Notes: generated by a model from the letters alone, not told the origin. Shown: positions 1 to 64,000, counted from the stretch's first letter. The stretch is DNA of 64,000 nucleotides from Ylistrum balloti (GCF_031769215.1 NW_026782116.1:1364001-1428000); one strand, 5' to 3'. Numbers and translations are program-made.

Positions 1-539
1 ATATTTCATGTGGCAAGATGGACATTTTTTGTTTTGAGAACACCTGAACAAATCAAGTAATCTTGTTACTCATTTCCTCGAGTTAAACGACACATGCGCA
101 GACATTAACAACAATAAGTGATAACGATCATAGTTATAAACATGTATGCGCCGATGGTAACAGCATTTTAAACAAGTTGATTAGCTATATTTCATGGTGA
201 ATATTTGATAAGAGGCTGTGTGTTTATAAAAACATGTAAGAATCATACCGTCATAGCTATAATGGATTCCTTCTTAAAATTTTCTTATTTACACAAAAAT
301 ATTTTTTTAATAATACACCAATGCGTACGAGATATCGACTCAAAAACGAGAGGAAATTATACCTGTTCTCCGTATATACATCAGCAAACTCTATCAAAAT
401 ATATCACATTACAAGACATTATATATCACCTCCACTAAACGTCATATGATATCTATATTATCTACACAAACAAATCATGACTGACATAATGGAAATCGCT
501 TGTTAGATTTAACTCTGATACAAAGACATGACTACTTAC

Positions 540-864
540 ACAGTCCGTTTCCTCCGAAAATACCATCATCTCCTCCGGCGGCTAAAGCTGCAGGTGGTGG
601 TGGTGGGTAAAAAGGGACAGCGTAGGGGGCTCGGATAACAGTGCTCTCAACCTTTCCGTATCCCTTTCCGTATCCGTGTCCGTACCCCTTTCCGTAACCC
701 TTTCCGTATGACATTCCTCCGTACTGGGGATATGACATCACGTATCCGCCGGAGTACAGGGGTTGTCCGTAGCTGTAGTCGTCATCAAAAAAGTCATCAC
801 CAAGACAGGCGCTGAGGCCTAATGCGACGACGACGACGAAAAGTGTGACACTGACGGTTCTCAT
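540..864 (-). CDS. Gly/Tyr-rich secreted protein, copy 1 (main coding exon; terminal exon not found in window)
   Basis: ATG at 864. Signal peptide MRTVSVTLFVVVVALGLSACLG, acidic DDFFDDD, GYGK/GYGH repeats, APYAVPFYPPPPP. Acceptor at 874 and phase-1 donor T|GTAAGT at 540. 5'UTR exon ends at 1099. Homology to the other copies stops at ~470, so the last exon probably lies off the left edge. Confidence 0.85.
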
Positions 865-1144
865 TCTGACTGTCCTGTATGGTAGAAAATGGAGAATCTT
901 TTGAAATATTGCTGTTTGCTTAACATAAGGTATATATAAAAAAGATATGAAGAATATGTAATAAATCCATTCAAGAAGAATCTAATCGAATATGGCGAAG
1001 AAATGTATTGATTGAGAAAAAATCGATGGAGTATGCACCACATTGGTTGGTACAAGACCCAACTATTTTAAGAAATTGTAGAGGTACTGATCACCTACCT
1101 TACTGTGAGCTGCAGAAGACTGTTGACTTACTAACGTGGTGCAC

Positions 1145-1152
1145 CTTATATA
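1145..1152 (-). promoter_or_regulatory. TATA box of Gly/Tyr-rich gene copy 1
   Basis: TATATAAG on the minus strand, ~45 nt upstream of the 5'UTR exon donor AAG|GTAGGT (1099). Same arrangement at 6963-6970 in copy 2. Confidence 0.7.
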
Positions 1153-3814
1153 CACATGGTGATTCTTCAGTAGTCATGTGACGTGGAGGCATCTTCCGCT
1201 TTTCAGTTTTTAAAATGCCCTTTGGCATTCTTTTCATTCGCCTAACAGATGTCTGGCGTTGTAGCTTACTTAGTATAGGTAGGTCACGTCTGATAGAGAA
1301 TTGCCGTCAATCAGGAAGTATTGCAATGTTATATATAGATTCGCTAGTCGATATAATTTTGGATCACCATTTACTATTCGTAACCTTATAGATACGTTAC
1401 ATTAATCTAAAATTTTGAGCAATGTGTAAGTATGCGTGAGAGTACTCAATTAACAATCAATTAATGTATATTTTTTCTGAGAAATACTGCCACGTGGATA
1501 TAGAGAGATATTTATGAGAACGCAGTGTGATATATTGCAATATCCAATAGCATAAACTGAAATGCTGTATATATTTCAAAATAGCATGTCTGCCGTATAA
1601 ATGTCATGTTTAAATTAAAAAGAAAATATTGTTATTGCAATCAACTAAAAAAGAATGCTTATGAAACTGTCAAAGTAGGATAATTGTTGGTTTTGATATT
1701 TACAAATGTTTGCATTGAAGCGATCAATTTTTTTTTCTTTTTCAGATTATCTTACTGTCATGATCATATAGCCGAATAGGATAAGGCAACACTCTAATTT
1801 TCAAACAATTAGTGAATTAACTGACATAGATTTAGATAAAACAGACATGTTTGAGATACGTTGTAATCACTAACAGTAGTGATTATTATGGTGTCACTTA
1901 GATATTTGCTACAAGAACTAGTCAGGAAGTCAGCTTGATTGAAAACTTTCCATACACAATGACCATCCACGGCAATGTTTACAAGTTGACAGTATTAAAC
2001 AACAAACTCTAACCAACATAAGCTTAATGGGTACTTCTTAAACGGTCAAGTGTTTTATTATTGTTGTGATTAAATACATTAAGTCTATTGTTAGTCCACC
2101 CTTAATTAATTAATTATTTCACAATTAGCAGATTATGAAAAAAGCATTAGCATTTAGTACATTATTATATTTATCCTCCAATATTATAAAAAGTGTAATG
2201 ATTTCGCTAAATTTGTTTTTCATTTGCCTTGATACAGATACAAAAATTTAATCCAACTTAATTTCAAATAATGAAAGTAATGAATATTAAGTCACGAACA
2301 TATTCTTTAACAATGATCTAAATTTTAAATAATATTCATATATTTCTTAAACTGATTTTTGTAATGGACTTTGCAGAGAAATAGATAAGTGGTTAAATGA
2401 TAAAGACATTTATGATTTTATAAAATGAGCTTCCAAAATTGGGGTTAAATTTTGCGTTTTTAATTTCACTTTTTTTTAAAATCAAAGTTCATCTTTATTA
2501 GTTCATGAAGACTGATACTAAAATCAACTGTTCCATATTCCCAATGAACAGACTTTCAATCTCCCCGATTGTAAACTTAGCTCGGGTTAAAGAATTGTCA
2601 CGAACACTTTGTGTTTTATCCATTATGATCTTGAATCCAGAAATAGAGTACTTGCGAAAGTATTTAATTAATTTATTTTGTTCACATCATAAATAGTCCT
2701 AACTCTCATGACGAGGATGCTAATGGGGCGTCCTGTCACCCATCTTTGAAGAAATTAGACATCTGATTCCCGAAAATGTTATCAAGGCTCTTACGTGTTT
2801 GATGCTCGGAAGTTTGCCTGCTGGTTCTGTCGTTGTATAACTGAATATCATTTGAGACGTGACATTACTTAACTGAATTGCCCAAGATCTACTTGGCGGT
2901 TTTCGTCTGGGGTTCAGTGTGTTGAATTTGAGTTTAGGTTGTGATTATGTTAACATTTGCACATTTTCTTGTTGTTTTTCCAAGTGCAAGCACCCTGTGT
3001 TGAGAGTGTATGGATGTCTGTCAATGTTGTACAGCCAATAATGAAACAAGAAAGCAATGTTCTTTATAGACTAATTTCCCTAACCTGGGAATAAAGAAAA
3101 CACCTTTTGCTACCTCACTTCCTGGTTTAAACTGCATCTATCGTGGTTCATGACATCATTTTCCATATCATTAATTGATAGACATCATTTCTTATTAGTT
3201 TCAACCGTACGTTTTAACTATATATATTCTGTATTATTTAATAAGACAATGTTAATCACATTTAATTCTTTACCTGGTTTTAAATTGACGGCTAAGTTTA
3301 ACACTTACTTTTGGAAAGTTTTTTTTTCCAGTCATATCATTTATATTGGATAGTGAATTTTCTGAAATAAAACAAAATCTAGTCTTAACTGCTTTAGTTG
3401 TGATTTGACGTGTATTTAATACGACCAGGGTGATACTATCTATAAATATCAGCAAGGTTATGATTCTGAATAAGTACTAAAATTTTGGGTTTTGAATTAT
3501 CTATTTTTAATAGATTTTGATATTGTCTAAATCATGATCAATTAAAAGATTATAAGACCCGCAAATGGTAGCCCTATCATTTCTAACTATTTACAAATGT
3601 ATATTATCAGTAACTGCATTGTATATCTCAGATTCGTCTGAATTTCAGCATTACACTGTAACTGATGTAATAGTCATGTATTCAGTGCGTCGTGTCCTTG
3701 CTTTTGAATTATGCTGGGTATAAACTGTGAAAAAAATCAATATTCAAACGCAGGACGTAAAGCTAAAAGTAAAAATGAAGGACTTAGGTCTTTGTGACCT
3801 GTTTTGTAAGTTCA

Positions 3815-4310
3815 GCCTCGTAAGGAACAGCAAGTTAGACAACAATGGAGCACAGTTTCCCCCTATAGCTTAATCAATCGTTTGTTGGAAGTTCTGACCA
3901 AAACAACAAAATCACACACGACGAAGTGCTTGTCATCCAGAAATTCCACAATTTTTGTGGTTTGCCCGTTTATTTCTTCTTTCATTTGGACGTATCTTTA
4001 CAACCAAATATGTATACCGCCGTTCACCTTTCCTGGAAAAGGAGACTCTAATACCAATAGAACACAAACGTTGTCGGGGTACAGAGTGGAAAATAAAAGG
4101 TACGCATAGAAAAAAATGTTTATAAGAAGAGGTTGTTGAAGACTAGTGAAAAAGTGCTTTGGTGTTCTTTAAAATAAACGTACCATCCATTCAACTTATT
4201 GAGCGAACAATGTCATAACCAGACTTTAACCCCGATTTGATAGCACATGAGGTTGGTTGAACAACTAGACCAGCCAGTAACGAAACACTGTCTGTTTATA
4301 TGGTTTAGTG
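3815..4310 (-). mobile_element. Decayed Penelope-like element reverse transcriptase fragment
   Basis: Minus-strand frames, with stops and frameshifts, give FVTGWSSCST, IKSGLKSGYDIV, ILKNTKAL, TFYF-STLY, FSRKGERRYTYLVV, FGQNFQQTI and IGGNCAPLLSNLLF. These are colinear with the PLE RT motifs AGSSxCST, WILKNS, FDFSTLY and GIPMGTNCAPLLADLFL. Confidence 0.75.
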
Positions 4311-5948
4311 TAATGTTTTGGAATCCAATGTAAACGAAGTATGTCCGTATTTTTTTCCCATATCATAAATTAGCAACCTCAATGAGCATGATACTAAGAA
4401 TAATTAGTTAGTATTACTTTATTTGAAAGATAAGATAATATATTGGTAGGCTTTCCTTCATTATTAATCAAGCCTAGATATATTTTGTTTGCAGAAATGT
4501 TATAACGTCTACAGACGAAGTTCAAGTTATTGGGTGTATTGAATAGTTTGGACGCAATGGGCTTGGAGTGATTGTTGCAAATGAAAGTGTATTAGGGTGT
4601 TCCCTCTATGATGACCTTTTTATTTTGGTGTGATCTGCAAGATCCTGGCATTTAACCGATAACATAATTTTGTTCGTCATTAATAAAAGCAAGTATTTCC
4701 TGGTTCAAATATAATTAAAATCACCAATATGAAATGTTAGATTTATTGTAAATATATATATTCTTGTTTGTTATCATACATATTTCACAAGTATGACAAA
4801 GTATATATTCCGTTATACGAATGAAATATAGAGCATGTTTTATGACATTCTTATAGGGGAAAATAGCAAGCATTCGACTTAAAAAACACATCCGTATCTT
4901 AACAAAAAACCAAAATCAAAAAAAAGGGGGAGAGCGGATTGGGGATATCACCATATACTCAATATCCTACTGTTTTATTGTTTAAGGAATCGAGAACTGC
5001 CAAACTGTAATAACATATGATTTTAAAAAATCCACTGTACACAGAAAAGGTTTAAATGTCATATGTCATGTCGTTTTCTTTGTGTTTGTTTTTTACGCTA
5101 CATGTGGCTTCCCTTCCCATTCTGTCCGTCGTCAATCATGTCAGTCTGCTTTCACCTTCATTATTTTCAGTACTAGTAATCATAATTGCAGTGCAACTAT
5201 CACACTGTCACATGACAGTATCTTGCGATATCTATATTTTATCTAACAAGCTTCACTAGTCATTACATGTCTATTCATCAAGTAGCATTTTCCCCATATA
5301 TATCTTGACATCATTGTTGTAAATCGTAACGATTTCTTCACCGTACAAACTTGTACATTATATTTCCAAATGAAATATTTGACTTTAAATGAAATAAGTA
5401 GACAACATTTAATGATTAAAGTTTTATTAATGAATGATGAAAGGTGGAGCATAAATAAGAATTAAATATAACAATGAACAAATGGATTTCCACAGAACGA
5501 CCAGTCATAACTTGATATTGCGCGATATCTGAAACGAGAAGATAATGCATTTAAGATCGATTCATCTTATTTTTCAAACAAACTACAACAAATAAATTTC
5601 ATAATTTTATACTTCGCTTTATAAAAATTCAACAGTTTCCCAGGAATTTGCAGATCAAATGTGAATTCAGTAAGTACATCAATGTTTGTACGATTTTGTA
5701 CCATTTTTTTTATAAATTTATGAACATAAATATCAACATATATTTATATAAACTATAAAACATTTTACCTAACAAATGATCAATGATTTAGAAACTAGAT
5801 TAGGAAATAATCAGTCAATGAATAAATACATAAATACCCTGTTATAAGTGTGATATATTTAACAGGTAGCATGCACTTTAGACACATAATACATAATACT
5901 TACATATATTGTAGTTACAGACACATAAATAACATAATGGACATCAAT

Positions 5949-6688
5949 CTAACCGAGCAGTCCTCCGTTGTTATTGAGGAGGAATGGCAGCAACAAAAGC
6001 AGGAACACTGAAAAATACGAAACGAAATTGGTGAATATAGCATACTATTTGTGATATGTCAGTTTTCAAGTTTGAAACAAATGACTTTTGCCCAATTTGC
6101 GTTTTCGATCACCATTTTCCTCGACATATAGATATATCAGCAGATTTCTCTTAGGATTATGCTATATATGTCAGTCATTAACAAAGCATGACTGATATAA
6201 TCAAAATCGGTTGTTTGATTTAACTCTGATACAAAGACATGGCAGATATAATCGAAATCGCTTGTTTGATTTAACTCTGATACAAATCATGACTGACATA
6301 ATGGAAATCGCTTGTTAGATTAAACTCTGATACAAAGACATGACTACTTACACAGTCCGTTTCCTCCGAAAATACCATCATCTCCTCCGGCGGCTAAAGC
6401 TGCAGGTGGTGGTGGTGGGTAAAAAGGGACAGCGTAGGGGGCTCGGATAACAGTGCTCTCAACCTTTCCGTATCCCTTTCCGTATCCGTGTCCGTATCCG
6501 TGTCCGTACCCCTTTCCGTAACCCTTTCCGTATGACATTCCTCCGTACTGGGGATATGACATCACGTATCCGCCGGAGTACTGGGGTTGTCCGTAGCTGT
6601 AGTCGTCATCAAAAAAGTCATCACCAAGACAGGCGCTGAGGCCTAATGCGACGACGACGACGAAAAGTGTGACACTGACGGTTCTCAT
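5949..6688 (-). CDS. Gly/Tyr-rich secreted protein, copy 2 (131 aa)
   Basis: Coding exons 6688-6352 and 6007-5949, joined phase 1 (tttttcag acceptor). The last exon adds LFLLLLLPFLLNNNGGLLG*. Carries one extra GYGH unit relative to copies 1 and 3. 5'UTR exon ends at 6917; TATA at 6963-6970. Confidence 0.88.
6187..6340. repeat. 51-bp intronic tandem repeat x3
   Basis: Unit catgactgatataatcaaaatcggttgtttgatttaactctgatacaaaga with period 51. Also present at ~12188-12340, and one unit at ~475-527. Confidence 0.9.
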
Positions 6689-9600
6689 TCTGACTGTCCT
6701 GTATGGTAGAAAATGAAGAATCTTTTGAAATATTGCTGTTTGCTTAACATAAGGTATATATATATGAAAAATATTCAAGAAATCAATCCAAGAAGAATCT
6801 AATCGAATATGGCGAAGAAGTGTATTGATTGAGAAAAAAATCGATTGAGTATACACCACATTGGTTAGTACAAGACCCAACTATTTTAAGAAATTGTAGA
6901 GGTACTGATCACCTACCTTACTGTGAGCTGCAGAAGACTGTTGACTTACTAACGTGGTGCACCTTATATACACATGGTGATTCTTCAGTAGTCATGTGAC
7001 GTGGAGGCATCTTCCGCTTTTCAGTTTTTAAAATGCCCTTTGGCATACTTTTCATTCGCCAAACAGATGTCTGGCGTTGTAGCTTACAAAGTATAGGTAG
7101 GTCACGTCGGATAGAGAATTGCCGTCAATCAGGAAGTATTGCAATGTTATGTATAGATTCGCTAGTCGATGTAATTTTGGATTACCATTTACTATTCGTA
7201 ACCTTATAGATACGTTACATTAATCTAAAATTTTGAGCAATGTGTAAGTATGCGTGAGATTAATTAATTAACAATCAGTCAATGTATATTTTATCTGAGA
7301 AATACTGCCACGTGGATATAGAAAGATATTTATGAGAACGCAGTGTGATATATTACAATATCCAATAGCATAAACTGAAATGCTGTACATATTTCAAAAT
7401 AGCATGTCTGCCGTATAAATGTCATGTTTAAATATAAAAAGAAAATATTGTTATTGCAATCAACCAAAAAAGAATGGTTATGAAACTGTCAAATTAGGAT
7501 AATTGTTGGTTTTGTTAATTATGTATTTCCTTTTCAGATTATCTTACTGTCATGATCATATAGCCGAATAGGATAAGGCAACACTCTACTTTTCAAACAA
7601 TTAGTGAATTAACTGACATAGATTTAGATAAAACAGACATGTTTGAGATACGTTGTAATCACTAACAGTAGTGATTATTATGGTGTCACTTAGATATTTG
7701 CTACAAGAACTAGTCAGGAAGTCAGCTTGATTGAAAACCAGCTCAAACAAAATTTCCACACAAAAGGACTAATCACGGCAACGTTTACAAGTTGACAGTA
7801 AAAAACAGCACACTCTAATCAGGATAAGCTTCATGAGTACTTCTTAAACGGTCAAGTGTTTTATCATTGTTATGATTAGATTAATTTAGTCTATTGTAAG
7901 TCCGTCCTTAATGCATTGATGAATTGATTGATCCACAATTAGCAGATTATGAAAAACATTTGCGTTCGTGTATTATTTCGTTTATTATTTTATTTGTAGC
8001 AGGCCTAACCACATTGCAATGCACATAGATTTTTTTATTTCGATTATAGCAATACGTCTGTCCCATTTGAAGGAACAAATGAAGGAAATATTCAACATGT
8101 ACAACATGTGACATGACTGAAAAATATGACGATAATACTCCATTAGTATTAAGCGGCCATTCATGTGTATATAGTTTATATATATTTAGGAATGGCCTAT
8201 TCAGACGCAGCACTGAGAAACGGACAGGATATCTCTTATCATAATAATATCATCAGTGTATACTTGATTAAAATTAGTGTTTTATTGAAGAATATTTCAA
8301 AACTTTCGGTACTGATCGAATCAGCTGTGGACCTTGTACTCCATCTGATTTTATTTCTATCATTATGAGGAAACAATGTGATTTATTGAAATCTTTGATA
8401 AAGTCACAAAATAGATGAATGCACTTGTGGGTTAAAAAACTGTTTTACAAGAAATGGCAATACTATCATTGTGCTATACAGGTGGTTGCAAGATTGAATT
8501 TCCTTTAAGCGTTTCCGTGTTATCTAAGTATTCTAATCTAAACCAAACCCCTAGTACACCTCTCCAGAAAATAATGTCAATTCTCCCAACATAACTTTAT
8601 CCTCCGACATTATAAAACGTAAAATATTTTCGTTTCATTTGTTTTCATTTGCCTTAACACATATACAAACATATCATCCAACTTAATTTCAAATAAGTAA
8701 TGGATATAAAGCCTTTTTAACAATCACGAACATATTCTTTAACAAAAATCTAAATTTCGACTTATCAACTTCGATTCAAATAATATACATGTATTTCTTA
8801 AACTTATTTTTGTAATTGGACTTTGCAGAGAAATAGATAAGTGATTAAATGGTAAAGACATTTATGATTTTATTTGGAGTAAAATTTCACTTTTTAAAAA
8901 AAATCTAAAATTCATCTTGATTAGTTCATGAAGACTAATACTAAAATCCAACGTTCCATATTCCCATTAAACAGACTTTCAATCTCCTCGATTGTAAACT
9001 TAGCTCGGGTTAAAGAATTGTCACGAAATTAGAGGATGCTAATGGGATGTCCTGTCGCCCATCTTTGAAGAAATTAGACATCTGATTACCGATAATGGTA
9101 TCAAGACTCTTACGTGTTTGATGCTCGTAAGTTTGCCTTCTGGTTCCGTCGTTGTATAACTTTATCTCATTTAAGACGTGACATTACTTAACTGGATTGC
9201 CCAAGATCTACTTGACGGTTTTCGTCTGGGGTTCAGTGTGTTGAATTTGAGTTTGGGTTGTGATTATGTTAACATTTGGGCATTTTCTTGTTGTTTTTCC
9301 AAGTGCAAGCACCCTGTGTTGAGAGTGTATGGATGTCTGTTGTACAGCCAATAATGAAACAAGAAAGCAATGTTCTTTATAGACTAATTTCCCTAACCTG
9401 GGAATAAAGAAAACACCTTTTGCTACCTCACTTCCTGGTTTAAACTGCATCTATGGTGGTTCATGACATCATTTTCCAGATCATAAATTTATAGACATCA
9501 TTTCTTATTAGTTTCAACTGTACGGTTTAACTATATATATTCTGTATAATTTGATAAGGCATTGTAATTCACCTTTAAATCTTTACCTGGTTTTAAATTG

Positions 9601-10089
9601 ACGCCTAAGTTTAACATTTACTTTTGAAAAGGAATGACGAGAACGATATCGATTTTTTTCAGATTTCATTTACACTGGATAGTAATTTTTCTGAAATAAA
9701 ACAATATCTAGTTGTGACTGTTTTAGTTGTGATTTGACGTGTATCTATTACGACCATATCTGTAAATATAAGCTAGGCTATGATTCTGAATAAGTACTGA
9801 AATTTTCGGTCTTTAATTATCTATCTCTATATATTTTGACATTGTCTATATCAGGACCATTTCTTACTACTTACAAATGTATATTATCAGTAATTGCATT
9901 GTATATCTCAGATTCGTCTGAATTTCAGCATTACACTGTAACTGATGTAATAGTCATGTATTCAGTCCGTCGTGTCCTTGCTTTTGAATTTTGCTGGATA
10001 TAAACTGTGAAAAAGATCAATATTCAAACGCAGGACGTAAAGCTAAAAGTAAAAATGAAGGACTTAGAAATGTCTTTGTGACCTGTTTT

Positions 10090-10540
10090 GTATGTTCAGC
10101 CTCGTAAGGAACAGCAAGTTAGACAACAATGGAGCACAGTTTCCCCCTATAGCTGCATCAATCGTTTGTTGGAATTTCTGACAATTTTTATGGTTTGTCC
10201 GTTTATTTCTTCTTTCATCTGGACGTTTCTTTACAAACAAATATGTATACCACCGTTCGCCTTCCCTGGAAAAGGAAACTCTAATATCAATAAAACAAAA
10301 ACGTTCTCGGGCACAGAGTGGAAAATAAAAGGTTTTTATAGAAATAAATGTTCAAAAAACTATAAGAAGAGGTTGTTGAAGACTAGTGAAAAAGTGCTTT
10401 GGTGTTCTTTAAAATCCACGTACCATTCATTCAACATATTGAATGAACAATGTCATAATCAGACTTTAACCCCGATTTGATAGCACATGAGGTTGGTTGA
10501 ACAACTAGACCAGCCAGTAACGAAACGCTGTCTGTTTATA
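10090..10540 (-). mobile_element. Second copy of the decayed Penelope-like RT fragment (co-duplicated)
   Basis: Homologous to 3815-4310 within the duplicated unit, with a small internal deletion. Confidence 0.7.
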
Positions 10541-11949
10541 TGGTTTCTTGTAACATTTTGGAATCTAATGTAAACGAAGTATGTCCGTATTTTCATTCCA
10601 TATCATAAATAAGCAATCTAGATGAATATTATAAAGATTATATAATATCTTGGTAGACTTTCCTTCATTATCAATCAAGCCTAGATGTATTTTGTATGCG
10701 AAAATGTTATAACGTCTGCAGACGAGGAAGTTATTGGATGTCTTGAATAGTTTGGACGCGTCCAATCCTGGGGTGATTGTTGGGAATGAAAGTGTATTAA
10801 GGTGTTCCCTTTAAGATTACATTTTCTTTTCGTGTGATCTCCTAGACCCTTGCAGTAAGCCGATGACATGATTTTATTCGTCATTAATAAAAACAAGTAT
10901 ACCCTGGGTGAAATATAATTATAATGTATTATAAATACATGTATATTTCCCGGGGATATCACCATATACTCAATATCCTACTGTTCTATTCGTTAGCTTC
11001 CAAACTGTAATAACATATGGTTTTAAAAAATCTTGTATATACAGAAAAGGTTTAAATATCATATGTCATGTCGTTTTCTGTGTGTTTGTTTTTTAGGCTA
11101 CATGTGGCTTCCCTTCCCATTCTGTCCGGCGTCAATCATGTCAGTCTGCTTTCACCTACATTTTTTTCAGTACTAGTAATCATAATTGCAGTGCAACTTT
11201 CACACTGTCACATGACAGTATCTTGCGATATCTATATTTTATCTAACAAGCTTCACTAGTCATTACATGTCTATTCATCAAGTAGCATTTTTTTCCCCAG
11301 ATATATCTTGACATCATTGTTGTAAATCGTAACGATTTCTTCATCGTACAAACTTGTACATTATATTTCCAAATGAAATATTTGACTTTAAATGGAATAA
11401 GTAGACAACAGTTAATGGTTAAAGTTTTATTAGTGAATGACGAAAGGTGGAGCATAAATAAGAATTAAATATAACAATGAACATATGGATTTCCACAGAA
11501 CGACCAGTCATAACTTGATATTGCGCGATATCTGAAATGAGAAGAAAATGCATTTAAGATCGACTCGTTTTTTTTTTTTTTTTTTTCAAATAAACTACAA
11601 CAATTAAATTTCATAATTTTATATATCGCTTTGCAAAAATTCATGTTTCCAAGAAATTTGCTGATCAAATGTGAATTAAAAAAGTACATCAATGTTTGTA
11701 CGATTTTTGTAGTATTTTTATAAATTTATAAACATAAATATCAACTTTTTAAACTATAAAACATTTTACCTAACAAATAATCAATGATTTAGAGAAAAGA
11801 TAAGGAAATAATCAGTCAATGAATAAATACATAAATACCCTGTTATATGTGTGATATATTTAACAGGTAGCATGCACTTTAGATACATAATACATAATAC
11901 TTACATATATTGTAGTTACAGACACATAAATAACATAATGGACATCAAT

Positions 11950-12677
11950 CTAACCGAGCAGTCCTCCGTTGTTATTGAGGAGGAATGGCAGCAACAAAAG
12001 CAGGAACACTGAAAAATACGAAACGAAATTGGTTAATATAGTATACCATTTGTGAAATGTCAGTTTTCAAGATTGAAACAAATGACTTTTTCCCAATTTG
12101 CGTTTTCGATCACTAGTTTCCTCGACATATAGATATATCAGCAGATTTCTCTTAGGATTAGGCTATATGTGTCAGTCATTAACAAAGCATGACTTATATA
12201 ATCAAAATCGCTTGTTTGATTTAACTCTGATACAAAGACATGACTGATATAATCGAAATCGCTTGTTTGATTTAACTCTGATACAAATCATGACTGACAT
12301 AATGGAAATCGCTTGTTAGATTTAACTCTGATACAAAGACGTGACTACTTACACAGTCCGTTTCCTCCGAAAATACCATCATCTCCTCCGGCGGCTAAAG
12401 CTGCAGGTGGTGGTGGTGGGTAAAAAGGGACAGCGTAGGGGGCTCGGATAACAGTGCTCTCAACCTTTCCGTATCCCTTTCCGTATCCGTGTCCGTACCC
12501 CTTTCCGTAACCCTTTCCGTATGACATTCCTCCGTACTGGGGATATGACATCACGTATCCGCCGGAGTACTGGGGTTGTCCGTAGCTGTAGTCGTCATCA
12601 AAAAAGTCATCACCAAGACAGGCGCTGAGGCCTAATGCGACGACGACGACGAAAAGTGTGACACTGACGGTTCTCAT
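11950..12677 (-). CDS. Gly/Tyr-rich secreted protein, copy 3 (127 aa)
   Basis: Coding exons 12677-12353 and 12008-11950. Acceptor tatag| at 12690. Its own 5'UTR exon ends at 12876 (GTAAGT donor). Confidence 0.88.
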
Positions 12678-12920
12678 TCTGACTGAATATCTATACAGAG
12701 AAATAGGAATACATTTCAAAACATGACATCCAACAGGTTTTTTCTGAAAATTTCAAATATTTCCAATATATATATTAATATGAAAGTTGATCAAAGTAAG
12801 GACCAAACACCAAAATGTTTCCTAATGTCAGAATATTTCCAGAAAAAAATCTGAGCTTGATTAGTAAGTACTTACTTTACTGTGAGCTGCAAAATACTGA
12901 CGATTGACTTTGGTAACGTC

Positions 12921-12928
12921 CTTTTATA
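12921..12928 (-). promoter_or_regulatory. TATA box of Gly/Tyr-rich gene copy 3
   Basis: TATAAAAG on the minus strand upstream of the 5'UTR exon. The surrounding sequence is diverged from copies 1 and 2. Confidence 0.7.
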
Positions 12929-14173
12929 CCCGATCCGACCTTAGTCGTGTTTGAGACAGACAGCTTCCGCCTGTCTTAGATGCCTCCGGCATACCCTTAA
13001 TGGGCGAGACGGTGAACCCGTGATGATGTAAACACCTCAGACGGACGTCTGTATCTTAGTCTGTTGAGTAGACCATCTTGAACACGAATCAGGAAGCAAC
13101 GCAACGTTATGCATATATGAGCAGTGTGGTAATTCATGGGTAAAAGCGCTTATCACTCTCAAATATGTCTCCTCGCATTTCATGTCAAGTGTATATGTAA
13201 GGCCCTGTAACAGTACTGTCTATGTGGATGCTTTATTAGCTTTATATAAGAGACCTAGATGTTATATACGTCTTTGTTAAGGTTTATTTCTTATTTTTAT
13301 CTACTGCCTTGATATTATTCTGTATCAACATATGGGTTTGTTAATTAGAAATATAATTGTGCGATTTAATCAGAAGTGCAACCAATTAATAAATACATAC
13401 GGTGAGTTGTTATTTTCTACTTTATTGTAGCCAATGAAAAATTATATTTCATAGATGTTAATACTCTAAAATTTGTTTCGTAAATGTAAAATTGAAAAAA
13501 GGTGTTTTTATAGAAAAGGAATATATGTATTGATCTAACGGTACCTTTAACGGTTATGTAAATATCACTTTGTACATCTACACATGTAAAAACAAACTGT
13601 TGTGTAATTACCTATGTGAGCCCGACTGATAATAGTATTTTCAAGGTGAAAGTTGACAGCTTGAAGTGGTCACCTTTTGAATACTGATACATATGGATGA
13701 TATTTCAACCGTTTGAAATAAATATAAAGAAAACTAATGTTTTCATAACTTTATTGTCGATGATATGCCATTCACATTTTGGAGACGTACGAAGTTCCTG
13801 ACATATTTCCGTGTCTAATAGTAAAACAGGGATCGGTGAGATATTCCAATATCAACCTTGGACATTTTTATCGATATGTCATAGATACACAAAATAGACA
13901 GATTAAAGCAGTCTGTGTATTGCGATAAATAACCATTTCATATTAAGTAGTAGTTTCAAAAAGTTCTCAGTCTTCATGGAATTATCCTAATGAGACACTT
14001 TGAATTGATCAGTTACAAATTTCGTGGTCAGATTGAAAAGATATTTGACGAATGTGAGCCTTCGTTTACACTAGTTTCACATAATTAATGTGATTTTGGA
14101 AAATTGTCGAACGAAATAGATTGAACTCAAAACAAACATACTTCATGTATTGAATTTTCGTGAAGCACCATTA

Positions 14174-14212
14174 GTGTGTGACGTTTCGATGTCTGACACC
14201 TTCATCAGAAAA
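14174..14212 (-). ncRNA. Degenerate minimal hammerhead ribozyme (family 2, CUGAUGA-A / GAAACGUC type)
   Basis: CUGAUGA-A-GGUG-UCAGA-CAUC-GAAA-CGUC-ACAC on the minus strand. Helix II is intact; helix I pairing is poor. Confidence 0.55.
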
Positions 14213-16708
14213 AATGTATGGCTATAAACTGGTAATGGACATTTGAAAAGCATATCAGATGACGACACCAGTTCATACACCATTTGAATGATTGAGTTGA
14301 TCATAAGTTGTTGGGATGGGACATACAGAGACTAAGCAGAGAAAATCAGGAGGAAACTTCCAACAGGATACCCCCTACCACATAGACAAAAATCAATCAT
14401 TACCTCGTTGACAATGATAAATCAATGTAGTTATAATAAGTTAATCATCTGCTGTCCAACAGAAAAGATCTTTCAAATATCAAAATGCAAGCATTAACTC
14501 ATTCTCGATCTGTAGGGGTCTGAATGGTACTCAGTCTTTCTGTTTATCTCTTTGGACCAATGCATTTCCGATTTGTTCTTATGATCATTTTTTGCTAATT
14601 TGGTTTTTGTTCTACAATAGCATTAACATTACCCAAATTATTTGTGTCATTTTAACATTGTACTCTGATGTAGGTTAACACAATAATTTGGCTTGAACCC
14701 TTTCTTAAGCCGAAAGAAATAAACATAATAAATCTGGGATTTTCCGGTGGTTGAATTAATCCAATCAGTTCAAATTAAGAATATAAGGAGTAAGTTTTCT
14801 TTCCTCCAAATTGCTAGTATGATTTTTGTTTGATAAATACATATCTAAGTTGAAATTATTTTTGTTAATTATTACTTTTCGCCTTTCTGGTTTTCAATAC
14901 TTGCCAATCTATTTGGCAACAGTAGGGACAACAATTCAACGGTATTGTCCACATGAAGTGTATAATCTAATTTACTCTTGTGATCGTTAAAATTCATGAC
15001 TTTTTTACCGATTAAATACACAATATTATCTCACTAAAAATCACCGAAAATTTACAGGATGTAATAAGCGCATCTTAATGAAATAATCATCTCGATGAGA
15101 TGACAAACGCGTTTAAACATTTTATCTATGTTAAGAAGATGTTTTATAACGAGTAAACAGTTTGTAAACCAATTATAATCACATATTAGCGAGAAAAACA
15201 ACAAGCATATAAGCTATATGTATCTCTAATTTATTTTTCAAATAACTTTCATAGGGTTTGAGATTTGTGTTTATATTTTCTGAACACATCTATTAAAAAT
15301 TGTGCCGCAGGGTAAAGTAAACAGAGTATATTACTTATGTAGGTCTGATGATTGTAACATGTTATCAATATACCTGCCTTAGGTTGTATGCTGGAGCCTA
15401 CAGCAAGTCGTAATTATAAACATATATCATACGCCCAAATACGTTAATGTAGTAAAATTAGTGTAGTATTAAACTACGGTGTGTAATATCGTTATCTGTT
15501 GTATGATCTATACTTGTGCATAGAATATGAAATAAACAATGCCAGAGAGCGAACGCAATTTGATAACTACAATTCAATATGCAAATTAGCAAGGTGTTAC
15601 CCGTCGATATTTTAATATTGGTCAATTTGATGCCATGTTGAATGCAAGGCACCCTTTGTAATGCTCGCAGGCTAGTGATAATCCTCTATATAGACTGGGT
15701 TAACTTTTCTCTATTCCGTATTTTAGTATAATTGTGTTCCTAGGTCAACACGAAATGAAATGTACATTCATCCTAATGGGCTAAGATCTTCTTTCTCGAA
15801 CATGTATTCACTTTACATGGTTAAAATTGTACTATGTATAATTGTTCAGCTTATTTGCATTTTGTGAATCTTTTAGTGCTTATATTTCCACGCGAATCCT
15901 TGAAGGGATATTATGTAGAAAGGAGTAATCTTTTACCAGTCGATATGTCAAAAGGTCACAGTCCGTTCTGTAGTTCCAGCGAGCTAGCCATCCAAAGCTG
16001 ATAACGTACGCAATATTTTGTTTAATTTCTAACTACTTTGAATTTCCACACACATAATACATGAAGCGCCGTGACACAGTTGTCAGTGTGGCAATTAATT
16101 ATGTACTTTAACACTTACACCAACTCTTTATTATTTTTCCTGGAATATCAACATAACTGATGCTATTGATGTAAAGAGATTCTATATATTATGAGGACTG
16201 AACGGTTGTCCGCATAATGACTTCTATTTTAAATCAGTCGTAAAAAAGAAGAAAAAGAAAATAGCAACAGGTCAGCATAAACTATGGCAAAATATGAGCA
16301 AAAGAAAGATTTACTCGAAATCTCATAAAAAGGTACAAGGAGAATAAGAGAATGTATTCTGGAAGAGTATGAGTCTTCTGGCTTCATCGACGACACCAAT
16401 TACCATGTCCAAGGCATCTAACTACCAATGTTAGTATTGTAAAAGACGATTAGGCATTTAAAGTTAGAAAAGGCTTCAATTCAATTCAACAGTTTCCGAA
16501 ATTACTCGAAAATAAGTTTAGTAATTGACTTCTTTATCTAATTCTAACATATATTTGGAAATTGCGTCTTTTATAAAATCTTTGTTATTGAAAGTGGAAA
16601 ATAATACTGTCCCATAGGTTTGCAGTAACCTGTATACTAAGTTTATTATTTATTCGAATAATTTCACAATTCAGAGCTGATTTCGACTAATAATCCTTTA
16701 GACCCCTA

Positions 16709-16752
16709 GCATCACTGTCGAGACCCTGATGAACAAATCAACTATATGATGC
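16709..16752 (+). ncRNA. Degenerate hammerhead element copy (family 1) at the left edge of the 44-bp satellite
   Basis: gcatcactgtcgagaccctgatgaacaaatcaactatatgatgc aligns to the intact copy at 53048. The core is mutated (CUGUCGA, no GAAA). Confidence 0.6.
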
Positions 16753-16789
16753 AGATTGATAATAATCTAACTATATGATGAAGTTTAGT

Positions 16790-18390
16790 CATATGACTTT
16801 ATTTATCTCTATGCATTATACAGTTTAATACATTATACGGCTATATTTATCTCTATGTATGATACAGTTTAATACATTATACGGTTATAGTTATATCTAT
16901 ATATGATACAGTTTAATATCTATGTATGATATAGTTTAATACATTATACGGCTATATTTATCTCTATGTATGATACAGTTTAATACATTATACGGCTATA
17001 TTTATCTGTATGTATGATACAGTTTAATACATTATACGGCTATATTTATCTCTATGTATGATACAGTTTAATACATTATATGACTATATTTATCTCTATG
17101 TATGATACAGTTTAATACATTATACGGCTATATTTATCTCTGTGTATGATACAGCTAAATACATTATATGACTAATATATCTCTATGTAAGATACAGTTT
17201 AATACATTATACGGCTATATTTATCTCCATGTATGATACAGTTTAATACATTATACGGCTATATTTATCTCTATGTAAGATACAGTTTAATACATTATAT
17301 GGCTATATTTATCTCGATGTATGATACAGTTAAATACATTATACGGCTATATTTATATCTATGTATGATACAGTTTAATACATTATACGGCTATATTTAT
17401 ATCTATGTATGATACAGTTTAATACATTATACGGCTATATTTATCTCTATGTATGATACAGTTTAATACATTATATGACTATATTTATCTCTATGTATGA
17501 TACAGTTTAATACATTATATGACTATATTTATCTCTATGTATGATACAGTTTAATACATTATACGGCTATATTTATCTCTATGTATGATACAGTTAAATA
17601 CATTATACGGCTATATTTATCTCTATGTATGATACAGTTTAATACATTATACGGCTATATTTATATCTATGTATGATACAGTTTAATACATTATACGGCT
17701 ATATTTATATCTATGTAAGATACAGTTTAATACATTATACGGCTATATTTATCTCTATGTAAGATACAGTTTAATACATTATATGGCTATATTTATCACT
17801 ATGTATGATACAGTTAAATACATTATACGGCTATATTTATCTCTGTGTATGATACGGTTTAATACATTATATGGCTATATTTATCTCTATGTATGATACA
17901 GTTAAATACATTATACGGCTATATTTATCTCTGTGTATGATACGGTTTAATACATTATATGACTATATTTATCTCTATGTATGATACAGTTTAATACATT
18001 ATATGACTATATTTATCTCTATGTATGATACAGTTTAATACATTATATGACTATATTTATCTCTATGTATGATACAGTTAAATACATTATATGATTATAT
18101 TTATCTCTATGTATGATACAGTTTAATACATTATACGGCTATATTTATCTCTATGTATGATACAGTTTAATAATGGCTATATTTATCTCTATGTATGATA
18201 CAGTTTAATAATGGCTATATTTATCTCTATGTATGATACAGTTTAATAATGGCTATATTTATCTCTATGTATGATACAGTTTAATACATTATATGACTAT
18301 ATTTATCTCTATGTATGATACAGTTTAATAATGGCTATATTTATCTCTATGTATGATACAGTTTAATACATTATATGACTATATTTATCT
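16790..18390. repeat. 44-bp satellite, ~36 units (38-bp deletion variants near the right end)
   Basis: Unit tatgtatgatacagtttaatacattatacggctatatttatctc with measured period 44. Period is 38 at ~18173-18211. Confidence 0.97.
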
Positions 18391-18465
18391 GAAGTGTGAT
18401 TCTTTATTTGCATTTGCTATACATTTTATCTTTTGTGCAATATTCCTCCTTTATTTAGGCCTTAA

Positions 18466-18509
18466 GCATTACTGACGAGTGCTAGAGGGACGAAACAGTT
18501 GTATGATGC
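18466..18509 (+). ncRNA. Near-intact type I hammerhead ribozyme (family 1)
   Basis: GCAUUA-CUGACGA-GUGC-UAGAG-GGAC-GAAA-C-AGUU-G-UA-UGAUGC. Helix I pairs; helix II has one mismatch. Confidence 0.75.
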
Positions 18510-19998
18510 AGTTTGATTCATTGTTTGGTTCTACTGTATCAAAGTCTATGTTTTGATTAAAATTTTGTTATGTACTTTTCTGACTTTGTACAATCTTTAT
18601 TTTGAAGGCAAGCCGAAAATCTGCCCTGATCAACCTGCCTTTCTTGATATCTCTCACGGAAAACATGTCATTGGTATTGGTAAGTTTTCCTTAATTTTAG
18701 ATTTCCACGCAGCAGTTTTACGATTGTTGTTTTGTATTGCAGGATTCAAAACAATTTTCAATTAATACTGTTGCAAATTCTCTGATGTAGGCATTTCATA
18801 CACAAAATCAACATCTCTATGACACTATCAAAAAACAACCAAGGAATCTTTTTTCTCCATCTTAGTATACTCATTATAATTATGTAAGTTAAATGAATGT
18901 CTTAATTCCTTACAACCACGACAGCCATGTCTACACTGAATGAATTATGATGTGTTAGGTTCATAATTTCATATCGGAGTGAAACTGTCATTCGTCTTTT
19001 TTTCTCATGACCAAACCTCATATTGTCTGATTTCTGTATTGAACCATTATTCTCAAAATTCAAATCAGCATGGCAAACGACCGAAGGCAATATTTATACA
19101 CAACTTGACAAAAATAATCCATAACACCAAACGTCTTGAAATCAAATGCGGGTTTCCGTCAACTACCTTGCTTTTCATGATCATGAGATATCACTATTCA
19201 ACTAGAAATCCGAAACTATTTTATAGTAATAATGGAGTATATGGAATCCACGTGTGTTAAAATAGAGAAATGTATATACCGGTATCTAAATAAGGCGAAA
19301 TACATTCCTTATTACCGTATAAATATCTATATTATTTTACGGAACATATTTATACTCTTACCTTTTAACACTAGTTCGATTTTGTATACCTATAGTTATC
19401 ACTCATCATACGTATTTATAATAAGTTACATGACAATTTCAATTTTAACTTCTTGTTGGTCAATATTTTTCTAAATGTGCAAGATAATGCTTACTCTGTG
19501 AATAAGTTTAAACAAACATAGAAATGACCTACATCAGCAACCTCCCTCTGACATTGATTGAACATAAAACAAAAGTTGAACTCTTCTCTGTTTACTTCGA
19601 CAGTGCTTGTTGTTAACCTTGTTCTTACTGTGGAAGTGACACGATAATTTCGTTTCTTGAATAAATGGTATGCTTTATTGTTGTTGGAGGGGTAACAAGT
19701 ACAATGTTCCGGCAGTCGAGTCCCACTAAATGATAATAATATAACCCACAATTCACTGCTTTGTTTCAATGTTATCTTTCTTTTAATTCTTGTGGAACTT
19801 GTGTTCAAATGATGCTGCAAGCCATATCTTAATTAATCTGAATAGAGACACGATTCAGAATATATACATGTACTTGACATTGTTCTAAAATCATCTGATA
19901 TATTTGAAAATAATGATATTCAATTATGGGGCTAGTGCACTTCCGATCCCTTTACATTTTCCTTAGTCGTCCCCTAGGCTTCAAAATTAAGGTCTTTA

Positions 19999-20042
19999 GC
20001 ACCAATGACGAGTCCTAGAAGGAAGAAAAAGCTGCATCGTGC
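19999..20042 (+). ncRNA. Degenerate hammerhead element copy (family 1)
   Basis: gcaccaatgacgagtcctagaaggaagaaaaagctgcatcgtgc. Shares the flanking tail and the upstream ggggctagtgca with the 52250 copy. Confidence 0.6.
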
Positions 20043-21129
20043 AGTTTACTTCATTGCTTAGCTCTGCTGTAAATTAACTTTTATTTGTTTTACTTGTACA
20101 TGATTGTCGTTCTGTTCTTATTTGACTCATTAGATTTTCGTTAATTTATGTCAAGAAATAGGAAATAGGTTCAGTAAAGATTCCATCTATTTAAGAAAAG
20201 ATTCAGAAACATTTAGGTAGAACATGTCAATATTCCCTTCCCACAGAGTCTGTCGTAACGGTCACGTAGAAAGAATATACATCAAATGGTATCAGCAGGA
20301 AGTTAATACTGCGAACAAGAATATCCGAGTATGGTATTGTTTATTATTGAAAACGATTATAAACCACTTCCCACATTAGATGTACATATCAGCACTTTCT
20401 TAAACAAACCGCAAACAAAAAAAATATATGTATGGTAGTTGCTAAGTGATGAGTTTTATTTAATATGGAAACAAAAAAAGCAAAAAAAAAAAAAACAAAA
20501 AAAATAAATAAATAAACAACTATCGCGCTAATCGTTTGATGAAGTGGTCTGTTCACTGAATGAAAAGGATTTGTGATGTATGGATTGACTGTTATTCAAT
20601 CCATTAGCAGATAACGTCTTTGTCGATAACAATTGTTGAAATGAAAACAGTAAGCATAAACTTTCAATTTTACATAACATTTATTTCTTATCGAAACAGC
20701 AAACAAAATAAAAATACCCCATGAATACAGCTCCATCCTTGACGAAGAATGAGATTTCTGAAATAGAGACACAATGATATTTACATATATATATAAATAA
20801 ATATACGCCTACCCCATAATGATGTATAAGTCTAAAATTATATATTTTTTGACGCTAACTGGTCGTAATGTATTTGATAGTGAATGTTAAATACTTAATT
20901 GAAGAATCAGCTGGTTTTCGTAAACTAAAATGTCTTTAGAAATATAGCGAATGAAAATTTATTCATAGTATAAATGCAAGCATCCCATTATGTTTACCAT
21001 CAAACGTATTAAAGATAATATTGACAAATATTTGCGTTTTTGTTTGAGAACAATTCTTTAACCTATGATTATCGATTAATAGTAAAGCATTAATACGAAT
21101 AGTAAACTTACTGTGACAGGTGAGTCTAT

Positions 21130-21796
21130 TTAACCAGAGTTGTTATTCAAAAGCTGGATGACCAGGAATAAGAGAAACACTGAAAAACAATTGGAAAGTC
21201 TATATATATAACAGCTTGTGAAGTAACCAAAAAAATGTTCAGTATTTTTTCCAGTTTCGGAGTTATTTAACACAACCATCCACATTATCTTGATAATCTT
21301 GTTTCAAAAAGTATCATTTTTTTCAGAAGCATATACGTATATACAGTAATTTTGTGAATATCATCGTCATAAATATAATTGGCATTATAATCAAATTACT
21401 TATATTCAATATCAAGAACGGAAGTACAGAAATCTGTCAATATGCTCGGCAGTAAGAATGCTTACGTTGAAATGTTCCACCGCCGAAAATGGAGTCACTG
21501 GTATCTGCCACTGGAAGAGGGGGGATAAACATTGGAACAGAGTAAGGTGCGCTCACTACAACCTCCTTCTTAACCACAGGTTTTTTCCCGTATCCGGAGT
21601 ATCCAGAATGCGTTGGATATGTTGAGTATCCCTTGGCATATCCTCCCGCACTGTACTGACTGATATGTCCCTTTTGTAGGTACTGACTGCCTTTGTAATC
21701 AAGTCCCAGCCCTCCCCCATAGTTACCATAGGCCTCGCCTCTGGCCGCCACCACACAACATACGACCACCGCAACGGCAACTATTACAGTTTTCAT
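21130..21796 (-). CDS. Diverged Gly/Tyr-rich secreted protein paralog (copy 4)
   Basis: Coding exons 21796-21466 (tttcag|ATG; ends DSIFGGGTFQ, C|GTAAG, phase 1) and 21179-21130 (LFLLFLVIQLLNNNSG*). 5'UTR exon ends at 22153 (AAG|GTGAGT). Same architecture as copies 1-3. Confidence 0.85.
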
Positions 21797-22208
21797 CTGA
21801 AACATTAGCAAATAGATATCTTCATTTAGATCAAGGTTCGCATAGATATTGTATTGTAAATTCAAACTGAAAATCTCAATTTTCTGACTTTCCAAATTAT
21901 CGAAAACGAAATTAGCTATTGTGATTATTTAATCTGTTAGGGAATACGCTTGATATACTCACAAATTCAGTTTATTTAGAAAATGTGTGACATGAATATC
22001 GAATAATGGGTTTTCCGTCTATATTAGTATTGGATAATTCCGAGCATTTCATAATTTCAAGACAGCTGGTTAGGTGTTCGAAATTTAAAAATCATTTAAA
22101 CAATGTTAAAATGACACTAATAAATGATGTTATTTTTATAGCAAAAACTCACCTTTGTTCCGTAGCTTGGATTCTTTTATTAGTTTTTACGGGCGAAAAA
22201 ATAGCTCC

Positions 22209-22216
22209 TATTTATA
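22209..22216 (-). promoter_or_regulatory. TATA box of paralog 4
   Basis: TATAAATA on the minus strand, ~55 nt upstream of the 5'UTR exon donor. Confidence 0.7.
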
Positions 22217-23274
22217 TGCCAGAACCCGGATGTGGTGCACAACCCGCACTAGCCACTCAGTTGGGTGGACATTATGAAATATATCACATCACGCTCTCGC
22301 GCCATAATTGGTCAAATTACATCACTTGTAATACAAAGTGCGCGGAAGTTACCAGTGGTCATAGCCAGAGGACACCAATGCGATATATCATCACGCGTTT
22401 GACGCTAAATAGCAAACATACCTGTATCCATGGCGTGATATTTTACTGTAACAACACGTAATACTTCGTAAACAGGTTTTCATCAAACCTATGTATAAAA
22501 CAAGACATTTGTACCAAAACCACGTTTATACAAATGAACATTTCAAAAACATGAAATTGAATATATATATATATAGTAAAAAGTATTACATTTTAGACTT
22601 ATCAAATGAAAATAACTGAACCAGTCTGAATAAAACATGTATATACAGGAATCATTTTAGACCAATATATTGAATATAAAGGTATCTGACCACTATAAGC
22701 AATAGGCTTACTAACCTGACATGCTTTAAACTTTATCAAGTATCAAGGAAGTTATAACATACACCAGTTACATGGTTTTGTATATCTAGGAAGTATAACA
22801 TACAGACACAGTTTGTGTTAATTGTTTATTTCAAATGATCAACAAATTCAAAATTAAATGTCAGGTGTTCATTCGCACGAAAGTGCGTCCATTTGTTGTT
22901 TTGTTTACAACGTATAACTCAATTTTTCATTATAGATATTTCATTGTCTAATTTGACTAATTTACGCTTTACGTTTAAATCGGATTTAGTATCCGTCATT
23001 AGTGTTTTATATGGTAAAATCGTAGCATCGGAAAGGACAAGAACTCTGGATAATTCAAACATAGTACTCATAGTGCTAACAGACAAACTATTTAAATAAC
23101 AATAATCTTAATTCGATAAAAACTTCGATAATTCCTACTAGGTATGAAATAAATTGTTTGAAAGGGTTTGAAAAATCAGTCTGAATGAAAATGTGTTGTC
23201 CCTAAAATAATATTTCTTTGAAAAACACTTTTAACAGAATATCATATTAACTGATTGTGTCCATTGAATTCCGT

Positions 23275-23389
23275 ATGTAGGTATTTCAAATATAAGTATG
23301 CAGGTATTTCAAATATAAGTATGAAGGTATTTCAAATATAAGTATGTAGGTATTTCAAATATAAGTATGTAGGTATTTCAAATATAAGT
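23275..23389. repeat. 23-bp tandem repeat x5
   Basis: Unit gtatttcaaatataagtatgtag with period 23. Confidence 0.9.
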
Positions 23390-24720
23390 AAACATATTTG
23401 ATACACTCCTCCAATACTACATGTACAAAATGATATTACGTGTCGATGTATCGTGTTATGGTGATATACGCTAATGTTAATATCACGTTTATGTTATTTC
23501 GTGAGTTTGTATCTTGGTATATAGTGTTAGTAGTTATGCCAACAGACTGAAAGAAATCATTTCTGTATTAAAGTCCTATTGATCATTCAGTGTAAGATAA
23601 GGAATTACATAACCGTTACTATACATACAAGTCTTCACGATCGTCATTAATAGTGAGTTCTAAAGTGTGTGTTAGAATAAATACTTCTTAAATTATGTGG
23701 TATACTCTTAGCATGAAGACATGATTAAATCCGACCAAAGCCATATACATATATATATAGTGTACATAATTTAAATCGATTATACAAGTATTAAGAGTTA
23801 TTCTAAAACTTAATGTTGAATGGGTTTAACATTAGTATACGTCAGTGATAGGATGTGTGTTCAGTGGATGTTTGACAGACAATCGTGAAATTATGTTCCA
23901 TTTATACACAATTATAGCACTTTTATCTTTCTTCAATTCAAAACGACTTTAATATTCTAATGTATTCTCTCAAAAATCTCACAAAAATATCAATCTACTA
24001 TTATTTACGACTTCTTGTACATTCTAAATTCTATAACTTTCCCTATGGGTTTCCGTACTTCGTTGTTATAAACAAACTGGAAACAGCTGTACGAGCAAGC
24101 TTTGCTAAATATTTTACATAAGCTGTATTTGTTGCTACTGAATTCATGGTAAAATGTGATAATTTCATTTATAGGACATTGCAAATATATAACAATTTGG
24201 AGGACTTCCATAATGAACTATGACACTCAACAAAAAAATATGACGTCACGAAATGTTGATAGCAAGTTATCTATTGTATGAAAACGCGATAAAGTTTCGA
24301 TGTGGGGTACCTATACTCTCAATAGCATTATATATATATCTATATACATCGGTACAGAGACCTTAGGCAGAAATGGGTGGAGTTTCCTACATATCAAAAT
24401 ATCAATTAATTACTGACATGAATTTGTAAATAAGTACATGTTTATCTGTCTATTCAAGATCTCCAACAGCAGTATATTACAATTTGTAAAATGAAGGTCG
24501 ACTTGTTCAGTACTGTCACACCCATAGATTACTTTTAGAGAACGTGACATGAAACAACTGTGTCGTCTATGAAGTTTATATTTCCAGAACGCGGCCAGTT
24601 GTAGGCCTTAAATTCGTTCTGAAAGGTTGTTAGGGAACCAACAATAGCTAGACCATGCAATTAAACAAGCCGGTAAATGACGGTTTTGGTTTATTCACAT
24701 TGGTAATACACCAAACATCC

Positions 24721-26062
24721 TTAAAACAGTTCAAAGTTTCTGTCTATCCATCCTATTGTCCCAGGTATACAGGAGACTATCTCTGTGAGCATGCGCACAA
24801 CATTTTCCGCCGATTCTTCTGTGATCTCACTTTTTCGTTTGCAGACCACTCTGTAAACATTGTTCAATTCATATGATTCGAGGTTTGGTCGAAATTGACG
24901 AACAGCTTTACGAAGGCTTGTACAAAGTAGCCCGGAGTTGTTGATGTTTCTATCTAACCTGTTCAGTTCTTTTCGAATGACTTTATAATCGTATATCTCT
25001 GCTGTATACGACACCAGACAAACTGGTTTGGGAAGTCGTTCTATAAAGTTGTTGATTATAGTAAAATCTTCGTCATTTATAGCGTGACTGCTCTCAACAG
25101 AACTGTCCAGAAGATCTGTAACACAGAAAATGACGCAAGATTTACGTTTCGGGGATACGATATACAACGGAAGTTAGAAACTTGGAAATGTTTCAGCAGC
25201 ATATCAACAATGAAGACTTTGTAAAACCCATTGTTGTTATATTTTAATAAAGTTTGTGTGATGAAGGTATTTAATCCACGATTGTTTAAAAGACATACAA
25301 TTGAATGGCATCTTACAATACAAAGTTAAAATTAGTTAGAGACAAATTCTAGGACTTGTCAGTGATGAATCTAAAACCTTAGAGTGTGAAATATATTTCT
25401 GTCGCACTTCTTAGTCAAAGGTAAGAAAAGGTTTCCTTACGTCAGTCATACTTTTTGAAATGCTTGAACTGGTCAATCTTGACAGAATGATATTCCATCG
25501 GAAGGTCTGAACACACCTTATTACCTCTAATTTTACAGACGTAAGCCTTTCAAGAGATATGTAAAGGAATGATATACCACATTTGTACGAGTTGTTTTTC
25601 CCTATTTTGGGGGCGCAATGAATAAATGAAGTACGTTGCATTGTCAATATTCCCGTTTTTCCCTTTTTTCTCATTTTGTCCTTTTTAGTGTTATTACATT
25701 ATATTGCTTTGAATTAATAATGGTCAAAAAGTGTTTAACGACTTTCCATACTTTTACAATTTCAGATATAAAGTACCTGTATTTTCCATGACGCGGATAG
25801 GTATTGGTGATCTGTGGGGTTTGAAGGTCATAGTCAACCTGTTTAGAGCCCGAGGGAGCCCCTGTCCGGCCAAGAGAAGGATGTCTGAACGCTCGATGGC
25901 CAGCAAACTGATCTCAAGGATACTTGGATTTAAAGGAAGAAGAGCGCTGCCAGTCAGTCCAACAAACACAAATGTGGAAATTTCTTGTTGGTGAATATCT
26001 GTCTTTGTTTGCCTGCTGTGTTTAGCAGGCGTACAAAACGTGTCGTCTCTTTCCTTCTCCAT
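24721..26062 (-). CDS. TREX1/TREX2-like DEDDh exonuclease-fold protein, predicted catalytically inactive (~226 aa)
   Basis: Exons 26062-25777 and 25115-24721, phase 1, open frame. Family-like segments TFVFVGLTGSAL..P.ILEISLLAIER, PRALNRLT, FIERLPKPVCLVS, YDYKVIRKEL and SAENVVRML. Confidence 0.8.
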
Positions 26063-26660
26063 TTCTTTCTTAAGTGGACCATGAAAAATAGAAAATAACA
26101 TGATCCATAAACAGACAAAACAGTATTGACAAAATGCACCAAATCATAAGAATTAAGGGGCATCAGAAGGTTAATTAATAATATGCACGTGCTAATTAAA
26201 TAGCTGGTTGTATCTGTCAATAGATTGAATGAAATTAAACATTAAGTATAATACATTTTTCATGAAAACCTTTCGTTTGAAAAATAAGTATATATTTCAA
26301 TGTTTATCTAATTCGGTGTTAGCATGAAAAAAATGTAACCGAGAGCAATATTAAGTGAGTATAAGGATGAGGGGGATGATGGAACAGAAAAAAGTAATAG
26401 TGAAAAATTATGCTGATATTGAGCTGAAGGTCGGACAATATTAGAGGTATCAGATTCAGGATATTGAAGATTCTACAGTTAACAGAATAACAACAGTTGA
26501 ACGCCTTTATATTTTTCCAGGCCATCCCATGTTTTCTAACGGCGAATCAAACAAATGTACAAGGAGACAACTTATATCACTTAATTCTTTGAAAAAAAGA
26601 GATACATGGTATTATACGCTCGAGAACCTATGTAATTAAATTATTTAAAAAGAGAGACAT

Positions 26661-26824
26661 GACCCAGTTTCATTAATCTCCCTTAACTTAAAATTCCCCT
26701 CGGAAAAGCATTACTTACGTTAAGGAAATGTTCTTAGATTAAAGGTTTTCCTTAACATACGTAATGTGTGTTCTATGGTGGTTAACATTTTCTTTAGTTA
26801 AGGAAGATTCGTGAAACTAGGGCC
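26661..26824. mobile_element. MITE with ~28-bp imperfect terminal inverted repeats
   Basis: Left end gacccagtttcattaatctcccttaact. The reverse complement of the right end is ggccctagtttcacgaatcttccttaact. Confidence 0.65.
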
Positions 26825-29800
26825 TGGTATTAGATGAACGAATAACATTAAAAGGGGAATACCACTTGGAAAAAATCCGTATGTTTAGAATAATAGACTT
26901 ATTAAGATATTTGATATCAAGAATAACCACTTTGGAAGGCTTTCATTATTCTGCAAACAGAAAGTTAAAGAACTAATATTAAAATAAAAGACAAAAATAT
27001 TGTTGATGTACCTTGACGCATGTTGATAATTTTTGGATTATACAAAAAATATACAATAAAAGCATACTTTCATAACCCAGGTTTCCATAGAAACTATATT
27101 TTGTGTTACCTGAAAAACGTATATTATGTCATATATACCTGTTTTTCCCCAAAAATAATAATAATAATAATAAATAGAAGAAAATAATAGATGCTGAGGT
27201 TAAAACTCTATAAAGACTAGGAGTTGATTAAGTGATAGTGGAAGAGAGATAACTGTGGTATATAGATCTTTCTACCTACCAATGTTCCGTGTGGTACGAT
27301 CTGTCAGTCCCAGGTTTAGAGATGGTACACAGTACTACAGGACAACCGGTAAATAAAGACAAATCTGGTATGATGACCTATTTCACCGTCACTAAGATGT
27401 ACAATTGTTAAAACAATGTCTTCTTTCAGGCATTTCAGTTGTACACTTCCGATTATCTCCCTTAGTGAATGAGGTATCTAAAGGTAAAATGCATGGATAA
27501 CTTGATATCTCACAGCTAACATATGCATAAAGAAATATATTTCCCGTTTTAAAATGTGTTACGTTATAGAAAGTACCTATATGTGATTTATTAAGAAAAT
27601 TATCAAATTAAACGATTTTTAATCTCGAACATCACCATATATTTTGTTTTATGTCAGAGAATTGAGAGGACAATAATGTCGACATTTAGCTATGCATCCG
27701 CAACAACACACCGTACTGCGTTTCCCAGACTGTTGCGTATTTGGATCAATATTTTACGTAATGGTGTAAACATATATACACGCGTGTTAAACGCAAATGC
27801 TCCAACAGTAGAAAAGATAAATATATTAATTGAATTTCGACGTCAGTGCAACAAATTAACTACTGTCGTCTTAAGAGCAAAACCAAGCAGCCGTTTCAGA
27901 AAAATAATAAAAATGTCCTGAACTATAGACTGCCAAACTGATGAAGAACAATTTGTAAACTGATGTGTTCTGTGGATATCAATTGCAATGATAACTACTG
28001 TTTTTTGGTAAATCTACTTCAAGCAACAGAATGAATGGAAAAGTTTTGGAGAAAATTCATCTTTCCCTAAATGATCTGATTCCATTAATGAAAAAAAAGG
28101 TTTTAGTCCCAACGACCTTAAATTTGATGGCAGGATATTCGATTTAAATGTATAATATAAGTATTCCAGCCTCGTCTATGTCAAATAACTGTTCCCCAAC
28201 ACAAATGTGTTCCGCTTTAACATTTAATTAAACAGCGTCTTGATAAGGACAGCGGTAGTATAAAATGGCTCTACGTTTTGACATTTTTGTTATTACATTT
28301 TATATATGTATTTCCTCCAATGATGGAGAGTTACAGAAATAGAGAGAAGATATGACAACAAGAAACACGTATTTGCACGTACTTACACAAAAACCCACGT
28401 ACGGATATACATTGACAAGCACATGCATACACACGTTTAGACGTGCACGGAATAATTTGTTTCGCGATACACAAATATATACCTTTCATCAACATATTGT
28501 TTTTCTGTTCGTCTCATTCTAAGAGTTCAAGATTCATTTAACCAATTGAGGCACATAATGAACATAATGATATTATATAGAATATTATACATATGATATT
28601 TCATCAGTTCGTGAATCCGTTAGTACCCACGAAATGAACGAAAATTAAAAAAAACAAACAAACACGAAAATTAATGCTTTCACAGTAACTTCATATGCTT
28701 GCATTCATAGATATTTGGTCAGATATGTAGTTATGGTAAAACTTTAAGGAAACATAAAACAGCGATTATGAAATATTCGTCCAATACTGTATAATATATA
28801 TCTATGTAAATAAACACGAAAAACCTCCAAATACAAATCCAAACATGCCACTAGCTTTGATTATAAACAAAAATACGACTCTTTATTATAATTATCTGCA
28901 ACAAGTTATGTGAATAAATGTTTTGAAGAGATACTCAGATAATATATATATATATATATATCTGTTGGAACATTGTTTAATGTGGAAAGTTCGTTGAGTA
29001 TGAAACAATGAAAATTGATAAAACAAAACTGAGCCGCAATCTAATTTTACCTTTATGGAATATCCATGGACATGTGTACCACCTGGATACAAGCGATCAA
29101 AATAACTTCAAAACAAACAGAATCATTTTCCATCATTTTACTTCGAAAGACTGACCTTTTGGTAAGACACCACAAGACTTTGCAAGACAAATGTACCCGG
29201 TATATATGTATCTCAAAGTGCACGAATTACAAATAAGTGAGTTTAGACCCAGCATAGACTGCAAGATTGTCACTGACGACTATCAGTGTGACGGGCCAAA
29301 GATCGATTCTTCTTCCACAGTAACATTTATGGACAAGGAGACACACAGAGACAGTAGTACAGGGGAACATTAGTTCATACTTACTGCTTTAGAGGATACG
29401 CCAACGTCTTTACAGCACGTGTTGATTACTACTTGTAATCTGTAGCCTTAATATGTACATCGCAGTGCAATATTCACTATGTGTTAATCTCCTAGTGAGT
29501 ATCACAATGTCTTATGTAAATATTATTCCTATATTGCGTCTATTTATAAGTCCAGGTAGTACCCCATTCAGACATTAGTTCAGTTCAAAGGTCACATTAC
29601 TACTGTTTAGTTCCAAATCTGGGCCATTATAGTATCACTTACCCTTAGTTACCTAACATTGATCAGGTTTTGTTTCGAGTATTATTTGTTCGAAATTATA
29701 ATATAACACATTGACTGGTTATGGTCTATTAACGAGAGCATATATAAGTAGACGTGATTAACACCAAAAATAGATTATCTTCTTTTCACAAACTGATTGC

Positions 29801-29869
29801 TGTGAGTATTATTATATTTTTACACGATTATTGCTTGTCATGATTATTCTCAAGCAAAGGGGAGTCATA

Positions 29870-32750
29870 CGAAAGGTGACAGGAATTCATAGTTTTTGAC
29901 AGAGGCGTGATATCAAAGGCGATAGGAATTGATAATTTTTGACATAGGCGTGATGTCAAAAGCGATATGAATTGATAGTTGTGGATAGAGGCGTGATATT
30001 AAAGGCGAAAGGAATTGATAGTTGTGGACAGAGGCGCGATATTAAAGGCGAAAGGGCTTGATAGTTTTTGTCAGAGGGGTGATATCAAAGGCGATATGAA
30101 TTGATAGTTGTGGACAGAGGCGTGATATTAAAGGCGATAGGGCTTGATAGTTTTTGTCAGAGGCGTGATATCAAAGGCGATAGGATTTGATAGTTGTGGA
30201 CAGAGGCGTGATATTAAAGGCGACAGTAATTGATAGTTGTGGACAGAGGCGTGATATTAAAGGCGACAGTAATTGATAGTTGTGGATAGAGGCGTGATAT
30301 TAAAGGCGAAAGGAATTGATAGTTGTGGACAGAGGCGTGATATTAAAGGCGAAAGGGCTTGATAGTTTTTGTCGGAGGCGTGATATTAAAGGCGATAGGA
30401 TTTGATAGTTGTGGACAGAGGCGTGATATTAAAGGCGATAGGGCTTGATAGTTTTTGTCAGAGGCGTGATATCAAAGGCGATAGGATTTGATAGTTTTTG
30501 TCAGAGGCGTGATATTAAAGGAGATATGAATTGATAGTTGTGGACAGAGGCGTGACATTAAAGGCGATATGAATTGATAGTTTTGGACAGAGGCGTGATA
30601 TTAAAGGCGAAATGAATTGATAGTTGTGGACAGAGGCGTGATATTAAAGGCGAAAGGGCTTGATAGTTTTTGTCAGAGGGGTGATATCAAAGGCGATATG
30701 AATTGATAGTTGTGGACAGAGGCGTGATATTAAAGGCGACAGTAATTGATAGTTGTGGACAGAGGCGTGATATTTAAGGCGATAGGGCCCGATAGTTTTT
30801 GTCAGAGGCGTGATATTAAAAGCGATAGGAATTGATAGTTGTGGACAGAGGCGTGATAGTAAAAGCGATAGGAATGGATAGTTGTGGACAGAAGCGTGAT
30901 ATTAAAGGCGATAGGAATTGATAGTTGTGGACAGATGCGTGATATTAAAGGTGATAGGGCCCGATAGTTTTTGTCAGAGGCGTGATATTAAAGGCGATAT
31001 GAATTGATAGTTGTGGACAGAGGTGTGATAGTAAAGGCGATAGGAATTGATAGATGTGGACAGAGGCGTGATATTAAAGGCGATAGGGCTTGATAGTTTT
31101 TGTCAGAGGCGTGATATCAAAGGCGATAGGATTTGATAGTTGTGGACAGAGGCGTGATATTAAAGGCGACAGTAATTGATAGTTGTGGATAGAGGCGTGA
31201 TATTAAAGGCGAAAGGAATTGATAGTTGTGGACAGAGGCGTGATATTAAAGGCGATAGGATTTGATAGTTGTGGACAGAGGCGTGATATTAAAGGCGATA
31301 GGGCTTGAAAGTTTTTGTCAGAGGCGTGATATCAAAGGCGATAGGATTTGATAGTTTTTGTCAGAGGCGTGATATTAAAGGAGATATGAATTGATAGTTG
31401 TGGACAGAGGCGTGACATTAAAGGCGATATGAATTGATAGTTTTGGACAGAGGCGTGATATCAAAGGCGATAGGATTTGATAGTTGTGGATAGAGGCGTG
31501 ATATTAAAGGCGATAGGGCCCAATAGTTTTTGTCAGAGGCGTGATATTAAAGGCGAAAGGGCTTGATAGTTTTTGTCAGAGGGGTGATATCAAAGGCGAT
31601 AGGGCTTGATAGTTTTTGTCAGAGGCGTGATATTAAAGGCGAAAGGATTTGATAGTTGTGGACAGAGGCGTGATTTCAAAGGCGACAGTAATTGATAGTT
31701 GTGAATAGAGGCGTGATATTAAAGGCGAAAGGAATTAATAGTTGTGGACATAGGCGTGATATTAAAGGCGAAAGGGCTTGATAGTTTTTGTCAGAGGGGT
31801 GATATCAAAGGCGATAGGGCTTGATAGTTTTTGTCAGAGGCGTGATATTAAAGGCGATAGGATTTGATAGTTGTGGACAGAGGCGTGATTTTAAAGGCGA
31901 TAGGGCCCGATAGTTTTTGTCAGAGGCGTGATTTTAAAGGCGATAGGGCCCGATAGTTTTTGTCAGAGGCGTGATATCAAAGGCGATAGGATTTGATAGT
32001 TGTGGATAGAGGCGTGATATTAAAGGCGATGGGGCCCGATAGTATTTGTCAGAGGCGTGATATCAAAGGCGATAGGATTTGATAGTTATGAACAGAGGCG
32101 TGATATTAAAGGCGACAGTAATTGATAGTTGTGGACAGAGGCGTGATATTAAAGGCGAAATGAATTGATAGTTGTGGATAGAGGCGTGATATTAAAGGCG
32201 AAAGGGCTTGATAGTTTTTGTCAGAGGGATGATATCAAAGGCGATATGAATTGATAGTTGTGGACAGAGGCGTGATATTAAAGGCGACAGTAATTGATAG
32301 TTGTGGACAGAGGCGTGATATTTAAGGCGATAGGGCTTGATAGTTTTTGTCAGAGGCGTGATATTAAAGGCGAAATGAATTGATAGTTGTGGACAGATGC
32401 GTGATATTAAAGGTGATAGGGCCCGATAGTTTTTGTCAGAGGCGTGATATTAAAAGCGATAGGAATTGATAGTTATGGACAGAGGCGTGATAGTAAAAGC
32501 GATAGGAATGGATAGTTGTGGACAGAAGCGTGATATTAAAGGCGATAGGAATTGATAGTTGTGGACATGCGTGATATTAAAGGTGATAGGGCCCGATAGT
32601 TTTTGTCAGAGGCGTGATATTAAAGGCGATATGAATTGATAGTTGTGGACAGATGCGTGATATTAAAGGTGATAGGGCCCGATAGTTTTTGTCAGAGGTG
32701 TGATAGTAAAGGCGATAGGAATTGATAGATGTGGACAGAGGCGTGATATT
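29870..32750. repeat. 43-bp satellite, ~67 units, two interspersed variants
   Basis: Units gatagttgtggacagaggcgtgatattaaaggcgataggaatt and gatagtttttgtcagaggcgtgatatcaaaggcgatagggctt, period 43. Confidence 0.97.
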
Positions 32751-33059
32751 AGTGACGTTGATATAGGGTGTAACACATTGGTAAAATGTCATTTAATTCA
32801 TGTTTCGGCATACTGTAAAGATTGTATTTTTGATGATTCAAATATTCGAGGTTTTACTACAAGCTAGGAGCCAATATATATATTTTCCACCACGGCAGTC
32901 ATAAAATGAATTATTGTTTTGGGTTTTTTATTCGTCTTATTTCCTTCTCATCTATTTGTTGCGGTTTCCTTCCATCAGGAGAAATGGTCTGTGTTACCAT
33001 GGTTGTGTCCTAGTCTGAACTATTTTAACAGTCTATCGTCCTTTTTAAATCTGTCTGGA

Positions 33060-33790
33060 ATCAATATATCGGCCTGTAGTCTGTATATGTACGTCGCAGA
33101 TCCCGAAGCCTGGTTTTTTCAGTGACAGGAGAGAGAGAGAGTGTTTAGTGCCTTAATCGGTAGTGCTTGTTGGGGGATGACTTAAACCCCTCGATTGTTG
33201 GCGAACACAATTTTATTCTCCATGTGGGACCAGTCTACCACAGTTCTTATAAAAAACAGTTCTTGTGTTTTAGAGTGGTGGCAATCTGTACTTGGAATGG
33301 TTTGTTATTGTTGGTAGCATATGTGTCTACAGTATTTTTGGTTATATAACTACCTAAATGCCTTGATGTCTTGATGACTTTTAGGTCTAGATTTTTGTAA
33401 AAAGACCGATGAAGGTACACTGGTTCCAACTCCTCAACCACTTTGTACATGAATACGAGGTGTTGTGCTGTTTTTCTGGATTGTAGTGTTGGAAATTCCA
33501 GATCCTAAAGCATTTCTGTCATACAGACAATGAATCGAGTGATGCTGTTGGAATCATGAGGTCGCCACTGTTGGCCGTGTAAAATTGCAAATTGTTCCTA
33601 TTTCTGCTTGTTCTTGGGATGGGACAAAGTAAGGAATGAAGGGTACCATCACGTGCAACATAATAGGCAAACTATTTTGCGTGTCCCATCACCAATTGGC
33701 TTTGTTTGATATGTTATTTGGGAATTCCATGTAAAGTTTTCAATTATTGTTAAGGTTGAACATATGGAATAATACACGGAATCTGCTTGT
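33060..33790 (-). mobile_element. Decayed 3' end of a CR1/L2-like LINE
   Basis: Minus-strand frames give ENFTWNSQI, ML*DLEFPTLQSRKTAQHLVFMYKVV and HKNCF-RTVVDWSHM, typical of the post-RT C-terminus of this LINE group. Followed by a short 3' tail. Confidence 0.75.
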
Positions 33791-36153
33791 TGAGTTTGTC
33801 CACGGAGTATGTAATGTAATGGTATCACTATTGAAAAGAGTTTTAAGTATATTTAGTAAAAGTTTTTGAATGAGTGAAGCACTGCTCGCTCATCATATCA
33901 ATTACACAGATAGAGTTCTAAAATTAAAATATCCATGCCCTACCAATATATGGTCAAGACTCAATAAAATTCTAAAAAGCCAATACACAGACATAGAAAC
34001 CATCGGTCCTGCTATTATTGTAAATCCATTTTTTGATTGTGGAAATGTTGTACTGGTAGCATGATTCATCACGACAAGGACAAAATAATTAAAAAACTTA
34101 CATTTACACAATTCATTGAAAATATGAAGACACAAAAAAATGTCAAAAAATATTGAAACATCATTGAAGAAAGTTCTTATTTTACACATCGTAGACATTT
34201 TAGCCAGATTTGAAAGGAGCCTGTTCCATTAATGGATAGTCATACTTACAGATTGATGTTAAGTACAATGTGTATGTAGTTTCTGCTGACTGAAAATGAC
34301 AGGAACATAAACTCCCTTACTTTTTAATAACTACATACTTAACAGCCATGAATATAACATCATAATTAGTTTTCAGACAATGTGTCTGAAATTCCTATAG
34401 CAAAATCGAAACAAACAGCTAACCATATGAAATGTATATTTTATTAGTATCTAAATCTACCAATACATTTAGTGCACTTAAAAATATTTAGACATCAGAT
34501 TAAGGCATGATAATATTAATGACTAAATCTACAGCCATGATGTACAGACAGGTAAAAAAATATTCTAATACACACTACAAACAAGTCATACGAAATATAA
34601 ACCTATGAAACTCTCAAAGCACGGCCATTTAATTGCAACACACATGTAAACCAGTATGTGTAAAATTCTACTGTGTCAAAGGTAGTTATTATCTACCTTA
34701 CTTGAGTATAAAAATGTTGGAAGTATTCACACCATTATATACTTTGTATATAATAAAATAATATAAAGACATAGCAAATTTTGTTTTTTTACACCTGTAG
34801 TTGTAAATACAATTAACATACATGCAGCAAAGCTGTTTACATAATTGACATGCATGCAGCATAAACAGTTGGCATATATATTAATACTATGAAGCAAAAC
34901 TGTTGCGTATATAGTAATATTCATTTAACATAAATATTGACTAAGTAACAGGCATACATTACAATATTTTGATACACAAAAGATTGACTGATCTCTATAT
35001 TCCTTTATGGCAGGGACATGACATCTTCAATTAACACAGGCAATTGCTTTAAATGAATTTATCCTTGTCACCTTTTACTAATAACTTAACAATCAAATAC
35101 ACAAGATCATAGCTTATCTATATAAACATTTGTACATCTTCCTATTTATAAATTTCAAGGAAATAAACCAGTAAAAGATGGCATAAATTCAGTAAAATTG
35201 ATTATTTAGAAAAAAGTTTTTTAAAAAAATGGCAATAAGAATTATCCAATGAACTTGACCAAGAACATAGCCTGTGAAATGTTTATAACTGTATGAACTA
35301 ACTCGACTTTATAGAACTGAATCAAAATGACAATAGGGAAACCGAAAATTTCTGTCATTCAGTTCTGACGAATTTCAAAAGTCAAATTAATCTTACAGTG
35401 ATTTGAAATAGTCGGTGCCTTGTTAAGAAAACAAAGGAATTATGTTGCGTGGTTATTATCTGCACTCTGACTAGGAATCACACACAATCTTCCATTTCTC
35501 TGCCTTAATCTAAATTGTTTTTTCTTCTTTTCAATTGGTAAATTCTTCAGTTTTAATAGTAATTTACTCAACATTTTTTATAATCATGGTCATACAGAGT
35601 TTCTTTCATCATAATTTTCAATTCAGCTACATTTTAAATAACTCATCAGGTAGCACATATCAAGAAAATCTAGTGAATATGCTTATCTTCACCAAGTAAC
35701 CCTACAAAGTCTAAATATTGTTTGTTAATTTCTTTTTCAATTTTTTGTTTAGTCATATCATAATTGTATAGTGTACAGCATTAATGACCAGTAAGTGAGT
35801 CAGACAATACAAGATAACACCATGTCTTTATCTGCAGTTTACAAAAACATTTCTTTATTATGCTAATATAACTTATATTTCATGACATGGCCCGCTCAAA
35901 AACAACTTCAGATACAAGGTTTTCCTGAGAAATTCTACTTTCTTTAAACTACAAATTCATTATAGAAATGCAGTTGCACTTTGACTGGTACCATATATAA
36001 TTACACATATAGGTATACATATACCGTTACAAGTAAGTTATAAAATCAATGAGCCTATGCTGAAAAGTCAATGATACAAATGCTGCTGCCAAGTCAATAT
36101 AATGTCAGTATTGCTGCCATGGTTGTATAGTACGTAGTTTACAAAAAACACCT

Positions 36154-39100
36154 TCACTCTTGTTTCACTGGTACAAGCTTTCCCAGCTGTTGTCTGGCAG
36201 TTTTTGCCAACTGCTTTGGGTCAGATCCTAGAAGAGCATTGGCCAGTGTTAGGAACACTGTGGTCATTCCAAAGGCTACATGCCATATTGTGAAGGAAGT
36301 GGTGAGGATTTGGTTCAAACCCATGGTGATCAACAGTAGGACACATGCCTGTTATATATAAAACTTAGTTATAATGTTGGATTACAAAAGTAATATGTAC
36401 AATTTTAATTTAATCTTGAGGCTTATAAAACTTGGAAATTCAATTACACAAATTTTAAAAAGAAAACAAAGCTATGTTTGGTAATGACTTTAGTATGATT
36501 TTCATAATATATTGACATTCATGTTTTAATATGTTATTGATACTGCACAAGTCTGTAATTTTTGTAAGGTTGTTTTTTCAAACTAGTCTAGAACAACATT
36601 TCCAAACGTTTGGCGAGTTCCATTACTTAGTAAAATCATGAATCCAGGACTCAAATATTTGGGTAAAAGAAAAAGAATCCGACTAGTAAATGGTATAACA
36701 ATGAGCATAGAAATAGATTAAAATAAAGTACCAAATAGTTGGTACCACAATTCATTTCTCACTCTTGATATTTTTATCAGTAATTAAGTAACAATAAGTA
36801 TTAATTTTTATGATAAAACACGTACCAATGCATGGCTAAGAAGAACAGCTTTCTTGTCGTCTTCCCGTAAGAAATTGGAGGCCCTGCCCGACATGAAGGC
36901 CAGTGTAATGAATCCTACACCCATTAGTCTGGCATGGTGAACATGGGTAGAATCCAAAGTCAACGTTGAAGCCTAGAAAGTTATGTACAAAATTGTAAAT
37001 ACATACATGTTAAATGGGACTATTTTCCCCTACATCTTGTATATAATCAAAAAGATACAAAGATACTCGTGGATCTGGCAACACCTGGTGAAATCATATG
37101 AAGGCCTTATTGTTTTGAGTATTTTTTTTTCTCCAATGTATATTGTTAACATATTTCATTTGAATGTTCTGATTTGACAATCCTTTTTGTTGGAAACTGA
37201 AACTTTTCATTTTCATTTTTCAAAATATAACTTATACTTAACCAATATCTTGGTCTTTAGATTAGCATGTTTCTAAATCACACTTGTAACCAAGCTGATG
37301 CACTGTTAGAAATTGAGTTAGTGACAAAGTGAAGCCTTAATAACGAACATTAGTTCAGCAGAATAGTGGTATACTACAGCAAAGAGTGAATTTACTTGAT
37401 ATTTTGATTTTAAATGGTAGCTAGAACAATGTATAGCATTCATAACCCAAGGACCCCAGTACCCTTGTTATGTTTTGCTACAGGTAGTTATCAATTTGAT
37501 ATGCTGCTATTGTGTATGAAGAATTATTGACCTGTCAAATGAATGCACATGTGGTTATCAAGCACCAATAATCTTTGAATATCTCACCGATCAAGTACAC
37601 TAAATGATGGCACAACAGCAATTATACTTTTTGTATAATACATTGACTTGTTTCTTATTAAGACCCTGTGAATGATCTTAGGAACATTAATTTTTTAAAA
37701 CACATACCTGGCATAGGTATGGACTCCATACACTTATCTGTAAGGTAGTCTGCAATGTCTATGGTCCTTGGACATAAATATCAAAGCACAATTGTATATT
37801 TCTGATTTGAGTATTTCTGTGTAAAAGCCTAGAAAAAGAACTCACCACTTGACAAGAGTATATTTTTTGTGGGAAGACTACAGCTACGATTCCACATAAA
37901 AACCAGATGATGAAGTCCAATCGAAGGTGAGTGTTGCGACAGGAAGTAGAGACTTCAACATAACCTCCCCACTCCTTCTGTCTAATGGAGTGGAAAACAA
38001 ACAAACCAAACCATATCAGAAGGTTGTGTACAGCCAAGTTCTGCATCTGTAAAATGTATACAATAGAAACACTATGGTCATTTCACACATGAAAAGTTTA
38101 ACAAAAAAGTACATATGTTAAAGTGCTGATGTAGACTGCAAAATTAAAACAGTATCTGACATTCACATTGGTTTCTTGACATGAATAGCAGATAATCTAT
38201 TGACAATGATGTTACAGCCAACAAATAGTCGTAAATATCTGTAAACCTGAAATCTAAGATGAATGTCTCTGAGCCATTCATGCATTGGTTCTCATAAATA
38301 GATGTGAACAAAATGATTTTGAACAAGTTTTAAAAGCATATACAGTATATCATCCTTGATCCTCCTGGAGTTATCCCCTTCACTCTCTCCAACCCTGGAA
38401 CATTTCCTGGAAAAATTAAAGGTTCCATGTGTGATACTTTGTGGATAAGATGAGAATAGTTTGATCCTTTGATGTACATCAAACAAATCTCATTGTCATA
38501 AAATGTTATGTTGTACTAGCTTTTGTGATCTTCAAAGGAGCGTACCAGTCTGTGAATCCTTTTTCCTTTCTCCTGAAACCAGCTCTAGACCAAACAGATA
38601 CTTAGTTTGTGTTTTCACTTTTGCAATGAAATGATTATAACTCATGGAGTATCAAGGATGACAATGCATACCAAACCAACCTATTAAGAATAATAAAAAA
38701 CTGTACAGTTTTTACCTCTGGTATCTTTAGTGAAATGTTCAACTTTCTTGAGATTTAGCTCTAGCATGTTTTACTGGGTACAGGCAATATCTCATACCAG
38801 TATGTTAATTAATGTTTAGTTTTGTATATTAGTTAACACTTACATTCTGATTGACTTTAGCATTTCCTCTCAACAATCCAGCACCTTCTACCATCAGACA
38901 ACATCCAATGCACTAGAACAACAATAACCATTTTGTAATACATTATAGTAACTGATAGATCAGTTTGTATGTATATTATGTACTGATTATATATTAGAGC
39001 AATGTGATGGATGCAACTGTAAGTCAGATTTACATATGTATTTACTATCAAATAATTACTTTCATAAAATGCAGCTTTTATCAAACAAATCAAATTCCCT

Positions 39101-40973
39101 ACACATATTTTTTTTTCTTTTTCAAGATCCAAAATTTTCTTCATATATCTGATTCTTGGTGTAAATATAATTTGATCTATTAATGTTACAATCAACATAC
39201 ACACCAGAGTTATGGAAAAGAAGTAACTGCTATGCACAGTGCTATCTGAACTCTTCATGGTCAAGAGGAATGTCATGGCAATTGCAATATCAATAATACC
39301 AAGGGAGCGAATTTCTTGAAGATGGAGGACATCAGGCTCTACATTTTCCTAAAAGCAAACAAATCAGATGCATTAGGTATAGAAATACTGTATCAAGTTT
39401 CTGTAATCAGTGTTTGAATATTCACAGAAAAGTTTAGTTGGGACAAATAATGGTGTTGAGTTTAGTCTGTCAATCAAACACTTGTCCAAAGATCGCAACT
39501 TTCAGTTTTCATGCGATTCCTATTAAACTTGATACACTTTAATCATTAATCATGACACAAAGTTGTTGTTTAAACAAGTTATTTCCCTTAAAGTTTAATT
39601 TTTTTTTTTCAACATCCAATTTTTTTCTCACAAGATCACCACAAACTTTGAAATTTGACTGGATTTATCCCGATGCGTATTCATGTAGCACTGTTTTCCT
39701 CAGAGGCACTTATATTTGACATTTTCTTGAAGATTATTTCCTTTTTTTCATGTTTTGTCATGCAAAAGGCTGAGAATTTCTTTGTTTTTTGAAAATCTTA
39801 ATTTCTCTCTGATACAATTCTTTTTTATTATGACATAGGAAAGGGCATTTATTTTGTACCAACCAATGGTACTTGTTTTCCATAAATTAATCTGTACATG
39901 TATGTAACTTGTGAGAAAAAAAAACCCACACACACTAACAAAAAAAAAAAAAAAAAAAACATACAAAGATATTTTATGTCTTCATTTATATTTCAACACT
40001 TTAATGTGATGAAGCAGAGGTATGCATTTGAAATGAATTCAAATTTTTATTTAACTTGCATGTTTATGATTATCATTTATTGAAGGACGTAATTTATGCA
40101 ACACACTTTGGATGAAAAGTGAAAAAAAAAACCTCATGGATGTATATTAAATTAAGAAGGTTATTGCAACAAGAACAGATTAACCAGTCAGTAATTCTTG
40201 TTTTTTTCGTAATCAGCACCAACTATACATTAATAGCTAGATTAGCATGTTTGCTTTGTGTCCTGAGCCGTTTAATTCACAGTCAAGTCATTAGTAAGTT
40301 AAACGGTAGCAAATGTGTTTTCTCCAGGTAAGCTAAAATAGTCTAGTGGTAATTTTGTTATTAAACATGTTCATAGAAATAAATAAATATTAAGACTGCT
40401 CTATAAGATTCATTAAATTTGAAAATGAAAAAAAAAGCTTTTGTGTCTGCTGGACAAGGAATGCCTCTTATGTGACGTCGGGAACACTGTTCATGAAAAG
40501 CAAAAATGTTATCAATGGGTACACTTGCATATTTTGGTTGCATTTGTTATGAAATAATGCAAGGGGTTCATGTCTTTTTGATAAATAAAAACAACTGAAG
40601 TACAGCGTTAAGGAAACGAACTTCCGACTTCATATGGAACTCTCAAGGAAAAGCTGTATCTTGTAGTCAGCGAGACCGCAGCACATTGAGATAAACTAGA
40701 TTGTGTAACTAGGTTGAATTAAGTAGGCATGTTAGGTTTACATCTTACCGCAGCGAAAAGTCTGAAGCCTACTTCCGGAAAGAGGAGGAAGAATATCCCC
40801 TCCAAAAACATAACAAGTGACAACCCCTTCACCATGAATTTGGCTCCAAACGGTACGAGAATGAGCATTAATATTACACTAATTGCTGTTGCTACTGCCA
40901 CTGTCGTGTCTGAGGTAAAAATATCGACATGTTCCCTGAACATTGAAACTAGCCAATCTCTTGTCGCTTCCAT
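36154..40973 (-). CDS. Multipass membrane protein with two TP53I11-like repeats (~326 aa)
   Basis: Six phase-0 GT-AG exons: 40973-40749, 39348-39205, 38912-38844, 38046-37846, 36972-36826, 36348-36154. Open frame with many hydrophobic helices. The gene model is firm; the TP53I11 similarity is from memory and weak. Confidence 0.8.
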
Positions 40974-41825
40974 GACTTCAAACACTTTTTTCAAATTCGA
41001 ATTCCCTCCTTTCTTTGTCAACAACGCTATGCTGAGCGATTGTAGCGACCTCTAAATCTAGATCTGTGCCCGAGGACGCTTGACTTCGACGGTGCGGTGG
41101 ATATCCCGCTCATATGCCCGCAAACGTTTGAAAAATGCCAACATTGCAAACGCTACTTACTGCGATGAATATTTGAAACTTGAGGGGGAAATCTCGAAAA
41201 ATAACCTAGCCAAATACTCATTGTAATCAGAAAAAATATTGTAAAAGTTACTCCATGATAGTTAGTGTAGTGATTCGTTTCATCTTGGGTTTGAATCTTG
41301 CACTGAGGTGAATATACGGAAACGCACTGAAACGTGTGTTAGTAATTACATTGATTCTTGGAAATCTTTACGTTGGAAGAAAAAACATGATTAAAAATAT
41401 GATTAATGCATTAATGTATAATTAATTAATTAAGTGAGTGAAACTGGTAAAGTTGCCTCCTTTATATGAACGTACACAACTTTTTTGATTGATGCACTCC
41501 ATGATACATGTTTCTTTATATCAATCTTAAGAATAAATTACGTTTCGGCACAGTATACTTTGTAAGGTTCTAGTGTCATCAAATAAACACTGAAGTTTGG
41601 CTCGAAGAAGAAACGGAGACTTAATGCAGGAAATTTTATCAAAAGTAGGTGTATATCTCGCCACTTGATGGTTTGTGCACGCTTGCTATGCTCATTTATA
41701 GTGTTATCATTGTTCTACTTCGTTTGTCTCACCAGAACACTGGCGTTCGTGGGTGAGACAACGCCTAGACCTTTTAGAACGATTCAAGGAGACGGAAAAC
41801 CTGGGCACGGAGGTCAAGTCTTTGA

Positions 41826-42086
41826 TTTTAATTCTCATAACAAAACTGAAAAAAATCTAAAGTGTTTACCACGTTTTGATAAAGAACGAATGTTGGGGAA
41901 ATTGTTGACCGTTTTAATTCTCATAACAAAACTGAAAAAAATCTAAAGTGTTTACCACGTTTTGATAAAGAACGAATGTTGGGGAAATTGTTGACCGTTT
42001 TAATTCTCATAACAAAACTGAAAAAAATCTAAAGTGTTTACCACGTTTTGATAAAGAACGAATGTTGGGGAAATTGTTGACCGTTT
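41826..42086. repeat. 86-bp tandem repeat x3
   Basis: Unit beginning ttttaattctcataacaaaactg with period 86 (41834/41920/42006). Confidence 0.95.
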
Positions 42087-42662
42087 AAAGTTTTCTTACC
42101 TCACGGTTCTAAAATTAGAACAACTGACAGATTGAGAAATCGACCTTCATCTTGTGTAAACTCGTGTGTGTAGGAGTCAAAGTCTAGCGTCCTCCTAGTA
42201 CATGGTAATACAAGATATACATTTTTAATTCCGGATGGATGCTATGTAGTGCTTTGTGCATTGATTGACCGACTTCTGTCGTTTGTGGCTAGTTTGTACC
42301 TCTCCACCAAGGTTAGTTTATCTACACGTATTTATCCTTCCGACAAGATAATTTTATATACACATGTGTTGTACCATGTATAAATGTGTTCCTATTGATA
42401 ACAACCGTGGTGCTGCACTAATGTACCAGGGCAATCACACAGAGAAACAACGACCATTGTGTCGAAGTAAGTGTCTTTATGACAACCACAAAGCTTTAAG
42501 ATCATTTGAATTATACGTATGTAAACAGTATACGGAACAAGTAAATTCAAGCAAAGATGAATTTTTCAATAGAAATGAATTGACAACGTGAAAAACACAC
42601 AAAATAACATTTTTTTATAATAGAAATACTTCCAGGTGGTACTACAGGGGATTTATTTCACA

Positions 42663-43804
42663 TTTTTAGGTCATCTGACCCGAAGGGTCCGATGACCTAT
42701 AGTCATCATGCTTCGTCCGTCGTCGTCCGCCGTGCGCCGGCCGTGCGCCGTCCGTAAACTTTTCATTCAAACGACTTCTTCTCAAATACTAGAAGGTCTA
42801 GGGGGCTAATACATGGCACAGAGGATACTGGCATGGAGCTCTACCAAGTTTGTTCAAATGAATGACCTTGACCCACTTTAAAGGTCACAGGGGTCAAATA
42901 TGTTAAAATCTTTAAACAACTTCTTCTCAATAACCAAAAGGCTCAGATTGCTGATATTGTGCCTGTGGCATGCTGGGATGAAGGGCTATCAAGTCTGTTT
43001 AAATGAATGACCTTGAACAACTTTCAAGGTCACAGGGGTCAAATATGTCAAAATCTTTAAATAACTTCTTCTCAAATACTAGAAGGCCTAGGGGGCTAAT
43101 ACTTGGCCCATAGCATGCTGGCATGGAGCCCTACAAAGTTTGTTCAAATGAATGACCTTGGCCCACTTTCAAGGTCACAGGGGTCAAATATGTTAAAATA
43201 TACAAAGGACTTCATCTCAATAAGCAAAAGTCTATGAGTGCCGATATTGGGTCTGTAGCATGCTGGGAGGAAAGGCTACCAAGTTTATTTAAATGAATGA
43301 CCTTGAACAACTTTCAAGGTCGCAGGGGTCAAATATGTCAAAATCTTTAAATAACTTCTTCTCAAATACTAGAAGGCCTAGGGGGCTAATACTTAGCCCA
43401 TAGCATGCTGGCATGGAGCCCTACAAAGTTTGTTCAAATGAATGACCTTGGCCCACTTTCAAGGTCACAGGGGTCAAATATGTTAAAATATACAAAGGAC
43501 TTCATCTCAATAAGCAAAAGTCTATGAGTGCCGATATTGGGTCTGTAGCATGCTGGGAGGAAAGGCTACCAAGTTTATTCAAATGAATGACCTCAACCCA
43601 CTTTCAAGGTCACAGGGGTCAAATATGTTAAAATATACAAACGACTTCTTCTCAACAAGCAAAAGTCCATGAGTGCTGATATTGGGCCTGTAAGATGCTT
43701 GGAGGAGAGGCTACCAAGTTTGTTCAAATGAATGACCTCAACCCACTTTCTAGGTTTGGCTTGCTTTTTGTCAGATGACCGTTAAGGCCCATGGGCCTCT
43801 TGTT
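42663..43804 (+). mobile_element. Non-autonomous Helentron/HINE-type element with internal 145-bp tandem repeats
   Basis: Subterminal inverted repeat ggtcatctgac (42669) / gtcagatgacc (43770). 5' hairpin, gtcc-type microsatellite, 3' palindrome aggcccatgggcct and T-rich ends. About seven internal units at period 145. Confidence 0.85.
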
Positions 43805-44469
43805 GTAATGTATATATACTGTGCTACTGAAATAGTTTGATATTGAAAGATAACCATACTTGTTTAAATATACAGTATATAACATGGGATGTAAACATTG
43901 TGCATTTCTGCAGGTATTTGATAATTAAAGAATTACTGATAGAAATGTTTATAGATATATTCCACTTATCGTAGTGAAGAACTATATAATATTGATCTGG
44001 CGCATGACTAATATATAGCATATGAAAATTAATTGGATTTACTGCTGGGAAGATATATAAAGAAATACAAATTAAAAGTAAACAAGAGTGTTCTTGGAAT
44101 GAATTGTTTTCTTATTCTATGAGGATAATGTTCTTCTTCGATGGAATGCAGAATCTTTTTCTCTCGAAAACGATGAGAAGGAGGTTAGAGTGCGGAAAAA
44201 GTAAATGTTAATTTTGTGAGCTGTAACCGTGAATGCAATGACAAATAAAGATCTATATTAAAAGGAGGCAGAGCGCCAGAGTTACACATGAAAGTCTCTC
44301 AGATGTATGCGTTTATTTGCGATATTGTTGATGTAATTAAAAACAAATGTATGATCAACAACCGAAAATGAAGTAAAGAAAAAAAATCTGACAAAAATAT
44401 TTACTTTATTGATGTTTTCACAACATTCGACAAAGTATATTACACACGTGAAAACGTGATAGTTTCAGC

Positions 44470-47400
44470 ATGGAAAGTATACAATTTGGACAAGTCATCA
44501 GAGAGAAAGAATTCTGCATGAGAAAAGGTGCGACTTTCCTTAATCATGGTTCATATGGAATGGTGCCTCGACGCGTCAAGGAACTCCAGAAAAAGTAATT
44601 ACTATTCGTTGGAAATGAGTTGTCTAATCTTTGTTAGTTATAAGCTCCTGTTGTTTTGATAATTAACATAAAATGACGAACTGTTTTAAAGTTTTTCATT
44701 GTGCCTAGGCTCTGCAGGCCAGGAGGAGGTGGAGGGTTGGTGGGTGGGGGATATGAACTGTGCTTATTGTCCCCATTGCGTTAAATAATCTTTTATATAT
44801 AAATGTTGTTATTGTTCTCAATATCTCGTTTTAAGAATTAGCTCACATTTAGAACAATATAGAATTATAATCAACACATAGTAGATATAAGTACGTGTAA
44901 ACAGGAGACAACTGACAGGATCGAAGAATAACAGAATTATAATCAATATATAGTAGATAGACGTACGTGTGAACAGGAGACAACTGACAGGATCGAAGAA
45001 CAACATAGAATTATAATCAATATATAGTAGATAGACGTACGTGTGAACAGGAGACAACTGACAGGATCGAAGAATAACAGAATTATAATCAATATATAGT
45101 AGATAGACGTACGTGTGAACAGGAGACAACTGACAGGATCGAAGAATAACAGAATTATAATCAATATATAGTAGATAGACGTACGTGTGAACAGGAGACA
45201 ACTGACAGGATCGAAGAATAACAGAATTATAATCAATATATAGTAGATAGACGTACGTGTGAACAGGAGACAACTGACAGGATCGAAGAATAACAGAATT
45301 ATAATCAATATATAGTAGATAGACGTACGTGTGAACAGGAGACAACTGACAGGATCGAAGAATAACAGAATTATAATCAATATATAGTAGATAGACGTAC
45401 GTGTGAACAGGAGACAACTGACAGGATCGAAGAATAACAGAATTATAATCAATATATAGTAGATAGACGTACGTGTGAACAGGAGACAACTGACAGGATC
45501 GAAGAATAACAGAATTATAATCAATATATAGTAGATAGACGTACGTGTGAACAGGAGACAACTGACAGGATCGAAGAACAACATAGAATTATAATCAATA
45601 TATAGTAGATAGACGTACGTGTGAACAGGAGACAACTGACAGGATCGAAGAATAACAGAATTATAATCAATATATAGTAGATAGACGTACGTGTGAACAG
45701 GAGACAACTGACAGGATCGAAGAACAACATAGAATTATAATCAATATATAGTAGATAGACGTACGTGTGAACAGGAGACAACTGACAGGATCGAAGAATA
45801 ACAGAATTATAATCAATATATAGTAGATAGACGTACGTGTGAACAGGAGACAACTGACAGGATAGAAGAATAACAGAATTATAATCAATATATAGTAGAT
45901 AGACGTATGTGTGAACAGGAGACAACTGACAGGATCGAAGAATAACAGAATTATAATCAATATATAGTAGATAGACGTACGTGTGAACAGGAGACAACTG
46001 ACAGGATCGAAGAATAACAGAATTATAATCAGTATATAGTAGATAGACGTACGTGTGAACAGGAGACAACTGACAGGATCGAAGAATAACAGAATTATAA
46101 TCAATATATAGTAGATAGACGTACGTGTGAACAGGAGACAACTGACAGGATCGAAGAACAACATAGAATTATAATCAATATATAGTAGATAGACGTACGT
46201 GTGAACAGGAGACAAGTGACAGGATCGAAGAACAACATAGAATTATAATCAATATATAGTAGATAGACGTACGTGTGAACAGGAGACAAGTGACAGGATC
46301 GAAGAACAACATAGAATTATAATCAATATATAGTAGATAGACGTATGTGTGAACAGGAGACAACTGACAGGATCGAAGAATAACAGAATTATAATCAATA
46401 TATAGTAGATAGACGTACGTGTGAACAGGAGACAAGTGACAGGATCGAAGAACAACATAGAATTATAATCAATATATAGTAGATAGACGTATGAACAGGA
46501 GACAATATCGAAGAATAACAGAATTATAATCAATATATAGTAGATAGACGTACGTGTGAACAGGAGGCAACTGACAGGATCGAAGAATAACAGAATTATA
46601 ATCAATATATAGTAGATAGACGTACGTGTGAACAGGAGACAACTGACAGGATCGAAGAACAACATAGAATTATAATCAATATATAGTAGATAGACGTACG
46701 TGTGAACAGGAGACAACTGACAGGATCGAAGAACAACATAGAATTATAATCAATATATAGTAGATAGACGTACGTGTGAACAGGAGACAACTGACAGGAT
46801 CGAAGAACAACATAGAATTATAATCAATATATAGTAGATAGACGTACGTGTGAACAGGAGACAACTGACAGGATCGAAGAACAACATAGAATTATAATCA
46901 ATATATAGTAGATAGACGTACGTGTGAACAGGAGACAACTGACAGGATCGAAGAATAACAGAATTATAATCAATATATAGTAGATAGACGTACGTGTGAA
47001 CAGGAGACAACTGACAGGATCGAAGAATAACAGAATTATAATCAATATATAGTAGATAGACGTACGTGTGAACAGGAGACAACTGACAGGATCGAAGAAT
47101 AACATAGAATTATAATCAATATATAGTAGATAGACGTACGTGTGAACAGGAGACAACTGACAGGATCGAAGAATAACATAGCATTATAATCAATATATAG
47201 TAGATAGACGTACGTGTAAACAGGAGACAACTGACAGGATCGAAGAACAACATAGAATTATAATCAATATATAGTAGATAGACGTACGTGTGAACAGGAG
47301 ACAACTGACAGGATCGAAGAACAACATAGAATTATAATCAATATATAGTAGATAGACGTACGTGTGAACAGGAGACAACTGACAGGATCGAAGAATAACA

Positions 47401-48871
47401 GAATTATAATCAATATATAGTAGATAGACGTACGTGTGAACAGGAGACAACTGACAGGATCGAAGAATAACAGAATTATAATCAATATATAGTAGATAGA
47501 CGTACGTGTGAACAGGAGACAACTGACAGGATCGAAGAATAACAGAATTATAATCAATATATAGTAGATAGACGTACGTGTGAACAGGAGACAACTGACA
47601 GGATCGAAGAATAACATAGAATTACAATTAAAATGGACAAAATATACATTGACTATGCGTCATGCAGTATAAGACGTGGGAACGAAATAAGATATCATAT
47701 AACAATGACAAAAGATTCACTATATTCGAACAGACTAGTTGTCATTCACAACACGGAATAGCCTCAGTGAGCTTAGAAAATATAAGTGTGTTTCAGGTAT
47801 TTGTACGTGACAGACGAACATCCAGATGACTGGTTCCAGAGAAAGAGCAAGGGGCTGTGGATGGCGGCGAGGGACTTGGCTGCATCACTCGTCAACTCAG
47901 ACGTTGACGACATTGTGCTGGTCCAAAATGCAACTACGGGTACATCTATAAAAAGAAAATAAATTATTCAAGTGATTCCTCACATGTATAATGAAATATT
48001 AGCCAATGGAGGCGTCTTATACAAAGATGTTAAGAGTTAATCTAAATGTTATGTATCGCTTGGATTTCTAAACTGAACAAAAATTCTCAGCTGAAATGTT
48101 TGTCCCCTGAAGAACAGTATAAGAGGACTGGAAATATATAATTGGCGAAACAATCTTTTAGTTTTGTAATGATATGTTGATGATTTAAAAGAATACACAT
48201 TTTCTTCCCTCTACAAGGTATCAACACAGTATTAAAGGCACTCAAGCTGAAGGAAACTGAGGCAATTCTGGTCACAAGCAACACATATGCAGCAATAAGA
48301 AATACAGCCCACCATATTTCCACGGGCGGTTGTGGTATAGCCATTTATGTATTGATAGAGTCAATATTGCTAGACATTGATCCTGATTCGATCTAGACAT
48401 AATATAAAGGTTTGAGCGATCAGTCAGCAACACAGGTGCCGGATTATGTAATGTAAAAAATTGGTAAAAAAATCTTGAATCATAAAGAGAATGAGTTAGG
48501 ATTTCATGATATCTGTACTGTATCGATCCCTGACTGATATATGATATATTCCTCTCAAACATCAATTATCATTTTTAGATGAAGGATGTAAATAAGTGCT
48601 AAAAACAAACACATATGTTATACTTTGTCTACATGTACCTAAAGTTGTTTATAAACACAATGACGTTGTTGACCTCGGATAACATTCCCCTGTAGGAGGA
48701 CAATTACTTGTGATGGATATCTGCTTCCCTATCCAATCAGAAGACGAAATTGTACAACAATACAACACTTTCCTCAGCCAGCACCCAAATATTAAAATTG
48801 CTGTAGTTGGTAAGTTACTTTATGGTTAATATGCCTAAACTACCCCCTCAATCCTCCTCCTCCTCCTCCTC

Positions 48872-48914
<43 letters not shown>

Positions 48915-51900
48915 AAATATGTAGTTAGTGTATTTGTTGCCATATGGCTATTGCGTTGTCTAACTATATTTTGTTATATATTGGGGCAGGGTGTCTCATA
49001 AGTTGTTATAACTTGTACCTAATCCTGTTGTAATAATTTTTGCAAAAAATATGTTTAATTTAAAAAAATTAACAAATACAAGCATATATTAGTTACTGGC
49101 AAATGCAATAATAACATTTTATTTTATTCATTGCCGATGTGTACTTTTGTAAAAAAAAAAACCCAACTGTACTATTAATATTTATGTTTGTTTCACAGAT
49201 CATATCACAAGCATTACTGCACTACACCTTCCTATTAAGAGGATCATTGAAGCATGTCGGGACCATAACGTTCTGACCATGATTGACGGTGCACATGCAC
49301 CGGGACAGGTTCCCATTGACATGAAGGATATTGATCCAGATTTTTATACAGGTAAAACGTTTTAGAGTTCCACATCTTCAATTTTATTTTAAAAAAAAAA
49401 CTATGGTGTAGGACACCTTTCCTAAGAAGTAGCACTCCAAAATGCCCTGCTTAAGTAAATATATAAATAAAAAAAAATATCGAGTCAAATCTACCTGTTG
49501 TCCTTCTGTAGACTCATCCGTACCAATTACATTTGTATATGAATATTGTGGCATAGTTTATCTTTCATTTATTTTTATTGACTTATATATAAACATCTAT
49601 AACAACTGTATTTATATAAAGGTAGTCTCGCTATATATTGTACTTGGACGACTAATCAAGATTTTCTTCGGTCATCACCTCCGTTGTAACTATTTGGACC
49701 TTTAGTATCAATGACGGGTTATGGAAAGACGATGCAGTTTAAGTCATTATTTCGCTATTCTGTAACTAATATTAAATTTGTGCTGAAAGGTGCTATTTAA
49801 TTGTTTGACTTTTTATGATCTAAGAAGACTTTTACGGCAACTTCTATATTCTCCTGCATGATAAAGTTTGTAAACTTTGTACGTGTAACAGCTATTCATA
49901 TTTGTTTATCAATAGGAAATTTCCACAAATGGCTTTACACACCCCGTGGATGCGCTTTACTGTATATTAAGAAGGACCACCAGACATGGGTGTCTCCATT
50001 AGTTACATCAACCAATTATAGCAAAAGTCTGGATCTACAGTTCTTCATGCAAGGAACACGTGATGACTGCCCATATTTCTGTTTACCAGAAGCTTTGAAA
50101 TTCTACAACGACATCGGTGGAATGGTATATAATTTAATTCTATACAAAAAGAGCATGTTTTTGAATGAAAACTGAAAAAATGTTAATCCATAACGCGAGT
50201 TGGATTCTATTTTTTTTTATTAGTTTTTCTCGTTTTGCCACAAGTTTGAATAGAATAAATCACAGAAATCACAAGAAGAATGCTACATTTCTATACCAAT
50301 TTTATATTCAAGGTATCTGTTTCTTAATTCTTAAATGTTTTGAGTGGGGTTTGTCTCGCTACACTAACCTTTACCTGATAAGAATTGACATTTTGTCAAC
50401 TTCCGTAAATTTCAACATGACTAGCTGCAGTGCGTTTTTAACGCTGTCGGTTTTACTTTTGATTCATGACCTTTCTGAATTTTCTTCTTTCTCAGGATGC
50501 GATCACACGTTACTGCTCCCAGTTACTGGACCAGGCTGCAAGTAAGATGGTGGCGGAATGGGGAACAGCTAAACTTCCGGTCCCCCGAAAGATGGAGTCC
50601 CCATATATGAGAATGGTCAAACTACCGAAGTTGACCGGATACATCCCGTCTACAGTAATTTACTGCAGTTTAAGATGTCTCTAACAAATACTAAACCATA
50701 TTACAACATAGATGTTTAGGTTCTTCTGGGATTCTAGGGACCAAATCTTTGGAAATATAAAAGACAATAAAATAAAAATTGGTTCATAATCAATACATAA
50801 AAGTAGAAAATGATGTACAATAATTTTCACTTATATTTTGATCATAGATCGCTGAAATAAAAATACCGCAAATTGTACTTCAAATCAATACACCGACAAT
50901 ATTAATTCTAGTTTCTGAAAAAGTGCGATTCCGACATTTCATTTTTATGATATTGATAATTCAGTCAAATCTGCGGTCAAACTTTTCATTTTAGATACTT
51001 CATTAATATGTTTTGGTCTTCATTATCTAAGTGACAGCCGATATCTTTATATCAATTTCCTTCTGGTAGCAATGGTTACTTTTCATTAATGTGATCCCAC
51101 TCGGAAACTTGATAAAGGGACAAAGTTTGATATACGTAAATAGAGGAAACTGACTGTAATATGTTTCACAAGAAAAAAAAATTGGGCTAGCCTCATCCGT
51201 AAAAACTTAGACTCTAGTATTGTTCACTCATGTCTCCATCAGATAATCCAGCCATGGCCATGCATTTATATAAAAAGTAGATAATTAATTATAAATTTTT
51301 GTCAACAGTAGATATCCATTAGGTATCCAAACTTCGTTGTTCTCAGCAGATATTAGTAATAACCTAACCACTTCAGTTGTCAGTTGATGATACAAGTGCA
51401 ATCCAATCACATCAGACCTCTTGGTACCGAGTTGTAGGTCCGATCAATTAAACAACGTCACTTCTTCACCACCAGAACATGGTTTACATATGGATACACA
51501 AGTACTTAATTATCACACCAACATCTACCTAAACCGATGGATTTCCACTGGATTTGATATGGGGAGAACATGGTGCAATCTTCTATCAATTTCATACATT
51601 TGGAAATTTGCGAAAATGATTTACGGGGTTAGTGGACTCCTTCCCTCCTTATTTAACCATTTGTTTAGTCCATTTAGAATCTCCTAGAAAGACCCTAGTG
51701 TTATTGATGAGTTCTCGTCCGAATCAAAGAACAAAACAACTACATGTTGTAGTTTAGTTCATGATCAGAACCATACTATAAGTAATGAATTAAAATTGAA
51801 TTGTTATTCATTTATGTATTTTGGGAACAAAAGAAAGAGAAAAAAGACCTGTCATTTTATGAGAACACAATCGATTCGTGTTTTCCAATCAATCCCAGAT

Positions 51901-52093
51901 ATAAACTTAGTTCGCATGACATTTCCAGAGTGAATCGGTTAGACTGATGTCTGAAATATACAGCCGATGGAACATACAGACGGCAACACTGTACGTTGAT
52001 TGCAATCTGTACGTGCGACTCTCTGCCAATGTCTACAATACGGCAGCTGACTACGACAAACTTCTGGAGGCCATTACACAGATGCGAGAGTAA
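44470..52093 (+). CDS. PLP-dependent class V aminotransferase-fold lyase A (Egt2/L-cysteine desulfhydrase/CefD-like), 394 aa
   Basis: Exons 44470-44594, 47797-47939, 48218-48334, 48696-48809, 49199-49351, 49916-50124, 50496-50654, 51929-52093. Phases are consistent. Motifs FLNHGSYG, QNATTG, DHITS, DGAHAPGQ and YTGNFHKW (PLP lysine). Confidence 0.92.
44860..47625. repeat. 72/74-bp intronic satellite, ~38 units
   Basis: Unit agaattataatcaatatatagtagatagacgtacgtgtgaacaggagacaactgacaggatcgaagaataac (72 bp) with an aacaacat variant (74 bp). Lies within intron 1 of lyase A. Confidence 0.97.
48852..48911. repeat. Compound (TCC)n/(CT)n microsatellite
   Basis: Read directly; lies in intron 4 of lyase A. 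Confidence 0.95.
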
Positions 52094-52249
52094 GATTGAC
52101 ACCCCAACTTTTGTAAATATTTCCAATGATAATGAGAGATACCGACAATCCTGGATTAGAAGCCAGTTTTAGAATCTTCATACAAAATGCTGATTTTTTA
52201 GGGGCTAGTGCAATACCCCGTACTCTAGGTGTTCACATTTTAGACTCCA

Positions 52250-52293
52250 GCACCACTGACTAGTCCTAGCTGAACGAAACTGCTGTATGATGC
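52250..52293 (+). ncRNA. Degenerate hammerhead element copy (family 1)
   Basis: gcaccactgactagtcctagctgaacgaaactgctgtatgatgc. The core reads CUGACUA instead of CUGACGA. Confidence 0.65.
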
Positions 52294-52838
52294 AGTTAAA
52301 TTTTGCTTTACTGTAATTCAATCTGATTTTGTATTGAAAGATGTAATCAAGATGCTTATAGCAGAACTTAAAAACAAAAAAAAAAAAATTTCGTTGATTA
52401 GGATTCCCAGATAGCATCAAAATACAAAAATTAAATGTTTGACGTTAATTCCAATAAAGATGTAAATATATTTTATTTCAACGAAATTTTGTTTCTTGAC
52501 ACCAGAGGTTTTCACCTAAGACATAGACATTTATAATGAAACAATCACAAGGTGTACACTTTTCTGATCGTTATGTTGCTTTGCATTCTTATGTAGTATT
52601 GTAAACAGTAAACAAATGATGACAAAATAGTACTCCCATGTGATCGCTCATATTAGACAAAACTTTATGTATATTGGTGTTCTAATAAAGGCAATGTTGT
52701 TTGTAAATTTTACCAACACATTTATTTTGAATTAATTGAATACTAATATAAGATTCGAGTTAAGAAATACCACCGCAGTATAAATTCCACGTGTATTGTC
52801 TGTACTTGATGTTAATAACTTTGGCATAATTTTTTTAG

Positions 52839-55800
52839 CACATCTGATTATTCATCACCTGTTGTAACGGAATTCGGTCATCCTATCAGAGAGGCAGAAT
52901 TCTCACTGAGGAAAGGCTCTACCTTTCTTAACAATGCTGCAAGAGGAAGTATTCCAAGACGAGTTCGGGAAATTCATTTAAGGTATGCCAGTACGAACTA
53001 CAAGGTATAAAGGTCATATTTGGGCGCAATATGGTTTTTAGGTCTTAGCATCACTGACGAGTCCTGGAAAGACGAAACAGCTGTATGATGCAGTTTAATT
53101 CATTGTTTGGCTCTACTGTATCTCACTCTAAATCAGGAAAAGGCGCTATTCACTTTTGTGTCCTTTGTTAAATCTTTGAAAAAAAATCGTGAAATTTTTT
53201 CATAAAACAATAGTAAGTACCAAATCAGCAACCAGATGTTAACACCGTAAAATTCTCAATTGAACAATTATGTGATTCTCATATTGCTTGCGACGTAGTA
53301 CACGCATACACGTCCTTTTCAGACTAGAGATAAATTCTAACCATCCCATTTGGTAAACATTGTAACCGTGTTGTAAATGAAATGGTTTACTAGATACATT
53401 GACGAAATCGACGATCACCCTGACGACTGGATGAGAAGGAAGTTAAAAAACATGTGGATTGCAGCAAGAGACTGTGCAGCAAGGTTTATCAATGCTGATC
53501 CTGAGGACTTCGTCTTTGTCCAGAATGCAACAACAGGTAATCATATTGTGATGAACACACAGCTTTATTACCCTAATCAGGATATCATGAGAAAACATTA
53601 GTTTCTTGTTCTTTAAGATGAAAGCTTTCCTTGATTCTTTTGACATTTTGCTCATCTTTCGTAAATTAAGTGTTAGTTTAAAAGTTCAGTTAAAACTTAT
53701 ACTTAAAGCTTATACTTTTGCCTTTTTCTTGATTTTGATTAGTTACTACAAAGTCAGAACTTCCAGATACAAAACGTTCTAAGCACAACACAGTATTACA
53801 TTTAAGATGAATGAGGTGTCCACGCATTGGTATTCTCAGAACGTACACTATAAATGTTTTCTTTCGATGGTTGTACAAAAAGGTTGAGAACACACAGGGA
53901 ATATTTTTCACGGAAGTCACGATACAAACTACTGTTTTCTGAAATTTTCTTTTCGTGGTACATGATGCATCTGCTTTTTACGATATCATTCGATCCTCGC
54001 AACAGCGAAAATTTGATTAACTCTTGTACCTCAGGTTTTAACTCTGTCCTGAAGACCTTTCCGTTTACACATGAGGATGCCTTGATGTTTACAAACAACT
54101 CATTCGGAGCAGTACAGAACACATGCCGCCAACTATCAACCAATCTAAAAGGTTATTTTAATGTATACAATCCTCTATATATATCCATGCAGTAAAGTCA
54201 GATGTTGTTTGTGTGTATACATCATTGAAAGCAACCTGAATGGCGTTTTACTGATATATATATAATTCTCTTATATAATGAAAACATGCAAATTCCATTA
54301 CACTAGTGATTGACTTGGTGGAATTTATACCACTAGTCAATGCTGGACACCGTTTTTCGTATGGAAAAGCCATTACCATGAGAGCGAGGAATTTTCAGAA
54401 TCAGACTTTGTAAAGTTACGATATGAAGGCTTTTGTTTCATTTCTTTCCTGGAGTTGGTAACCACAACAGTAATGATTATCAGATTAGTACCATTACACT
54501 GTTATTATGGCATACACTTCGAACTAACTACCAACATACATACATCTGTTATACATGACCGTATTTCCATATGATTGATTGGTCCATTTTCGATTGCATG
54601 ACTTAAATGATCCATACCTCTTCTATAACATTTATCATGCCTTCGATCACCGATTAAAAAAAGAACTGTTGGGAACATAGAATAGAAATTCTTATAACAC
54701 GACCAGTAGACGATAAGACTGTGGCGTTTCGATGACTACACGGTCACCTTCATCAGACAAATTACCAGTGTGGAGCGTACTAGACACTGAAGTACGTAAG
54801 GCACGGGATGGTACGGAATCGACCAACTTTTTCAGCTGCACTATATAGTCCGGTCTGATGAAGGTGACCGTGTAATCGAAACGTCACACTTTTATCTCCT
54901 ACTGGTTGTGTTTTAAGAACTTCTATTCTAATGGCATTACCAACCTGAAGAAATTATTCCAAAATAACTGTTGAGAACGTATATTTAATTACATATAATA
55001 GTGTTGTGTTGCCTTATCATTGAAACAATGATAGCTGAACTGGCATGTTTAGTGCCTTTTATAAACAGGAATACCCATACTTGTGTCCAAGCAGTTCATA
55101 TTTTACAGCTTTTCAATTTGCACAGTCAGTCATATTTTCCAGGTATGAAAGCGCACACTATGAAAATATCATTTCCTATCGAAAGTGAAGACGATTTAGT
55201 TGAAGAGCATCGCAAATTCATAATGGAGCACCCAGATATAAAACTAGTCGTTGTAGGTATGTATTTATAAGTTATTATAGATTTGAACGTTTTTATTACC
55301 TAGAGTAAGGGACTTTTAAGATGTATTCAAAGCTTATAGATTGCGGCCACTCAAACCACATTCATACATAAGAAGAATATGTCGTTTAGCATGAAATCTA
55401 GAATCTCTTGTCCTAATGCAAGTCATGAAAAATATATTGAAGTATGGGGAAAAACTTTAATAGTCATAGATATGATCACGAACAATATGAAAAGGACATT
55501 CTTTAATCGATTGTTTTGAGAAAACAGAACCTGGAGTATTGTTTGTGTTAAACCTTATGCCTACATAACAGCTGAATCTTCAAACCACTGCTATGTACAT
55601 CACTTTTATTGGTCATCCTTCTAGATCACATAACAAGTCAGACTGCGCTGAAGTTTCCCGTACACAAGATTGTCAAACTGTGTAAGGATATGAACGTAAT
55701 GGTACTTGTAGATGGCGCCAACGCGCCTGGGCAGGTGGCTTTGGACATGAAGAGTTTGGACCCGGATTTTTACTGTGGTACGTTTTATCAGAAAGATGTT

Positions 55801-57769
55801 TTGTTTTTTCGGGTCAGTCCCAAAATCAAACCGACACAACTTGGGACCAAAGGGATCCATTCAGTACTTGTCAAGTAATAGCAATATAAAGTATTGTTTA
55901 CTGACGAAAGACCACGGACGTTGAGCAATTTGATGATAGTGTCCTGATCACAAAGTAGTTGGATGGCGCAGAGGAAAAGCACTCATCTTTCATTGAAACG
56001 TCCGATTTCGAGTGTCCGAACAGACGTCAAAAGGGCCAACAAGAGTGGTACAGTCGGTATTTCTGATATCAAAACAATAAAGAATAATGAAAATAAAATG
56101 AAAGATAAGAATATAAATTGGAAAGACTAATCTGTGAACACTTTCGGAAAATTTATCTCCATATCTTACATTACAGGGAACTTCCACAAGTGGGCGTTCA
56201 CACCAAGAGGGTGTGGCTTCCTGTATGTAAAGAAATCTTATCGCCAACTGGTCAGGCCATTAGTGACGTCACACAACTACGAACAAGATATGACCAATGA
56301 ATTTTTCATGCAGGGATACCGGGATGATACACCGTATATAACCGTACAACACGCCCTCCAGTTTTATAAAGACATCGGAGGAATGGTAATTAATGGACAC
56401 CTAATTCAAAAATACAGTCTTCACAACTGCATCAGATGCTTGTTGTACTTACTTATGTCTTAAAACTTACTTTTTTGGTTAATCATATTCATCTGCTGCG
56501 AAAACAACAAATTGACAAAAATTATCAATTTTTCCCCCTGATATTTTCATCACAGAAAAATCGTTAATAAAATGTATGCTATATTCAGCCTATGTAACTT
56601 TGTTTCAAATAAGGAAACGGTTATGGAATATAACACTGCGTTACTGAAAGAAGCAGTCGACCTCATTACCTCTAGCTGGGAAACGCACACATTGCCTATT
56701 CCAAAGTCATTGGAGGCGCCATGTGTTAGGATGGTCAGACTACCGCAGCTCAAGGCCTATGGAAACAATTCGGTCAGTAACACGTTTTATCATCTATGTG
56801 ACTGTAAAAACTTGCCAGTCAACTCCTCATCAAACATACTATTGTTGTCGGTAACTGTTCTATTTTACACAAGATTAAAATTAAACATACTAACGATGTC
56901 GGTAACTGTTCCGTGAGTATACCAGATCAAACAACAATTGTCACTAACTATTTCATGTGTAACCAGCTGTCTCTACACAAAGTAGGTCATGTCAATGACT
57001 TGGAATGTGACATACAATCCTTTGCACTTCACAGCACTGTAAAAATCAGCTGTCATCAATTCATAATAATTCTACTGTAATGTCATTCTTATCTCTCCTA
57101 ACCAGCAATGATATAGAATGTATTTTCAAACACTTTGTCTTCATTACATACACAACATGTCTTTGTTACATGTAACTGCACATGAGATACATATGTATAA
57201 TGCATATATAAAAAAAATTCTGGTTTAATGGAACTAGTAACTACTATGTATTTGACATGACTATCCAACTTTGTTGAGCGGAAGCGTTTGCCGAGTTTTT
57301 TGGTTGCGATATTAACCTGGAAGTCTTATAAAACAACTAGATGTTTAATTCAAATTGTGCAAAGGAGATTACTGTACTTTTTTTACTTAAAATTAAACAT
57401 TTGGTTAAACAGACTACTATGATTTTCCTAACTATTGAATTTCAACTTACTACAAATAAATTTGGTTTCACTAGTGTGCCTTGTGTACAACACTAACTTT
57501 TAATAACATTTACATCTTTTTTGCACAATTGGACTATAACTAATTCAATTTCTTTTATACATGTACGTATTTCACATACAACACTTTTGTATTTTGGTTT
57601 ACAGGAAGATGCTGGCCGATTGGTTAATGATCTGTATGCCCAGTATGACATACAGACCCAGATGTTCTGTGTACAAGGACATTTGTATATACGAGTGTCA
57701 GCACAGGTGTACAATGAGCTAAATGACTACCAGAAACTGGTTACTGTCATAAACAGACTCAGAAAGTAG
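52839..57769 (+). CDS. PLP-dependent class V lyase B, tandem paralog (start codon not located)
   Basis: Exons 52839-52982, 53394-53536, 54035-54151, 55143-55256, 55625-55777, 56177-56385, 56614-56772, 57605-57769. Exons 2-8 have the same lengths as in paralog A and the frame is open. Motifs FLNNAARG, DHITS, DGANAPGQ, GNFHKW. Confidence 0.88.
53048..53091 (+). ncRNA. Apparently intact minimal type I hammerhead ribozyme (family 1)
   Basis: GCAUCA-CUGACGA-GUC-CUGGAAA-GAC-GAAA-C-AGCU-G-UA|UGAUGC. Perfect 6-bp helix I, full core and palindromic minimal helix III. Predicted cleavage after GUA at 53085. Confidence 0.85.
54719..54759 (-). ncRNA. Minimal hammerhead (family 2), minus copy of an inverted pair
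   Basis: UGU-CUGAUGA-A-GGUGAC-CGUGUA-GUCAUC-GAAA-CGCC-ACA. Intact 6-bp helix II; the cleavage triplet is GCC rather than GUC. Confidence 0.7.
54852..54890 (+). ncRNA. Minimal hammerhead (family 2), plus copy of an inverted pair
   Basis: CUGAUGA-A-GGUGAC-CGUGUA-AUC-GAAA-CGUC-ACAC. Has a 3-nt deletion in helix II. The downstream ~50 nt is homologous to that of the minus copy. Confidence 0.65.
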
Positions 57770-58286
57770 CACAAGAGATCTTTGTCACGGCTGATGCATG
57801 CAGGTTCTACATTCCACAGACTAATAGACTATCATTAATTGCCCCATTATAAGAAATGCTATATACCAGGCATATTAATTATGATTTTGATCCAACATCA
57901 GTACCTTGTGTAGCTATACCTGTTTAAACATAACTTACACAATCAACTCAATATATTTTTTGTGCCTTTTTAAACAAAATTTCAAGATGAAAAAAGTCAA
58001 CAGGAAGTCCTGTGTCTGAATTTTAAAATGCCACAACACAAGACTGAAACATATGATGGATGTATGTATAAAACAGATCATTAGAATCTTTAATTATGAC
58101 AAATTCCACAAATTATTGCAATATTTTAATCGGACACTTAAGAATCAATTTTGCTTCAATCTTCAAATTCCTCATTTCCTCCTGAAATGAAATAGTTCAA
58201 ATACATGTCAACTTTACCCTTTAAAGAGAGATAATTGACACACTAAATGTGTCACTAACTTGGATATGATCAAAGGACGGGTTTTA

Positions 58287-61200
58287 TCATTGTAATAATG
58301 CTGTGATCTTCTTATCCAGCATACTCTTTGTGTCTGCATTTTGGACAGTTTGTAAATTTTGGGTGACATGCTTGATGCTGTGCGTAAAGAGAGTCGTAAA
58401 TGCATTCATATCCAGTTCACGTTTGACCAGTTCTAGAGAACACACCATGTCGAGTTGAAGAACGTCCAAGGGATCGAGAGTCTCCATTGGCATCCAATAA
58501 GTTGCATTGCACACATGACAAAACACTTCTGTGAGCAGTAATAGATGTTCTGATGCAGATAGGGTGCTCTCCTTAACAAGGACATACTCCTGTTGGACAT
58601 CAATAAGAGTAAATCTGACATCACCGACAGTGTTACCTTTACTTAAGAGGATAACTTATCTATTTATCATTTAATAAAAGATCAAAAGCCAACTTCTAAC
58701 TATAAAATGTCTGTTTAATAACATTTCTTCATATTACAATTTTACTGCAAAACCCCTCATAACAGTGTTGTCATATACCATAAGTGGTCATTTAATAATG
58801 TTGTATTCACATTCTCTCGATACCATGCCTGGAACTTTTTATTTTCTTGTTGACAATAAATTTTTACTAAGCAGAGACTGCACTTTTGGTTACCATGACA
58901 ACAATATGAGACAATCAATATTATCATTGTTGTAACTGATGCAGCAAAGGACAAGATTTCGGGGATAGTTACAGACAGAGTAACAAATTAACAGACAAGG
59001 TGATTCAAGTGTAAAAAAATGATTCTTACCTTAAGAACTGCCACGTAACATTTGGTGCAGTGTAACAAGCCAGCCATATTTGTTGTTAGCGTAGTATATT
59101 GAAGGACCACCATGACATCATGCAACAATTGAGAAAGATTCAATGACTGCAACACAGCTAGGGAGTAAAGATTGTGGTACTAATTAATTATCAATCTTGA
59201 TCACTGACTGAACTCTTTAACTGTTCAGTTGAAATTATTTCTGCTATGTATTAGCACGCAATGGTAAAAGTATATATATATATGTACAATATATTTATCA
59301 ACAACGCTACGACTGAACTGATTCATTAGCATCAATACATATTGACTTACAATCTGTAAAAAATTGATCAAGTTTTTAAAATAAGAATAGGTTTATCACA
59401 AATGAATACAAATGAATACCTTACAATGTACTGTATATTAACCTGTACCTTCTGAGTGCTTCCCAAAGTTCTCTAGTCCATATCTATTGTTGTGCTGGAG
59501 AGTTGGATGTTCCTGATCAAAAAGTCTTTGTATTAACTGTGTAACTCTCTTCCACTCTTCAAACACACAGTGTGGTAGCATCTTTGGCAAAAACACATTT
59601 TAAACGCAATTGATTAAGTATAGTTAAAATTTCAATTTCACAGTATGTTGTCAAACTGAATGAAATAAATGGAAAAATATTAAATGTTCAGGTGAATAAA
59701 ACTGCCGACATTTTACATAATACTGTTCTTTCATACTAAATCCTTACAACTGATTTAGGTATTTTCATTTTGAAGATGATCATCTTAATTTCCGTTTTCT
59801 TTCTCAAAAAAAAGATGCATTATCTGATGTTTTAGTAAAACAGGTAAAACAAGCATACAGAGTTCGCTAAAGCAACACATGTACCCTTCTGGCTCCTGCA
59901 TGCTATAACACTGAAATTATTTATAAAGATGGTGCTGTTTCATCTTATTTTTGAAAAATAAAAAAAAACATACAATTAGTTTGAAACTGCATTTTTATGT
60001 AACAACTGAATAACAAGTATGAAAATCTGACAATTCAGTTCCATCACCATTGTGTAATAATGTGTTATGGTCATTTGTAAGTATGATTTGATCAAAATCC
60101 TGTAAGGAATGAAGCTGCTAGTGTCGAATATGATTTTCTAAAAAAGGACCTTGACCATGACCCGAGAAGATATTTCAGTACTTTAAAAGTGTGAAACCTT
60201 GATGAAAATCACTCTAGAATAGTGCTGTCAATAATTTTCTGCTTGTAAATTGATGGAAGTTAGCATTGAATTATTGGTACGCAGAGTGTGGATGGAGACT
60301 TTATATGACTATGGATTACTGTAAATAAATCTTACAATCATTATTGCGGCCATCTTGATGTGATTTTCTTATGAAGTGAAAAAAAAATTGTTCTTTGACA
60401 AAACATATACCTACATCCCATGGTCTGTATATATCTACCAATCACTTAGCTTGTAATACACAGTTTGAGTTGTGTCAGCTAGAGTGTGCAAAATGTTACG
60501 GCATGAAATAAATCACTACACATCAGTGCTAATTAAGTGACATGTATGTGTGTAATATGACGCTATCAATTGCTAACGATGGTCATTTACAGCTTGCTAC
60601 ATACTGTGTGTAATGTTGATATGAAGAGACAACATGGAGGGATTATTGCAACGCCAATGACTTTGTCAATAGCAAGACGGGTGGTCTAGCGATATGTTTG
60701 AACAATTCAGAATGGAAGTGAAACAAACTAGAAGGGGTTGGAACTATCATTAGACATAAAATTATTGTTTTTATTGAAAAAAATCATGTGTTGGAACTAT
60801 CTGCCAATTCAAACTGACTGGAGGTTCACTGAATTTTTTATTATCTTTTTTTTTTTTATTCTAATTTAGATACACTGGATCCTGTAATAAAGTTGACAAC
60901 ATTCTTCAAAAAAATATGGTTCACTGGCTCTGTTCTTAGAAAAGCTGATGAAAGACATGGTCTAAGCTCATTTTGCCAAACAGAAACCATCTTTTATTAT
61001 GAACACATGAAACTGAGAGATACCATACCTGTGCTAATGTCACTACCATATCCTCATATACCAGAACCAGGCCTGAGTCTGCTTTTGTAAACATCTGGGC
61101 CACAGAATGCATCATTGGTTCACTAACAGCAGCTGCTCGCAGCAGATCCAGGTAAACTCTGTCACCTGTCAAAGTTAACTAAGTATACCTACATCTGTTC

Positions 61201-63439
61201 ATTAAATATAATCAAATATCTATAGTTTCAATGACTAATGAAGTCAACAGCTAACAACATTTTTTTCAAAAATAAGGATGTTATCTCTCTTCCTGTCATT
61301 AATCTGAACTCTCACATAGATGTACTATGTGACTATTGGATGTCTTCCAAAGGATTGCGTAAGTACAATATATTTATTGTCTTTTATATCTATTATATGA
61401 TTTAGGCTATGATAAGATGTCTATCATAGACTGCTCAAACAAATCTGTTCTCACCAAGCAAGCTATATTATTACCTGAATTGTTTATCAGTGCTAGACAG
61501 AGTTCCTCCAGCTCACATTCCTGCAAAAACAGACACCATATAGAAGTTAAAACTGCAGCAAAAGAACTGCTGATGTGAAACGGCAAATCACATATAGCAG
61601 AATTAAGTAACACTGAGTGGATAATAAATTCAACACTTGTCAAAAAACTCGAGTTTCTGTTGAAAGCCAAATCAAGCATTTTGATACACTGTGTATGTAT
61701 CTTTTATATCTCCAAGACTTGGACCTTCAGCATGAGAAAACAATGCCAGTAGCATCACGGTCCAGATTATTAATAACGAATAAATTAGATCTATTTATAT
61801 ATACTTGCATTACAATTTTATTGTATCTATTTTTCATAACCTTTCAAAGAGAAAATGAAAACAATTTACCATTACACTTGGAAAATGAAAGCAATGGCAT
61901 ACCAAAATCCTTAACAGGTGCTGTGTCTACCTTTAGTTTGTTATTCTAGGTTTTAAACCTTGAGTATAATTTCAAAGAATAATAGAGATATCAAGCTGAC
62001 AGTGCTAAGACCATATAGAAATATCAAAATATCAAAAGTATTTAGAACTTAAGATTATTATGCATGATGCATGGATCCAGATAATTTTCGTAATTTCTAG
62101 ATTTCAAGTTTTAATTACTTTGATCCAGACTTGTATTAACACTGAGTATACAAAGGATCTGACACATGTTAAAGGACCCCTTCTCTACATCTACAAAAGC
62201 TCTTTCATCAGGACCTGCCTGTCACTCCTTCATGTATATTTCAGTTTGATCAGTGTAAAAAGTATATACCGGTAAATAAATAGAGAATCTGCACGATCTA
62301 TACATGTTGTGGTATTTAAAGGCACTTGATCTACATTTCTATTAGTATATATTGGTTAAAAATCTTTTTGCATATCAAAAACAAAGGAAAAAAATTCACT
62401 AAAACAATATTTATACTATCTCCAACAATGTATCACACTTCCTTCTTCAGAAGTCAGCTACACATGGCATTTCACTCAGCAATCCATTGAGCATTCAAGA
62501 TTACACTTACACCATACAATGAAGGAATGAATTTGGATCTGACCTGTGTGTATGTTACTGGACCTAGTATTTCTGCCATATGGAGTTGAACTGACCAGTC
62601 CAGTTGTTCTAGATGACTGTGGAGCCACACACTTGTCTCAGGGCCTGTAAAACAGTTGATTATGAGAGTCAGTAAAGGAATTGTCTAAGTCCTTATCAAT
62701 AAACATGTGGATAAATCAAATATCATGCTTTACATGCGTTGTAACACAAGTCTTTTGTAATAATTATTAGAAATTGAAATATTTCTTGGAAAATTTCTGT
62801 ACAGTCCATTAAAATTACATCATATTTTATCATTCCAATACCTAGACTAAACCATGGCCCCTTTCCAATTCGATCTTAACTGAACTGGTACTACAATGAT
62901 AAGTTTTTGCAAAAAGAATTTTTGCTATTGTGTTAACGGTTCATATCACTGTATTACTGTCACCTTTTAAAAAATCTGTTTTAAAAAATCTGTTTCTTCA
63001 GAAGAAATCATTTTAAAGTTAAATTGAAGCCAATGAAGGAAATGTACTTTCGCTTACCATAAGTGCACAGTTCACCAGAAGCATTCATCAACTTAAGTAG
63101 AGCTGAAAACTTCACCAAATTTTCTTTCAACTTCAACCTCACTCCTGCATCTTCATCCGATTCCCAAAGAGCCACACTATGCTGCCATAGTTCAGCCACA
63201 CTCAGTAACCAAGGCGCAGATTCGGTTGCTAAGGACCTCACTAAGCTAGTCAGAAAGGCCTTATGATGTTTCATTGCTTCAATAATACTAATGAAAATCT
63301 CTAATGCAAAAATGGTATCCATGCCTTGATTTTGGTTACTAAGAGATGAAACATTGAGGAATGGTAGAACAGTTTTCTGGATGAACTTGTTACAATTCAG
63401 CAGTGGTGTCCTCATAATGTCTTCACTGTTGAATGGTTT
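58287..63439 (-). CDS. GEMIN4: Gem-associated protein 4-like, 3' portion (continues beyond the window)
   Basis: Phase-consistent exons 63439-63058, 62644-62511, 61520-61475, 61165-61029, 59581-59449, 59157-59030, 58828-58779 (tentative) and 58641-58287. Segments WLHSHLEQLDWSVQL, TLAQMLPHCVFEEWKRV and FCHV..MPMETLDPLDVLQLD match my recollection of the GEMIN4 C-terminal half. Confidence 0.72.
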
Positions 63440-64000
63440 CTGCGGCAAAAAAAATATGAATAAGGATGGTATATTCAAATCCCCTAAACATATATTGCAC
63501 ATGTCATATTTCAAATAAAACAAACTGTATGCATTTAACTAATATTGAATGTATATTTGGTTCTGTGTAACTATCACTGTCCCATAACAACCCTGCAATC
63601 TATCTACATTAAGAAGGTTCATAAGTCAACCTAAGACCTCTCACTCTTTCAAAGGCAGTGATCTCAGGAGAGAAGCAAGAGGCACAGTTGGCCTGTGTCC
63701 ATTCCCTTTTCAGCAGCTTTAAAGGAAACGATTTTGAAGACCTTCTTTATTTTATGTGACTTTCATGTTTATCCGAAAGTTAAAATTCCTTCTTTCCAGT
63801 GTGTTACAGGTAAAATATCATAAAACTTGGCCTCTTTGTTATCCAGGAGAAAGCTATAAAGCTACTGAAAGATACTGATAATCAATAACCCATCGCCCTG
63901 ACTATTTGCTTCTTTGTTATTGAGATGTATGTAATGGTTCACAGGAAATAGCCGACACCAAAAGCACAACAGATAGATCCAGTTGGATGGAAAGAAGAAG

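What the first reader, a model, noticed from the sequence alone, without database searches (positions are those of the whole stretch)
16709..18509. A satellite born from the tail of a hammerhead ribozyme element and bracketed by two ribozyme copies
Seen: the 44-bp unit (tgtatgatacagtttaatacattatacggctatatttatctc+ta) matches the family-1 element from its cleavage triplet onward (53082-53124, tgtatgatgcagtttaattcattgtttggctctactgtatctc) at 35 of 43 aligned positions by hand. The array grades directly out of a degenerate ribozyme copy (16709-16752) through two imperfect units. A second, near-intact ribozyme in the same orientation follows at 18466-18509. Established: tandem hammerhead-containing satellites and retrozymes exist in animals, but their monomers contain the whole ribozyme. 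Inference: here only the 3' cleavage-product end was amplified, about 36 times. This could reflect reiterative reverse transcription or slippage at the cleavage site, or a ~1.75 kb ribozyme-bounded unit that could be excised as RNA. I do not know of this configuration being described.
Basis: partly seen in the sequence, partly recalled or inferred. Interest (0 to 1): 0.8.

Follow-up and report, generated by a model that had tools for sequence, protein, structure and literature searches.

The report
Minisatellite grown from a ribozyme element's tail
A 1.6-kb, 44-base tandem repeat did grow out of the non-catalytic tail of one old, dead copy of a common hammerhead-ribozyme mobile element. It looks like ordinary DNA repeat expansion inside a decayed transposon, not a new ribozyme-driven process.

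Summary
TRF finds a 44-bp array at 16800-18390 (36 copies). No dinucleotide shuffle out of 5000 scores as well.

The element is a dispersed, roughly 310-bp, 5'-truncating retroelement with thousands of copies. It carries a canonical metazoan type I hammerhead, and consensus copies reach Rfam RF00163 at 34.1 bits.

The interpretation needs correcting:
- **Array position.** The array lies inside one old copy (A). That copy's own 3' end follows the last unit at 18415-18444.
- **Left ribozyme.** Copy A's hammerhead is dead (A6U, G12A, A15.1U, G16.2A).
- **Right ribozyme.** It belongs to a separate, younger, 5'-truncated copy (B, 18453-18597) lying 8 bp downstream.
- **Unit content.** Every unit keeps TGTA upstream of the cleavage site, which a cleaved 3' product would lack. 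No unit has a catalytic box.
- **Array history.** The array shows multi-unit duplications and a block of 38-bp deletion variants. The tail-only unit was found at this locus alone.
- **Independent support.** Both array edges appear in contigs from four other DNA runs.

The genome is full of 20-50-bp minisatellites. The same family also forms abundant spacer-less 45-bp hammerhead arrays, which this scan has already reported on other DNA. My verdict is an ordinary transposon-derived minisatellite. No RNA data were available.

The parts
16697..16760 (+). Copy A, 5' part: short leader plus a dead hammerhead (16709-16752) of an old element copy that starts at consensus position 169.
   Evidence: BLAST of the family consensus on the window gives consensus 169-232 at 78%. 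The hammerhead matches at 34/44, with substitutions A6U, G12A, A15.1U and G16.2A.
16743..16811 (+). Two degenerate edge units (29 and 40 bp). The first is copy A's own tail start and ends in ATCTAAC, which is consensus 253-259.
   Evidence: Unit parsing. The junction ATCTAAC|TATATGATG fixes the repeated segment as consensus 215-259.
16800..18390 (+). 44-bp minisatellite of about 36 copies, derived from consensus 215-259. That span is the GTA triplet, the helix I 3' strand and the first ~35 nt of the tail. Units carry no CUGANGA box and no GAAA box.
   Evidence: TRF; alignment and shuffle test; unit table with multi-unit duplications and 38-bp deletion variants; tail-only unit found at this locus only.
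18391..18444 (+). Copy A, 3' end (roughly consensus 260-311, ending cttttgtgcaatatt), colinear with the last array unit.
   Evidence: BLAST gives consensus 215-311 at 18350-18444, 72%, E 9e-6. Local alignment gives consensus 278-311 at 18415-18444, with 21 of 2000 shuffles scoring as well.
18453..18597 (+). Copy B: a separate 5'-truncated element copy (consensus 168-311). Its near-intact type I hammerhead is at 18466-18509, with predicted cleavage after A18503.
   Evidence: BLAST 83.6%. Rfam RF00163 at 24.8 bits, below the gathering score of 34. Match to consensus 40/44, with a G.G mismatch in helix II and loop 3 reading AGUU.
53037..53176 (+).
   Evidence: BLAST 89.5%. Hammerhead at 53048-53091 matches at 42/44.
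19848..20092 (+). Copy D: a longer, older copy of the same family (consensus 3-273) lying 1.25 kb downstream in the same orientation.
   Evidence: BLAST 75% over 274 bp, E 1.5e-53.

Best explanation
The array is a transposon-derived minisatellite.

An old copy (A) of a roughly 310-bp hammerhead-bearing non-autonomous retroelement inserted here. This element is retrozyme-like or SINE-like and is probably mobilised by Penelope-like elements.

A 45-bp stretch of that copy then duplicated at the DNA level. The stretch is consensus 215-259 and runs from the T before the GTA triplet to the tail motif ATCTAAC. The first duplication was probably replication slippage or misaligned repair at a short AAC|T microhomology, next to the ACAGCTGT palindrome of stem III.

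The array then grew to about 36-39 units by slippage and unequal exchange. Its middle was partly homogenised and its edges decayed.

Copy A's ribozyme decayed along with the rest of the copy. A younger 5'-truncated copy (B) later landed head-to-tail 8 bp beyond A's 3' end. This produces the appearance of two bracketing ribozymes.

Shown: homology, colinearity, the dead core of A, the array's internal structure, its single-locus distribution and its presence in other individuals. Inferred: the slippage trigger, the order of events and mobilisation by Penelope-like elements.
For: - **Unit homology.** The unit is homologous to consensus 215-256 (0 of 5000 shuffles). The 35/43 count is reproduced.
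- **Array internal to copy A.** The 5' part matches consensus 169-232, and the last unit continues to consensus 311 at 18444.
- **Copy ages.** A is 72-78% identical to the consensus, against 83.6% for B and 89.5% for C.
- **Dead core.** A has lost A6, G12, A15.1 and G16.2.
- **Unit boundary.** All units retain TGTA upstream of the cleavage site, and the first junction reads ATCTAAC|TATATGATG.
- **Internal structure.** Units 26-27 repeat as 28-29, and 36-37 repeat as 38-39. The 38-bp deletion variant sits in a block (units 34, 35, 36 and 38). Neighbouring units are more alike than under shuffled order (46 of 5000).
- **Distribution.** The tail-only unit occurs only at this locus in 648 Mb.
- **Other registers.** Other arrays of the family use different registers and periods: 45 bp for the whole hammerhead, 48, 49 and about 53 bp for hybrids. 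Boundaries are therefore not tied to the cleavage site.
- **Background rate.** Minisatellites are common here. There are 5 arrays with period at least 20 and at least 5 copies in this 64-kb window, and 8 unrelated ones in 90 kb of other loci.
- **Independent support.** Both array edges appear in contigs of 4 runs from 2 studies, with flanks 2.5-5% diverged.
- **Known kind.** Transposon-derived minisatellites are well documented (PMC9659126; PMC11121367, by title).
Against: - The left boundary of the repeated segment lies only 4 nt from the predicted cleavage site. For a random 45-bp window in a 311-bp element this has a chance of roughly 3%, judged after the fact.
- The period matches the 45-bp whole-hammerhead arrays of the same family, and I cannot explain that match.
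- The AAC|T microhomology is read from today's decayed sequence and may postdate the first duplication.
- No RNA data could be examined, so transcription and processing are untested.
- A 45-bp array on another contig (C164) resembles the unit (z 7.4) and has no element beside it.
Confidence: 0.78

Rival explanations
1. The array was made during retrotransposition. The reverse transcriptase copied the tail from the 3' end and stalled at the structured or dimerised hammerhead (stem III palindrome). It then repeatedly realigned by microhomology to the ATCTAAC motif, laying down a tail multimer in one event. DNA-level turnover later reshaped the array.
For: The unit boundary (consensus 215) lies inside the stem III palindrome, 4 nt from the cleavage site. 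The hammerhead-to-tail region of this family gives rise to arrays in several registers. Elements with the same 14-unit hammerhead array sit at two unrelated sites, so arrays in this family can pass through an RNA stage.
Against: Only one tail-only array was found among thousands of copies. Units include the GTA triplet, so a cleaved template is excluded. Copy A still has its hammerhead upstream, so the enzyme would have had to pass the supposed block in the end. Internal structure shows stepwise growth by multi-unit duplication. Hybrid arrays elsewhere have boundaries inside helix II or inside the tail, not at the edges of the structure.
Confidence: 0.1
2. The locus is a working ribozyme-bounded unit, a giant retrozyme monomer. 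Transcripts are cut at both hammerheads and release a roughly 1.75-kb linear or circular RNA that carries the satellite.
For: Two same-strand hammerhead sequences lie 1757 bp apart. Non-LTR retrozymes are tandem type I hammerhead repeats expressed as circular RNAs (PMC7229834).
Against: The left hammerhead lacks A6, G12 and A15.1. The right one scores below Rfam's gathering threshold and has a helix II mismatch. This hammerhead type has a 1-bp helix III and needs a nearby partner to be active (PMC4209133). Neither copy folds better than shuffles as a monomer. The two ribozymes belong to two different element copies. No run on record as RNA holds the locus.
Confidence: 0.03
3. The satellite came first. 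A pre-existing AT-rich 44-45-bp satellite family, with a second member on contig C164, was captured by the element or merely resembles its tail.
For: The C164 array (45 bp x 95) aligns to the unit with z 7.4, with 0 of 3000 shuffles as good. It has no element relic in its flanks.
Against: The tail is single-copy in essentially all of the thousands of element copies. The array is colinear inside one copy with both element ends present. The C164 unit shows no similarity to the element consensus (z -0.7). An element copy with an 89% match to the unit exists, which gives a direct element-to-array path.
Confidence: 0.06

Closest known systems
Transposon-derived minisatellites and satellites. Examples are Alu-derived human minisatellites, the SINE-related PcH-Sat satellite of a limpet, and tandem-repeat-bearing MITEs of clams (PMC9659126 read here; PMC11121367 and PMC3879986 by title or abstract only).
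   Same: The repeat unit is a segment of a non-autonomous mobile element. The array sits inside or next to a decayed copy. Growth is by slippage and unequal exchange.
   Different: The source element here carries a hammerhead ribozyme. The amplified segment starts 4 nt before its cleavage site but excludes the catalytic core.
Non-LTR retrozymes: tandem type I hammerhead repeats of animals (PMC7229834; bioRxiv 10.64898/2026.07.22.740005).
   Same: The source family carries the canonical metazoan type I hammerhead: helix I of 6 bp, helix II of 4 bp, and a 1-bp helix III with the palindromic loop AGCU. It is AT-rich and has thousands of copies. Some copies lie head-to-tail.
   Different: Most copies here are dispersed, 5'-truncated single insertions with a fixed 3' end. 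The array at this locus has no ribozyme in its units, so it cannot process itself. No circular RNA evidence is available.
Ribozyme-containing satellites: newt satellite 2, Schistosoma Sm-alpha and cave-cricket pDo500 (as cited in PMC7229834). Also the spacer-less 45-bp hammerhead arrays of this same genome.
   Same: They are tandem arrays related to a hammerhead element. The period here (44 bp) nearly equals the 45 bp of this genome's own hammerhead arrays.
   Different: In those satellites every monomer holds a whole ribozyme. Here no unit holds a CUGANGA or GAAA box.
Penelope-like element pseudo-LTR arrangement (PMC4209133, PMC11167929).
   Same: Two same-orientation hammerhead-bearing repeats lie head-to-tail. 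[quoted passage not shown]
   Different: There is no reverse transcriptase or GIY-YIG reading frame between the repeats, only the minisatellite. Homology among family copies ends after about 320 bp.

Membership tests
Hammerhead ribozyme type I (Rfam RF00163) | Score at or above the family's gathering threshold (34 bits) | tested here: inconclusive
   Copy B scores 24.8 bits, below threshold. The window at gathering level gives no hit. Consensus-like copies of the same family in L023 and L025 score 34.1 bits, which just passes.
Hammerhead ribozyme type I (Rfam RF00163) | Intact catalytic core: CUGANGA, GAAA and an NUH cleavage triplet | tested here: met
   Met for copies B and C: CUGACGAG, CGAAAC and GUA are all present. 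Not met for copy A, which has A6U, G12A and A15.1U. Not met for any array unit, since no unit has either box.
Hammerhead ribozyme type I (Rfam RF00163) | Self-cleavage of the RNA | not testable with these tools
   No run on record as RNA holds the locus. Monomer folds are no better than shuffles (z -0.7 to -1.3). That fits a hammerhead with a 1-bp helix III that needs a partner copy (PMC4209133).
Non-LTR retrozyme | Tandem repeats of a 150-450-bp monomer, each with a type I hammerhead | tested here: inconclusive
   A and B lie head-to-tail 8 bp apart, and some other loci have adjacent copies. Most copies are single, 5'-truncated insertions. The A-to-B junction type was found only at this locus, though that search had low power.
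Non-LTR retrozyme | Expression as self-cleaved linear and circular RNA | not testable with these tools
   No RNA runs were available for this locus.
Transposon-derived minisatellite | Unit homologous to a segment of a dispersed element and embedded colinearly in one copy | tested here: met
   The unit is homologous to consensus 215-256, with 0 of 5000 shuffles as good. Copy A's 5' part lies before the array and its 3' end lies after it.
Transposon-derived minisatellite | Signs of local DNA-level growth: multi-unit duplications, blocks of variants, degenerate edges, confinement to one locus | tested here: met
   Unit table and neighbour test. Tail-only unit found at this locus only.
Satellite with a whole ribozyme per monomer (newt sat2, Sm-alpha, pDo500, and the 45-bp arrays of this genome) | Each monomer contains a complete hammerhead | tested here: not met
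   Units cover only consensus 215-259. The CUGANGA box (consensus 187-193), helix II and the GAAA box (consensus 207-210) are absent from every unit.
Penelope-like element (autonomous) | Reverse transcriptase and GIY-YIG reading frame between the hammerhead-bearing repeats | tested here: not met
   The only open frame between A and B is a 59-aa reading of the repeat itself. Homology among six extended loci stops after about 320 bp.

The most novel reading that the evidence does not exclude
The hammerhead-to-tail segment of this element family may be a hot spot where the mobilising reverse transcriptase stutters against the folded or dimerised ribozyme and lays down tandem arrays in variable registers. 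On this reading the tail-only array, the 48-53-bp hybrid arrays and the abundant 45-bp hammerhead arrays are products of one transposition-linked process. The ribozyme's structure, not its cleavage, would be seeding minisatellites.
Probability: 0.1. Interest if true: 0.6.

Novelty: new member of a known kind. Interest (0 to 1): 0.25.

Why it matters
The value is mainly as a control. This genome is full of spacer-less 45-bp hammerhead arrays, which invite ideas about tiny self-cleaving RNA circles. Here the same element family produced an array of nearly the same period from a segment with no ribozyme at all. That shows plain DNA-level expansion is enough to make such arrays in this family. The locus also gives a clean, datable example of a transposon tail turning into a minisatellite in a bivalve-type genome. 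It does not open a new mechanism.

Tried and rejected
1. **Tail as a decayed second hammerhead.** This would have explained the shared 45-bp period. Neither tail nor leader aligns to the hammerhead unit better than shuffles (767 and 616 of 3000 as good). Rejected.

2. **A, B and C as circularly permuted units, each preceded by a 3'-end relic.** The stretches upstream of A (z 0.1) and C (z 2.0) are not significant. Only A's own 3' end, which lies before B, is significant (z 3.5). Rejected for A and C.

3. **Recurrent 311-to-168 head-to-tail junction.** The pattern search found only this locus. The exact pattern has low power at 15-20% divergence among copies.

4. **Hammerhead-to-hammerhead spacing of about 150 bp genome-wide.** The search was swamped by 45-bp arrays at three-unit spacing, with 5358 matches. 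Uninformative for the question asked.

5. **A full-length autonomous parent upstream of long copies.** Six 10-kb loci share only about 320 bp.

6. **RNA evidence.** No RNA run holds the locus. The reads call could therefore use only DNA contigs.

7. **Gene context.** A possible short exon at about 18608-18672 was seen by eye (open frame 18553-18765) but not tested. I cannot say whether the array is intronic.

8. **C164 array.** It is related to the unit by score, but it has no element relic in its flanks and no similarity to the element consensus. Left unexplained.

The hybrid arrays on C85, C485 and C624 were therefore read only from the match table.

Full report
**What is there.** TRF finds a 44-bp array at 16800-18390 with 36.2 copies and 87% matches. 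I cut the region at the unit start motif and obtained 39 units from 16743 onward. Thirty are exactly 44 bp, with mean pairwise identity 93.9%. The edges are degenerate: units of 29, 40 and 23 bp lie near the left end.

**The source element.** A genome search with 18440-18560 shows that the ribozyme plus tail belongs to a dispersed repeat. The first look gave 1858 candidates, and every scored hit was 83-92% identical.

Aligning 22 copies, and then 12 copies with longer flanks, gives a consensus of about 311 bp:
- an upstream part of about 180 bp;
- the 45-bp hammerhead unit at consensus 180-224, with the GTA triplet at 216-218;
- a tail;
- a fixed 3' end reading ...CTTTTGTACAATCTT.

The 5' ends vary from copy to copy, which is the usual mark of target-primed reverse transcription. 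Six loci extended to 10 kb share only about 320 bp, so this is a non-autonomous element.

Summed contig depth over the hammerhead in other DNA runs is about 55,000, against about 15 for single-copy flanks.

The ribozyme has a helix I of 6 bp, a helix II of 4 bp, and a helix III of one C-G pair closed by the palindromic AGCU. That is the canonical metazoan type I hammerhead described as active only with a second copy nearby (PMC4209133). It is the type found in non-LTR retrozymes (PMC7229834), which a recent preprint derives from Penelope-like elements (bioRxiv 10.64898/2026.07.22.740005).

Consensus-like copies reach the Rfam Hammerhead_1 gathering score, at 34.1 against 34 bits. Copy B in the window reaches only 24.8 bits. 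The window as a whole gives no hit at gathering level.

**Is the homology more than chance?** The unit, taken as a dimer so that any phase can align, scores 42 against the consensus at positions 215-256. Dinucleotide shuffles give mean 16.8, sd 2.6 and maximum 35, and none of 5000 reaches the observed score. An element copy on contig C233 has a tail 89% identical to the unit. This gives a subfamily variant intermediate between consensus and satellite. The derivation from the tail is therefore solid.

**Anatomy of the locus.** BLAST of the consensus on the window gives:

| Window | Consensus | Identity | Reading |
|---|---|---|---|
| 16697-16760 | 169-232 | 78% | copy A, 5' part |
| each array unit | 215-256/257 | about 77-83% | array |
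| 18350-18444 | 215-311 | 72% | last unit running into copy A's 3' end |
| 18453-18597 | 168-311 | 83.6% | copy B |
| 53037-53176 | 169-311 | 89.5% | copy C |
| 19848-20092 | 3-273 | 75% | copy D |

A separate local alignment places consensus 278-311 at 18415-18444, with 21 of 2000 shuffles as good.

The array is therefore internal to copy A, whose own 3' end follows the last unit. Copy B is another, 5'-truncated copy that starts 8 bp later.

The bracketing is thus two neighbouring insertions of different age, not one unit with two ends. Head-to-tail neighbours occur elsewhere in the family. [quoted passage not shown] That link is inference.

**State of the ribozymes.**
- Copy A matches the consensus hammerhead at 34 of 44 positions. 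It has changes at A6 (CUGA to CUGU), G12, A15.1 and G16.2, which are core positions. It cannot be expected to cleave.
- Copy B matches at 40 of 44. All its boxes are intact, but it has a G.G mismatch in helix II, and loop 3 reads AGUU.
- Copy C matches at 42 of 44.
- As monomers none of them folds better than shuffles, which fits a hammerhead that depends on a partner.

A 1.75-kb RNA released by two cuts is therefore not supported.

**What the unit boundary says.** The first junction reads ATCTAAC|TATATGATG. ATCTAAC is consensus 253-259, so the repeated segment is consensus 215-259. That is 45 consensus positions, reduced to 44 by a one-base deletion.

It starts at the T before GTA, 4 nt upstream of the cleavage site, and every unit keeps TGTA. 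A cleaved 3' product would begin at UGAUGC and lack those bases. This excludes the idea that the 3' cleavage product was amplified from a cut RNA.

In today's sequence both breakpoints read AAC|T, a possible slippage microhomology. The left breakpoint lies inside the ACAGCTGT palindrome. Both points are suggestive only.

**How the array grew.**
- Units 26-27 repeat as 28-29, and units 36-37 repeat as 38-39.
- A 38-bp deletion variant sits in a block (units 34, 35, 36 and 38).
- Three versions of one site (TATGGC, TACGGC, TATGAC) occur in runs.
- Neighbouring units are more alike than under shuffled order (46 of 5000 permutations).

These are the marks of slippage and unequal exchange over time.

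**Distribution.** The tail-only unit occurs at this locus alone.

Contigs of four DNA runs, from two studies and two organism labels, reach into both array edges. They end at 16829 and start at 18361. Their flanks are 2.5-5% diverged from the window. The array is therefore real and not recent.

**The family context.** Many copies carry the hammerhead itself as a spacer-less 45-bp array of 2 to 16 units. Exact-pattern counting shows such arrays are very abundant. Earlier notes of this scan describe the same arrays on other DNA of this genome, call the genome a scallop, and read them as DNA-level growth inside a retrozyme-like element. I did not test the species.

Other arrays use other registers:
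- 49 bp on C85, made of the 3' two-thirds of the ribozyme plus the tail start, with no CUGANGA box;
- 48 bp on C485;
- about 53 bp on C624.

Array boundaries in this family are therefore not tied to the cleavage site.

Minisatellites of 20-50 bp are also common in general. There are five with at least 5 copies in this window, and eight unrelated ones in 90 kb of other loci. A rough extrapolation gives tens of thousands genome-wide. Several would then be expected to start inside this family's roughly 0.5 Mb of non-ribozyme sequence by chance.

**What remains open.**
- The near-equality of the 44-bp and 45-bp periods is unexplained. The tail is not a relic hammerhead.
- A 45-bp x 95 array on C164 resembles the unit (z 7.4). 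It shows no similarity to the element consensus and has no element in its flanks.
- No RNA run holds the locus, so transcription and cleavage are untested.
- A reverse-transcriptase stutter against the folded ribozyme cannot be excluded as the founding event. I give it about 10%.

**Verdict.** The configuration is best read as an ordinary transposon-derived minisatellite inside an old, dead element copy, with a younger copy beside it. It is a new member of a known kind and of modest interest. Its main use is as an internal control showing that arrays in this family can arise without any ribozyme activity.

Noticed in passing
window 14183-14208 (-), 54726-54756 (-), 54855-54882 (+): A second hammerhead-like family: CUGAUGA, then a 6-bp helix II, then GAAAC. 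Two of the copies face each other on opposite strands about 100 bp apart. This resembles the minimal Penelope-type hammerheads reported as close opposite-strand pairs (PMC4209133). Seen only as motif hits.
   Followed up: no
L021 (C706) and L023 (C27): Two element copies at unrelated sites both carry a 13.9-unit 45-bp hammerhead array. They are 90% identical over 762 bp and their flanks differ. Multi-hammerhead arrays may therefore be carried through transposition and not only grown in place.
   Followed up: partly
L060 3615-7751 (G000:C164:595614-599750): A 45-bp x 95-copy AT-rich array with an 86-bp higher-order period. Its unit aligns to the 44-bp unit here (z 7.4) but not to the element consensus, and no element relic lies in its flanks. 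The relationship is unexplained.
   Followed up: partly
G000:C85:1471117-1471619; C485:12796-13285; C624:277533-278015: Arrays of 49, 48 and about 53 bp. Their units are hybrids of part of the hammerhead and part of the tail. The C85 unit lacks the CUGANGA box. They were read only from the match table.
   Followed up: no
window 651-709 / 6463-6533 / 12464-12522 and 6181-6345 / 12182-12346: The same small tandem repeats recur at a spacing of about 6.0 kb. This suggests a tandem segmental duplication of about 6 kb at the start of the window.
   Followed up: no
window 16214-16427: An unrelated high-copy repeat just upstream of the locus. Summed contig depth is about 10,800 against about 15 for the flanks.
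   Followed up: no
window 29872-32751, 44861-47616, 42774-43755: Three more large tandem arrays: 43 bp x 67, 72 bp x 38 at 96% identity, and 145/290 bp. The window is unusually rich in minisatellites.
   Followed up: no
window 21437-21895 (-): An open frame of 152 aa whose translation, read by eye, has a signal-peptide-like start and a Gly/Tyr-rich body, possibly a secreted structural protein. A possible short exon with a CPDQP motif lies at about 18608-18672, right after copy B. Neither was searched.
   Followed up: no
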